From: Trypethelium eluteriae
Taxonomy: Eukaryota
Length of the DNA stretch: 64,000 bases
Assembly (NCBI GenBank): GCA_051942245.1
Contig: JAVECL010000015.1
Location: forward strand, 1 to 64,000
Reading direction: 5' to 3'
Program-made: the position numbers and the translations under genes
Part shown: positions 1 through 64,000 of the stretch, in pieces
Layout: every line of letters starts with the position of its first letter
Position numbering within the stretch: the stretch's first letter is position 1
Notes under the pieces: generated by a model
What the model was told of the DNA's origin: nothing
The model's input: only the letters and a program-made list of their open reading frames with translations
Database searches by the model: none

Positions 1-578
1 ACCCTGCCCCCTCTCCGCCATCCAAAGGGACGGCCCTCCTCATCACTTCCGGTGCCTCCAGTGTCGGAGCCAGCGCGATCCAGCTTGCCGTCGCCGCCGG
101 CTACGAGGTGCACACGACGACGTCGCCCAAAAACTTCGACCTCGTGCGCCGGCTAGGCGCGACCCATGTCGTCGACTATCACGACATGACGACCGCCGCG
201 GATGCCTTGGTCGCCGGACTGCACGGAAAGGATCTGGCAGGTGCGCTGGCCATCAATCCGGGCGGCGTCACGCTGACGGGCAAGGTGCTTGCGGCCGTCC
301 CTAACAGCGTCAAGTTCATTGCCGACGCGGGGCCTCCGCGGGGCGAAGAGTATCCAGATGGCATCACGTCCAAGTTCTTTATTCCGAACGATCTACATGA
401 GCCAGATTCGCTCACCTGCTGCCTCTGGCGCACTTTTCTGCCCCAGGCGCTGGCTGAGGGAAGCTTTGTGCCGGAGCCGGAGCCCTTGGTGGTGGGTCAG
501 GGACTGGACAAAATGCAAGAGGCCTACGACGTGTTCTACAAGGGCGTGTCCGCGCAGAAGGTCGTGGTCACCCTGTAG
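1..578 (+). CDS. Zinc-binding alcohol dehydrogenase / enoyl-reductase-like oxidoreductase (CipB/AzaJ-like), 5'-truncated by window edge
   Basis: Frame is open from position 3: ...LLITSGASSVGASAIQLAVAAGYEV(H)TTTSPKNFDLVRRLGATHVVDY...GVSAQKVVVTL*. The GASSVG nucleotide-binding motif and the C-terminal SAQKVVV are typical of fungal MDR enoyl-reductase-like proteins. Confidence 0.85.
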   Translation, partial: PAPSPPSKGTALLITSGASSVGASAIQLAVAAGYEVHTTTSPKNFDLVRRLGATHVVDYHDMTTAADALVAGLHGKDLAGALAINPGGVTLTGKVLAAVPNSVKFIADAGPPRGEEYPDGITSKFFIPNDLHEPDSLTCCLWRTFLPQALAEGSFVPEPEPLVVGQGLDKMQEAYDVFYKGVSAQKVVVTL

Positions 579-854
579 GACGCAAGGTGGGGATAGATGA
601 ACCTCGAGCAAATGGTTAAGGACTCACGCGTTTTGCTTGACAACGTTTCTACGAGCGACGAGCCATTGTAGGGTGAAGTACTGACTAGTATTCTTCAATC
701 ATTACTGTCCCCACTCACAAATCTCAAGAAACATGCAATCACGTTGCTTGCACAATTAGTGGGGCTCTATAGAACAATTGGCTCGAGAAGTTACGGACAA
801 GGGAAACTCATAATCTATTCCTCATAATGAAGCCTACTGTTTTTGGGTCGCTGT

Positions 855-3024
855 CTATTTGCCATCATTCGTAGTTTCGGGGTCCACTGACGGCTTCTTC
901 TTTCGAATATCATGCCAGCCCATGCCCCAAAGACAGATTATACGGGCAGCACTGAGACCAGTGACCAGGTAGAAGACACGATCGATGCTGGTGGCGTACG
1001 CGGATAAGAGTGGAGGAAGATCAGATGGTTGGACTTGATCACGAAAACCAGTGGCACCGCTATCAATGATGGCGGTCGCGTTGAGGTGCGGTGCCTTCTG
1101 CGTCAGCTGGGATCGGAGGCTCGTGTCGAAGATGACGTTGTAGAGCGCAAGGGCAATGGCAGGGCCCAAAAACTGTACACAGACGAGGAACGCCATGGCG
1201 GAAGGGAGCTCTGGTCCCTTGATTACCGCTTGAACGGCGACGATGGCCTATTGTGCGAAATCATGAGCGAAGAATTGCATGCTTTCTTTGGGATATAACG
1301 AACCACTTGGAGCCCCGCACCGGATCCAATGCCCCCTATGATCTGGAACCCGATCCATTCTCCAACGGGACTATTCGGACCGAGCAATGAGTACAGACCA
1401 CTCGCCACGGAGAGGAAAACAGTAGAAAATATGGCTGAGGGAAGAGCATATCCAATCGTTGACACTGAAAAACAAATTAGCCACACGACAGTTTCCCGTC
1501 GCATGATCATATCGTACTTATTTTTCCTGACGATACAGCCATAACAAGTTGAGAGAGGATGGTGGGTAAGAGGTATACACCACTGAGCATCGGACTCGCA
1601 TTGTCAACAGCCTGGAAATAGATCGGGAGAAAATAGATGATGCCGTAAATAGCTGTCTGTATAAGGGCCTGGTAGATTCCTGATGTCCAGACAGCCGTTT
1701 GACCGATGAGAGAGAATGGTAATGAAGCATCTTTTCCCCGGGAATAGTTCCAGAATATCCACACAACAGAGGTAGCCGCGGATCCACAGAAGAGACCGAT
1801 CACCTGGGACGAGTTCCAAGCATATACATTGCCACCGTATTGAAGAGCGAGCAGAAGCTGTAAGACCGCTGGCGCGAAAAGAACAAACCCCACGAGGTCG
1901 AGATAATGATGGAGCCTCCGTAGAACAGAAAGGGGACTCGCTTTGGTTGTTTGTTCGGGAATGTGTAGCAGCGCAATGGCGACCGCGGCAACAGCACCCA
2001 CAGGTATATTGACATAAAAGCCTTAAATCATAATTAGCACAGAACAAGTAATAATGGTATAGACAAATTAACTGACACCATCGCCATGTGGTATAGGATG
2101 TGAACGCTCCTCCAATGAGTGGTCCGGCGACGAGTCCGAGCTGATTGACTGCAGGCGAAAAGTCAGTTTTCGAATGAATAGTACCAATACATCTGCCGTA
2201 GGCCGACTTACATCCTGTCAAATAACCGATCAAAGCTGACGACCTTTGTTAGCGAAGGCGTGGGTTGCCAAGCTCGGGATGGTTTTCCACCTACCCGGGC
2301 GCTTCTCAAGAGGTGCACAGCTGGAGATGATGGTAATTGCACCCGTAGTGATTCCTGCGGCTCCCATTCCGGCCACAGCACGCGCAACTATCAACATACG
2401 GGAGGAGACGGCAGCGCCACAGAGTACTGAACCAAGCTCGAAGATTCCCAAAAAGACTAGAAATGTCCACTATTGTCTTCAGCAATCACCCTGTTACCAG
2501 AGTCTTACGTGACGAACCTTAGTGCTAAACCGGGTATAGATCTTTCCCGTCAGAAGCTGAGGAGCCGCGCTTGATTCGCGTCAGGATACTGAAGGACATT
2601 TCTCTTCTTTTCGAAGCTAGAGCGACACGTACCTCCCAAATTGATATGCGCTTGCATACCAACCAACATCGGTGAGCGAGTGGAAGGTATCTGTAATGCG
2701 AGGAATTGCCTAACATGTTTTTCCACACTCAGCCAGAAATTCGACATGTGTCGATTCACAGGGGCAAGAGCAAGTTACCGTGCCGATGATCATCGTGTCC
2801 AAAAGCATGAGGAAGCAGGACAAAGAAACAGTAGCGACGATGATTGCGAGCTTGTAGCCGGTAACATACTGACTCTGGTCGTTTGGTTGCTGCTCATGAT
2901 GGACTTTGGGGGACGAATCTGAATCAGGCGGCAATTGGGATATCGCGAGCTCGTTCTTCGAAGGTTGTGGGGACGACAGTTTCTCGTCGGACGTGCTCGT
3001 CTCCGATCTCGCCGAGTCATCCAT
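855..3024 (-). CDS. MFS drug:H+ antiporter (DHA2 family) efflux pump, multi-exon
   Basis: Spliced exons give [100 protein letters not shown] and GMGWHDI. GT-AG introns with branch sites are visible. Confidence 0.92.
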
Positions 3025-3515
3025 GGCAAATTACTATGATTTCAGAACGAAGGGAAAGGCCTGGCCAGTACAGATGGCCAAGCTTCACATTCTGGTCGCT
3101 TTCTGACGACGGCAGCTTCAAGTGCAAGCACCGTGGACGGAGATGCAAGTGACCCCATCTCTTGAGATCGGCAAGATATGCAGGCATCAGCAATTCAAGC
3201 TGTTGGATCAGGGCATTCGACTAGTGAGCCTGCAGTATGCGGTAGGACTTCGATCAGCGCGTCAGTGGAGCCTGGTGCAGTATTACGTTGACGCAAGCAC
3301 TCAAGTTTATCAGTCGGTATTTTACTCGATTTAATACCGTAACGTTACGGCCTGCGGCCCGGCTGGACAGCTGTGTCTGCACCACCCCTTTAGTGCCTTA
3401 AACCCTGCAACCCCTCTCATCCCAGCTAACCTCAGTTTCGCAATGCTTTTACCTTTTTCTATGTAGTTCTTACTGTCTACCTAACTCTACGGTGTCAGGC
3501 TAAGGACCGTGCGAT

Positions 3516-3639
3516 AGATCACCGATGTCACGGAAAAACGCCAATCTCCATTGAACATCAAGTTAACGTGCCGTACCGCGCTATGCGGTGCTGCACCGTT
3601 TGGTGGTTCTAAAGACTGTTCCGCAGATCACCGATGTCA
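3516..3639. repeat. 15-bp direct repeat AGATCACCGATGTCA (3516-3530 and 3625-3639) in the MFS/acyltransferase divergent intergenic region
   Basis: Exact match read from the sequence. It is followed by short GCCG/AGCC-rich degenerate repeats at about 3685-3740. Confidence 0.8.
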
Positions 3640-4702
3640 TACTTACTAAGTACCTATAACGGGATGTCAATCTCTATCGGGCTAGCGCGCCGAGCCGTGC
3701 CGCAGTCTTAGCCACACCGCTAGCCGCACCGTTAGCCGCAGTGATTTCCTCTATCTGGAAAAGAAAAAAGCGTCTCAATTGGACATAGATCACATGCTCT
3801 ACCTCCTGCCCGATCTCCTCTCATGTCTCACTTTTTTCGTGTTTTCACTGCCTACCATGCCTGGAGAGATTTATTTTCTACGTTGGTATGGTAAACAGTC
3901 AAACAAGCCAGTATTGAATTCCAAAATGTATGAGATGAGAGGTGATTCTTGTTGTTTTGGAGGTCTGTCTCGCATTCGAACCCTCTTCCCCCCTCTGGAC
4001 GGCCTCTGCTTCAGGGATGTCTCCGTTGAAGTACGTTAATTGCATCGGTGGGGATTCGTTTTTGCTTAGGCGAGCTAATCACCGGCACTCTCATCTACCA
4101 AGAGACGGGTAATCCAAAAGGGATCATTCAACTTTCCGTGAGGCTTGAAACGTCTCTCGGACCCATAAGGTGCAAGGGCTGTCGTCAATCTCGCATCTGC
4201 AAGCTGTGGTGTAACCTTTTACCGCAACCTTCGCATGCTGTTGGAACACGCTAGCAGGAGCGTAGTTGAAACCAACAAGTCACTATGAAAAGGATATTTA
4301 GGTAGGGATTGAAGGTATCTAACTCGAATCCAGGAACCACCGAGCCGTTTGAATTGTCAAACAGGAAAGACATCATCTGGTAGACTATCGATATGGCGTA
4401 CATGAGTGTGGGTGATCAGATGGGGGCCGGGACTTTCCCCAACAGGCATCTGGCTGCAAGGTCCAGTTTTTCAGCTCGCTTATCAACATTAGATGCATCG
4501 ATGCCCATGGGAAAGGATCGCACATTGTTGACTTAGGTACATGGTGTCCACCTGCAGGGGGGGTACGCGTTGTTGCCATGTCCAGCGATTCATGGCCACG
4601 TGATATGCTGTAGAATGGCCTGCCAACTACCATCTACAAACGACGAATGGTGTATCAATTACTCCCGAAACTGATATTCATATCGATCTGGGAGGGACGA
4701 CT

Positions 4703-6106
4703 ATGGGCGAACCGTTATCAAGTAATGATGAGTTCAATATCTATCAAGAATCGATATCGCAGTTCCCCTTTCTTAACGGGTACACCCACTTCGTTCGCGT
4801 CTTCGAAGTCAGCCAAACGACTCCCCGCCAATCTCTCGTAGCCGCCCTTCAAGATGCCTTTGACCAAGTCAAAGCCAAGATCCCATGGCTAGATGGCCAC
4901 GTCCGGACCGTCGACGGAGTGATGAAGAGCGTCCCCTGGCCCCGAGGTGCACGTGCAAACTGCGTCCGCCGTAAGGACGCCGACGACCTGCTGCCCTCCT
5001 TCGCCGACATCATGACCGCCGGCGGGCCCATCTCCATGTTCCCAGGCGACGTCCTCACCCCGTGGCCTGCATTGCCTGCACCGCACGGCATCACCGACGA
5101 CCTCGTGCCCGTAGCGGTGCTGACAGCCGTGTTCATCCGCGGCGGGCTGATCCTTGTCGTCACAACCCACCACGTCCTCTTCGACGCCGCCGCCATCTTC
5201 ACGCTGTGGGACCTGCTAGCCACCGTGATGAACGGCAACCCGGACCCCATTCCCGCTGCCACAGTCGTCCAGGCAAACCGCGACCGCACCCGCGTCATCC
5301 CCCTGCTCCGCCCCAACGAGCCCTGCAAGGACTTCTCCCATCTCCTCCGTCCCGCCGACTTCGTGCCACGCGCGCCCCCTCCCACCCGCTGGTGCGTCTT
5401 CCGCATCCCGCTGGCCAAGATCGCCGAGCTCAAAGCCGACATCGGCGGGCCGGGGTCGGTCGGATGGGATCCCGCAGTCAGATACATCTCTCGCAACGAC
5501 GCGCTGAGCGCGTTCGCATGGCAGCGCATCTGCGCGGTCCGCATCGCCAACGGCCGGGCTGGGTCGCGGGTCTCGAAGTTCGGACGAGCTGTCGACATGC
5601 GCCCGGCGTTGGACATCCCCAAGACGTACATGGGCCAGATGATCGGCCATGCGGCGACGCGACTGCCACTGCAGGAAGTCGCGATCGCGCCGCTCGCGCG
5701 ACTCGCGTGTCTGCTTCGGCGCGATCTGGCGGAGGCGAGGACGGCGTGGGCGCTGCGGAGTTACGCGACGTTTGTGGCGCGCACGCCTAAGGAGCGGCTG
5801 TTGTACGGTGGGGTGTACGATGCTGAGGTGGATGTGGGAGCGTCGTCCATTTACCGCATGGAAGAGGGCTACCGGCCGATGCGGATGGGCGTGCTCGGGA
5901 CGTCGCGCATGTTCCGCAAGCCCGACGCGATATCGATTCCCAGCTGTATGTACTTCTTCCCCTCGGACAATGAGCGCGACATGCAGTTGATGTTGTGCAT
6001 GACGTCCGACGACTTGGCGGGGTTGGTGAGAGACCCGGAGTGGAGTAAGTATATTGAGTGTGTTGATATAGCGCGGGCGACGAGGGGTACACCTGCCAGC
6101 GAGTAA
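4703..6106 (+). CDS. CoA-dependent acyl/acetyltransferase (transferase family; TRI101/AzaD-like)
   Basis: Intronless 467-aa ORF with an HxxxD catalytic motif (HVLFD), FIRGGLIL, SRNDALSAFAWQRI, RAVDMR and YMGQM segments. Confidence 0.88.
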   Translation: MGEPLSSNDEFNIYQESISQFPFLNGYTHFVRVFEVSQTTPRQSLVAALQDAFDQVKAKIPWLDGHVRTVDGVMKSVPWPRGARANCVRRKDADDLLPSFADIMTAGGPISMFPGDVLTPWPALPAPHGITDDLVPVAVLTAVFIRGGLILVVTTHHVLFDAAAIFTLWDLLATVMNGNPDPIPAATVVQANRDRTRVIPLLRPNEPCKDFSHLLRPADFVPRAPPPTRWCVFRIPLAKIAELKADIGGPGSVGWDPAVRYISRNDALSAFAWQRICAVRIANGRAGSRVSKFGRAVDMRPALDIPKTYMGQMIGHAATRLPLQEVAIAPLARLACLLRRDLAEARTAWALRSYATFVARTPKERLLYGGVYDAEVDVGASSIYRMEEGYRPMRMGVLGTSRMFRKPDAISIPSCMYFFPSDNERDMQLMLCMTSDDLAGLVRDPEWSKYIECVDIARATRGTPASE

Positions 6107-6413
6107 TAAGAGAAGACTTTCTTCGAGATAGATCTACCATTAGTGATGTGAATATGTGAGGTCTTCGCAAGCGCGCGTGTACTTACTAAAGCCTTTAGCA
6201 GCGGGCGCGCCCGTTTTATCGCATTAGATAATTTCCCTGTCACGAGATTAACTCTTTCAAGACACTCTTGGCACGAGGAATGTGCAATAGTAACTCGGTC
6301 ATTATGATTACATTAAATAGAATCCAGTAGGTAATCTACTACGGCGACCTCTATTCAGTATAGGCTCTGAAACGACACGGGAAAAAGAATGGGTGAAATA
6401 GGCTAGAAAAGCT

Positions 6414-7739
6414 TTAGCTATTAGTCGAGCTAATGTTCACCGTGACGTTTTGGATCGAGCATGCCGCGAGCGGTATGTGTGACTCGTTGAAGATACCCCA
6501 GAGCCACTCAAACGCCCCGGGCTGGCCGTTGATGAGCTCATCAACGTGCCCTCCCACCGTGTTGCGTTGATAGGTGATGTCGGGGTTAGTGGCAGAATAT
6601 TGGTTTACCAACGCATCGGTCTCTCGAACAGGGCAGTACTCGTCACCAACAGCCTTATAGAAATACAGAGGCGTGGTGGGCACGCCATACACTCCCAGCA
6701 CCGTGTCGTACGCAAAAATCTTCTTCATGACAGACGAGTTGAAGAGGTCTTCCCGCCCGCCAATAAAGTAGCTGTAGACGTCAACATTGTCCCAGTACGC
6801 CGTCGCGTTTAAAAGCGTCCGATTATACGTCCCAAGAAACTTGGCCGCCGTCGCCGGCACCAGCCGGCTGCGTATGTACGCATCGGCGGCAGGATACTCC
6901 GCCATGAGGCCCAAGACGGAACTGACCAAGTCGCCCGCAATCGCGCTGCCGTTGAAACCGTCCAAGGTCGTCGAGAGATTCGTGACCAGCCCACCGCTGG
7001 CGGCGCCTGCCAGGGTCAACTCCGGCGCATACTGCACCTGCAGCTCTGCTGCGGCGGCCGTCGCAACTGATCCGCCGCTGTATCCCCACAGCGCGACGGT
7101 GACCTTGTCGGGCTCGACTGCCAAGACCGTCTTCGCCAGGCTTAGTACGGCTCGCTGCGCATCCAGCGTCGCATGGCCTTCTTGCACCACCGCGCCGAAG
7201 GCCGCCTGCGGACCCTCGAAGTCCGGCGTCTGGACGAACCAGCCGTTGCCGAGCGCGAGATTGATAGTCGCGGTCTGAGAGGGGACGCCAAGGCTCGGAA
7301 CGGTTACGGCGAGGTCATTGTAGATGCCATATGAGGGGCTGGAGTCGACATCGGCCGAATCGTACGCGAATTGGAATGAGAGTAGCGCTAGGCGACCTGA
7401 GGGTGACAGGTATTCAGTTTTAGGAATGAACAGGGTCGTGACGGCCCAGGACGGCTGAAAATGCGAGTCCGTGGTGCGATAGAGGATGTTGTAGGCAGCC
7501 GAGGCGTTTGCGATCTGAGCCTCCGACGTCAGATTTCCGGGGGCCTGTCGGATGCGCAGAATGGTGCCTGGTGCTGAACCGTTCCAGCCCGAGGGTGCTG
7601 TATACCATGCATCCTGGCTCGGAGGGATGGGTTGTGATAGTGATGGTGATGTTGGTAGAAGTACAGCTGCCGCCGCTGCAGCAGCAACAAGGTGGAGACT
7701 GAGCAAGGATCTCGAAAGATGCATGATGTAATACGACAT
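6414..7739 (-). CDS. Secretory lipase/esterase (LIP family, TRI8-like)
   Basis: Signal-peptide-like N-terminus, PPSQDAWY, ILYRTTD, QFAYDS, PDFEGP, the nucleophile elbow WGYSGG, YAPEL, and GDE..P and GGH (Asp/His triad candidates). Intronless. The start may be the second Met (MHLSRS). Confidence 0.9.
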   Translation of the reverse strand: MSYYIMHLSRSLLSLHLVAAAAAAAVLLPTSPSLSQPIPPSQDAWYTAPSGWNGSAPGTILRIRQAPGNLTSEAQIANASAAYNILYRTTDSHFQPSWAVTTLFIPKTEYLSPSGRLALLSFQFAYDSADVDSSPSYGIYNDLAVTVPSLGVPSQTATINLALGNGWFVQTPDFEGPQAAFGAVVQEGHATLDAQRAVLSLAKTVLAVEPDKVTVALWGYSGGSVATAAAAELQVQYAPELTLAGAASGGLVTNLSTTLDGFNGSAIAGDLVSSVLGLMAEYPAADAYIRSRLVPATAAKFLGTYNRTLLNATAYWDNVDVYSYFIGGREDLFNSSVMKKIFAYDTVLGVYGVPTTPLYFYKAVGDEYCPVRETDALVNQYSATNPDITYQRNTVGGHVDELINGQPGAFEWLWGIFNESHIPLAACSIQNVTVNISSTNS

Positions 7740-8137
7740 GCAGTTGCTTTCCGCGCTGCTGTTCCACGACGGTGCGAAGGTAACGAACCAACGGTACCTC
7801 TGTCTCAGTCGTCTCCTCTTGAGAAATTCGAAGAGAAGACAGGAGATGGCTTGCTGGCCAGCTGACTACCCTTGGCCTTAAGTCCATCCGCGCTCAGCTC
7901 CAGTAGCCCTGCACGTCGTGCACATCGGCGTCCTCCACACGTACGTCATGGAAATCCTAGAAGAAGAGGGTAGCTGCCACATCATTTCCTTTAAGCGAAG
8001 AGGAATATGAAAAAGTAATATACATACAGCATGAGCTATAGTGTAAACACCTCTAAAGGACAGCCCACCCCTCTCATCCAGCTCAATGGCATCACACAAT
8101 ACTAGCAATACTATCGCAGCGAGCAGCCTGGTGAAAG

Positions 8138-9562
8138 ATGACTACATGCAGCGGCAAGGAGGATGAGGAATTAGGCGACACCCCGCCCCTCACTATCGCC
8201 ATCATCGGCGGTGGCATCGTGGGTGTGGTGCTTGCTCATGGCCTCCTGAAGCGTGGCGTCCGCGTTGCCGTTTATGAGCGCGCGCTCAACTTCCACGAGA
8301 TCGGCGCGGGTTTTGCTTTCACTGGCGTCGCGAGGGATTGTATGGCGCGGTTGAGCGGAGCCGTCATCGAGGCCATGCATCGTGTCGGTGTGCCAAACAA
8401 AAGACCCTTTGACAACTATTGGGATGGCTACCATCTTACGGCGAGCCACGCACAGCAGCAGCATGCTGGAAATGAGGTACAAGCAGACGTCGATCCTGAT
8501 GGTACCTCGTGTGAGCTGCTCTTCACCCGTCCCAATCACCAGCTCGCCTTCTGGGGGTGCCTGCGGGCCAGCTTCCTCGAGCAGCTCGCCTCCCTCCTTC
8601 CGCCCGGCGTCGCGCACTTTGACAAAGAACTTGTCGACCACTCCGACCCGCCCGAGGGTCCCGTCACACTGACCTTTAAAGACGGTACGACTGCCACAGC
8701 CGACGCCCTGATTGGCTGCGATGGCCTGCGCAGCCGAGTACGAGCTCAGCTACTAACGCCGCATGTACCCCACGCCGTCAATCCCCGGTACACGCACAAG
8801 CGGTGCTACCGGGCCGTGGTACCACTGAGCGAGGGCGAGCGCGTGCTAGGCGCGTACAAAGCGAACAACCAGTGTATGCACGTTGGGCCAGGCGCCCACG
8901 TGTTGACCTACCCCGTGGGTGAAGCCATGTTGAATATCGTTCTTTTCATCACCGACCAGAGCGACTGGCCCGATCCCGTCCGCATGACGGCGCCGGGATC
9001 CCGGGCCGACGCTCTCGCCGCCCTCAGCGACTGGGGCCCCGCTGTCCGCGGCCTCGCTGCCCTCCTCCCAACGGAGCCGCTCGTCTGGGGCATCTTCGAC
9101 ATGTTCGACCACCCGACCCCCTGGTATGCGCGGCAACGCGTGTGTCTGCTGGGTGATGCAGCGCACGCAGCTGCGCCCCACCATGGAGCCGGTGCGGGAT
9201 TCGGGGTCGAGGATGCGCTTGCGCTCGCCACGGCGGTGGAGGAGGCGTTGCGGACCATCAACGCGACGGGTCGGGGGGCGGAGCGGGACATGGTTGTTTC
9301 CAAGGCGGAGGCCCTCACGGCGGCGTTCCAGGCCTTTAACGACGTCCGCTACGAGCGCACGCAGTGGTTGGTGCGCAGCTCCCGCGAGGCAGGGGAGATC
9401 TATGAGTGGAGATACCCGCCGAGCGGGAGCGATCCGGCCAAGCTGAAGACGGAGCTGGATGAGCGCTTCAAAATCATCTGGGACTTTGATGTCGACAAGA
9501 TGGTAGATGAGACCAGGAGCGCGTATCACCGGCGAGTCGGCGATAATCAATTGGTTAATTGA
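8138..9562 (+). CDS. FAD-dependent monooxygenase, salicylate hydroxylase / TropB-AzaH-SorbC class
   Basis: IAIIGGGIVG (FAD binding), EIGAG, ADALIGCDGLRSRVR, and LLGDAAHAAAPHHGAGAGFGVEDA. Intronless. Confidence 0.92.
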   Translation: MTTCSGKEDEELGDTPPLTIAIIGGGIVGVVLAHGLLKRGVRVAVYERALNFHEIGAGFAFTGVARDCMARLSGAVIEAMHRVGVPNKRPFDNYWDGYHLTASHAQQQHAGNEVQADVDPDGTSCELLFTRPNHQLAFWGCLRASFLEQLASLLPPGVAHFDKELVDHSDPPEGPVTLTFKDGTTATADALIGCDGLRSRVRAQLLTPHVPHAVNPRYTHKRCYRAVVPLSEGERVLGAYKANNQCMHVGPGAHVLTYPVGEAMLNIVLFITDQSDWPDPVRMTAPGSRADALAALSDWGPAVRGLAALLPTEPLVWGIFDMFDHPTPWYARQRVCLLGDAAHAAAPHHGAGAGFGVEDALALATAVEEALRTINATGRGAERDMVVSKAEALTAAFQAFNDVRYERTQWLVRSSREAGEIYEWRYPPSGSDPAKLKTELDERFKIIWDFDVDKMVDETRSAYHRRVGDNQLVN

Positions 9563-10647
9563 AGACCGCTCATATGGAACTTCGTATCACTATTGTGGGT
9601 ATGTATTTCATGTACGTGATTTGCAAGTATCCAAGTATCTTTGCATTGTTTATAGCTCTATCTTGAGTCTTTCTTCGTCGTTGCCTTTAATCTTATGTCA
9701 CTCGAGGCTATCCCCTTGGCTAACATTAAGGTGATGCTATGTACGAGCGTTTCTTGTATAAGGTTTAGCAGAAAAACTATTGCAATACCTCACGGCAGAA
9801 TGTGTAAATATTTAACACATCTAACGAATTTGATGGGTTAGGAAATTCGGGAATAAGCCACATAAAATCTTGAAATGGTATTTTAGAAGTGGTATATCCA
9901 TCAGTGCAGGTCGCGTTGTATTGAGGTATCGATCATTCGCAGCTTAAGAGGCACTCTTCAAAAATAGGCAGTGTCCGCCCGGCGACATAAGTCCATCAAT
10001 GATCCGAAAGCTGTTGCTCGTTACTTCGCACTCGGATGAGTGCTTGCGTGATACCAGAGTCGGTAATATACGACCTGCAACATTATCAGCTTAGGCCTAC
10101 CGACTGGCATGCTCATCCAGTGGATCAGTCGTAGGCATTCAGCTTGAGGCCAACGACCGAAGCTAGCCTTGGTCTCGGTCTAGGCAAGGTACGATACGCT
10201 AGCGCCCCACCGTACCTAGTTTGGCATGGTGCGGATCAGTGCCTTTTCCTTCCTCCACACGTTCCACCGCCTTATTCCAAACAATTCCTCATGCTTGCGA
10301 AAGCTCAAGCTCTGGAACCTAGCTTGGCACCGCAATTGACTCGAGAGCAATTCCGACTGACTATCAAAGCGCAAAGGAGTTCATCGTTGACAAACTCAGA
10401 CGGCCCCCAAAAGGATTCTCATCTCTCATCCAGTGATGGAGCTACAAAATCCGGTGAAGCCATGATTGAGAAGGCGCACAATTGAGCCACCCTATGGTGC
10501 TACAGAATCCACCAGACTCTTCCTGGGCTGGTCAGAGACACTATCGTGTAGCTGAACGAAAGGTTGGTAGACCGGAGAGCTCGTAGACATTGGTGAACCT
10601 CCTCTACGTTCTATTTTCCTATCACTTGACGCTGTGGGTTTTCAAGC

Positions 10648-11662
10648 ATGTCTTTCCTTCTACAGCACCAAGGTTCTGTATGCATTCTCTCTGTGATTCT
10701 CCTGATCTTTCCCGCTGCGCATGCGCAGACGTGCTACTGGCCAAACGGCCAGGAAGCATCGGACCAAACGCCTTGCAATAAATCCGCTCCCTACAGTTCA
10801 TGCTGCTATTCCGACAGCTACTGTCTTGATAACGGTCTCTGTCTTGATGGTTATTGGAACCTTCTCTCCGCTGGAAGCTGCACCGACAAATCATACGACA
10901 GCCTGACATGCTTCCAATTTTGCAAGAACCGTAGGTCCACTCCTATATGAGGCCCCCCGCGATCAATGGCCCCTGAGGGCTCCTTCAACTAGTACTCCTT
11001 CCGCACTACTCTATTCCCACTCCATTGCATCTATCGTTGGGCGTCTGATTTCTAGCTCACTCTCACAAGCATCCTGGTCCTGGACCGACCTCATCGCCAA
11101 CTACAACACCACAGGTTTCTGCTGCCACTACTATGAAGATGTCTCCGACTCGGACGATAACCTCTGCGAGTCCAATCTTCCCCACGACAACTCCACCCGT
11201 CCAGTCTTCAACCCAGCCACTGGCCATATCGTCACCGACCGCACTACAGGCAGCATCGTCATGTACAACTCGACAACCCCAGAGAACGCCAGTAACAGTG
11301 CAGGGGTAGCGGGCGCCACGCTGCCGACAGTTACAGCTGGATCTAGCTCGGATTCCAACGGTACAAAGAGAGATGTGGCGATCGGCGTCGGAGTTGGTGT
11401 GCCCTTGATGCTGGCGCTAATGGCATTATCGCTGGTGGCATGGCTAGAAAGGCGAAAGTTGGTGCAGGAAAGAGCACGTTGGCCGTCTAAGCAGGCTTGG
11501 GGTGGGCAAGCACCATATGCGGCGATTCCGGAGCGGAAGGGCGCAGAGGGCGAGCAGAGGGTCCAAGCCCAAGAGTTGGATGTTGATACTGCGAGGCATG
11601 AATTAAGTCCAGTGTCGTTGGGAGAAGGTACGGACACGGGAACGGGAAGTAATGGTAGGTGA
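10648..11662 (+). CDS. Single-pass cell-surface protein with Cys-rich extracellular domain (Mid2-like architecture), 2 exons
   Basis: Signal peptide, then TCYWPNG..PC..CC..C..NGLC..GSCTD..C..C. Intron 10931-11069 restores the frame into a S/T region, a TM helix (IGVGVGVPLMLALMALSLVAW), a basic stop-transfer and an ELD/HEL tail. Confidence 0.75.
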
Positions 11663-12962
11663 GACGCCCTGATATCGGAACGCCCGTCTGACTTTGTATT
11701 ATAGCTGTTTCGAGTACTGAGACGGGATCAATGTTTTCGACGTGGCCGGCTCAAAATTTTAGACTTCCGTCTCACAGGTCATGATTGTAAACTTTTTGGG
11801 CTGTTAATATTGCGGTGCGATCCTTACCATCAAGCTACTATGGGTTTTCTGGACTTTGTAAAGGCAGGAGTTTTTTTTTTCTAGGACGTTCGCGCTACTG
11901 ATCAGCAATGCTACTATCTGAGAACCATTAGTATCATATTTTACCTCCGATTTCTAACAGAAGACAGCAGTGTGCCCAAAAAAGGATTTCTCTCTGCACG
12001 ATTAGGCTCATGCTAACTCGCCACCCAAGACATTCATCTTCGCCACTGACACCGCGTTTTGTTCATTTGAGAACGTGTGTTTTGACATATTGACTACAAT
12101 GCCAACACTAGTCATGGATGCGACTAGATCATGACAATGCATCTAATTTTGGACAACCTGGATCCAAATATTCTCTCAAAACTTGATATGTATTTAGGGA
12201 CAGTTCGTTGCTGCAATGTGTTAAAATATTATGCAATTTCCCTTGCTGGGAATTGTCGTTACCCTTTTACTTCTCATATACAGAAGATGCCAATAACGCG
12301 CTACAGCTGGTGTACCCCAGTCTCCGGTCTGATTCTTTCGCTTGTACGGAGTAGTAGAGAGCATGACATGAGGCTTGGCGTTGTGATCGCTCTTCTCATT
12401 CAGACTTTATGAACCCCACCGAAGTCTTCTCAAACAGTACAGTATCCAGGAGCCGATGAGTCCGGGTAGATTCCACGCTGCTCAATTCCAGCTCGCCCCG
12501 TTATTTGCTCATCTGCAAATTATTTATTATCCAAGTACCATGCCTTGCCCAGAAGACTATCCGCTAGCCCTATGGATAGCAAAAGGGTTGAATAGGACTA
12601 TTCGTGAGACGGTTAGAGTCAGTCTGATCTTTCCTTGGTGCGAAACCGCAATGGCCTTCCTTCAGTCATAGGCAGAGGCGGTTTCCATAGACTACATAAC
12701 TACATACAGGTGAATGGTGGTACTGTCAGATTCTCTTCCGCAATTGAAGTTCGCCGTAAGCGCCACGCTGTAATGACAAAGAATCACGAGAAAAGTACAA
12801 GCTATATAGTAGGTACATGCAGATATAAGACAATAGCCTCTGCAGTCCAGACCCAGACATTGATCCTCTACCACGGTCTGGGTATGATGGCATGGGTTTT
12901 CGTAAAATATCTAAATGAAGAATGATCAAGTCGCCGAAGGATGAAGATGAAAGAGACGTCCT

Positions 12963-15900
12963 TCAGACATCCTGCTCGGACTCTGGTGGATCAGACAAGT
13001 CAGTGTCGCTCTCCTTATCACTGGAAATGGGTATGGGAGTCCGGCCCTTCTTCACCGCTGCCTTCTTGCCAGTACTTCCTTGGGCTACACCATTAGCCAT
13101 ACTTCGATTTGCAAGGACTTTGGTCCTCGACCTCGATGTTCGCTTGGTCTCAGGTTCCGCATCAGGCATCTCCGTTTCCCCATCCTCACCATCCTCACCC
13201 TCTCCCTTCATTTCCCGATCTTCTCCATTCGAGCTCTTCTCCATTTCCTCGTCTTCGTTGTCATCCTCCTCCACGTCATCGCTCTGATTCCACCTCTCCA
13301 TATCTCTCTCATCCTCACTGTCATCTTGCTCCACATAACTCGTACCCCCCTTTGTCCTCCCACTCCTCCTTCGCTCGCTACTTGGCGCTGCGTCCTCGCT
13401 CTCCACCCTTCTCCTCTTTTGGGGAGTTCTCACAGCTCTCGCCTTTTTCTCCCCCTTCTCTGTCTGTCTTTTGACCTTCTTCTTTGCTTCCCGCCTCTCC
13501 CTACCCTCAGCCTTCCTCTTCTTTCCCCTAACCCATACCCTCACGACCCCCTCTAGCCGCTCCCCAACCTCCTCTGCCAAATACTGCTTTGTCGCTACTT
13601 CCTGTGCTTTTTCATGCCCTGACATACGCGCAAAGATATCTGCAGGTAGGCTCAGTTTGCCCGGCCACGCTTGTAAACTCCAGCCCTTCTCCTCCGCGAA
13701 CCTCCGAATTACTGCTTGTGCAAGCTCCGAGACGATGTACAGCCGCTCATTCGCTTGTTCTCTCCCGACTGCATCCGCATCCTCCGAAATGCCGTCCTGC
13801 ACGGTCTTCACGCGCTGTGCAACATGGAAGATGAGCGGGAGGTTGTCCGCGCTCGCAACAGAGGTCAGGTAGAAAAGCAGATACGGCACCGATCCCAAGA
13901 TCTCGTCTCCCTCGCTGTCAAAGTCCGGGTGCCAGGATAGACAGCTTAGCAGGCGGACAAATACGGCTTCCATCGTGGTATCCCGCGCCCGTTGCAGTGC
14001 TGCCGTCCGTGCACGCAACCACGTCTGCGCTGAGGATTTGAGCTGTTCTGCCGGTTCGAAAGCGAGCAGGAAGATGGGAACGTAGAAGCGAGAGGGTAAC
14101 TTGGAGGCGGAGCCAACGGCGAGGTACTTCATCAGCGATCGAATAAAACCGTCACGTACCTTCTCGGTGGGGTCCTGGGCTATGGTGGCGAGATTATTGA
14201 ATGAAGAGGGAGTGAGCAATTGGTCGAGGTGCTTGCTATGTACAGAGAGCTTGAGAAGAAGCTGGGCTGCCTGAAGACGCAGAGCGATGCGGTGTGGTTT
14301 TGGTGATTCTTCGGTCTTGGAAAGTTCGCCATCGTTGGAGACGAGCGTTGTGAGAAGCTTGTAGACAGGAGCAGCAACCTCGCCGATGTCTGTCGTCGCA
14401 GGAGGAAGGCCGCGAAGGCGGTTAACAAGAATCTTGAGTGCCCAGGTTCTGGCTTGGAGATGTCGGTCTGGGTGGACATGCCAGTCCTTTTCGGAACAGA
14501 TGTCGGAATTTGGTTGGTGGGTAAGCAAGACACGGTTGATTGCGATATCGATGATCGCGTCAATATCGTTTTCGAGTTCGACAGGAGCGAGTACTATGAG
14601 CTGGCTAAGGGTAGCAAGCTCAGAGACGAAGTGCGGCGAGCCGTACTGGAAGTCTTTTGTGCATTGTGCAGCCAAATCTTTGGCATGCATTTCCTTTTTT
14701 GGACCGGACATTAGCACTGAGACGGCGTATTTGGCAGCTTGAGGTGGTGAGCCATAAAGAGCGAAGTTAACCATGGATTGGAGGAACTTGCGGTCATTCG
14801 GTATCTCTTGGGGAAATTTCCGAGCAAAGCCTGCGCATGCTTTGAGAGTGTCCACCGCACTTGGATCGTTAGATTGTTTTGCTGATGGCGCTTGCTGTAT
14901 TAGACCTTCGCAGAGTTCCTTAACATGCGTTCTAAAAATGCCCGGGTTTTGTGTGGAGATATCTTTGAGAACCTCATGAGCTGTGCTACTCAAGCCTTTC
15001 TCGTCCGTCCGGGCAAAATCGACGATGGCAGGTACATGGCTGATATTATAGAAGATGATACTCGCCCGCCATACAAGATGTTTGATGGTGTCAAGGACTG
15101 AGGCTCCCGACCCTAGCGATTCTTCGATCCTCTTGGTTAATTCCTTGATTGCTTTTTGCACTTTCCTGTAATCACTCTCGAGTGCCGTACAGAATCTTAT
15201 AAGTGCGTAGCTACGTCGATCGTGCATCTTAGCAAACTTTTGCAAATCTTCCACGGCTTTTGCAGGATCAGGGAGTGTCTTTGCATTCCAGTCAATCAGA
15301 CCTCTCAGTTGCTTCTTGATCTCGGCTTCATTGGTCTCTATCACCCCGCCATTGTAATCTTCACACTTCCTGAGAAAAGCATCCATGACTTTAGCGTTTC
15401 CGGTTTGACGGCCTTGGAAGGCAAAAAATACTTTCTTAGCCCTGGGCTCGAGATCTCGAACGAGCAGAAGCATTCGCTCGACCCTTATTTTGTCCGCACT
15501 GAAAGCTTCATCTGGTTGTCTGTCTAGCTGACTATCCCCATTGATGTGTGACCTGGACTTCTGTAGTGTGCCGTTCGTTTGCTTAGTCTTCAGTGGCGGA
15601 TACTGCAGAGGGAATAGAGAATCGAAGAGGACGTCATCGACAAGGGCATTAATTGCAGAATCGTTGATGTACAGGGTATCAAGGATTCTTGACGGTATAG
15701 GTGCGAATAGTTGGTGCACTCGTTCATTCCCTTCAGCAATTGCGCCAGCGGCGATTCCCCAGATCTTGCCAAGAAGAGTCATGGCTTCAGTCCGAATCAC
15801 GTGCTTGGGGTCTTTCATTCGTTCACTGAGATTGCACAATATGGAACCTGACTCGGCGACTCCTCCGGCTTTGCCCAATTTGAGGACAAAATCTTGAAAG

Positions 15901-17510
15901 CTGAACAGGTCTATAGCCTCGACCGCAGATAAACGAACCTTCTCGTCGCCATCCATAAGCATTGCAGCGAGATACTGGAGAAGGATGGATTCGTCAGTAT
16001 CATCCAATCCAACATTACCGGCCGATGTTAGAATGATTCGTCCTATGGTAGTCGTCCATGCAGCTCGTATTCGTGAGGACTTATCGTTTCTCCTACCGAG
16101 GAAGGTTTGATATGGCGTAGGATAGACGGTATTGAAGGCGTGCGGGGAGTTTGGTGTCGTGAGAAAGTTATACTCGGTCGGACCGCGCGAGATTTGAAGG
16201 CTCTGCGATGGATATGCAGCAGGATCAAGCATAGGAGGTGACGGAGGACCAGCAGCGCCAATTCCCGCAACCATGTCGCCCATCGTCTCCGTAGCCAGTA
16301 GTCTGATATCTTCATTCTCTGCGGCAAGCTCTGCTTCGATCTGGGGAACAATATTCTGAAGGACGTCTGGTGTTGCCCTCCATAGTTCCCTTGCCAATCG
16401 ATGTGCCTTTTGCAGTTCTTTGAGATTTGCCTCTGATGGACCAGAAGTCTCTTCACTGTCGGTCTCCTCGTTGTCTTTTGCCTTGGCTTTTGACCTGGAT
16501 TTGGATAATAAGAGCCCACTCCCAGCGCCTGACACGTTCATAATCACGGAGCTGAAGTACTGTGTAATGTATCTGCCCATCTTTTCCGGCTGTGAATTAC
16601 ATATGTTCATGGCCATATTGTAAGCCGGTGGAGCTTGCTTCATGAGCAAGGTCGATTGTCTGCTGTCAACAGGGCTACTTTTTTTTCCTTTGCCTCCGCT
16701 CCCTTGCAATACTCGAGGGTCAGCCCTCAGGAATTGAGCGAGAACGATCTCAACGACCTGATCCGGCAGCATTTGGGCCTCATCTATGAGAGTTTCCAGT
16801 AGGGCCGTCATGTGGAATTCGACGTTTTTTCCGATTTCTTCACCAGACGAAGCCTTGGACGACCCGGACAGAACGTCGAAACATGATGTGAATATATGTA
16901 ATATAAGGCTACTCGACGCGGAAATATCCACCAGTAGTACTATGCTCTTGACTTTGACGAGAGAATCGAGAACATGAGAATGCTGGGTGTTGTATGGATC
17001 TGAAGGATCGGCTAAAGCAGGAAGGACGAACTTTGCTATGAGCGTGAAAATACCCTGGAGAACTTGTCAGCTCAGTATGTTCAAAAGATTGGACTAAAGT
17101 AGCACCTGAAGCTGTTTCTCATCGAATGGCGCATCAGGCGCGCATAGCCTGAATATCTCTACAAGGCAGCATGCTGTGTATGCTCTTACACCCTTATCCC
17201 GATGGTCAAGGAGTTTAGGTTGTACTAAATCGTTCGCAACCGAGGTCAGACTATCTCGTTCCACGAAGTCTTGCTCATAGTCTTTCAGCTCCTTGAAGAG
17301 CTTCTCCAATCGCGTAAGAAGCTCTGCCACTGGTATTGCTTTGCCGACTGTCCAAGACAACGGCTCTTTAAACTTTAGTCGCGCAATGACTTGTGATTGT
17401 TCCTGATCCTGTGCATGGTCCTCTTCTTGTCTTTGCTCTTCATCCATTTCGGCTGCTTGCTCCTCCACCACTGCAGTTGCGGCATTGCGCCGCCGTCGAG
17501 TAGTAGGCAT
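12963..17510 (-). CDS. PDS5: Sister chromatid cohesion protein Pds5 (HEAT repeat)
   Basis: LLDHRDKGVRAYTACCLVEIFRLCAPDAPF in exon 1; intron 17055-17105; a long HEAT-repeat body and an acidic/basic C-terminal tail. Confidence 0.95.
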
Positions 17511-17660
17511 GCTCGGTCCTGGAGCTGCGAAAGACAGAGTAGGAAGGTCGTTTCCGGAGGGCGCCTTGGTTTAAGGAGCTGCCTTCATGACATGACCTGT
17601 GACCTCAATGCGCCGTTAACGGGAACATGAAAATTGGAGTGCGATTTCTCGGGTCTCACA

Positions 17661-17675
17661 ACGCGCTCGACGCGT
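17661..17675. promoter_or_regulatory. MCB-like elements (ACGCG at 17661, ACGCGT at 17670-17675) upstream of PDS5
   Basis: Motifs lie 150-165 bp upstream of the PDS5 ATG. MluI boxes are established G1/S (MBF) elements of cohesin genes in yeasts; function here is inferred. Confidence 0.5.
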
Positions 17676-17998
17676 TAGGTAGCTATTGGAGAGGTAGGAA
17701 GGCGCCGCGGGGACCAATCAAAAGGCAGCACCAGGGGGAACGTCACCTCTGGCTCAAACACTCCCACTCTCTCACTGAAAGGTACACCTCCCGTAATTGA
17801 ATCTTCCTGCTAACTACAGACTCTTTGCAACTATGGGTCCCAAACATTGATCAGCGACCTCTCATTCACTCTGCGCAGCTCTCATGGACTGTCCATCACT
17901 GAGCTACTGAATCCTCCACTCTCAGGCCCTCGGCCAAACAGCTCTCGAATAGGAACACCGAATTTCTCCTTACGGCTCTCTCCGCTGTAGAACGTATA

Positions 17999-19395
17999 AT
18001 GTCGAAAATGTGGGAAGTGGACCCGGAGACCAGAAGCAAGGTACAACACCGGCTTTTTGAGTCACCTCGAAAAATGCAATCGCACAATAGTCACATGCTG
18101 ACACCCCTTTAGCTCCTGGAAATCCAAAAGGAAAACGGAAACAATCAATGCGTCGACTGCAATGCGCCAAGCCCCCAATGGGCTTCCCCCAAGTTTGGGA
18201 TCTTTATGTGTCTTAACTGCTCTGGCATACATCGAGGTCTGGGAGTCCACATATCCTTTGTGCGGAGTATAACGATGGATGCATTCAAAGCAGCCGAGCT
18301 ATTACGCATGAAGAACGGAGGCAATCAACCATGGAAAGACTTCTTCAATAACCATAAGACCAACCAGCTTCAGGGAATTACGTTCGAGGACAGCACGATA
18401 AATGACCGATATGATAGTGAAGTGGGAGAGGAATGGAAAGACCGGCTGACTGCTAAGGTGGAGGGCAAAGAATATGTTCCGGGCATTAAGACTACTGCAC
18501 CGAAGAAAAAGGATGCGCCGACATTGAGCGCCTCCAATAGCAGGTCACAAACGCCTGTCTCACGAACAATATCCAACGACCGCATCAACGCGCGCTCGCC
18601 TTCTCCTAGCCTAGGTATATCAAGCGTGAACCCAAAATCGCAGAAAGCCCAAAATGAGGCATATTTTGCAAAAATGGGTGCAGCAAATGCTTCACGGTCT
18701 GATGACGTTCCGCCGAACCAAGGTGGCAAGTATGGAGGGTTTGGCAGCTCCCCAATGCCAGCAGCAAATCCTGCTAGTCCTGGTCTCGATGAGTTCCAGA
18801 GAGATCCTGTTGGAGCATTAACGAAGGGTTTCGGATGGTTGAGCACCACGGTCGGCAAACAGGCAAATGCGGGATATCAAGGATGGGTTAAGCCAAATGT
18901 GGAAAAGGTATAGCAAGTTATTGTGTCGTTCGGGGTTACCTGCAGGTTTAACGCTCTTCCCAGCTCGCACAATCCGATCTCGCAGCGCAGGCTCGACGGA
19001 CCGCTACTCAGGTAAGCTCCAACCTCAACCAGAACTTTACTCGGTTTGTCGAAGGCAACGACGACCACCTTGCCTATGGCGACCCAAAACAAGTACGCCA
19101 AAATCCTGGCGTTGGGCCTGACGCCGATCACAAAGATTTCTGGGATTCGTTTGGTGAAGATCCCAGTGGACCTGGCAAGGACAAGGAGGAGTTTTGGGAC
19201 AGTTTTGGATCGCCGCCAAAGGGGCCGAGCGCAGAAAAGAAGGATTTCTGGGACGAATTTTCAGCAGCTGGAGAGACAAGACAAGCGAAGACACAGCCAT
19301 CGAAGAGCACGAGTATAGGGACGAGCGCTATGAAGAAGACACCAGCTGCTTCCACGACGACAGCGAAGAAGGATGAGGATTGGGGTGAGTGGTAA
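17999..19395 (+). CDS. GCS1: ADP-ribosylation factor GTPase-activating protein (Gcs1/ArfGAP1 type)
   Basis: MSKMWEVDPETRSK, intron 18041-18112, then CVDCNAPSPQWASPKFGIFMCLNCSGIHRGLGVHISFVRSITMD. Second intron 18908-18963; ends DEDWGEW*. Confidence 0.93.
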
Positions 19396-19638
19396 AGAGC
19401 CACAAAGCTTTTGCGTGAGCCCATCCCGTCGCCTCTTTCCAGATATCCCATTACGCGTGACATAGACTTGTCACGGATTCTCGGCAGCCCAATGCTCATA
19501 CTGAACGTGTACCTCCGCTGTGTACGAATAGTGTTGTGTTTGTTGCAGTACAAGCTCGGCGCACAGGCTTCCTGGGTTTCCAGCGCTGGCAGCATGGACT
19601 AGAGAGATTTACAAGTTTTAATGCATCTATAAATATGT

Positions 19639-20577
19639 CTATAAAGCCCCCAGTTCCTTTAGCTTCCCAATCATTCCGTCTACATCCTCCACTTTCCCAC
19701 CCCCTTGCCTTGGCGCCGGCTCCACCACTTTCACCGTCTTGAATCGCCTCTTGATATCGATCCCATAATCCTCCATCGTCTTCTTGATCATTGGTTTCTT
19801 CTTCGCTTTCATAATATTCGGCAAACTTGCATACCGCGGCTCATTCAACCTCAAATCCGTCGTAATCACTATTGGTAGCTTTGCTCGCAGAGTCTCAGTC
19901 CCACCATCTACTTCCCGCGTCACAGTCACGGTGCTTCCCTCCTTTTCAACCTCTACTTTCGATGCTTGTGTTGCCTGGCTCCACCCCAGCAGCCCCGCCA
20001 GCATTTGCCCGGTTTGATGCGCGTCGTCGTCGATGCTCTGCTTCCCCAAGATCACCACGTTGCGATCTTCTTCGGCGACCACCTTTGCAAGCAGCTTCGC
20101 GACCGTCAATGGCTCCAAATCGCCTTCCTTCTCGGTATCGACCTGGACGTGGATGGAGCGGTCGGCGCCCATGGCCATGGCAGTGCGGAGAACATCAGCA
20201 GACTTAGCGGGGCCGGCGCTAAGAGCGAGAATGTCAGAGACGGGGAGAGCGCGCTCGCGTAGCCGTATGGCTTCTTCAATGGAGAGCTCATCGAAGGGGT
20301 TGAGGGAGTGTTTAACGCCAGTGGTTTCTATGGCGGTCTGAGATTTGTTGACGCGGGGCTTGACCTATTTTTGAGCAAATTTTGCCATGTCAGCTTGGTA
20401 CTCTTCCAAGCTACGTGAGCACTCCTTTATAGCCGGTTAGGATTGAGGTCCTTAGGTATTGCAAGAAGGTTGAGAGGCCTAGTTGCGCCAGAGATATGGA
20501 AGATAGAGAACGTGAAGGGGACGTACTGCGTAGTCAATGACCCGTTTTACAGGCACCAGTATCCGGAGTCCCGACAT
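19639..20577 (-). CDS. ETFB: Electron transfer flavoprotein beta subunit
   Basis: MSGLRILVPVKRVIDYA, an intron, then NPFDELSIEEA, AMGADR, GKQSIDDD, DLRLNEPRYASLPNIMKAKKKP. Confidence 0.95.
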
Positions 20578-20703
20578 TGTTGGCAATTGTAAAAGTCGGT
20601 ATGGACTTTTCAACTATCAACAACGTCGGCAAGGTGTGAGTACAGGAGGGACATGGGACGGTTCTTGCTCCACTCCGCATTGAGGTGCAAGTATCCACGG
20701 CAT

Positions 20704-20709
20704 CCTCGG
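20704..20709. promoter_or_regulatory. CCTCGG (FarA/FarB-type fatty-acid response element) upstream of ETF-beta
   Basis: Motif about 130 bp upstream of the ETF-beta ATG. CCTCGG is the established Aspergillus FarA/FarB core site; function is inferred. Confidence 0.4.
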
Positions 20710-20880
20710 TCTCGGCAAACTTGCCGAAAGACAGGGACCCCGATCTCGATGTTCCAACTTTAACCTCACCTTCCATACCGAATGTGCCGCTTGAGCATCT
20801 TTCTCCCGCTGTGCTAGCCTCGTACCCTCAGTCCGAACGTAAGGAAAGGAATAGCATGAAGCCTGCGTATAGAAACAATC

Positions 20881-23025
20881 ATGCCCCGTAAAAGAGCGCC
20901 GAAGACTACACACGTCCCTGCGTCAACACCAAGACCGTACGTTTACGAACACACAGAGGACCCCTCTCCATCTGTCCAACCGCCATCTCCCTCTGCACAA
21001 CCACCCTCCACCACGACCAATTCTTCCAACACGTCTCTCTGCGCCTCACTACCAAGCTTTTCCGCCGCTCTCTCAGAACACCTCAGAGGCAGCGACCTTG
21101 CCTTTATTCCCGAACTATGCGTATATACTTTCCGCTTCGAGCCGTCCGCTAGCTTTCTCGTCGACCTATCGAGCCTTCCTAGTCTTGCGCAGACTTTACC
21201 AAAGAAAGCCAACAGTGTTGGCAGTAGTGGTGCGACGTTGAATGGATCTGAGCAAAGGAAAGGAGAAAGGGAGAAGGAGCTTTACCTCGTTACTGTAGCC
21301 GGAACCCTGAACCTTGCCGACACGGAGGCAGATCGGTTAGCAAAGCAGAAGGCTGTCGCGCGCGCGATTGTAGACACTGTGCAGGAGACGGACGGCTACA
21401 TGTACGCGCGTACGCATCAGCGTGTGTTGAAGGAGGAGCAGGGCGTACATATGACATTTAACTGTAGTGACTCACAGCAGAATAAGGACCGCGTGGCGAA
21501 TAAAAAGAGAAGCAAGGCAGGGGATGCAAATCAGGAGCAAGATGAAGGCCGAGAAGGTGGAATACTAGAAGGAGAGAATGGCGAGAATGTAGAGAAGAAT
21601 AATAAGAAGACGAGCAAAAGGTTGCCAACGTACGATTGCAAAGGCGCGGTGACTGTCAGGTTCAGCTCAAAGAGTAAGGTCTTGGAAGTTGTTTACCGGC
21701 ACTTGATGGTGCATCGGGAAACAGCATGGCAGACGCGACAGCCACGTAAAAGAGCAAGCAAGGAGGAGGCCGAGTTACGGAGGGAGGAGAAGAGGAAAGC
21801 GAAGGAAAAGGAGAGGCGAGCAGGCGTATCGAGGCTAAGTCCTACGATTGGAAAAAGGAAGAGGGGCCCGTTGAGCGCAGAAGGGCAAAAAAATATGGAA
21901 GCAAATGAGCAAGGTTTAGGTGCTGGCGAAGTTAACGGAGGAACTGATAGCCAATCTCCAGAGAGGTGGAAACTTGCAAGTGGAAGCATGGATGAGAGCA
22001 ACCTTGACACACTTGCGGAGCTGTTGAGAGCAGATATTGATAATATGAATCAGGAGGCCGCCGCTGTGGCAGCAGCTATCGCTGCGAGCGAGGATACTCG
22101 TATCGCTGGTGAAACAGCTAAAACCATGGGGCAGAAAAAGAAAACTGTTAGGACAAAGGGAAACTGCCTCACCTGCCGGAAGCGCAAAGTCAAGGTGCGT
22201 GGATCTCTTTGCAGCGTGCTGAGGCAAAGAATGGAAAAAAAAAAAAACAACCAAGAACGATTCAATGCTGACAGTTGCTATCTCAGTGTGACCAGACAAA
22301 ACCACGGTGTGCCACATGCACAGTCAAAAACCGCGAATGTACATGGTCAGACCATGCACAGGCCAATGCCGAGAGTGATCCTCGACCCGCTGATAAAACA
22401 ATTGAAACGATTGAGGCAATGCCCAAAATTCTTGGGTGCTTGAACTGTCGAGAAGGAAAAGTAAAGGTATAATGAAGGAGATGCCAAAGTTTTATGTTCT
22501 GGCAGTTCTGACCATGATTAGTGTGACCGAGAGAGGCCCTCTTGTCTCGCTTGCCGTCTTAAGAAGCGTGAATGCATCTACTCCGAGACGGAAGAGTCCA
22601 GCACCAGACCACCTACGTTATCTAGCGACCACTCTGTGTCATGGGCGAAGCCGACCCAGTCGCAGCATACGCCGGTTCTCGAAATGAACTCGCCGATGAG
22701 TCTTCCACAAGGCACACCGGTTTCAGGGAATGGCTTATCTTCACAAGAGACCTCGGGTGGAGGAGCTGTGTCAACGACGGCAGTAACACCAGCGCGAGCG
22801 GTGTTGCATGGTACAAAGCCGTCACAGTCAGAGGGATCGATGGCGTCTGATAAGAAGCCAAGGAAGAAACGGAGGAAGAAGTCGCCTCCTCTTCGATTAG
22901 CGTTTTCACCTTCTCCACCGCCCCATGAAAGAGCTTGCGAGCCTGCCGTCGGACACCACCGGTCGTTGTCGGACCGTCACTCAAAGCACGAGGAAGACAT
23001 AGTATTTGAAGCGGAAGATCCATAG
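20881..23025 (+). CDS. Transcription factor with two C-terminal Zn(II)2Cys6 clusters and an N-terminal C-C-H-H domain
   Basis: Introns 22195-22286 and 22467-22521 join CLTCRKRKVK|CDQTKPRCATCTVKNRECTW and CLNCREGKVK|CDRERPSCLACRLKKRECIY. The last exon is in frame to the stop at 23025. Confidence 0.85.
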
Positions 23026-24049
23026 AGAGAACTGGTCCATTTGTCTATTTGACCCTCCTAGCCCGGGCGGAGCAGAGTAGAACAACTTTCATGGCCCATT
23101 CCTGAGTTGTTAAGGTAGGACAAGCAAAGATGTATCTAAACCAGTACGCCTGCAGAGCATCATGAAGGAGTGATTCTACCCGAATCCAGGAATTTCTTAG
23201 CAAGCAATCGCTACCATCTCCTATTTGTGCAAAACAGTATTCGAACAGAAACAGCCACCACGGGATTCTTGTAGCCGAGAGGATGCAGCTTCCTCGCGTA
23301 ATTTTGATGGACGTACCTGACGAATGGGTGCGAAGTCAGCTGGAAGGCGTGGATGCTCGACCTTGTGCCTGCCCGTAGACACCACTTGCGGCTACCACAA
23401 GCCTTGCACGTCGAGCTCATCCCGATGGGTAAACAGGGCAAGTTGACGTATTCACCCCGCAGATGTCAGGTTCTTTCTCATTACGACTGCTGTTTCTTGC
23501 TGGCCGACTTCCGCACGCGTATCCATCATACCAATGTGGAGGTGCCTATCGGTCATCCAGGTAGGCATGCCCCTTCTACCCTTCTGCTTTCGTACCTGAG
23601 TATCAATTTCCGAGGCTGCTGCTATGTCCGATCTACCTTATTGGCAGTAGCGCCCCCATCTAGACCTGGCATAAAACCCAACTTTCTCTCCTTTCTCGCC
23701 TTTCTCTTCTGTTCTCTCTTCACCAGATTCTACTCCATTCAATCCACCAGATTTAGCCTTTGCAACAGCTTCATTTTTCCACAAATCATCGGGTCAGCAA
23801 CCCTGCTTGTTCATCACCTGTCTTTCAATTTGATCGTTCGTCTCTTCACCAATGCCACTTCTTCAGATGCAATGAGGATATCCCCAATTCATCATCTTGC
23901 TTACTTCCCTCAACCTCATACTGCACCAACAACATCCTCAGTTCTACTTGTCCCTTACGTCCAGCCGGCTAATCGAATCCCAGATATCTTGCTTCATCTT
24001 CACTAAGACAAACCCATTCACAAAACAGATTCAGCTCCCATCAGTCACG

Positions 24050-25055
24050 ATGGTCAAGCTTGCCGTGGTCAGTCCATTTCTGTCGTCTGTCCTTTTGACA
24101 GTCCAGGGGCCACCTTAATCAGAGCTCATTCCCAACATATTCTCTTCCTATCCACCGTCACAACCAGCTCTGAGCATTTCCATCCAGCATTCACTCCGAC
24201 ATCTCCTCTTCCTTGGTACTGGTGTTGTCAACCCGCGAAAACCTCATCAAGCTAACAGCTGACGTTATCGTTCGCTAGATCTTTCCAGCCCTTTTGCCTT
24301 TCCTCACCTTCGTCAGTGCCACGCATCACAAGCATGCTCAAGTCTCCGTCAGAGGCTTCTTAGGAGATGATTGCGAGAATAATCATCCAGGGAACAGAAA
24401 AGTCAAGCCGCACGAAATCGAGAACGACAATAAATGTCAACACTTCGATTACTCATTCAAATCGTTCACGGTCGAGAAGGACCTGAAACGCCCCTGGAAT
24501 CCCCGCAATCTCAACTGCTCTCTCGATTTCTTCAGTGATAAGAAATGTCGCGATCGAGTTTCAACACAAAGCGTGGACAACATCCAGGACGACTGCACTA
24601 ATGTCAAGGATGAGGACCCGAACGTCACGGCTCTGGCTGCCAAGCTCAACTGCCAAGGTTATGGGGACAAGCCTGAAGTCTCAGTGTCCACTGGTTTCTT
24701 CTCCTTTGCTGTGGGGGGCTTGCCAGCCTCCGAATCCACCTCCTCGACCACCTCATCCCAAAGCCCGACAACCTTGACAACCACATTGTCTGTCCAACCA
24801 ACCTCTCTTTCGGGCTTTTCATGGGTCGGTCCATTGGCCAGCAGCCCGACCACCCCTGTGTGTAGACTCACCACTCATACGTCAACCTGGACTTCCTGCT
24901 ACGTCCCATCCGAGACCACTTCAGTTACCACGATCACATCGGTTGACTTCAGTGCTTCTCCCTCCGTCTCATACACGACAAGCACAACTACCTTCATGGT
25001 TGCTGTCCCAACCACTCTGTCAACGACGAGCTCGTCCATCTGGACTGTGCAATGA
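24050..25055 (+). CDS. Secreted protein with 6-Cys N-terminal domain and Ser/Thr-rich tail, 2 exons
   Basis: MVKLAV, intron 24068-24278, then IFPALLPFLTFVSA forms a signal peptide in frame with ORF 24294..25055. Confidence 0.7.
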
Positions 25056-26605
25056 TCTGACAACTCGGGCATACTGCTTCGCTGTACGCATTCCCAAGTA
25101 AACAACCTTTCCTTGATCTGTTCCTTCCTCTTCTTTCTCAAGTTCCCTTGTTATCCACTCATCCCTGCTCGGAGAACCCTCGTTGCCACTTGACCTCACT
25201 GAGACACCTCGGCCTAGAGGACGCAATGGCAGCTTCATTTTCATGTCATGCTGATATGTCACAGGACTCTCGAAATATCTACCATCACGACAACGTACTC
25301 CTGCACGCGACCGGTCGTCCTTCCAATGCATATCAACTGACTTTCCCGTATCCGAATGACCTATACGCTTGTATCTCGTCTGTTCTCGATCATCTGCATC
25401 TCTCTGGCGCAGTTAGCGCGGCGTCTGACGAAGTGTTCTCGGTATGGATGGGTGGAGCTGCTTGCATCAGGGTTCTGGAGCTTGCAATGTCCTGGTGGTG
25501 GTGTCTTCTGTTTCTGCTGTTGTATTTGGTGCTCTGCGTTTAGGGTTGTTTGGGGCATGCATCTGGTTTTCTCATTCTTCTACTTGTACGGTTATGGTGA
25601 ATTGATATGACCTGTTTCGCTCAACTTGACCATCTGCGTTCTCTTCCTTTTCCGTGACTTTGCTCTGACTTGCATGCAATGACGTCCCTCCTGCCATTTC
25701 TTTTGCACTGGCTCCCGGAAGTACCGAAAATGCTCTGACCAGTCTTGTGTTTTGAAGGCAGGCGGATGCCAGCACGTTGCTTCATCAGCCTTTTCAGCGC
25801 ATTGATAGCAGCATGAATCTCAAACTGTCACCACTAACCCTCTCTTCATCCGAATCTCGAAGCAGTCTTGCGATTACATTCATCACTACGCAGCCATTCC
25901 AACGGTTCGAGTCAATGACAGGCCGATGCCTCACAATCACAGTCGCGGTAGTAAGAATGACCTTTTGCCCGCGGGAAGCTCAGAGCATCGTTTACTCCGA
26001 CATCAATCAACTCCACGGTGGAGCCGGAATGCCACTGGTGGATGCCTACCCAAGTGGTTACGACCCTCGCCTCTCGGTCTCAGCAGCACTTCCAAGGTCA
26101 ACCGCACCACAAAGAGAACCATTCCGCACGCAGACAGCTAGTGCAATCGGCCATCGACTGATAGCATATCAAACAAAGCAGGCAAAGGAGAAAAGATCGC
26201 ATATACTAGACATATGCTCTTTACACGTACATCCAGGTCCCGAACGCCATGCAAGGACTGGCCCCGTTCGAAGATATGATTCCAACTGAAAGGGAAGCAG
26301 AAACACATGCGAGCCGGCAATGCTTGCCCAGTCAAATAGACCTACACGGTTGTATCCAGAGCCCCAAACCCCGGGCCGAAGGGAAACAGACCCGCTGAGA
26401 AAGAGTACAAGCGGACGTGCCCAGTTGCCAACCCTTATCGAACGCCTAGAACACTGATATACCTGTGCTGCATCATCATCCATAATACCAGGCCTCGGAC
26501 CCCAGGCGCACCAAATTCCCAGCATCTCTGCCCGTACCAGCCAGCCGCCTAAGGAAATGCAGCCCGAATATTCACGAACCTCTCCATCAAGCCGTCCCTA
26601 GTCCC

Positions 26606-28624
26606 TCACCGTGCTGACCCTGCTCCCCGACCATGATGCCACTCCTCGGGACTCTCCAGCCCTGCCCCTGCCGCTCCGTTCCAGATATCCCAGTCCTCAC
26701 CTCTCGCTTGTTGCTGCTGTGGTGGCGGCAGATTCTGTACCCCTGATCCCCCCAGATGCGTCTGTGGCTGCGTTGTAATTGCCATGCCTGGTCGCTCCAA
26801 GCCTACGCTATCGGTGCGCATCGCTCCGGCTAGAGGGTGTGCGGGAGGATGCGAAGGGTAGTTGGATGAAGGGGGTGGAGGGTATGGCGGCTCGGAAGTC
26901 GAGTAAGGATTTGCGTCGTGGAGAGGGCCGAGATCACGTGGAGGGTAGGAAGATGAAGGGTCGGCTTGAGCGTGGGAGAGGAGGCCAGTATGATCTCCGT
27001 AGTCATCTGAGTTGTGGGTATTTGTGGGTCTGAGCTCGAAGTCTGCAGCACCATCCGAGTAGGGAGGGGCTTGCTTGGAGTCAGGGTCGGAAAAATTGGT
27101 GGTAGGAGGGGCGTAAGATTGTTGCTGAGCGACATCATCGTTGAGCTTGGAGGAGGAGCCGCCGTTCTGTTCCTGCGAGGCGACGCGGGCAGCATATTCG
27201 TAGCTGCTATCGTTCTTGCGGTGTTTCCGCCCAACGAACAACCAGCGAAAGCTGCGTCCGATGGCTTTGATGATGTCCCACGGGTTGAATGCATCCAAGA
27301 GTGCTTTCCAGCCCAAGAATCCGCCTTGGTATTCCGGTTCAGCACCACTGTAACCAAGGCCTGGAGCGTTGATCGGGTCGTCCATCAGCTTATTGTGTTT
27401 CTTTGAGTAAGGTTTCCAAGGAAAAGCGAAGACGTGAAGAACCGCGAAGATGGCCATTTCAGCGCAAAGGAGCATGCTGGGAATACCAACTTTGATATCG
27501 GCGTAGGCGATTTTGTCGGAGGGTTTTAGAGGCCCCGAGGACGAGGAGAGCATGGATAGGAGAAGCTAGAATTGCTCGTCAGCATGGATAAAGTAATGGC
27601 AACGGAACAGGCTGATCCAGTTCCTGTCGCGGGGTAAAAATCAACAATGATAGACGCTTACCTCCTGCCAGAATGAGAGGAAAATCACAAGTTTGATACA
27701 TGCGACCTTCAAGAATGGGCGATGTTCGGCCAAGTCATCTTTGAGCTGGATATAGAACTGAATGACGCAGGTCATGGCAATAAGAACGCTAACAGATTCG
27801 AAAGCTTCGACCCAGATGTGGGCGAAGGCAGGATTGAGCGAGTCTTCGCAGTAGCGATTAAAGAACTCGCTGAGGCAAGAAACGAGGGTGAAAAGGACAC
27901 GAACGAAGCAGTATTGGAAAATGCTTAGCCAGATGACCTTGAATGTTTTGTTAGTAAATGTCAAAACTGGAAGTCGGCACATTCAAACGAGTAAACTTAC
28001 ATTGAACCATGTCAAACCACTCTTCGGTCTCCTCAAGGGTCCCTTGTCTTGACCCCCAGTCAGCCTTTGTAGCCAGAAAAACTCCCAGAACCAGTTCTTG
28101 GGTATCAAAGTCCTAAAGAACTCTTTTTGGTCATGAAGATTGGGCGCAATGTAGTTGCACAAAAGGGTAAAGAAGGCGGCGATTGCGAAAGCTTCGTAGC
28201 AGTCTCGAATTACTTCAAAGTATATGGCTTTGGTATAGAAGACGTAAGAGAGGAAAGACACAAATGAGTAGACGGGTATCATGAGAAGGATCCGTATTAT
28301 ACTGAGATTTGAAGGTTAGCAACTTGGCTAAGCACCGAACGATCAGCAGTGGGATATGAGTGTATGAACGTACTGCTTTTGTTCCCATGGCTTAAGATAG
28401 TGGGTCGCGTGCATCATTATGAGATAGAAGCCAATCAGCACCGAAATGCCCCCAAAGACGGCGCAAAAGACAAGGCCAAATTCATGTGTCGTCATGCCAT
28501 GCCATATTGCCTTCTCCGAGACTGTGCAGTTCTATCAGTTATCTGCAGCCCTATAACTCCCTACAACATTCTGTTTTGTGGACGTACTCAGTTGATGATC
28601 TAGTGTCGAATTACAATGCGACAT
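26606..28624 (-). CDS. TMEM184 / organic solute transporter alpha-like membrane protein, multi-exon
   Basis: HATHYLKPWEQKH, IRILLMIPVYS, EVIRDCYEAFAIAAFFTLLC, IFQYCFVR, KVACIKLVIFLSFWQ and EMAIFAVLHVFAF. Confidence 0.9.
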
Positions 28625-29886
28625 GCTGGCTGTTGGAGGCTGCCCGTCCCCTCTTTACGTGGTGTGATGGAAACAGCCTTGGGTTGTCTCTTTTCTCCAG
28701 CATGCGCGCAGCCAGTGCGGTCGCAATTTAGTTATGATATGTTTCGGTGTGGCAAGGTGTAGACGTGTCGAGGGGTCGCTACTATCGGTGTCCTTTGGTT
28801 TCGTCGTTTATTCGTCGGATGTACCCCTGATGGAGAGAGACGATGGAGAGAGCATAGGAGAGAGGTCGTATGTCGTCAGACCAGCCAACAGGAGTAATTA
28901 GAGTAAGTAGGCGAAGATGACTTCGCGCTCAGCTTTGCACCGCCGCTGACGGTGAGGGCTGCAGTGTTGCGATCCTCTGGGAATGAAATCGGGAACGCGG
29001 TGAGTCGGGGGAGAAGCAATTTGGGACCGGACGGAAACGAACAAGGTGTCCGAAAATTGATGGTTCGCTCGCAAAGGATGGCCGGCCGTAGAATAGGACA
29101 GTAACGGGTGAAGCAGAGGCAAAATGAATTATCCTCAAGGGACAAGGGGAAGCTAGTTGGAAGGTCAAGAGAGAAGTGTGGCAGGTACGAAGCAGGGAGT
29201 ACGAGGGCGGTACAGCATGTACGAAGTACTAGGCTAGGCTAGGCAGGGCAATGACGGAGGCTGAGCAGCATTCGTTGGCGCCTTGTCTCTTTGTCTTTGC
29301 TGGAAGGACGGAGTATGAGCCCTGACTAGCGAGAGCTGGCGTAAGCGGCGGCACCAATTTCCCACACGAGGCACGGATGGTGGATGGCTATGAACAGCGA
29401 AGCAGCAACGCATCAGATCCCACGCTAGAATCTTGGCCCATTCAAGGTTACAGGCGTGCTTGCCTATCAGGGATTGCATTGTGGCATTGTCGCAGCTTTA
29501 CGGGTCACAGGCGTCAGGGTCCAATCGATCCCAAAATCGAACAAGGAAAGCGAACCCCAGCACGTCATATTCCACGTCCCGTATTCTAATTCCTATCCCT
29601 TACACGCGTTCGCTTGTCCAATTCTAATCTGGTAATCCCCAATTATTACCGTCAGCCGCCGTATACCTCCGCACACCTTCGTGAAACTACTTTCTTATTT
29701 CCTAAATATATAGAAGAAGCTACGAAGTGATGATACATAGGTACACGGCAATCACCTCTCTTTTCTACCAGGATCTTCCTTTGATGAGATTGAAAGTCGT
29801 GGGGCACGCCAACGATGCAAAACATCCTCTGTCCGAAATCGCAACCACTACGCTTCACGTGAGTGCTGCCCTGTATCTTGGCTTCC

Positions 29887-31137
29887 TCATAATTTGGATT
29901 TCTTCCCTCCCTTGACTCCCGTCACTTCTGCATCCGAAAGCAAAAAATCCGGGTACTGGAATTCACGCCCAGGGTTACCGCCCGCTGTTCTCCAAGCCCC
30001 CCCGTCCACTATGAAAGCGTTTCACGTTAGCGCTGACTTCACACTGACTTCCGTACCCAATCCGGAGAGCAACAATAGAAGATTGAACGAGAATCGAAGA
30101 ACAAAAATAGAAAGATCGTAGCACATGGTAGAATAGAATAGAATGAGATGAAGACGGAGGGGAATGCAATACTCACCAACAAGAACTTCCGCATTCACGA
30201 AACCACCAGCCTCACTAAATAGGAACACCGTCGCATCTGCAATATCTCGCACTGTTCCAAGCCTGCCTATTGGCACCCCTTTACTTGCCTTTTCCATTCC
30301 ACCAGCCGTTGCCAGTCGATCCATTCCCTCCGTCCCGGCAATTGGTCCCGGTGCGATGATGTTCGACGTCAAACCCCTTGGTCCGTATTCGATGCCTACG
30401 CTTGCAGAGAGAGCATCGATACCTGCTTTGGCAGCAGAGACGTGCGTTTGCATTGGAAGGCCCGTGTAATGGAGTGTTGCGGAGACAAAAATGATGCGGC
30501 CAGTCGGGAAAGACGAGCGAGTTGCTGAATGAGCTGGAGTAGCTGGTTTGTGTTTCTGCACCGACTCGAGCAGGTAGTCCACGGTTGCTTTCAGCGTATT
30601 GTACGAGCCCAGGATATCAATGTCCATGACAGCCTTAAAGGCATTAGGGGAAAGCTGGGAGATGGGTGCCAGGAAATTGCCAGCTGCTCCCGCTCTGTAT
30701 CGGTGTCCCGTTAAAGACCTCCTCTTTCAGAGTATCTGGTGCACTTACATAACGAAATCAATACCTCCAAGTGATTCTGCGCACCTCTTGGCTGCTTCTT
30801 CCAATGCTTCAGGCTTCCTAACATCCACGCCTCCGAATCCCAGTACCTTCGCCCCTTTCCTAGCTGTAGCGATATCTTTAGCCATCCCCTCCGTCTTCTC
30901 CACGTTTCGGCCAACGATGCATGCATTTGCCCCGAGATGTACCAGAGCGCGGACTTGCGCGCTGCATATCGTGCCCGCCCCACCGGTGCAGAAGACAACT
31001 TTATCATCTAGATGCACGATTCAGAAGGATGTTCGATCTTCATCTCAATCTTCAATGCGCGCTTCAGGCACGGAATATTTACCAAAAAGACCATCCTTCC
31101 AGGTCTCACTCAAGTATTCGCTCTTAGGGAGAGGCAT
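29887..31137 (-). CDS. SPS19: Peroxisomal 2,4-dienoyl-CoA reductase (SDR)
   Basis: VVFCTGGAGTICSAQ, GAAGNFLAP, IDILGSYNT, HVSAAKAG, NIIAPGPIAGTEG, VDGGAW. The last exon ends KKSKL*, a PTS1 signal. Confidence 0.93.
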
Positions 31138-31305
31138 ATCGTGTATCCAAGGCTTCTCCGGGACAATGGGCTGGGAGCCTGACCTCAACGTTGCACTTGT
31201 GAGAAAATGGCGGATTTGGTTTCTACGAATGATTCAAAAAGAATTAGCATTGAAGTGGACTTGTTATAAATATACGGCCGGCTGGGGTCAATCTTTATTA
31301 GCGGC

Positions 31306-31338
31306 TACGGCCATTGCATACGGCCATTGCATACGGCC
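31306..31338. repeat. 13-bp tandem repeat (TACGGCCATTGCA x2 + TACGGCC) in the SPS19 promoter
   Basis: Read directly from the sequence; a TATA-like TATAAATATA lies at about 31265-31274. Confidence 0.75.
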
Positions 31339-31462
31339 GTAGTTGAACCACAGACAGGAGCAGGCGGATCTCCACTTCTGGAGTTTAGGGGACACGTAGT
31401 AAAGCAATGGGAAGTACTGCAGTTGCCATAGTCTGCTTCTGGGCTGGAAGAAAATGCCATTA

Positions 31463-31573
31463 CCGAGGAAGGCTATCCCTTTCGTCTTTGAGAAGCCAAG
31501 AGTCTGATCGCTTGGATAGAGGGTATTCACCGCATAGCTTCAAGGAGGCTGCGGATTTTGAAAGCGACCTCGG
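31463..31573. promoter_or_regulatory. Two FarA/FarB-type sites (CCGAGG 31463-31468, CCTCGG 31568-31573) upstream of SPS19
   Basis: Motifs are present upstream of a peroxisomal beta-oxidation auxiliary gene; function is inferred from the Aspergillus FarA/FarB consensus. Confidence 0.5.
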
Positions 31574-31914
31574 CGCTAGACGACGGGACAGAGTCAAAGC
31601 ACGCTTTGAAGATACCATCAAGACGTGGCACAAAGCCTTGCAGCATTACAGTACATACCTTAGTGAGTGGATTCCAAGCCTCCGAATTAGGGCTGCGCTC
31701 GGTCTCCATGACTTAACGTCACCGCTGCCTCCACGGCAAGTCCCGGAGCTTGGATTGTTCCTGCGCCGGCTTGAAGCTCAGTCACTTCGTCACCTCTCCA
31801 CGTCAACGACAGAGCACCACTCTCAGGTCGCAGTTCATACCCCTCAGACGCACCCAAACACATTCAATCGACTTCTCAACCGGAGGCAGATACCCAAAAT
31901 CGCATTCGGCTAAG

Positions 31915-32586
31915 ATGTCGACGCGCACGATTGCTGGCGCTAAGTTCGTCGGCACTATCAGTCTAGGTCTACTCACGGTAGGACATCTCCCCTCTCTTCG
32001 ATCCCCCTATATAACTTTCCTCGTGTCTGAACTCCTTCAACTCTTCTCCTTCGTCTAAATTTTTTATTGACTGAGCATCTAGGGTCTTACCTACACAACC
32101 ACGACACTCACCCTCCCCACCCTCCTTCAACTCCCATCCGCCACGACCGCGCGCACTGCCTATACTCAACTTCGATCTCTTTGCAGCTGGCACACCCAAT
32201 CTCTGACCGCCCTCACATCGGTATCCTTCTTCCTCGCCTATGCACTTTCTCCGCCAATCGGGCGCCACCCTTACCTACTTTGGGTCTCCCTACTCACCGG
32301 TGCAGGGAGCTCCGCCATCGACTATGTGTTTGTCAAGGGCGAGAAAAAGTACGGTGGAGAGATGGGACTAGGTGAGGTGGAAGGAGTAGCGGCGAGGGTC
32401 AGGGTGGGAAATGACGACGATAGCGAGGATTATGATAGGGAGGAGGAGGTACTGGAGCAGGATGTGAACGGGGAGCAAGTCAGAGGCGCAGTCGAGCGAT
32501 GGAGGTGGGCCGAAGGGTGGAGATCAGGAGTTGTGGGGACGGCCTTTTTGATGGGGATTGTGGGGATCTGGGGGGATAAGTTCTAG
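31915..32586 (+). CDS. ATG33: Atg33/Scm4-like mitochondrial outer membrane protein, 2 exons
   Basis: KFVGTISLGLLT|GLTY, LAYALSP..RHPYLLW, DVNGEQVR and FLMGIVGIWGD. Confidence 0.75.
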
Positions 32587-33302
32587 GGTACTAGGACAGA
32601 GCTGGGGTGGGGACGCGAATGGAAGCATGTAGGGTCTCAGGGATGTATGACGGGAGTGCCCCAACAACACCCAGGAGGAACTTGGCCTAAATGAGTGAAT
32701 TGTTGGAGCAATTCACCAACAGGTAGTAAAGAAATCTGCGACTAGGTGGGATGCTGATGATTTGATGCGACCATGGAGCTTCGATTGGCGTTTGGTTCGG
32801 GTGTAGACAGTCTCCTCCTTCACTCACATTAGAGTAATGGCTCTTCAATACCACACTCGAGGCGAAAATATGAAATTCCGACTCTCCAGTTCCACTCTCG
32901 GTATAGCTCATGGCCTAAAACATTAGTCTAACTGACCTCTCTTCCACTTTTTGTTACGTCGACCATAACCATAGTCTGAGCTAGTTCTTATCCCCATGGG
33001 CGACTTAAGCCTAGCATTTGTGAAAAGTTACAGATATCTTCTTAAGAAATATGGAATGCTGAAGCGAAGATAGCTCTTCAAGTACCGAAGGAACCCAATT
33101 ATCTACAATATCTGTTGCGTCTCGCAGTGCGCATAGAAATAGCTCGCCGCAGCGAAAACATCCCGGGAATCTCTATACGGTAAAAACCAGCAAACCCAAG
33201 GTGCGAGACCTTGCTTCACAAGCAATGGCCAGATGAAAGCCTTGGTACATCTGAAGGAACAAAATTTGACAAGAATTCAGCAAATATTAGACAGTCACTC
33301 TC

Positions 33303-34847
33303 TTAGCCATACCAACCCCTTGCCGTTGGCTGTGTAGCATGATCTTCAGCCCGATGTGGAATAAGTGGTTCCCGGATCTGGAAGACGTCAATCAGTTGTT
33401 CCCAGGTATCGAAATCAATGGCAAAGACCGCTTGGTGTTTGGTGACTTGGTTCGCCCGCTGTTCTTCTATCGTACGTGCCTCTTCATAACCTAAAAACAG
33501 CGTCAGTAGGTCGATCGGGCGGAGCAGCCTGAAAAAGAAGGATACGTACCCAGAGTCGGTAGTCCGTTCGAATCCTCACCCACCCTAATACTGCCCTCCT
33601 TGATGAGGAAAGAAACGTAAAAGATATTTTCCACCGTCTGCCCAAACGAATGCGGATTTACCACGAAATCAAACAACCCTACCTCACCGGTGTCCGCTAA
33701 CCGCAACCTTGCTATCTCCTCCCCAGCCTCCTCCTCCTCGATCTCTCCACTGGTGAGTTTCTCTTCCAACTCTTCTCCTTGCCTTAAGTGCCCGACCAGC
33801 ACATCCCGTATACGCTTGCACACCTTCACCAGACTTGAATTCTCTTGCTGCCGAAGGTCTTCCTTCTCTAAAAGTTCCGGCTGCGCCACAGGCCCGTCGT
33901 TCTTCTTCGACTGACGCGCTCGTCGCTGTATCGGCGCTCGGACTCGCTTCTGCACCGCCAGCGGACCTAGCAGAAACCCACGAACCGGGGGCCGCGAATT
34001 ATGAGGGAAGCACGCCGACTGACCAAGAACGTCCCAGTCCAGAGCGTCGCCGTTCTCATCTTCATCATCGGAAATATCTGTACCATGTCGTCGAGGCGCG
34101 GGAGTTGCATGGTTGGTGGTGGTGGTACTATTGTCTTCGTCGTCGAGAGGGCCGCCGTGACGCATGAAAGTTATGCATTTTGACACGAATTCGTCTACGT
34201 CGACACCAAGTGCGCCTGCGCCATGGGCGAGCAGGTCGGCCCGTTTGCTTGTGTAGTCCCCGATTGTGACAAGAAGGCGGGAGTCGATGGTGGCGTCGGA
34301 TGTTTGGCGGACTCCAGCGTAGAGGCTGTTCGCTTTGTGCATGATATCAAGGAGACCACCTGACCTGGCTTGAACGAATTCATCGCGGTTGTCTGATTTG
34401 TTAGCGCTCGCGTTCTCAAGGGGTAAAGGCAACTCTATACGTACCACTCAAGTCACGGTGAAGTTCACGGAGAGATTTGCGAAGCTGCTGGCGCTCTTCC
34501 ATGGGCTGGTCTGGATCATATATATCTTTGACATCTTGTTCACGGGGTGGTTGACGTTCATCTTCCCCAGACTCAGAACTAGAGCCACTTTGGTCTAACC
34601 TCCTTCTCTTGGCAGAACGGTGTCCTGCAGTATCAGAGTTTGGTGTCGGCAACTTTGGTGGTCCCATCACCGCCTTTTCTTGACCTCCTCTCCTTGGCGT
34701 ATCTTGATCGTCTTCGTCGTGGTTCTCCTTATCCGAGGAAGTCGCTGGCGAGGGAGAAAGAGTTTGTTGCTGTGCTGGCCTTCTTGATGTCGTACTACGC
34801 GACTCAGGGCGTAGAGAAGAGGATCGATGTAGATTGAGCCTGGCCAT
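33303..34847 (-). CDS. NSE4: Smc5/6 complex kleisin subunit Nse4, 3 exons
   Basis: YDPDQPMEERQQLR, VRQTSDATIDSRLLV, FLLGPL, LFDFVVNPHSFGQTVENIFYVSFLIKEG, HQAVFAIDFDTW and LIPHR. Confidence 0.92.
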
Positions 34848-35081
34848 TGTATAGGTTCAAACGGTTTACTGCACCGTGGCCGTTGATCAGGCTGAAGTCA
34901 TGCGTAATGCCATGTACGGCTTAGGAAGTAATGAAGAAATCCTAGACAGAATTGAACAGATTTGAGACAGCGTAACGATTGTACAGTTGGTCACACTTGT
35001 TGCTCTCGTCGTGGTTATTGTCGTTGTTGTGGTCGCAGATCTAAGGTGCGTCGCAATTGATGTCACGGTAGCGCGGCTCAG

Positions 35082-35087
35082 ACGCGT
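35082..35087. promoter_or_regulatory. MCB-like ACGCGT in the NSE4/VPS34 divergent promoter
   Basis: A single perfect MluI box in a ~370-bp intergenic gap; function is inferred. Confidence 0.35.
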
Positions 35088-35215
35088 CCAAACGGTTAAA
35101 GTTGAGCCTCGCTTATGTAATATTTCTCGGTGAAAACAACGGCCGACCATCCCCAGATGTTAAATGATCCAACCGGAGAACACTGATTCTTGACAAGGTC
35201 CAAGATGCTCAACAG

Positions 35216-38131
35216 ATGGAGCCTTTTTCTTTCGCGAGCTCGGCCACCTTGAATGTGCCTGTAGCCGTCAAAATGTATGTGTTCTCGAGTTCTATTTTAT
35301 TAGAAAGACTCTCAGGCTCACCATCATAAATAGAAATTCTTTAGACGGCCAACAGAAACCAGTACCATTCTCGACACTTCTAAAGCGGCCAGAGCTAAGA
35401 TATAGAGGTTCAAATCTAAGGTACAGAGGCGATATCTCGGATGGTGCTACAAAGCTGACTAGACCTCCGAAGCCCTCACTTTGAGCTTTACGTAACGGCG
35501 CAACTATGGGCCGATAGCAAACCCCTTACCGTCCCAGTACAGACTGCGTATAAGCACTTCAAAACTGGAAGAACGTGGAATGAATGGCTTTCACTGCCCG
35601 TCAATTACTCAGATGCACCGTACTCGTCCCATTTAGCGATTACCGTATGGGACCTCTCTCCCGTCGATGGCGAAGGAGCCAATGGTCATGCTATTCCATT
35701 CGGAGGCACGACTATTGCACTTTTTGACAAAGAAAATACTTTGAAGAAAGGTCGTCAGAGATGCTATCTCCATCGTCACAAGGTTGCAGATGGTCTATCT
35801 TCCTCCTCTACGCCGGCGTCTGTTCCAACTCCTCGCAAAATCAGACGAAACGGTGAAACCCAATCTTCACAAGCAGACGAGCGAGTGAAAGAAATGGAGC
35901 GGCTGGAGGCTTTGATGAAGAAGCACGAAATGGGTGAAATACCCGAGAACAAGTGGTTAGACCAGCTTGTATTTCGGCAGATCGAGAAGCTCGAGCGCAG
36001 TGTTTTGAGAAAATCGGAGCAGCCCAAATTATCTAATTTGGACGCCGAAATTGACAATACCGGCAATGATGATGCTATCGATACTGATGGAAATGGTGAG
36101 GCTAATGATGTGGACACCAATGAGAAGTTCTATCTATACGTGGATTTCCCTCGTTTTGACCATCCCATCGTCTTTACGGACCATGAGTATCCTGCCCCTC
36201 CCGTTTCAACACTTCAATCACATTCTCTACACAATTCTGATGTCCGCCTCAAGCCGCCGCCAGAGGTCACCTACGGCCCTGGTATAGGTGCTGAGGATGG
36301 TGATCACGGCGACCCTGATGCTGGACGGCTGGTCAGAATCTATGATCCTGAAGTTGGCATCAGAGAAAACCCTTGCGAGATCAAGCATCGCAGGCTAGTT
36401 CGAGGTCACCGCACAAATGCAATGGATCGCGATCTAAAGCCGAATGCTAAAATCAGAGATGAACTAAATATGATCATGTCCTATGGTCCCACGCAAGCCC
36501 TCAATGGCGAAGAGCGGGATTTGGTCTGGAAATTCAGACATCATCTTACACGTGATAAGAGGGCTCTTACTAAATTTGTCAAGTCAGTAAATTGGAGCGA
36601 CAGCAACGAAGCACGCCAGGCAGTTCAGCTTCTACCAAAATGGACGGAGATTGATGTAGATGATGCTTTGGAACTTCTTGGTCCAACTTTCGACAATCCA
36701 GCGGTTCGCTCCTATGCCGTCGATCGGCTTAGGAAAGCTGACGATGAAGAACTTCTATTGTATCTTCTTCAGCTCGTGCAAGCTTTAAAATTCGAGCCTA
36801 AACTTGACGAAACCAGCGAGGAGAGGTTGACTCAAGACTCATCGCTGGCGCGCTTTCTCATCACCCGCGCCGCAAACAACTTTCTCCTCGGCAATTACTT
36901 CCATTGGTATCTCATGGTTGAATGTGATGATCTCAGCCCGGAACAGCGTCCTGAGCACCGCAAGCTCTTTGCTCGCGTCGAGTACGATTTCATGATGACC
37001 TTAGAGCAAGCTGCTGATGGTGCTGCCCGTCGTAGAACTTTGCTCCGACAAGGGGAGTTTATCGCCATCCTCTCAAAAATCTCAAAAGACATACGCTTCT
37101 CACGAGAAGACCGTCCGAAGAAAATTGAGCGTCTAAAGAAGTATCTCGCAGACCCCAAAAACGACGTCCAAACTATCGACCCACCGTTGCCACTGCCCCT
37201 CGACCCTAATGTCCTCATCACCAGCATCGATCCTACCGAAGCCTCCGTCTTCAAGTCTTCCCTCTTTCCTCTTCTTGTTTCCCTCCGCACCAGTACCGGT
37301 GCAAGATACCCCATTATCTTCAAAACAGGCGATGACCTTCGACAGGATCAACTCGTAATCCAAATCATCACACTCATGGATCGGCTCCTACGGAAGGAGA
37401 ATCTCGACCTCCAGCTTACCCCTTACGCCATTCTCGCTACCTCTCCTTCCGCCGGCGCGGTCCAGTTCGTCGCTTCCTCCCCTCTCTCCGCCATCGTTGC
37501 TAAGCACAAGGGCTCCCTACTCGCCTACCTTCGCGCGCATAACCCGGACTCAAGCGCTCCGCTCGGGGTGCGTCGAGATGCTATGGATACGTATGTGAAG
37601 TCGTGCGCGGGCTACTGCGTTATCACATACCTACTCGGGGTCGGGGATCGTCACTTGGACAACCTCTTACTAAGTCCGTCGGGAAGATTTTTCCACGCCG
37701 ACTTTGGGTACATTCTGGGAAGAGACCCGAAGCCGTTTGCGCCGCTCATGAAGCTCTGCCGCGAGATGGTGGAGGGCATGGGAGGGTCTGGGTCTCCGCA
37801 ATACGCAATGTTCAGACAGCATTGCTTCACAGCGTATTCGGCGCTAAGGAAGTCGAGCAACCTGATTCTCAATCTGTTTGCCCTGATGTGCGAGGCGAAT
37901 GTGCCAGATATCAGAATAATGGAGGGAAGGAGTGCTGGGCTGGGAGGAGCAGCGGCGGTTAGGGAGGCGAGTGGTGGTGTGGTGATGAAAGTTATGGAAA
38001 GATTTCATTTGGAGATGGGAGAAGAAGAGGCGGAAAGGCACTTTGAGGGGTTGATTGGGGATAGTGTGAATGCGGTCTTGCCGGTGGTCATCGATCGATT
38101 GCATGGACTAGTCCAGAATTGGAGAGCGTAG
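35216..38131 (+). CDS. VPS34: Class III phosphatidylinositol 3-kinase Vps34
   Basis: C2 domain split by two 5' introns (MEPFSFASS..., WNEWLSLP). Also DVDDALELL, FKTGDDLRQDQL, SCAGYCVITYLLGVGDRHLDNLLL and HADFGYILGRDPKPF. Confidence 0.97.
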
Positions 38132-38910
38132 ACTTTGTACATGCGCTTTTTCAACAATACTTATCGAAAAGCCAAGGCCTTGTTGAAGAAAGCGGTTCAC
38201 TCGCCACGAAGATCCCATTTACCGAGGTTGGGTTGCTTTGAAAAGACAGTGCCACACCGAAGGCGAGAATTACCGGTCGGGCCTAATATCGTTAAGGAGC
38301 GGGTATGCTGGGTAGCCACAATATTAGCAAGACGGTACCTATGGGCACGAGGAGGCTGGAGTGATTGGGAGAATCCGCCGACTCCACAGCTGGTATTGAA
38401 ATCATCCGGATGCACAGGGTAGCGTTGTCGTAGGATACCTAGAGGTATCATACAGAATCTTACTCAGCACAGAGTGACTAAGGAAGGCGCGGCTCTGACT
38501 ACGAAACAAGCTCTAGCTGCGCCGTACAGCTGCATTTGCAAAAATCACATCATTCATGCTACGCACTCTCTTATGCTGATGTCGTAGCGATATCCCACGA
38601 TACCACAAGCCGATCCACTAGCACCGGCGGGATTCTATTGGCAGGTTGTAGCTCTGCAATGCGACATGGCCCCTGTATCACGCATCTTTCGCACCGCTAA
38701 CCTGGTCAACACACGTGATTTGCACGAGATGGCAGCTTCGTGCAGGAGGCTAGGAGCATAAGTATCGCAATGAAAATCGTTCCAACAGCAGTCTCAAATC
38801 TCTCACGTTTAGCTCAGGGATAAAGAGCTGGGTCCGGAAATCGCTTTTTTTGTCTTTTCCCCAAGGCTGAATCGACGCCTCTTAAAGCCGTCCATATCAT
38901 CCATCCCGCA

Positions 38911-39863
38911 ATGAGTAGCCCTAGTGTTGCGTTCCAGCAGCATCCGCATACCTATCACGATACAAAAGCAGCATACTTACTGCCTAATTCGTAAGCTTTC
39001 GAAGATCTGTGTCGCGGCTTACTCGAGCTCAATGCAGTTGTAGAACGGCGGAGCAGGAGAGGCTTGCAGGTCAGGCTGCTGCTCTCAAAGCTCTTGTGGG
39101 CGGTAATGTGCTTCATACTACTGCTCTTCCAGATTCGCCCGATGCACGATTCTTAGACATCGGCTGCGGCACTGGAAGTGTCACTTACGACATCGCTCGT
39201 CAATTTCCCTCTGCAAAAGTCTACGGGCTTGACCTATCTGCCATCCAGATTCTCGACGACAAACCGCCAAACGTCGAGTTCGTCAAAGGAGATCTCTTTG
39301 AGCTCGCAGGGCACGATGAGCGTCTCCAGCTAGGCTCATTTGACTTCGTCTTCTCCCGGTTGCTAATATGTGGCATGACGGACTGGGTCAAATATCTGAA
39401 GACGGTAGCATCCCTCCTCAAGCGCGGTGCACCTTGTGAATTCCAAGAGTACACGTGGGAACATTATCGTGATGGCAAGCGAGTTGGCTTGGAGTGGCGC
39501 TGGTTGCAAGCAGCACGAGCCGGAGCCAAGAAACGAGGTCTCGATTTAGACTGCGGAAAACATATGGCGGGTTACGCTCATAACGCCGGTCTTGTTGGCA
39601 TTACACAGAAAACTTACGATGTTCCGGCGGGGACGTGGATGGCGAAGTCAAACCCTCAGGCCGAGATTATGGGCATTGACTCTGAGCGGGCTGAGATTGG
39701 TTTCCATCTGGTAGCTCAGAAGAAGATGGTGGACCAAACGCAGTATTCTGAAGAAGAATTAAAAGACCTTGAAGAAGAGTGCGCGCGTACATTAAAAGCT
39801 GAACGTGAGGGCAGATATTGGCCTCTCATCGTGACTATGGCTAGGAAATCCGAAGAGCAGTAA
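38911..39863 (+). CDS. Class I SAM-dependent methyltransferase (LaeA-like fungal family)
   Basis: YLLPNS|TAEQERL (intron 38991-39043), FLDIGCGTG, VYGLDLS, PPNVEF and FDFVFSRLL. Confidence 0.85.
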
Positions 39864-40089
39864 TGAACAGTCAAATGATCGAAAATTCTTAAGAATTTGA
39901 TGGTGCGTCGCTTCCCTGATTTGACTCAGGTGGCGAGGTCAATCGGCTTTCTTGCTGGCTTTTGCTGTGACTAAGATCGACTTTCATCCACTCTATACAC
40001 CTCGCTAGGTAATGGATGGCTTCCTATAGATCCAAGCCTTTGCTCATTCCTTACTACGCGTGAGTATTGAGACCCATTATTGCACATTT

Positions 40090-41764
40090 TCAAAAGACGT
40101 AACGAAAATCCGGGTTCTCTTTGTCAGTCAGATTTCTCCACTTTTCGGCGTCCGACATATCATCTACACTTTGTGGCGTTCTTCCCGAGCGATTCCGATG
40201 CCAGTTGACCAAAAGGTAATAGCTGAACAAGACAACTGACATCAAGGCAGTAGCAGCCTGTGTTGCTAGGACAGTGATTTTTGCAGGAATGTACTGTGGT
40301 GCGTCCTTAGCCTGGAATGTTTGCGGACCGATGATACTGCCAATGCCGAAGCCTATCGAAAGCAGGGCGAAACTCGTAGTGCGTTTCGTCTGTCCAGCAA
40401 CATTCGATGCAGCCCACTGATAAACGATCGGCGAAGAGGCGATGACGGCGTTTACAAGATACACTCCGGCGAGAAGACCGGCATGGTTTGTCTCTGGCAT
40501 GAAGGACATGAGAGCGCCTCCGATGATTCCGGGTACGCAAATCGCAACCAGCCAAGCCCAGCGATTGGAGGTGCGTCGAATTCCAAAGCCAGCGACCAGT
40601 GTGCTCGCTATGGATACTACACCACTCGGCATGTTCAGGAGTGCTGCAATAGGCGGCGTGTATCCGAAGTTTCTGATAACAGTGGCTGAATAGTTCGTAA
40701 CAATCCCACTTGAACTGGAGGGCTGTATATTACAGTCAGCTTCACCAGCTCGCTTTCTGCCCGGACCAAACTTACCAGTATCATGAGTAAGATGAGTAGC
40801 CAAATTTGTGGGTCTAGTAGCACCTCGAGGGTGTGTTTGATTTTGAACCTTCTATTGACTATACCTGTCTGGTTCACAGCGACATGGTGCAGCAGGGCAG
40901 TTTTTTCCGTTTCCGAAAGGAATCTAGCATCGATAGGACTGTCCGGTAGTATCAGGATTGTCCCGAGACCAATTGCCACAGTGACACAACCTAGAGTAAC
41001 AAACATGGCTTTCCAGCCAGAGAACGAAGGATTCGATACATGTTGGAAGGCGAACGAGATAAGGCCTCCAAGGATCTGCGCAATGCCTACTCCCGTATAC
41101 CAGAAAGAGAATCGGGGAGCTTGTTCTGACTTTGTATACCATTGGCTGCTCACGATTGTTAGAGATGGGGCTATAGAGGCTTCAAAGATGCCCAGAAAGA
41201 TCCTCGCGGCTAGCAGAGTGCTATAGTCCTTCGTCGCTGCCGTGCACGCCACTGTAATGCCCCACAGAAGGACATTTGCTCCGAGCCATTTAGCTACAGG
41301 CAGCTTATTGAGTAGGAAAGCTCCCAGCCGTCAGTCACCTGTCACCCTACTGTCGTTGGCCGAGCTTACCGTTCGGTATTTCTGCAATCACATAAGCAAC
41401 GAAGAAAGCCGTTCCAACATTGGTAAAGTCATTGCCTGTGAGGTTTAGATCTTTGTTCAGACCCATGACCGCCGAATACTGTTCATTAATTCAGCAGCAG
41501 GGATGTGCTACGATGTAATCTTTGGCTTACGTTAAGGGAGACCTTGTCAAGGAACTGGATGAAGTAGCAACAAAACATAATCGGCACAATATGCCAATCT
41601 ATTTTGCGGCGAAGTACATCGAGATTGACATGACTAGCGGTCTCGCTACTGACATGGGTCTTGATAAGGAACTCGTAGGCCTGGTCAGTGTCTTGTGTGA
41701 TACGGAGATTTTCTTGAGGTGACTCTTGTTCCGAGGAGTAGTCCAGTCGCTCATGCTTTTCCAT
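40090..41764 (-). CDS. MFS anion:cation symporter, allantoate permease (Dal5-like), 4 exons
   Basis: LRRKIDWHIVPIM..QFLDK, RIFLGIFEA, QWYTKSEQAPR, SNVAGQTKR, GPQTFQAKDAPQY and LTDKENPDFRYVF*. Confidence 0.9.
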
Positions 41765-43451
41765 GTCCACGTGCGAGATTTGTATGACAAATTCTGCTTT
41801 AGGAGGTTGAGGAAGAGGAGAGAAAAGCTTACGCAAGGGGAGATATGACCAAAATGTTATTAAATAGCATTGGACAATGTCCCATCAAACCTTCTGTACA
41901 CTGAAGGATTCTAGCGGCATCATTTTCAGCTTACGGCACAGCAAGCTTTGTCGATAGGTGCCCTGGCGCCCTCTCTGGCGAAGACTGGCCGATATTCACG
42001 GTACAGACTTGGGTGCATTGATCGTCGGATAGCAATGCATGTCAGAAAGTCGGCGCTGTGGATGATCTCCTTACCCGACTGCAAAACTCAGCATCCTGGA
42101 CTGAGTCGACAAGAAGCTGGTAGCCAAATAGTGATCGGGGGATCCAAGGGAAGAAAGGTATAGAGGGGACCAGAACCACTAGTGGGCAAACTATTTCTAA
42201 AAAAGAAAAGGAAAGAATCTCCTTTGTCAAACAAAATGAGCAGAGTCGAAATATACTCCACTACGGTACCATCGAGTTGGAAGTTCGGCGCCCCACTCAA
42301 TGCCTTGGCTACCCACCCGTGCTACCTAGGACATGGGCAGGAATGCGGAGTACTCCGTACGGAAGATACAGTCGCCCATTCCTAGACAGAGGGAGCTGGG
42401 TCGGCCATATTTTGTCTCTACTTCCTCGGTGAGAAAGTAAGACCCCTGCTGCATTACACGAAAACCATATCCATGCGTCCATCTCATGCGAGTAGCACGA
42501 GTGCAGGCCGTACCCATTGAGGCTACTGTCTATTGATCCACGAAACTTTGAACACAGCGACATCTAGAGGAGCGAAGGGTCTCGCGGTACACAGTAACAG
42601 TTCCCGGACAACGCTACCTCAAGCAGGACTGTCCCACTACTCCGTAGATTTGGGTAAGACTGAGGGGTCGAATCAGCGAAATTGAAGAGAGGAGGGAAAG
42701 AAAGGATAAAATCAACTTATCCGATTGGCTCAGATTTGCTTTTTGCTAGACCCTAGCCCAGCAAAGTCATCTGCTCAGGTAGCCAGCAACAGTCACCTAG
42801 CCAACTGGCTTTGCAAGATACTGTGATTTGCTTCGGCTTCTTAGTCCTTAAGATACCTGACCAAGTTGTCTTTGAATTTGGATCATTCAGAACGCCCGTA
42901 GTGCACTTGAGTTTGTCGCTATGATAGCTCATAGGGTGCGGAGTGAATCTCTCAATTGCTGATCAAAGCCTCAGCGGATAATGCCGCACAATAGCTGTAT
43001 GAGACGAGGATACTCAGATGGACCAGTAGAATAAAACAACGTGGCTTGCGGTCCTCTGCTCTCTGCCTCGTGGATTTCCACTCGTGCGATGCCCGTAGGA
43101 TTTAGTCTCCTGCTTGCCCTATTGCCATCCAGTCTCGTGCAGCGATGACTCCCTTCTGCGAATCAATGACACCTGTAAAAGGTGATTCATAGGTACTTGA
43201 CTTGAGGGTGTGCTACCTCATAAAGCCCCTGGAGTGGACCCTGGGACGTGAGACTCGATGGTTTTGACTAGATGAGAAATGACGCGGAGGTGTTTATGCC
43301 CGGAACGCGCATCGCCTGACGCACTGCCTCATGGCCACGACATCACCGTCAAAGCTATTTTAAGTCTTCAATAATACATGTAATCTACTTCGACACTCTC
43401 AGTCCATTCTCTCTTTTCCATTCTCTCGCTACTCACATTCGCTACCCTATC

Positions 43452-44418
43452 ATGGCTCCAATCGCCGCGATTTCGAAGCCTCATATCCACAATCTTGCTC
43501 GCCGAGCAGCCGTAACTACTGGATCCTATCTCGCTCAATATTCCGCGCACCACGCTCTTGCGACCAGAAGTCTGAGCGTCAACAAGGCTCAGGAAGTCAC
43601 GTTGGGTATCATTGCTGTATACGTTGTCGTCATTGCCTTGCTCTGGAATTTGCCCTACGTTCGCATGATCCTATGGCCCTTCAAGGTATCTCTACTTCAT
43701 TGGTTCTCGAGGTGTATTCTATAGGCGGCGACTAACGATGCATCAGATGCTGACAATCGCCTTCCACGAATTTGGCCACGCCATAACTGCCCTCCTGACC
43801 GGCGGCCACGTCAAATCCATCTCCCTGGACCCTCACGAGGGCGGCGTGACACATATGTTGGGCGGCAAGCAGGCCTTTACGCTACCAGCGGGATATCTTG
43901 GGTCCTCTCTTATTGGCGCACTGCTCATATTCTGCGGCTTTGATATCGTGGCGTCCAAAGTTGCAAGTCTTGTCCTCGGCGTATGCTTCTTGTTGACACT
44001 CTGGTGGGCTCGGAGGGACTGGCTTACCATTGGTACCGTGCTTGCGGCGGTGGGCTTACTTGTGGGCTGTTGGTTCATTGCTCATGCAGAGGCACTGCGC
44101 TTCGTGGTACTCTTCATCGGGGTCATGTCAAGTCTTTATAGCGCTTGGGACATCGTAAGGCTACCTCCCTTCGTTGCGTCTTCATCGTACGCTAACAGCA
44201 GATCCTAGTGCGATGATCTCATCCTCAGAAAAGTCAATTCTTCAGATGCGAGCGTGTTTGCGGAAAGATATGGTGGCTCCTCGCAATGCTGGGGCGTTAT
44301 TTGGTCCATGATCTCCTTGATCTTCATGATCGCGGGAATTCTTGCAGGCATCGCCGCCTTCCCTGAGTCGGCCACCCAGCAGAAACAAGACTCTCAGAAA
44401 TTCATTCCGACTTTCTGA
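43452..44418 (+). CDS. Peptidase M50B-like membrane metalloprotease, 3 exons
   Basis: LWPFK|MLTIAFHEFGHA (HExxH), LPAGYLGS, YSAWDI|CDDLILRKVNSSDAS. Confidence 0.88.
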
Positions 44419-44569
44419 TGCGCTACGGCTGCGCCGGTTGTTTGGACTCATTAGTGCAACAGGGTTGTGCACAATCATCTGCCGCGATCTCGCAGCTCCC
44501 GTGCGTATCTTTGAGTACAACGAAGTGTTCCGGCAACTGGATTTTACAGAAAGATTGATAAGAATGGTA

Positions 44570-45960
44570 TCAGGCCATACAACACAAATCCAAACGCGTC
44601 AGCCCCACGCTAATTGCCCCCCGTAGCGCCAGGCCGAGCATGCTTTCAGCATTTCCTTTGAAGATGTTTCGGAAGCCCAGTGTCACCATTGTGACATCAG
44701 CCTGGATCATGCGAACTCGATCGCGAAATCGCATGCATTGGCCGAGATTGGCCGCATCATATGATGCAACATCTGGAGGTTCCAAGCGGCATGGCTTGAG
44801 GATCGTGATATCCGAGATTCGTGCGATAGCCAGCGCCGCTTGTATCATTTCACGCAGAATGTAGCTGGGAATCTTATGGTCATTTATTGGTGGATCATCA
44901 ATTGCCTTATACCCCCCGGTTCGGTTGTATCTCGTGCTTTCCCAGGATAGCAAGGATTATTCGTTACAAGCGTCGCAACGCCGTGGTCAGGTCCCAAATG
45001 GTATTTCACTTAACTAGGAAAGATTGATGACGGCGCAAAGGATTGATTCACTATTTATCTATCTCAGTGTTATCAAAGCCTGTGTTTCTGAGAGAGTTCA
45101 CTGTCAACTTAAAGTCTACTTCAAAATGGAAGGAAAGGAATACGAATCAAAATGGTTTTGAAGGTTTGCCTTCGTTCAAATTACGCTGCTCCATTCAAAA
45201 ATCTAGGGAGCCTTTGAGGAGCTGCAGTACGAATATCGTCAACTATTTGTCTCTAAATTTGGTCACATTTTAGCTACCGTATTTGTTTGGCTTCCTTTCA
45301 AAGCACGCTTCGATGTCTGTCTTGTTCCATCTGGCCTGCACTAGGGCTTCATTATCTCACCACTGCCTCCAAGTCTTTCGCCAGTAGCTAGGCGATACTT
45401 TTTCACTACGTCTAGGTTGTCCTTTAGATTCTGCTCGAGAAGGAGATTGATATTCAAAAAAACAAAACAAAAAAAAGAACATAATAGTCCTTTTGCTCTC
45501 CTCCATCTAGCTGCCCCATAGACGCTCTGTATTGCTTCAGTTTTTCTGTCAATTGAATTAGCACTTTATATCCATTCTGATCCTTATTTCGGTTAGTAAC
45601 GTAGCACCGTACTTCAAAATTTATGGCGGACTTCCAGGTTCCAAGCTTGTACCTTTGTAGTCTTCCTGCTAACTCCAGATGCAAAGAATCAAAGCAAAGT
45701 TAGAGACTCTAGCGAAATATACATTTTGGCTTTTTAAAAGTTGCCGCCGTTTTACTGAAATTATGCAAGTAATCGGCATTACAACGTCGCGTAAGTCCAG
45801 CTTCGTTCATAGCTGGAACATCAAACAGGGAGTCGCAGAGCCGCCGATTGAAGCGCTTGACGATCCTAATTTGCAGAAATTCACCGATCTCCGAGAGGTA
45901 GGCATTTGGAATCTTACGCACGCATCATGTGAGAATGTGGCTGGCGTCATAGCCGATTAA
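44570..45960 (-). pseudogene. Probable decayed protein-coding relic, family unknown
   Basis: Consecutive protein-like minus-strand fragments (45709-45921, 45454-45684, about 45050-45430 with in-frame stops, 44570-44953) and an intron-like pyrimidine tract ending in CAG near 45432. Confidence 0.3.
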
Positions 45961-46381
45961 GTCTATGCTATGCCCGAAGACTGTGAGAAATCGGCGACAT
46001 TGCCATTCCCAAGACTTAGTGAGGCATAATGGGCTCGAGGAGAGACGTGAGGGAATACGGTGAGATTATTGAAAATTTGGAGTAGGGTCTTCATTCCCTC
46101 TGAAACCACAGGAAAGGCTTGAAAGAGATGTTAAGCGGGACTGTCCTCATAATTACGAATGCTGCCAACGATGAGGCATGTACAGAAGGTTGGATTTAGA
46201 TGATAGCGATGACTTTATTGCAATTATTAGGCCCAAATATCTACGTATAGACTTCCGATCCGAACAAATGCATTTTCACGCTTTTACTGCCGGTAGCCAC
46301 CTCATTACGCAGTACCACGGCGTTCAGCCCCAACTTCCCATCTCCCGAGAATAGAGAGAATCATTTGACTAGAGTACATTT

Positions 46382-47287
46382 TTACAGCATCATTGCCGCA
46401 GCGACGAAAGCAAAGACACCCACGACGGCGGACGAGATGGTAGCACCAGCAGGGGCGGCGCCAGGGAAGGGGACTGGAGAGGAAGTAGCAGTGTTGTTGC
46501 CGCTGCCGCTACCGGTACCGGAGCCAGATCCAGAGCCAGAGCCGGAGCCGGAGCCAGAGGTTGGGGAAGCAACACCAGAGGGAGCCTGGCCCGCAGACGA
46601 GGAGGTGGGGAAGGGAGCGGCGCCACCAGCAGAGGTGGCAGAGGTGGCGGAGGCGGAGGAAGAGGCGGCGGAAGAGGAGGCGGCAGAAGAGGATGAGGGG
46701 GCAGCGGAGGAAGAAGAGCCGCCTGCAGAGGAGCTGCTACCAGTGCCCTGGAAGGCGTCAATGCCTTGCTGGATGGCGTCGGTGATACCGGAAGAGAGCT
46801 GCTGGGCAAGCTGGGCGACGGCTTGGGGAACTTTTTGTGAGATGGCGGTGGAGAGGGCGGTGGCGTCAGACTTTTGTTGGTTTAATTGCTGCTCGACGGT
46901 TCCACCTTGACCAGCGCCTACGAGAGCAGACTTCTTGGCAATCAGGTCGGTGATAGTCTGATTGGTGGTCTTTTGAAGGGTCGTAACAACGCTCTGGAGC
47001 TGGAGTGCGTCGTCTAGAGAGATTTGGGAAGTGCCTTGGACGGTCTTGGTACCATCGCTGATCTTGGAGAGCACATTCTGGGACGCAGAAGTGAGGCTCT
47101 GGACTTGGCCAGCGCCGCTGAAGCTCTTCACAGCTGTGTCGAGCTGGCCAACGGCATCGTTGATGTTGTTGACGACGTTGGTAATAGTAGCCAAGTCACG
47201 CTTCACGGGGGAAGCGTGCTTGATGGTTGCATCAGCAACTGCACCAGTGGCGAGAGAGAAGAGAGAAACTGCTGCGAGAAACTTCAT
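46382..47287 (-). CDS. Hydrophobic surface binding protein A / cell wall mannoprotein 1-like, GPI-anchored
   Basis: True start is MKFLAAVSLF (47287). KR-DLATI precedes an HsbA-like helical domain ending IQQGIDAF, then a Ser/Ala/Gly-rich stalk, FPGAA and a hydrophobic C-terminus. Confidence 0.88.
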   Translation of the reverse strand: MKFLAAVSLFSLATGAVADATIKHASPVKRDLATITNVVNNINDAVGQLDTAVKSFSGAGQVQSLTSASQNVLSKISDGTKTVQGTSQISLDDALQLQSVVTTLQKTTNQTITDLIAKKSALVGAGQGGTVEQQLNQQKSDATALSTAISQKVPQAVAQLAQQLSSGITDAIQQGIDAFQGTGSSSSAGGSSSSAAPSSSSAASSSAASSSASATSATSAGGAAPFPTSSSAGQAPSGVASPTSGSGSGSGSGSGSGTGSGSGNNTATSSPVPFPGAAPAGATISSAVVGVFAFVAAAMML

Positions 47288-49929
47288 TTTGACTGTACGA
47301 AGTGAATGGACGGAGTGTAGCTCTTTCTGCGAGAACGCTTGTATTGACACTGGGGAAACGACTGAACTGGTGAGTTGTCGTGAATCCTGAAGCTTGAACC
47401 GAACGAACAAAGACCGAAGAAAACAAGTACAAGGCGACGGCTGGCCCATTTTATGACAAACGTAAATTAGGCCTTTACCTTCAGGCAAGGGTATAGCGCC
47501 GGCTGCGAAACGACTTCACATGCCACCGCATGGGCACCCCCAGGACTCTCCGCACAGTAACCTACCTCGGCCTGAAGGATTTACCAATAGTGTCGATTTT
47601 GGTCTTATTGATCGAACCATCATGGAAAACCAATGATGGCCCTTCCTCCATCTAAACGGACAGCATGATAGTTTCAGATACAGCCGGCATCCTCGAGGAT
47701 CTAGGTCAAGGACTAAAGCGTTGCAGATGTAAACGTCTCGTCCACAAATCACTGACTTAGAAACCCGAAGCGTTTTGAATCCTGGGTGATCTCTCCAAGA
47801 ATTCTTGGACTTCAGAAATTGCTGGCAACTCTGGGGATATCATCTCAAGAGGCAATCATGACCGAGGTCGGCTAAGAATCTTCGGTGCCCGTGATGTGGG
47901 ATCTGTGAGTGAGACGGAGTCAATTCCTAACTAGGGGATTGAGCCCTAGCCTGCTGAATGAGGGACCTTCTTAGGAGCCCCAGATTATGACGCAAGTTCA
48001 TTCCGACGGTTTGGTGACATGCTCACGAGGGTGACATACAAAGGTTTCTCCGTGCAGGGAAACTTCTGGAGTGGGTACCCGGTGGTGCAGAGTTGGAAGG
48101 ATGTTATAGCAGACCCTACTGGAAGCGGAGTTATTCGTTGCTATACAGGTGAGAGCACATCCTTGGAAGGTGACGTGCTCCTCGTAATGCTCCAAGCAGA
48201 AGGCTGAGTTGAGGTCATCTTGGCAGGAGTGGCAGGAACCCTTGCGTGCCATGCAGGTGTGGAGGAAGCTCCAAGCTCGGATTGGATCTAAGAGGCGAAG
48301 GGAAAGGCTGGAAATGCGGAGAGAGGTCCAAGCACCAATGCGGGGAATTGAGCCGGGAGCTGCACCCGAAGCAGCCACCTACCGAGACTATACTCTGGAC
48401 GCAGGGGCTCTCCAATGAGAAAGATTCATTGGTTGTTAGTTCTAGAGAGTACCTATTCAAAGTAAGCAGCTAGTCAGTTGCGCGAGAGATGCCTCGGAAA
48501 GGTCCCGAACTTTCATGTGCGCTCCGGCCTGGACTTTTGCATGGGTTGAGGTTACTGACATAAACCTGTCATTGGTACCGGAAAGACTCGATTTGTTTGG
48601 TTTTGGAGGATATACTGTTCTCCAGGATATGGCCTTCGCCATGGGAAAAGCGTGTTCAGGATGGGACGTCTCAACTCGAAGGCACGAAGTTTGACGTTCG
48701 ACGTTTGAAGTTTGACGTCTGCTCTGGGAAATCGTCGACCCGATCCGCAACTAGCTAAACTGCTTTTGGTATCTGGGCATTCTCAACTTTTCTGCTGATC
48801 CTCTCGCCCGAATTATGGCACCTATCGAATAAGATTACTCGCCAAGCACGATTCTGAGACCAGAAGAATCAGGAGCTTCCTCCTCATCGTAGCCGACTCA
48901 GTTCACAAATTATGAGATTTCCCACAGCATCTGTGTCGATTCATGGTCCTGCCTAGACTCTTGATCAGACCTAGCGGCCAGGTGACTGACATATAGCTAC
49001 ATTTACCTGCTCCTCATCTCGATACATCTTACCTTGGCCATACTGATCCTTTGTCTGAAATTCTAAAGGCGGCAGATTGTCGAGAGTTCAGTGATCTCAT
49101 TTAGCTCCCTGCGTAACATTTTTTCTCCACAGTACTCCAAGCGAGATGTCGAACTCGCAATAGTCTCCAACTGTTGGTAATAAAACCCGGGGGAACGCCG
49201 ATATTTTGGTATCAGATTTTTCTCGAAAGGGCCTGTCACGGCATGCTAAACTCCTTTGAAGTTCGCCTTCTGTGTTACGATCCCTATTCCACGACTGGAT
49301 ACAAAAGCGACTGAAGGTAAGTGAAAGCCGGAGGGTGCTGAATCCCTCCGCGGCTCGAGAGATAACCAACTATTCTTTAGAGGGGAAAAGAACAAGGTGT
49401 ACGGAGTACAGACCTTACCGTCTTTTGGGATCGTGATGAGGCTTAAGATTACAAAAGAAAAAAAAAAGGAGAGGGAGAGGGGGGACAAAAAACAACAAAA
49501 GCTGGTGTCCACTCGGTAAAAGCACTTGGTAGCCCTCTTACAATAAAAAAGCTTACATTGGATGCACATAAACGTGGCGTGGTGCGTCGACTACAATCTG
49601 TTGATAGAAAGACGGAACAAATGCAGTGTAATTCAGAATTGATTGTTTTAGATGCGCGAGGAAGAGTGATTGTGGAGAGAAGTTTCAATCGATTCCTGAG
49701 CCTCTACAACTAACAGCAGTGGCTAGAAACAATGTCTTTGTCACTGGTGTTCCTGGAGCAGCTGGAGGACAGAACAGATGTGAAGTTGTACCTCCACACT
49801 AGATGGGTAGAAGCGCATCCCTGCGCGACCCCTGCACAAAAATAGTGAGATCATCGAAAATTCGCCCAAACTTATCATCAGTTATTGCATAAACCAAAGA
49901 CCTGTATTTCACGGGCAAGTCAGCGCACC

Positions 49930-51081
49930 ATGACCACTGAGTACATCTGTAATGGCTGCCTCAGAGCTTTGAGATACAATTGCACTCCCAGGATTTCGGT
50001 CTGTCCCCAACGACGAATCTTTAGCTGATCTTCGCTAACGTGGATAGGGAGGAATAATCTCGCGACAGCCAAAACTGTACCCCGTATTGGGTCCTAAGAA
50101 GTTTGATCCTCCACGGTGTCTTGCGAAGAACGCATCTAGTATCGCAACACCTAAGATCTCCAAACCCAAGAAAAGTACTGGCAACGGCATTACCGAGTCA
50201 GCTGCGAAGGCGGACGTAACAAGCGGTGGCATTGATGAGGGCCGTGCAGATACAACTTCGCAGAGTCAGAATACTTTAGACAAATCTGGGGAGTCGGCGT
50301 CAATCAACTCGCGCCTAAGGGAGGAAGCACGACGGATGACCAGCGGAATCACGCGAGAATATAGAGCATATGGATCCGCAGACCAAATTTTCAAGCTATG
50401 TGCCCAGCAGGCGGATTACAGCATTCCGCAGGCGTTGGAAAAAGACGGCGTGATTCCCAAGACAGAAGCAGATGAGGATCTCGGCGTGGGCACTGGTTGG
50501 TGGTACTCTGGTCAGTAATCTCCCCACAAGACTAGAAACCCATTTGCTAACATTCAGTCCCTTTGCCAGAACTCGGATTGAAACCCACATTCAGCACGTG
50601 GGCTCAAATAACGATGCTGTACATGTATACCTTTCTCGTCCGTCTACGCTGTCTCGATGCCGCCGAGTTCGGTATGTTCTTTCAGCACCTCAACAACGCC
50701 TATTCCACCTCCGCAGAAGAACGCATGATCACATACCACCATATCAATATGGGGGGTATTCGACAAAAGTACCTCAAGGATCTATTCAACCAATGGCGTG
50801 GCGTGATCGCGGCGTATGACGAGGGTCTGATTAAGGGGGATGCAGTCCTCGCAACAGCCATCTGGCGGAATATCTTCAAGGCAGATGAGGGTGTTGATGT
50901 AGAAGCTGTTGCGACGGTGACGAGCTATCTACGCAAATGTTTAAGTATGCTGGATAAGACGGGGGATGAACAGGTGAAGAGGGTGATAGTGAAATGGCCT
51001 GGTTTAGAGCATGAACAGGGGTTAGTTCGGGCCCAGAGCCCGCAGCTGAAGGCGCCGTTCGTAGAGACTGCAGGACCATAG
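49930..51081 (+). CDS. CBP3: Ubiquinol-cytochrome c reductase assembly chaperone Cbp3, 3 exons
   Basis: YRAYG..CAQQADY, GVGTGWWY|ELGLKPTFSTWAQITMLYMY and KYLKDLFNQWRGVIAAYDEGLIKGDAVLATAIWRNIF. Confidence 0.9.
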
Positions 51082-51254
51082 GATCGATGATATTTTGTAA
51101 GAACGGGATTTGTATCATATCGATTGTATTGTAGTGTACATAGATTCGAAAGAATCAACTTATCGAGCCTCTGCTCCCTTTTCAACGCCAAACAATGGGT
51201 ATCACTTGCGCTAATCCGACAACGCCGATGCGTCCTCCTGCATAGTTGGACTAC

Positions 51255-52516
51255 CTACTCTGTCCTCTGTCTTTTTTGAGCGCCTTGCCCCGAGGGCGGG
51301 GCTGGCGGCGGTCCTCTCTTCTGTTCCTCTGGATGCCTCTGCTTCCATGCCTTCGCGATAGCCTGAGCCGAGTCCAGCAAATCCTGTTTGCTGACCGCAT
51401 CGTTGATACTTTCGAGCACCTTCTCAACCGTAGAAATATGGTTTGCCTCGAGCTTGTCATCCCTGAACCTTGGTGTCCCATCTTGCTCCACTTTCATCCT
51501 CCACCGCCCCTTCTCATCCTTGTGGCATTCAATCACACGAAAGTCCAACATCTGCTGCAATCCTTTGAGTGTCTCCCACTCATCATCACTCACAAACAAA
51601 TTATCCCAGTATCGCCAATCGTCTCTTTCATAATGCACATACAATTCAAACGTCGGCTTCGCATCGTAATCTGGTACACCCCTCTCCTCTCCATCCAAAG
51701 GTGGCAGCATGGGAAAGTCCCCGAGGACTAATCGAAAATCGATTGTATTTTCATGTGCAGGCTTCCACTTCAGGATACGTTGATCCGTCCCAAACTCATA
51801 GGGCGTGCTTTTGCACGTAAAGATAAGCCCATCGTTTCCATGCTCCAATGCCGGTAGGATTTCCTTGAACATCATCATCATCCCATAGCTCTTCTGCACG
51901 CTCTTCGGCTTCAGCACAAATGCCTGCTCAGCCAGCCTCTCTGGAAAGGCGTGGTAGAAGCATTTCTCGTACGGCTTCAGAAAGAATTCCTGGAAAGCAC
52001 CGATCCGCTTGTCCAGGGGCCGCGAGACATAGGATTTGCTGTCCAGCAGGATGCAATCGAAGACAAGGTATCGCAGTTCGTGCGACCCATCTTTGAGGGT
52101 ATCGTAGACTAGCTCGCCGTCTAGCAAGGTTCCAGTGTGGTAACGATCGAAGCTTGGGTCTTCGGGCACAGGGAAGTGTAGTGGAACAACATTATAGAAG
52201 TCATTCTTCCGGTCAATGAGGTAGTGGGCTTCTTCGCCTGTGACGCCGCTGCAGTAGAGGAGGCAACGGATGCCGTCGGTTTTTTCGCAGAGATAGTAGC
52301 TTTTGAGATGGTAAGAAGACGATTGGAAGTCTGCGCACGTTGTTTGGCTTACTCGTCCTTCTGTAGCGCCTCGAGATGTTTGCGAGAGAAGCTTACAGGT
52401 TGCGCGCCGGGAAAATTGCGAGATCTACGGTGCAGTAGGTCATTAACCTCCGCGCGTAGCTCTTGCATTGGACCTGGGTCGAGCTTTTGCCCGGGAATTC
52501 CTGGGACCGAACCCAT
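51255..52516 (-). CDS. CEG1: mRNA capping enzyme, guanylyltransferase subunit
   Basis: NFPGAQPVSF, YYLCEKTDGIR (motif I KxDG), TLLDGELV, NDGLIF, ILKWKP..NTIDF and FRDDK..ANH. Confidence 0.95.
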
Positions 52517-54008
52517 CACGCTTCAGTAGAACTGGGAACTTCGAGGAATGAATGGTCGCTGGAGCTTTAAAAAAAGGGCTTTAAGATGATTGGGTAAAAG
52601 GATCCCATTTTCGAAAGGGTAGGATGGGAGGGAGTTCTGTCGGAGGAAGCTCCACCATCCGCTGCCGCGAAAATGATGCTGCGGGACGGAAGAGTCGCAT
52701 CCCGTGACTCAAGATATTCCACCTGCAGGTACTGTACCATGTCCTAGCCAGAACCGCCGGCACAACTATGAAGCACTTGCTAGCGTGTAGCGGATGATCT
52801 GAGCCCTTTACTGCGTCCACTGAGCTGCTCTACATAGCACCTTTTCATATTATATCAGGTACGGAGTTTCAGTCCTGGCGTGAGAATCTTAAGCAACCAG
52901 TCAGCTGCATCTTGCAGAGCGTGCTCTACTTTTCCACTATCGGATCAATAGTACGGATATCAATAATATCAGTCTACTTACCCGCCAGAACTCCATGGAG
53001 ACAAATCGGATGTCCTTCCCGGGAGTTGTCACCAAGCGTCTTCTCAAGCCGTCATTCCTGCCCCTTTTTGATGAAGACGCCGAACTACTGAGTAGAAGGA
53101 AGATGCTGGAGCCCTTAGGTAGAATTGTACTGTTGTGAAAGATCTCGGCCGTGCTATCTGAACTATCATCAACCTTCCGAGTACAAATACCTACCTCTTG
53201 AGTCCCGTTCTTTCTTGCAAAGATACCTAATAGACACATCTCCCGGTTACTCATCATTCTGATCACCTATCTTTATTTTCGTGCGGACGTGAAAACATCG
53301 AAAACCCTAAAAAGTCACAGTCTACAACTATACATTATATTCGACGAGTTTGGAGTTTAACTCCGGACATCTCGGATGGTTCCCGTTCCCCTACACAAGT
53401 CAATTCCTAAGGTGTCCAAATGAAGCCTGCGAGCTAAATGATACTCTTTGAATTCTTGCAAGTCGCAAAATCGATTGCTGATAACATTACTTGGCCTTGG
53501 AAAGACGCATTCGTTATGTTAGATTCCGATATGCAGACTAGATGCATACTGGGCCAATTGAGAGAACAAGCCATTAAACTTGGTCACTATTCTTTCAACG
53601 AAGAGGAGGCTCATGATGAGCTCCCGAGAAGCTCTGGAACTCCCGATATCGAGCTGGCCGTCCAGCGAGAAGCGATCCCCTTTTACCCAAGCTCTCGTGA
53701 CCTACCTAATGTGTTTTGGGGCACGATGAAGGTGTGAGGCATACGAGAACATGAAAGGTTATAAAATGGCTAAAGGTACGCATGGTCCAAACCACAAAAG
53801 TAGAAGAGCTTGTAGATTAGTTTGTTAACATCTGACAAGTATTCCTCAACGAGCTATCTCGCCTCGGCCTACAAATCTCCTACTACTCTGATCCTTACTA
53901 CATGAACGTTAACACGCATACAATTCAAGCGTGGAACTTCGACGTAATCACGCCGTACGCTGATGCAACCCAACCTCAAAAGTCCGCATATCACGCTCTG
54001 CAAGCTTT

Positions 54009-57000
54009 TTATACCAAAAGCATCAACGAAAGCGCTATCCAAAACACCACCAAAATTCCGTTATTTACACCGAATCTCCCTGGCGCCTTTGCCTCCGCGG
54101 CGTTTCCTGTGGCCACCGCCCCACCCCCTCCGTTTCCTCCTCCTATCCCTGGAGAACTTATCCCCGTCTCCACTGCCAGGCTCGAAGGCGCTGTTTCGTC
54201 ACCACCCACTCCCCCGATCATCGTCTCCCACGCCACCGTCATCCCATCCACCACCAGCCCGCTCGCCCCCGCGCTCACCGTCTCCCCATCTATTACCGTC
54301 TCCTTCCCACCAACCGCCATCGTCAAGGTCGTACTACCATGCTCCAACAAAACTACTTCTCCTGTTCCGCGCGGATCTGGCTCCTCGATCGCGGTCCACA
54401 CAGTGCCATCCTTCGCCGTGAAGATTGCGGCCGTCTCCAGACTCGCGGTCGCCGTAATGGTGCGGAAGGGATCAAAGCTCCGCCCAACATCCACACCACC
54501 AGGGACGGCAGAGATCGCTTGGCCCGAGATTGTGGCAGCCGGCCCACCAACGGACAGAGTGGTAAGGATGCCGGAGGGGCCGACGATGACTTCAGTGCCA
54601 GGGTGCGAGGGAAGAGCGTAGGCAGTGTAAGGGACGCCGTCGAGAGTGAAGGGCGCGACGATTGCAGTCGCAGGTCCTGGAGTCGCTGAGGCGTAGGGAA
54701 GAGTAGTTCCGTCGACGACGACGCCGTTAGTGGCCATGCTGATTGTCTCCCCAGAGATCGTGGCTGCAGGACCGCCTGGCATTAGCGTGATAGAGCCGAT
54801 GATAAGGGGAGTGCCGGGGTGGGCGGTGTAGACTTGGGAGCCGATGGTGAAAACCGCATCAGAGTTGGGAGTTGAGAAGGGAACGGTTTGAGAGCCTGCT
54901 ACGACGCCGGCTGCGCCAATGCTTATCTTCTGGCCGTCAATGGTTGCTCCGCGTCCATTAGGTTGTATGGTTGTTCCGGCAATGACAAGAGATTGTCCTG
55001 AGTATGCAGTGTACGGATTTCCACCGATGGTAATAATCGCCGCAGGTGACTGATCATCTTCTGCACTGGCAGATCCACTGAAACCATTTGCAGTGGAACC
55101 CGGACCACCTACGAGCAGTGTTGGTAAGGCCATTATGCTGCCACCAGCGATCACAGTGCCAGCTCTGCCAACATAGACTGGAACTCCTCCGACTGTAGCT
55201 ACCGCTCCAGGTTGGTATGTCTGACTGCCAATTACGACTCCCGAGCCATTAGGATCGGCTCGGGCAGGCCGTCCTCCGACTTGTATGCCTCCAGAATTTG
55301 GATCAGCTGAAGCGGGATCATATTGAGAATTAGCTGGATCTCCATTCCCAGAGCTTCCAATGCCCGGTCTTTCACCGTTGGTAACCCCACCGCCTGAGCT
55401 TCCAATATCCGGATCACTGTTTTCTGGATCTTCATTTCCAGAGTTGCCGTTTCCAGAGGCACCGTTACCTTGAGCACCAGTAGACCCAGACCCCGCTCCA
55501 CCAGATCCAGCACCGGTCGAGCCCGAGCCTGACTTCGACCCAGAACCTGCACCCGGATCTCCTAGGATACCGACTACATTGCCAGCAGCATCTGCTCCAG
55601 GGCTACCAGGACTGGACCTGAGACCTGCGTTGGGATCAACTCCATCTGTGCCACTCCCTCTCCCGCTTCCGCCACTCCCACTTTCTCCTCCGTTTCCGCC
55701 TTCGTTTCCACCGGTAGCCCCTTCGCCAGTACTACCGTAACCGGGATTCGAACCAGCCTCTGAGCCTCCGGAATGTGGTTTGGACCCTCCATTATCCCCT
55801 CCTACATCATAAGGCGGAGGAGCGCCGGTGTCGCCACTACTACCACCACTGCTTTGACTCCCTGACCCAGAAGTGGGTTTTGCCGCCGGAGGATTCGGGG
55901 ACGCCACCGGTTCCGGTGAATAACTCTGCGGTAATGCCGTCGGGGTTGGCGCTCCATGCGTAGGCCCGGAAGCTGGCATCGCTGGCGCCGCTGTAGACGT
56001 AGGTAGCACCGTCGGTTCTGCGGCCGCAGCATACGGTGTCAAGAGATAGGGAGGGTCGTAGTTTCCACGGAGATCCAAGGAACACGAGGCCCATGCTGAG
56101 TCGATGCTCTGCAGAACGCCTGACGGCAACACGATGATGGGCTCATAGGGTTGAGTCTGTGGACAAGTGGCGGTGCATTCTGCAGAATCGGTTTCATTGC
56201 CCGCGACACAGTCTACCGGCGGCTGCCACTGGCTGGAATATGCGGCACACCACGGCTGGCGGGTGTAGATGGAGAGAGGTACGGGAGAATTGAGATCGGT
56301 AAGGTTAAAGGAGGCAGTAAGTGCACCAAGCCCGTCGCCGTTGACCCAGATGCTGGAGAGGCCGCTCACGTCTGTGATAGGGATAATGGTGCTGGGGTAG
56401 CTAGAACCAACACGGGAGCAGGAGTCGGCGGCGTAAAGGTTGGAGAAGGAAACGTAGACAGTGGGGTAGGTGAGCGTAGTATTGAAGGCGGTGACCACGA
56501 TATCTCCATTGGAATTAGTAAAAGCCGTGGCAGTATCGAGAGAGGACGGCCAATGTAAAAGGTCAATGGTGCCGCCTGTAATAGCGCATCCGCCGCATCC
56601 AAGGGAGCAGCCGGGCGCGAGAGAGCTTGCTGACGGCCAGAAGGAGTAGAGAGGAGTGATTGTGTAAGGATCGGTCTGTGCAACCCGAACGCTGTAGCCA
56701 GCGACGTTCTCCCATGAATTGTAGTTGGGGAAGTCTGTATAAGTCCAGGTGTTCTCGTGTCCAATCATCCGATTCGTTACGGGTTGGTTGTAAAGGTCGT
56801 ACCCAGCAGCGGCATAGGATAATCTCAACGCATTGCACAGAGAAGATCCAAGAGATGCCTGAGAGCACAATGGTGAACTGATTGCTATCTCTGATTGGTA
56901 GGTGGGATTATCAAGAGATTGCCAACTCGACCAATATTTATTCCACGAAGTCGCACAAGCTCCGATTGTGGTCGCTCCAAAACAGGACGGTAATGGAATA

Positions 57001-58056
57001 TCAATGGTTTTCAGGCGATCTGATGCAAAGGTTTCCCAGGAAGCCTGACATTGCGATACAGAAGTAGGAAGAGAGCAATTTGGAGCACCAGGAACTGTAA
57101 CACTTTCGGTCGAAACAAGGCCAACAGAAAATATGTCTGTATAAGTCGTTGCTGGCACAGACGTTCCCACACTAGTCCACAGCTCAGTCGAGGTTGAGGT
57201 CTCAGTTTCAAGAGGAAAGCCGCCTACAACAACGGTGCTTGTTCTTGTCGCAACTATTGTGTAGGTATGAGTAGATGCCGGTTGTCCCGAGAAGGTGCCG
57301 ATCTGCGTTGTAGGTACTGATGTATATGTGTCCCATGTTTGATATATGCTTGAATCATCATACGAATTTGATAGCAAGGCATAATAATTTTCCCATCGCA
57401 ACCAGCATTGATCAGTAGAGTTATGACGACTTGCGTTCGGATGGATAGAGGAACTGTTGAAGCGCCGAGATGCTGGTAGCGTAGCTACTGTGATCGAGCT
57501 GTTCTTTGCAGACGTAGTCGACCTTCCGGCGTTGGGTCTTCCCGTAATTGTAGTAAAGTTGGACCGGGTAGAAACCGGCGAATCAGGGCTTCCTGCGTTC
57601 GTAGCACTTACGTTTTGCGAGGATGTCGAGCTTGATTTACTTATCGGCGTGGTAGACGAGGTATTTCCCGTAAAGGCCCTATGCGTCGATGCTGAAGCAA
57701 TGAAAGATCCATTGCTCCACCTCCCGCTGGATATTGATTCTGGGACAGGTAGCGTATGTGAGGATTCCAAGCTTGCAGAAGGTATTGCTAATCCTGAGGC
57801 AATGTAATCACCGATACCTAAGGCGCCTGATGATGTGAGCTGACCGGTGAAAGTTGATATCCTTGATGAATTGCGCAGAGTCGTAGCGTTGGCAATTCTT
57901 GCAGGAGGTGCTCTGTTGCTTAAGACATAGTCTGCAAGACAGTTAGTAGGCAGCTCTACAATGGAAAATTTAGAAAGTTCCCTTGCCTCCCAGAGCTCCC
58001 CAGCTATAGATATTCAGAAAGCAAAGCTCGTACAATATGAGCAAATCCCATCTCAT
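54009..58056 (-). CDS. Large secreted/GPI-type cell-surface protein with Cys-rich domain, Gly/Ser linker and beta-rich repeats
   Basis: Signal-peptide exon 58056-57987 and a GC-AG intron (57932-57986) join in frame to ORF 54009..57770. Contains CGGCAITGGTIDLLHWP..TLTYPTVYVSF..ADSC, repeated GGPAATISG.IS-type units and a hydrophobic C-terminus. Confidence 0.8.
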
Positions 58057-59413
58057 CTTCCCAAATTCAAGAGCCTACGGGCTGAGACACAAGCGTCGAT
58101 CGCCTCATAGATTAGAGACTGATTTGCAGTCAATTTGACGTATTCTTTTGCATAGGCAAGCGACTGGCATTCATGTCATGATTTCATATTCGCGATAAAG
58201 ATAGAGGGCCCTTGGAAAGAAGTATAAGAAGAAGAAAAGTGTGCCTTACGCCCTAAAGTACGATCGTTGCGTACCCTTGGTAGTGAAGACGCACATCTCC
58301 ACCGGCCGAAGAGCTGAGATCTGGGTATTGCAAGATCTTGCGGGCCAATCAGTGCGAAAAAGAAGGTCTCGGCTCATGGCAACGGTGCGATGCACACGTG
58401 GAATAGCCAATCTTGAATCAAAAAACCTAGGTAGTTTCATACGCCAAGGGGACGGTAAGTTGCAGGGTAAAAGGTGTCGGGTAAAGTAAGGATGGTCAGA
58501 ACTAGCATAAAGACACTCCGATCTTACAAAGGCCCCGAGAGGAAAGCCCAGGTAGGTAGCTTGTTTTTCTCTGAGTACTCTGTAATTCTCGAGTTTTCTT
58601 GGCAAGAGGGTCTCTAGATTTCCCTGAAATCCTCCAACGGTAGCATCCGCCGGACCGTGGCATCCCCTCAATCCTGAAGTCCAACTTTCGTGGTACACGA
58701 AGTCACGGACCAGAGCTTGGCAAAAGGATTCGGAGCAAGCACCAAAGGTGAAATAATCACCGAAAAGACCCTGATTGAGGGCGGGAAATTCCACATTCGC
58801 GAGGCCAGACTATCTCCTTGAAGAAGAGCGCGAGAGGCGAGGGACAACGGTTTCGTCTAGCGTCGACACGGATGGACTAGGAGCATGAGACTGCTAGATT
58901 TTTGGTTTCAGGGTTGTCCTTCCACCAATGGCTAGGGCAGCAAGGATTCGGTGTCGCTCGGAGCAAGGACGTCTTGACACTGACCGACTACTGGCTATCG
59001 CTTTCAGCTCTGATGCAGGTAATCTAATATGCAAAGCATAAGACCTGCTAGGACATCCCGTCGTTCTACCTAGCGTTCTGACGACCCGTTCTCTTACATC
59101 TAGAGTGGGGTGATGGAGCACAATTATGGATGTATCTGAAGAGTTATGTACGGAGTACAACAGGTTTGAAGACGGATCTGTGCGATGTGATGCACACGTC
59201 CTATCGTTCGAAAGCCCTCGAGCAGTCTACCACGGAGCAACACAAAAAACATGCAGCTCCAGTAATCTATCGCACCTCTAAGCAGTGGTGGCAGTCTAGG
59301 TAGTTTGCGTCCTACGGGTCGCCTCACAGTCACCCGTTGACAAGCCGCAACCGCTTACCGGAACAAAGCAAATCTGTGTGAAGCAAGATCCTTAGAATCC
59401 TCGGATCTGGTGC

Positions 59414-60362
59414 CTATCTATATGTGTTTATGCTTGGAATCGTAGGCACAGGACTGATTTCATCGTTTTCGTGTCCATCTACTCGCCGTAGTATTCGCGC
59501 TGGATTGCCAACGACAATAGTGTAGTCCGGAACATCCTTGAATCTGGTTAGCCAAGTTCTTGATCGGCGTGCAACTCTCCTGCTTCCGAAGGCTTTTTGC
59601 ACTGCACCTTTGTGACCACGGCGCCAGCCCCAAGTGTAGCTCCCTTCCCAACCCTGACACCAGGCAAAATTTTCACATCACCGCCTACCCACACATCCTC
59701 ACCGATGTGAACCTCTTTTCCCATCTCTGGCCCTTTCATGCCATCTCGCAATTCAGGGTTAGTGGGATGGGTACCACTATAGATGCTTAAATTTGGGGCA
59801 ATGAGTGTTCTGGCACCGATTGTCACCAAGCAGGTATCGATGATCACACAATTGACATTTATGAAGACACCCTTGCCCACCTTCACGTTGGTGCCGAAAT
59901 CGATGAATATGGGAGAACAGACTTCAGGGTCGTCTGCAAATTGAGCTTCATCTTCTTCTGCGGTGGCCCCAGGTGGTGGAAGTGGTCTCTGGTCATTGAC
60001 GATGCTTGAACTCAGTTTAGTGAATGAAGCACCGTAAAACTTGTGGATCATGCGAGACTAGGCCAGAAATAATGAAATTGGTAACGAACTCACTCCCTCC
60101 ATAATCTCACCAGCTCTCTTCGAGGGACGTCTCCGACGCTGTTGAAACGGCGTAACGCACGGCGGCATCTCGCACGCTCTGCGATCATTTCTGGATGGAA
60201 GGCATAATACAGCTGACGTAGTCAGCACCAAGCAAATATATGGATGAATGGGACGCAATCGCATCAATTTTGCTTTGAGATGAATTCTTCCTATTAAGAA
60301 GTGGTAAATCCGGGGCCTACCTCGCCAGCCAATGCCTTTCTCTTGTTCTCCGACAGAGCCAT
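59414..60362 (-). CDS. Maltose/galactoside O-acetyltransferase (hexapeptide-repeat), 4 exons
   Basis: MALSENKRKALAGE|LYYAFHPE, PIFIDFGTNV, IGARTLIAPN..YSGTHP, IGEDVWVGG..ILPGV and VVTK|DVPDYTIVVGNPARILR. Confidence 0.9.
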
Positions 60363-60815
60363 TTTGGACACTGTGCTCTTACGGGTCAAACTGCCGGAGT
60401 GATAAAACTGTGGACGACACCTGACTTCTACTTGCAGTTCCTTTAGGTAGGTAGGTACTTAGGGAGAGTACTCTATCGCAGGCGGAAGAGTTCCGCTCCT
60501 AGAGTACCGCGCGAGGCGCGTCAAGCTCTTGGCGCGTGAGGTCATTCAACCATCTTACCTGTATACTTCTCGATACCATCAACCAGATTCCTGGCTGCGC
60601 ATCCTGAGCGCGGGCGCTCGTTCTCGCCTTGTGTACTCGGATCAACCAAGTTGATGACGTTTAACGATGATTTACCAAATCCCCCACTCCCTAGAAATCG
60701 AGCGTAATGTGGGGACGACAAGGTAATCCTTCGACCGCAAGACACAAACACCGGAAGCTGTACAACGAAGAAGCACAGCAGCAATCGGATTGGCTTTGCT
60801 CTATTTCACACGACT

Positions 60816-61844
60816 ATGGCCGCAGCAAACAGTATCCCGTCACCTACCTCTTCTACCAACGGCAACATCCCAGCGCCATCTTCCCCATCCATTTCTTGGC
60901 CTCTAAACCGTCCCACCTCCCCTGGACCATGGAGTCCACGGGTCGAACAAGAGCTTCGAGCCCGAGAAACCTCAAGCTTCACTGTGCATTCCTCCCGAAG
61001 GGATCCAATGTCTTCGCGAGCCCACCTTGACCCTGATCTGCTTCCACACCACCCCAGATCTCTCTCCAGCATCTCCATCCAAGCCTTTTGTCTTGGATTC
61101 GCATTTGCTGCGGGAGTTCTGCTCTCCCTCTATCTCACACTAATACATGACTCTAGCCCACTCTCATGCTTCTGGCGCATTCCGACCTTTCTTTGCATCC
61201 TCTCTACGTTCCACTTCCTCGAGTTCTGGACGACGGCGCATTACAATACCCCGCGTGTCGATGCTTCGTCCTTTCTACTGTTTAACAACGGCACAGCATA
61301 CTTCATGGCGCAGGTTGCAGCCTTCTTCGAGACCTTTTTGACGTCCTTAATTCTTCGTCCCTTCTCCACTATACCTCCCTACTCTTACCTCCACACTGGC
61401 ACCTTCGTGTTGCTGGGCTTCACGCTCGTGCTGTTTGGTCAGGCCGTTCGTAGCATCGCGATGGCACATCTAGGGACGAACTTCCATCATATCGTACAAG
61501 TAAGGCGGAATGAGGGCCATGAATTGGTGACAAATGGCATTTACGCGTTGCTGCGGCATCCATCGTATTTTGGTTTCTTCTGGTGGGCTGTGGGGACTCA
61601 ACTAGTGTTGGGAAATTGCGTATGTCTAGTGCTATATGTCGGAGTGTTGCGACGATTTTTTGGACATCGAATACAAAGTACGTCTTCCAGGATTGCAGAA
61701 GAGATGAAGGGTAGACTTTGTGTCGTGTCGTGGCATGCGCTAATGATTTCCACAGAGGAGGAGAAGGCGCTCTTGGGGTTTTTCGGGGATGCGTATGCAG
61801 AGTATAAAGCGAAGACCAAGGTTGGAATACCGTTGATATCATGA
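60816..61844 (+). CDS. STE14: Protein-S-isoprenylcysteine O-methyltransferase
   Basis: FHFLEFW, GQAVRSIAM..GTNFHH, HELVTNGIY..LRHPSYFGFFWW, EEKALLGFFG..Y..Y and VGIPLI. Intron 61678-61755. Confidence 0.95.
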   Translation: MAAANSIPSPTSSTNGNIPAPSSPSISWPLNRPTSPGPWSPRVEQELRARETSSFTVHSSRRDPMSSRAHLDPDLLPHHPRSLSSISIQAFCLGFAFAAGVLLSLYLTLIHDSSPLSCFWRIPTFLCILSTFHFLEFWTTAHYNTPRVDASSFLLFNNGTAYFMAQVAAFFETFLTSLILRPFSTIPPYSYLHTGTFVLLGFTLVLFGQAVRSIAMAHLGTNFHHIVQVRRNEGHELVTNGIYALLRHPSYFGFFWWAVGTQLVLGNCVCLVLYVGVLRRFFGHRIQSTSSRIAEEMKGRLCVVSWHALMISTEEEKALLGFFGDAYAEYKAKTKVGIPLIS

Positions 61845-62121
61845 CATCGTCATAGCCTTTGAACATTGCGTGTACAGCGTGTACAGACTCTATACTTCAA
61901 CACAAGTGAAACTTAAAAGATATGACCATCGCTCGTCGGAGACGTCCATGTGAAAGAAGCCTTAAGTCATCTGACACTCCAATCTGGTATTCATGAAAGA
62001 GCTCGTATTCGTCAAGCACAAGATCCACGAGACCTCCTTTGCCATCAAAATTACCCAAAGTCCCCTTGCAAACTAACCTTCTTGTACGCATGCCTTTGAT
62101 TTTCCCGTATCTCAGTCGTGT

Positions 62122-62373
62122 CTACATCCCCTCACCCTGAATACTGCCCTCCAAACTCGAACTCCCGGCCCTAGAGCTTTCCGCCTGATTTGCCCCATCC
62201 CGCATGCGGAGCTCTTGCTCATGATTCGGACATGCCCCAACAACGTGCCTCCGAATTGTCTCATAAGCGTCGCAAAAGAGGACTTTGAGCGGATCGAGGG
62301 TGCGGTAGCATTGGTGGGTATGGATGGCCACGCAATCACAGTGGGAAAAGTGGGTGTAGGTGTGAGAACACAT
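62122..62373 (-). CDS. Small Cys/His-rich hypothetical protein (83 aa)
   Basis: MCSHTYTHFSHCDC..C..C..CPNH pattern resembling small fungal 'MC..Y..C' proteins. ATG start, preceded by a C/T-rich 5' leader. Confidence 0.45.
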   Translation of the reverse strand: MCSHTYTHFSHCDCVAIHTHQCYRTLDPLKVLFCDAYETIRRHVVGACPNHEQELRMRDGANQAESSRAGSSSLEGSIQGEGM

Positions 62374-63463
62374 GATTGTGTGGTTGAACCAAGGGTAAGT
62401 GATGAGGTGTTGGGAACAAGACCGAGCGTTTGGATGAAAACGGACGCTTGGAGATACGTTAAGCGCGTTGCAGAGCCGCTAGAATAGTCTCGTCCCTAAT
62501 GAATTGTTCTGTGTCACCGCCGAAAAAAGATAGGATCTGATTCCACTCAGTGATGCTGCTGAAAGCCCTCTCAAGGCGGAATGTTGTGCAATTACTTTCT
62601 CTGGAGTTCGGGAGAGTGGTCCTCTGGCGATATGTGGACGTTGTCAGAATCTAGGCTTGGCAATCCATGCAAGTTCTGACGTGAGGAGATACGTGACCAA
62701 AAGGTTCCGACTGTGAGATCCGGGAAGAAACGATAGGAAGTCTAAAGAAGTGCTAGAGGCGCTCAAGCATTCAAAGGTATCGCCACGAATGTCAATGGGA
62801 ACAAGTATGAAGCGCAGTCTTTGCCCAATGCATTCAATAGACCGCCCAGAACAGTGCCAGTACAAGGTAAAGAATCGAATAGAAAGTTGATTGAAGGCTC
62901 TCTATGTTGAGTGGGGACGAACTGTACGTTCCACCGGTCCCGTCTTATAGGCCCATCAGAGCAATCATAGCCTCGCCTTGATGCTCCTCAAATTTGGCTT
63001 GATGTATTTGTTGTTCATAGTGGATCCAGGAATGCGTGGCGAGACGCTCAAGCTCGAGAACGTGGAAGATTTAGGCATCTAGAGCTACTTGCGGTGCAGG
63101 AGAAAACGACGCTGTTTGTTTGTGCATGATGTGCATCCGTCAACTTGACTTGATACCTCTTCGCAAAGAGAAGTTATTCGCAGACCGAGAAATTCCAAAT
63201 CGCAGAGAAGAGGGGTGCAAACTTTGCCTTGAGCAATCCAAGGAGATAAAAAACTTGACAAGGTTTGGGGCAAACCATCAATGGGTAGCCTGGGCGGCAT
63301 TGGTGAGGCTGCAATCAACGATCCAATGTATGACAAATGAAGTTGTTCATATCGAGTTTTCCACAATCTCCATGTGTCAGTGTAAGAGAACCTAAGAACC
63401 CGACTGTCTAACCTGTCCTGTTGTCGTATCGGAAGCTATACCGTGTGCCGGCGGGTGAAGAAG

Positions 63464-64000
63464 TTACCGTTGTGGAACATTGGCACGTGGTTCTACTAGG
63501 ATACGGCATCCACAAAAACGCCACTCTGCATGTCGATAAATTTCCAGCCGATCGGGCAGCTGGGAGTAGGGATCGGATACGGTATGATGCTTTCCATGGT
63601 TGACGGGTTCGTTCCTTGCAGCCCAACCGTTATGTCTCGCAATAGCGAGCCAGAGAGCATCAGGATTGCGTCGCTCTAACACCTGTCGAATGTCTTCCCG
63701 TCTTTCCAGTAGCGGCCCCAAGATATGTAGGATATCGTCAAAAATTTCTTCGTTGACTGGGACGTACTCCAGGATTAGCACTAAAACATTGATCAAGCCC
63801 TTCCATATTCTTCGTGCTGGGGCATCAATATATGCGACCGTAGAGGTTCTTTCAAGACTAAGGTCGCGCATGACTAGGTCTTTTGGGTGATCGGTCCCTT
63901 GCGTCGCTTTATAATGTTCCCCTATAGCAGCTTCGCCTACCTCGCGAAGGAATTTCTCGACATACAAGTCCACCACCGATGGCCAGAGATCTTCGATCCT
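63464..64000 (-). CDS. TTI1: C-terminal part of a Tel2-interacting protein 1 (Tti1)-like HEAT protein, cut by window edge
   Basis: Helical ORF with YIDAPARRIWKGL and LERRNPDALWL, recognised from memory as the end of fungal Tti1. Confidence 0.55.
   Translation of the reverse strand, partial: RIEDLWPSVVDLYVEKFLREVGEAAIGEHYKATQGTDHPKDLVMRDLSLERTSTVAYIDAPARRIWKGLINVLVLILEYVPVNEEIFDDILHILGPLLERREDIRQVLERRNPDALWLAIARHNGWAARNEPVNHGKHHTVSDPYSQLPDRLEIYRHAEWRFCGCRILVEPRANVPQR

What the first reader, a model, noticed from the sequence alone, without database searches (positions are those of the whole stretch)
1..9562. Edge of an uncharacterised azaphilone-type (dearomatise-and-acylate) biosynthetic gene cluster
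Seen: five contiguous tailoring or export genes (MDR oxidoreductase, DHA2 pump, HxxxD acyltransferase, LIP esterase, class A FAD monooxygenase), then an AT-richer gap and unrelated genes. Established: the Aspergillus niger aza cluster combines a dearomatising FMO (AzaH), acyltransferase (AzaD), zinc-binding dehydrogenase (AzaJ) and efflux pump (AzaK). Inference: a non-reducing PKS lies left of the window and the product is an acylated azaphilone or a related dearomatised polyketide.
Basis: partly seen in the sequence, partly recalled or inferred. Interest (0 to 1): 0.75.

Follow-up and report, generated by a model that had tools for sequence, protein, structure and literature searches.

The report
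Azaphilone-type gene cluster in lichen fungus
These five genes are the right-hand half of an intact nine-gene cluster with which a lichen fungus probably makes a small azaphilone-type compound; it was already listed as an orphan cluster, its product is unknown, and it resembles a black-mould cluster that has been ascribed to satratoxin synthesis without a direct test that I could find.

Summary
Confirmed. All five genes are real. The window starts at a contig end; the split oxidoreductase gene joins it in frame to contig C170, which carries the predicted non-reducing PKS (SAT-KS-AT-PT-ACP-CMeT-R, 2,636 aa) plus SnoaL-like, rhodopsin-domain and HSL-hydrolase genes: nine open genes over 26 kb. 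Three proteins are identical to Viridothelium virens records. No reducing PKS, FAS, FSH1 hydrolase, ketoreductase, P450 or Zn2Cys6 gene was found in it. The monooxygenase keeps the TropB-type Arg/Tyr pair and groups (UFBoot 100) with Stachybotrys Sat7, not with AfoD. The gene-family set resembles 'satratoxin cluster' SC1; a metagenome contig shares 7 of 9 genes, and six other fungi keep two or three orthologues side by side. Best reading: reductive release of a methylated benzaldehyde, dearomatising hydroxylation, reduction, O-acylation, export, and ester removal or transfer by a secreted lipase. The product is not shown. Novelty is modest: a 2021 review's supplement lists a V. virens locus of matching span, and SC1, among 193 putative azaphilone clusters. 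Only Sat7 could be compared by sequence. The scan's notes held nothing similar on other DNA.

The parts
1..578 (+). C-terminal 191 residues of a LovC/AzaJ-like medium-chain (enoyl-type) reductase; the N-terminal 160 codons lie on G000:C170:481-2 (-), across the assembly break
   Evidence: homologue residues 1-157 on C170, 158-345 in the window; loose end overlaps the C170 end by 23 letters, in frame
855..3024 (-). MFS (DHA2-type) efflux pump, 569 aa, eight introns (2759-2710, 2632-2557, 2517-2470, 2294-2236, 2211-2149, 2076-2022, 1517-1465, 1303-1248)
   Evidence: model by splice-signal scoring, no RNA support
4703..6106 (+). Tri101/AzaD-type CoA-dependent O-acyltransferase, 467 aa, intronless, HxxxD present
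6414..7724 (-). LIP-family (lipase A / Tri8 / Sat6-type) esterase, 436 aa, intronless, hydrophobic N-terminus, 11 N-glycosylation sequons, Ser-Asp-His motifs present
8138..9562 (+). Class A flavin monooxygenase, 474 aa, intronless; Arg225, Tyr258, Val268 match TropB positions 206, 239, 250; Sat7 clade
1..1 (+). LEFT OF THE WINDOW, G000:C170:2314-1213 (-): HSL-family alpha/beta hydrolase, 342 aa, one intron, HGGG and GESAGG motifs
1..1 (-). LEFT OF THE WINDOW, G000:C170:3054-4445 (+): fungal rhodopsin-domain membrane protein (PF20684, the family of Sat4), 379 aa, three introns
   Evidence: family of Sat4 from a table row in PMC13116585
1..1 (-). LEFT OF THE WINDOW, G000:C170:5101-5565 (+): SnoaL-like protein, 154 aa
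   Evidence: PF13577 E 1e-25; no solved relative under E 0.4
1..1 (-). LEFT OF THE WINDOW, G000:C170:8493-16454 (+): group VII-type non-reducing PKS SAT-KS-AT-PT-ACP-CMeT-R, 2,636 aa, one intron (10481-10531), catalytic motifs of all seven domains present
   Evidence: CazM SAT 218 bits; citrinin PKS CMeT 354 bits

Best explanation
A self-contained, intact azaphilone-type cluster of the SC1-like subfamily. Step 1 (domains shown, product inferred): the PKS, probably acetyl-primed because no reducing PKS or FAS is in the cluster, builds a short C-methylated chain, closes the ring C2-C7 and releases a dihydroxy-methyl-benzaldehyde through its R domain. Step 2 (inferred from family and residues): the monooxygenase hydroxylates the methyl-bearing carbon, probably on the TropB/(R) face, and the dearomatised product closes to the pyranoquinone. 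Step 3 (inferred): the MDR enzyme reduces an enone or ketone; the SnoaL protein and the HSL hydrolase may steer cyclisation or clear stalled PKS. Step 4 (inferred): the acyltransferase esterifies a hydroxyl, most simply with acetyl-CoA; the MFS pump exports the ester; the secreted LIP enzyme removes or transfers the acyl group outside the cytosol. The end product would be a small, austdiol/xylariphilone-type azaphilone or its ester.
For: PKS architecture and motifs match the definition of azaphilone PKSs in PMC8596599 and PMC8403587. All nine frames are open. FMO ranks AfoD > TropB > SorC > salicylate hydroxylase and has Tyr at position 239 and non-Phe at 250, which PMC10104550 ties to (R) product. 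Seven of nine genes recur at 54-69% identity within 15 kb on metagenome locus L026. Acyltransferase and FMO trees show the same two sister groups. PMC8596599's supplement lists a V. virens locus of 26,023 bp with nrPKS, OAT and FMO and without hrPKS or serine hydrolase; my joined span is 26,022 bp. Annulohypoxylon species, whose genomes carry the sister clade, are reported to make xylariphilone and annulohypoxylomans in culture.
Against: No product, expression or enzyme data. No ketoreductase, which PMC8403587 counts in the minimal set, although its group B clusters also lack one. The SAT domain keeps its Cys and resembles CazM's, which takes a reducing-PKS starter; L026 has a reducing PKS 3.4 kb from the cluster, and this genome has a PKS-less tailoring block with a reducing PKS on C240, so priming or acylation in trans is possible. 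Chain length cannot be read from sequence. PMC8403587 saw no obvious azaphilone cluster in A. truncatum, so clusters of this clade may make something else. The xylariphilone link is co-occurrence at genus or species level only; I did not see whether those loci hold a PKS or a LIP gene. The acyltransferase was not compared with AzaD, CazE or Sat5 (sequences not held). TropB, AzaH, SorC and salicylate hydroxylases were not in my trees.
Confidence: 0.55

Rival explanations
1. Classical acylated azaphilone made in partnership: a reducing PKS elsewhere (for example on C240) supplies the starter or the acyl chain, as the two hfaza clusters cooperate in Hypoxylon fragiforme; LIP acts as a second transacylase or editing enzyme.
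For: CazM-like SAT with Cys; reducing PKS next to the relative cluster L026; C240 holds reducing PKS, FSH1 hydrolase, FAD oxidase, acyltransferase and FMO but no NR-PKS; split pathways are described in PMC8403587.
Against: The L026 reducing-PKS fragment has no clear orthologue here (best 47%, on C282 among housekeeping genes; C240 39%), below the 54-69% of the cluster orthologues. C240 has its own FMO and acyltransferase, and a lone NR-PKS paralogue on C122 (52% identical) is a natural partner for it. SC1 also has no reducing PKS.
Confidence: 0.22
2. Same first two steps, but the dearomatised intermediate is rearranged to a non-azaphilone skeleton (ring contraction, furan as in asperfuranone, tropolone, or dimer).
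For: The FMO's nearest solved relative is AfoD; SnoaL-like and two hydrolase genes have no set role in known azaphilone pathways; A. truncatum was not scored as having an azaphilone cluster.
Against: No FAD-linked oxidase (AfoF type), non-haem iron dioxygenase or P450 gene among the nine; dearomatisation of such benzaldehydes closes to the azaphilone spontaneously even with AteAfoD (PMC8596599).
Confidence: 0.12
3. A silent or decaying remnant that has lost its regulator and partner PKS.
For: No Zn2Cys6 match on C15 or C170 among 110 matches genome-wide (150 of 159 candidates scored); a 2.9-kb spacer before the PKS without an ORF over about 110 codons.
Against: All nine frames open, catalytic motifs present; spacers show no RIP-like bias and no reducing-PKS remnant; the run's contigs show no insertion or deletion over 12 kb.
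Confidence: 0.09
4. A catabolic island (salicylate-type hydroxylase, esterases, pump) next to an unrelated PKS.
For: Many homologues carry automatic names such as 'salicylate hydroxylase'.
Against: Score order; salicylate 1-monooxygenase model 227 bits against a cut-off of 446; FMO sits directly beside the PKS in L026 and in SC1.
Confidence: 0.02

Closest known systems
Stachybotrys chartarum 'satratoxin cluster' SC1, SAT1-SAT10 (PMC4117958: passages and supplementary file 6 read; PMC9027890, PMC6971138: passages)
   Same: Five gene families in common: membrane protein, acetyltransferase, secretory lipase, FMO, non-reducing PKS; acyltransferase-lipase-FMO are neighbours and intronless in both, with like sizes (463/485/470/2,602 aa against 467/436/474/2,636); no reducing PKS; FMO 50% identical to Sat7 and in one clade. 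L026 has the SC1 order membrane protein-AT-(MDR, hydrolase)-LIP-FMO-PKS.
   Different: SC1 has a second FMO-like gene, two SDRs, a Cys6 factor and an ankyrin protein; this locus has instead MDR, HSL hydrolase, SnoaL and MFS genes, and its PKS lies at the far end. Only Sat7 was compared by sequence; Sat5 is not named among 61 acyltransferase hits. SC1's product is unknown.
Azanigerone (aza) cluster of Aspergillus niger and the azaphilone consensus pathway (PMC8596599: parts 1-3 of 4 and whole supplement read)
   Same: Group VII-type NR-PKS with CMeT and R, dearomatising-type FMO, O-acyltransferase, MDR dehydrogenase, pump (the last two roles in aza are recalled). A V. virens locus of matching span is one of its 193 cblaster hits.
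   Different: No reducing PKS (AzaB) or FSH1 serine hydrolase (AzaC); no ketoreductase, P450, FAD oxidases or transcription factor; adds LIP, HSL hydrolase, SnoaL and rhodopsin-domain genes.
Asperfuranone (afo) cluster, AfoD
   Same: AfoD is the nearest solved FMO (384 bits; AteAfoD 44% identical).
   Different: AteAfoD has Phe at 239 and 250 and is in a sister clade; no AfoG, AfoC or AfoF counterpart in this cluster (such genes sit on C240).
Fusarium Tri101 / Tri8 acetylase-deacetylase pair
   Same: Acyltransferase's only solved relatives are Tri101 (140 bits); PMC4117958 reports Sat6 40% identical to Tri8 and proposed a self-protection role for Sat5/Sat6.
   Different: Different scaffold; no trichodiene synthase family match in this genome; the pairing here is an analogy, not tested.

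Membership tests
Azaphilone biosynthetic cluster | NR-PKS with SAT-KS-AT-PT-ACP-(CMeT)-R | tested here: met
   (PT model 94 bits, below its cut-off of 168); no PKS phylogeny was made
Azaphilone biosynthetic cluster | Co-located AzaH/AfoD/TropB-type FMO | tested here: met
Azaphilone biosynthetic cluster | Co-located AzaD-type O-acyltransferase | tested here: met
   family level only; the published cblaster row scores an AzaD hit; no direct comparison with AzaD here
Azaphilone biosynthetic cluster | Ketoreductase of the minimal set (MrPigC/AzaE type) | tested here: not met
   no SDR among the nine genes; also absent from group B clusters in PMC8403587
Azaphilone biosynthetic cluster | Acyl-chain source in the cluster (reducing PKS or FAS) and FSH1 hydrolase (both optional per PMC8596599) | tested here: not met
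Azaphilone biosynthetic cluster | Product with a pyranoquinone core | not testable with these tools
   needs expression and chemistry
SC1-like cluster subfamily | FMO orthologous to Sat7 | tested here: met
   50% identity; clade of 29 of 116 sequences, support 1.0; 14 of 26, UFBoot 100
SC1-like cluster subfamily | Same families as SAT4, SAT5, SAT6, SAT8 in the cluster | tested here: met
   family names and sizes
SC1-like cluster subfamily | Sequence orthology to Sat4, Sat5, Sat6, Sat8 | tested here: inconclusive
   sequences not held; Sat5 not named among 61 hits from 8,000 scored candidates; Sat6 not named among the 10 LIP representatives looked up of 150 listed
SC1-like cluster subfamily | SDR pair, Cys6 factor, ankyrin protein (SAT2/3, SAT9, SAT10) | tested here: not met
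Tropolone cluster (TropA-D type) | Non-haem iron dioxygenase and P450 beside PKS and FMO (definition recalled) | tested here: not met
   no such family among the nine genes
Trichothecene pathway | Trichodiene synthase gene in the genome | tested here: inconclusive
   0 candidates for PF06330, no positive control rang; a related terpene synthase family gave 8 matches by the same search; the assembly is fragmented

The most novel reading that the evidence does not exclude
This locus, Stachybotrys SC1 and clusters of Eutypa, Annulohypoxylon, Hypoxylon and Lophiostoma are one old subfamily, marked by the Sat7-clade monooxygenase, a Tri101-like acyltransferase, a secreted Tri8-like lipase and a rhodopsin-domain protein. 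It makes small azaphilones (xylariphilone type) through an acetyl-on-inside, acetyl-off-outside step, and SC1 has no part in building satratoxins.
Probability: 0.3. Interest if true: 0.68.

Novelty: new member of a known kind. Interest (0 to 1): 0.42.

Why it matters
As a cluster it is one more orphan azaphilone-type pathway, already present as a table row. Its use is as a clean test case: nine intact genes in a fungus with no trichodiene synthase match, sharing its gene families with SC1, ten genes that databases name as satratoxin enzymes. Strains with all of SC1 but without SC2 make no macrocyclic trichothecenes (PMC6971138), and the side-chain PKS is ascribed to TRI17 (PMC11438704). If the lichen cluster yields an azaphilone on its own, the SC1 annotation and the many automatic 'SAT' names derived from it need revision, and a secreted lipase would join the azaphilone tool kit.

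Tried and rejected
No RNA holder listed, so expression was not examined. First metagenome scan failed on a gappy alignment; the repeat gave 1 confirmed locus from 154 pattern matches; the rest of that contig could not be reached, so its reducing PKS is seen only in part. Exact look-up of the SnoaL protein, meant to place C170 genes on the public contig, found nothing. Shared promoter motifs across 12 upstream regions did not beat shuffles (best 8-mer in 5 regions, reached in 7 of 100 shuffles; best 7-mer in 6, reached in 68 of 100). A six-frame Zn2Cys6 pattern found nothing anywhere, so it had no control; one search replaced it. First splice models failed or over-called introns; one search is the one used. 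The first IQ-TREE run ended without support values; one search repeated it on 26 chosen sequences. Atlas searches only confirmed the LIP and transferase families. Rejected: MrPigM/MrPigO-type acetylation-elimination, since both are described as AT-domain proteins and only one acyltransferase is here; the AT-richer gap as a boundary sign. From memory I first had AfoD with Tyr and AzaH with Phe at position 239; one search shows AfoD has Phe, and I use the paper. Earlier scan notes: none near this place or like this FMO.
Full report
Observation. The MFS frame is open with eight canonical introns (569 aa). The acyltransferase and FMO are 100% identical to proteins that NCBI names Viridothelium virens, with accession numbers two apart on a 422,929-bp contig that also holds the LIP protein. 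The AT-richer gap after 9562 is mild (GC 0.466; 17 of 315 stretches lower) and no lower than several spacers inside the cluster. PDS5 follows at 13-17 kb.

The missing half. The window begins at base 1 of contig C15. A full-length MDR homologue matched residues 1-157 at the end of contig C170 and 158-345 at the window's start. In the one DNA run found, a contig's 30-letter loose end before position 2 repeats the last 23 letters of reversed C170, and the join keeps the frame (compared by eye). That run differs from the window at 14 listed places in 12 kb but may still be close to the assembly's source. C170 carries an HSL hydrolase, a rhodopsin-domain protein, a SnoaL-like protein and a 2,636-aa PKS with SAT, KS, AT, PT, ACP, CMeT and R domains and their catalytic motifs; its SAT resembles CazM's and its CMeT the citrinin PKS's. 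Beyond the PKS lies a Ser/Thr-rich membrane-type gene without Pfam match. PKS stop to FMO stop is 26,022 bases. Independent support came late: Figure S3 of PMC8596599 lists a V. virens locus ML991789.1:86748-112770 (26,023 bases) with nrPKS, OAT and FMO hits and no hrPKS or serine hydrolase hit. I take it to be this locus from the span; I did not see the record.

What is absent. No KS match other than the PKS on C170 and none on C15 among 72 matches; no Zn2Cys6 match on either contig among 110 (150 of 159 candidates scored); no SDR, P450, FAD oxidase or FSH1 family among the nine genes; no reducing-PKS remnant in the spacers.

The monooxygenase. Against solved structures it scores AfoD 384, TropB 309, SorC 278, salicylate hydroxylase 190 bits. 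In a tree of 116 sequences (the window's FMO plus 115 of the 119 other listed hits; 4 dropped for length) it lies in a 29-member clade, support 1.0, with Stachybotrys Sat7 and proteins of Eutypa, Annulohypoxylon, Jackrogersella, Hypoxylon, Lophiostoma and Periconia, apart from AteAfoD and Hfaza2D. On 26 chosen sequences the clade (14 members) has UFBoot 100; all 14 have Arg and Tyr at TropB positions 206 and 239 and none has Phe at 250. PMC10104550 (passages) ties Tyr239 to the (R) product in TropB- and AfoD-related enzymes. TropB, AzaH and SorC sequences were not held and are not in the trees.

Relatives. One metagenome scan gave 1 confirmed locus from 154 pattern matches. L026 holds 7 of the 9 genes at 54-69% identity in the order rhodopsin-AT-MDR-hydrolase-LIP-FMO-PKS, no MFS or SnoaL match in 21 kb, and the end of a reducing PKS next door. 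Accession numbers or locus tags put orthologues side by side in A. moriforme (FMO 553, MDR 557, AT 559), A. truncatum (131, 135, 137), H. crocopeplum (100, 096, 095), A. maeteangense (MDR 865, AT 867), L. macrostomum (FMO 343, MDR 341) and Annulohypoxylon sp. FPYF3050 (3472, 3476): 6 of 6 checked, but chosen because contig lengths agreed, and I did not see the genes between. The acyltransferase tree (60 rows: 59 of 61 hits, 2 partial ones dropped, plus L026) splits into the same two sister groups as the FMO tree; kin share such patterns, so this shows orthology, not function.

SC1. PMC4117958 (passages; supplementary file 6 whole) defines SC1 as SAT4 membrane protein, SAT5 acetyltransferase, SAT6 secretory lipase, SAT7, SAT8 non-reducing PKS, plus SAT1-3, 9, 10, assigns it to satratoxins by chemotype-specific presence, and already suggests a Tri101/Tri8-like protective role for SAT5/SAT6. 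PMC9027890 (passages) reports no clustered SC1 homologues in other fungi; the present locus and L026 argue otherwise at family level. PMC6971138 (passages) found all ten SC1 genes in non-producing genotype H strains, which lacked SC2; this shows SC1 is not sufficient, not that it is dispensable. PMC11438704 (passages) ascribes the C4 polyketide to TRI17. This genome gave no trichodiene synthase family match (no positive control; a related family rang 8 times). Against my reading: only Sat7 was compared by sequence; Sat5 is not named among the 61 acyltransferase hits, many of which are unnamed; five SC1 genes have no counterpart here.

Mechanism. Shown: domains, motifs, open frames, co-location. 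Inferred: benzaldehyde release, dearomatisation and ring closure follow the consensus in PMC8596599 (parts 1-3 of 4). Reduction by the MDR is by analogy with Monascus reductases (PMC5603960 passages). The LIP protein has a hydrophobic N-terminus and 11 sequons and its L026 orthologue also starts with a hydrophobic stretch, so it probably works outside the cytosol, after export; whether it hydrolyses or transfers the acyl group is open (that lipase A-type enzymes can transfer acyl groups is recalled). A lead to the product: PMC9050426 (passages) lists annulohypoxylomans from A. truncatum and classes xylariphilone, a diastereomer of felinone A, as austdiol-type; PMC10307966 (passages) isolated xylariphilone from A. 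atroroseum. That these are short and unacylated is recalled, and no paper seen links them to a cluster. PMC8403587 (sections 16-18 and passages) saw no obvious azaphilone cluster in A. truncatum, which counts against. A partner in trans is possible: C240 has a reducing PKS, FSH1 hydrolase, FAD oxidase, acyltransferase and FMO without an NR-PKS, but a lone NR-PKS paralogue on C122 may be its partner.

What is in print. The locus and both SC1 copies (coordinates equal to SAT5-SAT8) and a Eutypa lata locus are rows among 193 clusters, 185 of them orphan, in PMC8596599's supplement (read whole), without comment. Sat7 appears in the FMO alignment of PMC8403587's supplement, labelled satratoxin biosynthesis. 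I found no paper that discusses SC1 as an azaphilone cluster (searches; PMC13116585 and PMC12010586 checked by passages), this cluster of V. virens (searches; listings only), or a secretory lipase in an azaphilone cluster (search 66; none of 11 listed holds both terms). The library lacks most subscription journals, and the supplement of PMC10104550 could not be read; it may hold data on enzymes of this clade. The supplement of PMC9027890 held none of six terms.

Verdict. Real, correctly read, and completed here to nine genes. A new-to-description member of a known kind, already listed as an orphan. The interest lies in the SC1 link and the acyltransferase-secreted lipase pair, both testable and both unproven.

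Noticed in passing
G000:C240:4600-25100 (loci L035-L037): A second afo/aza-like tailoring block: FAD-linked oxidase, Tri101-like acyltransferase (37% to the window's), reducing PKS, FSH1 serine hydrolase, FMO (40-44%) and two SDR-looking frames (by motif only), with no non-reducing PKS on the contig.
   Followed up: partly
G000:C122:9600-17714 (loci L031-L032): A lone SAT-KS-AT-PT-ACP-CMeT-R-type PKS paralogue, 52% identical to the cluster PKS, beside 9.5 kb of ORF-free DNA at GC 0.228; possibly the displaced core of the C240 block.
   Followed up: partly
window 3500-3530 and 3609-3639: Direct repeat, 15 letters exact, in the divergent MFS/acyltransferase promoter; none of 300 shuffles reached 15. 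Its 11-letter core occurs nowhere else in the window or C170. Possibly a regulator site.
   Followed up: partly
window 3-575, 4703-6103, 6417-7724, 8147-9559: GC at third codon positions is high in MDR, acyltransferase, LIP and FMO (0.69-0.81) against 0.49-0.62 in MFS, PKS and PDS5: two compositional layers within one cluster.
   Followed up: no
window 10630-11662 and G000:C170:17395-19077: Both flanks of the cluster are Ser/Thr-rich genes with one apparent membrane segment and no Pfam match.
   Followed up: no
window 1-578 / C170 junction: The MDR has about seven extra residues in the linker where the assembly breaks, compared with homologues.
   Followed up: no
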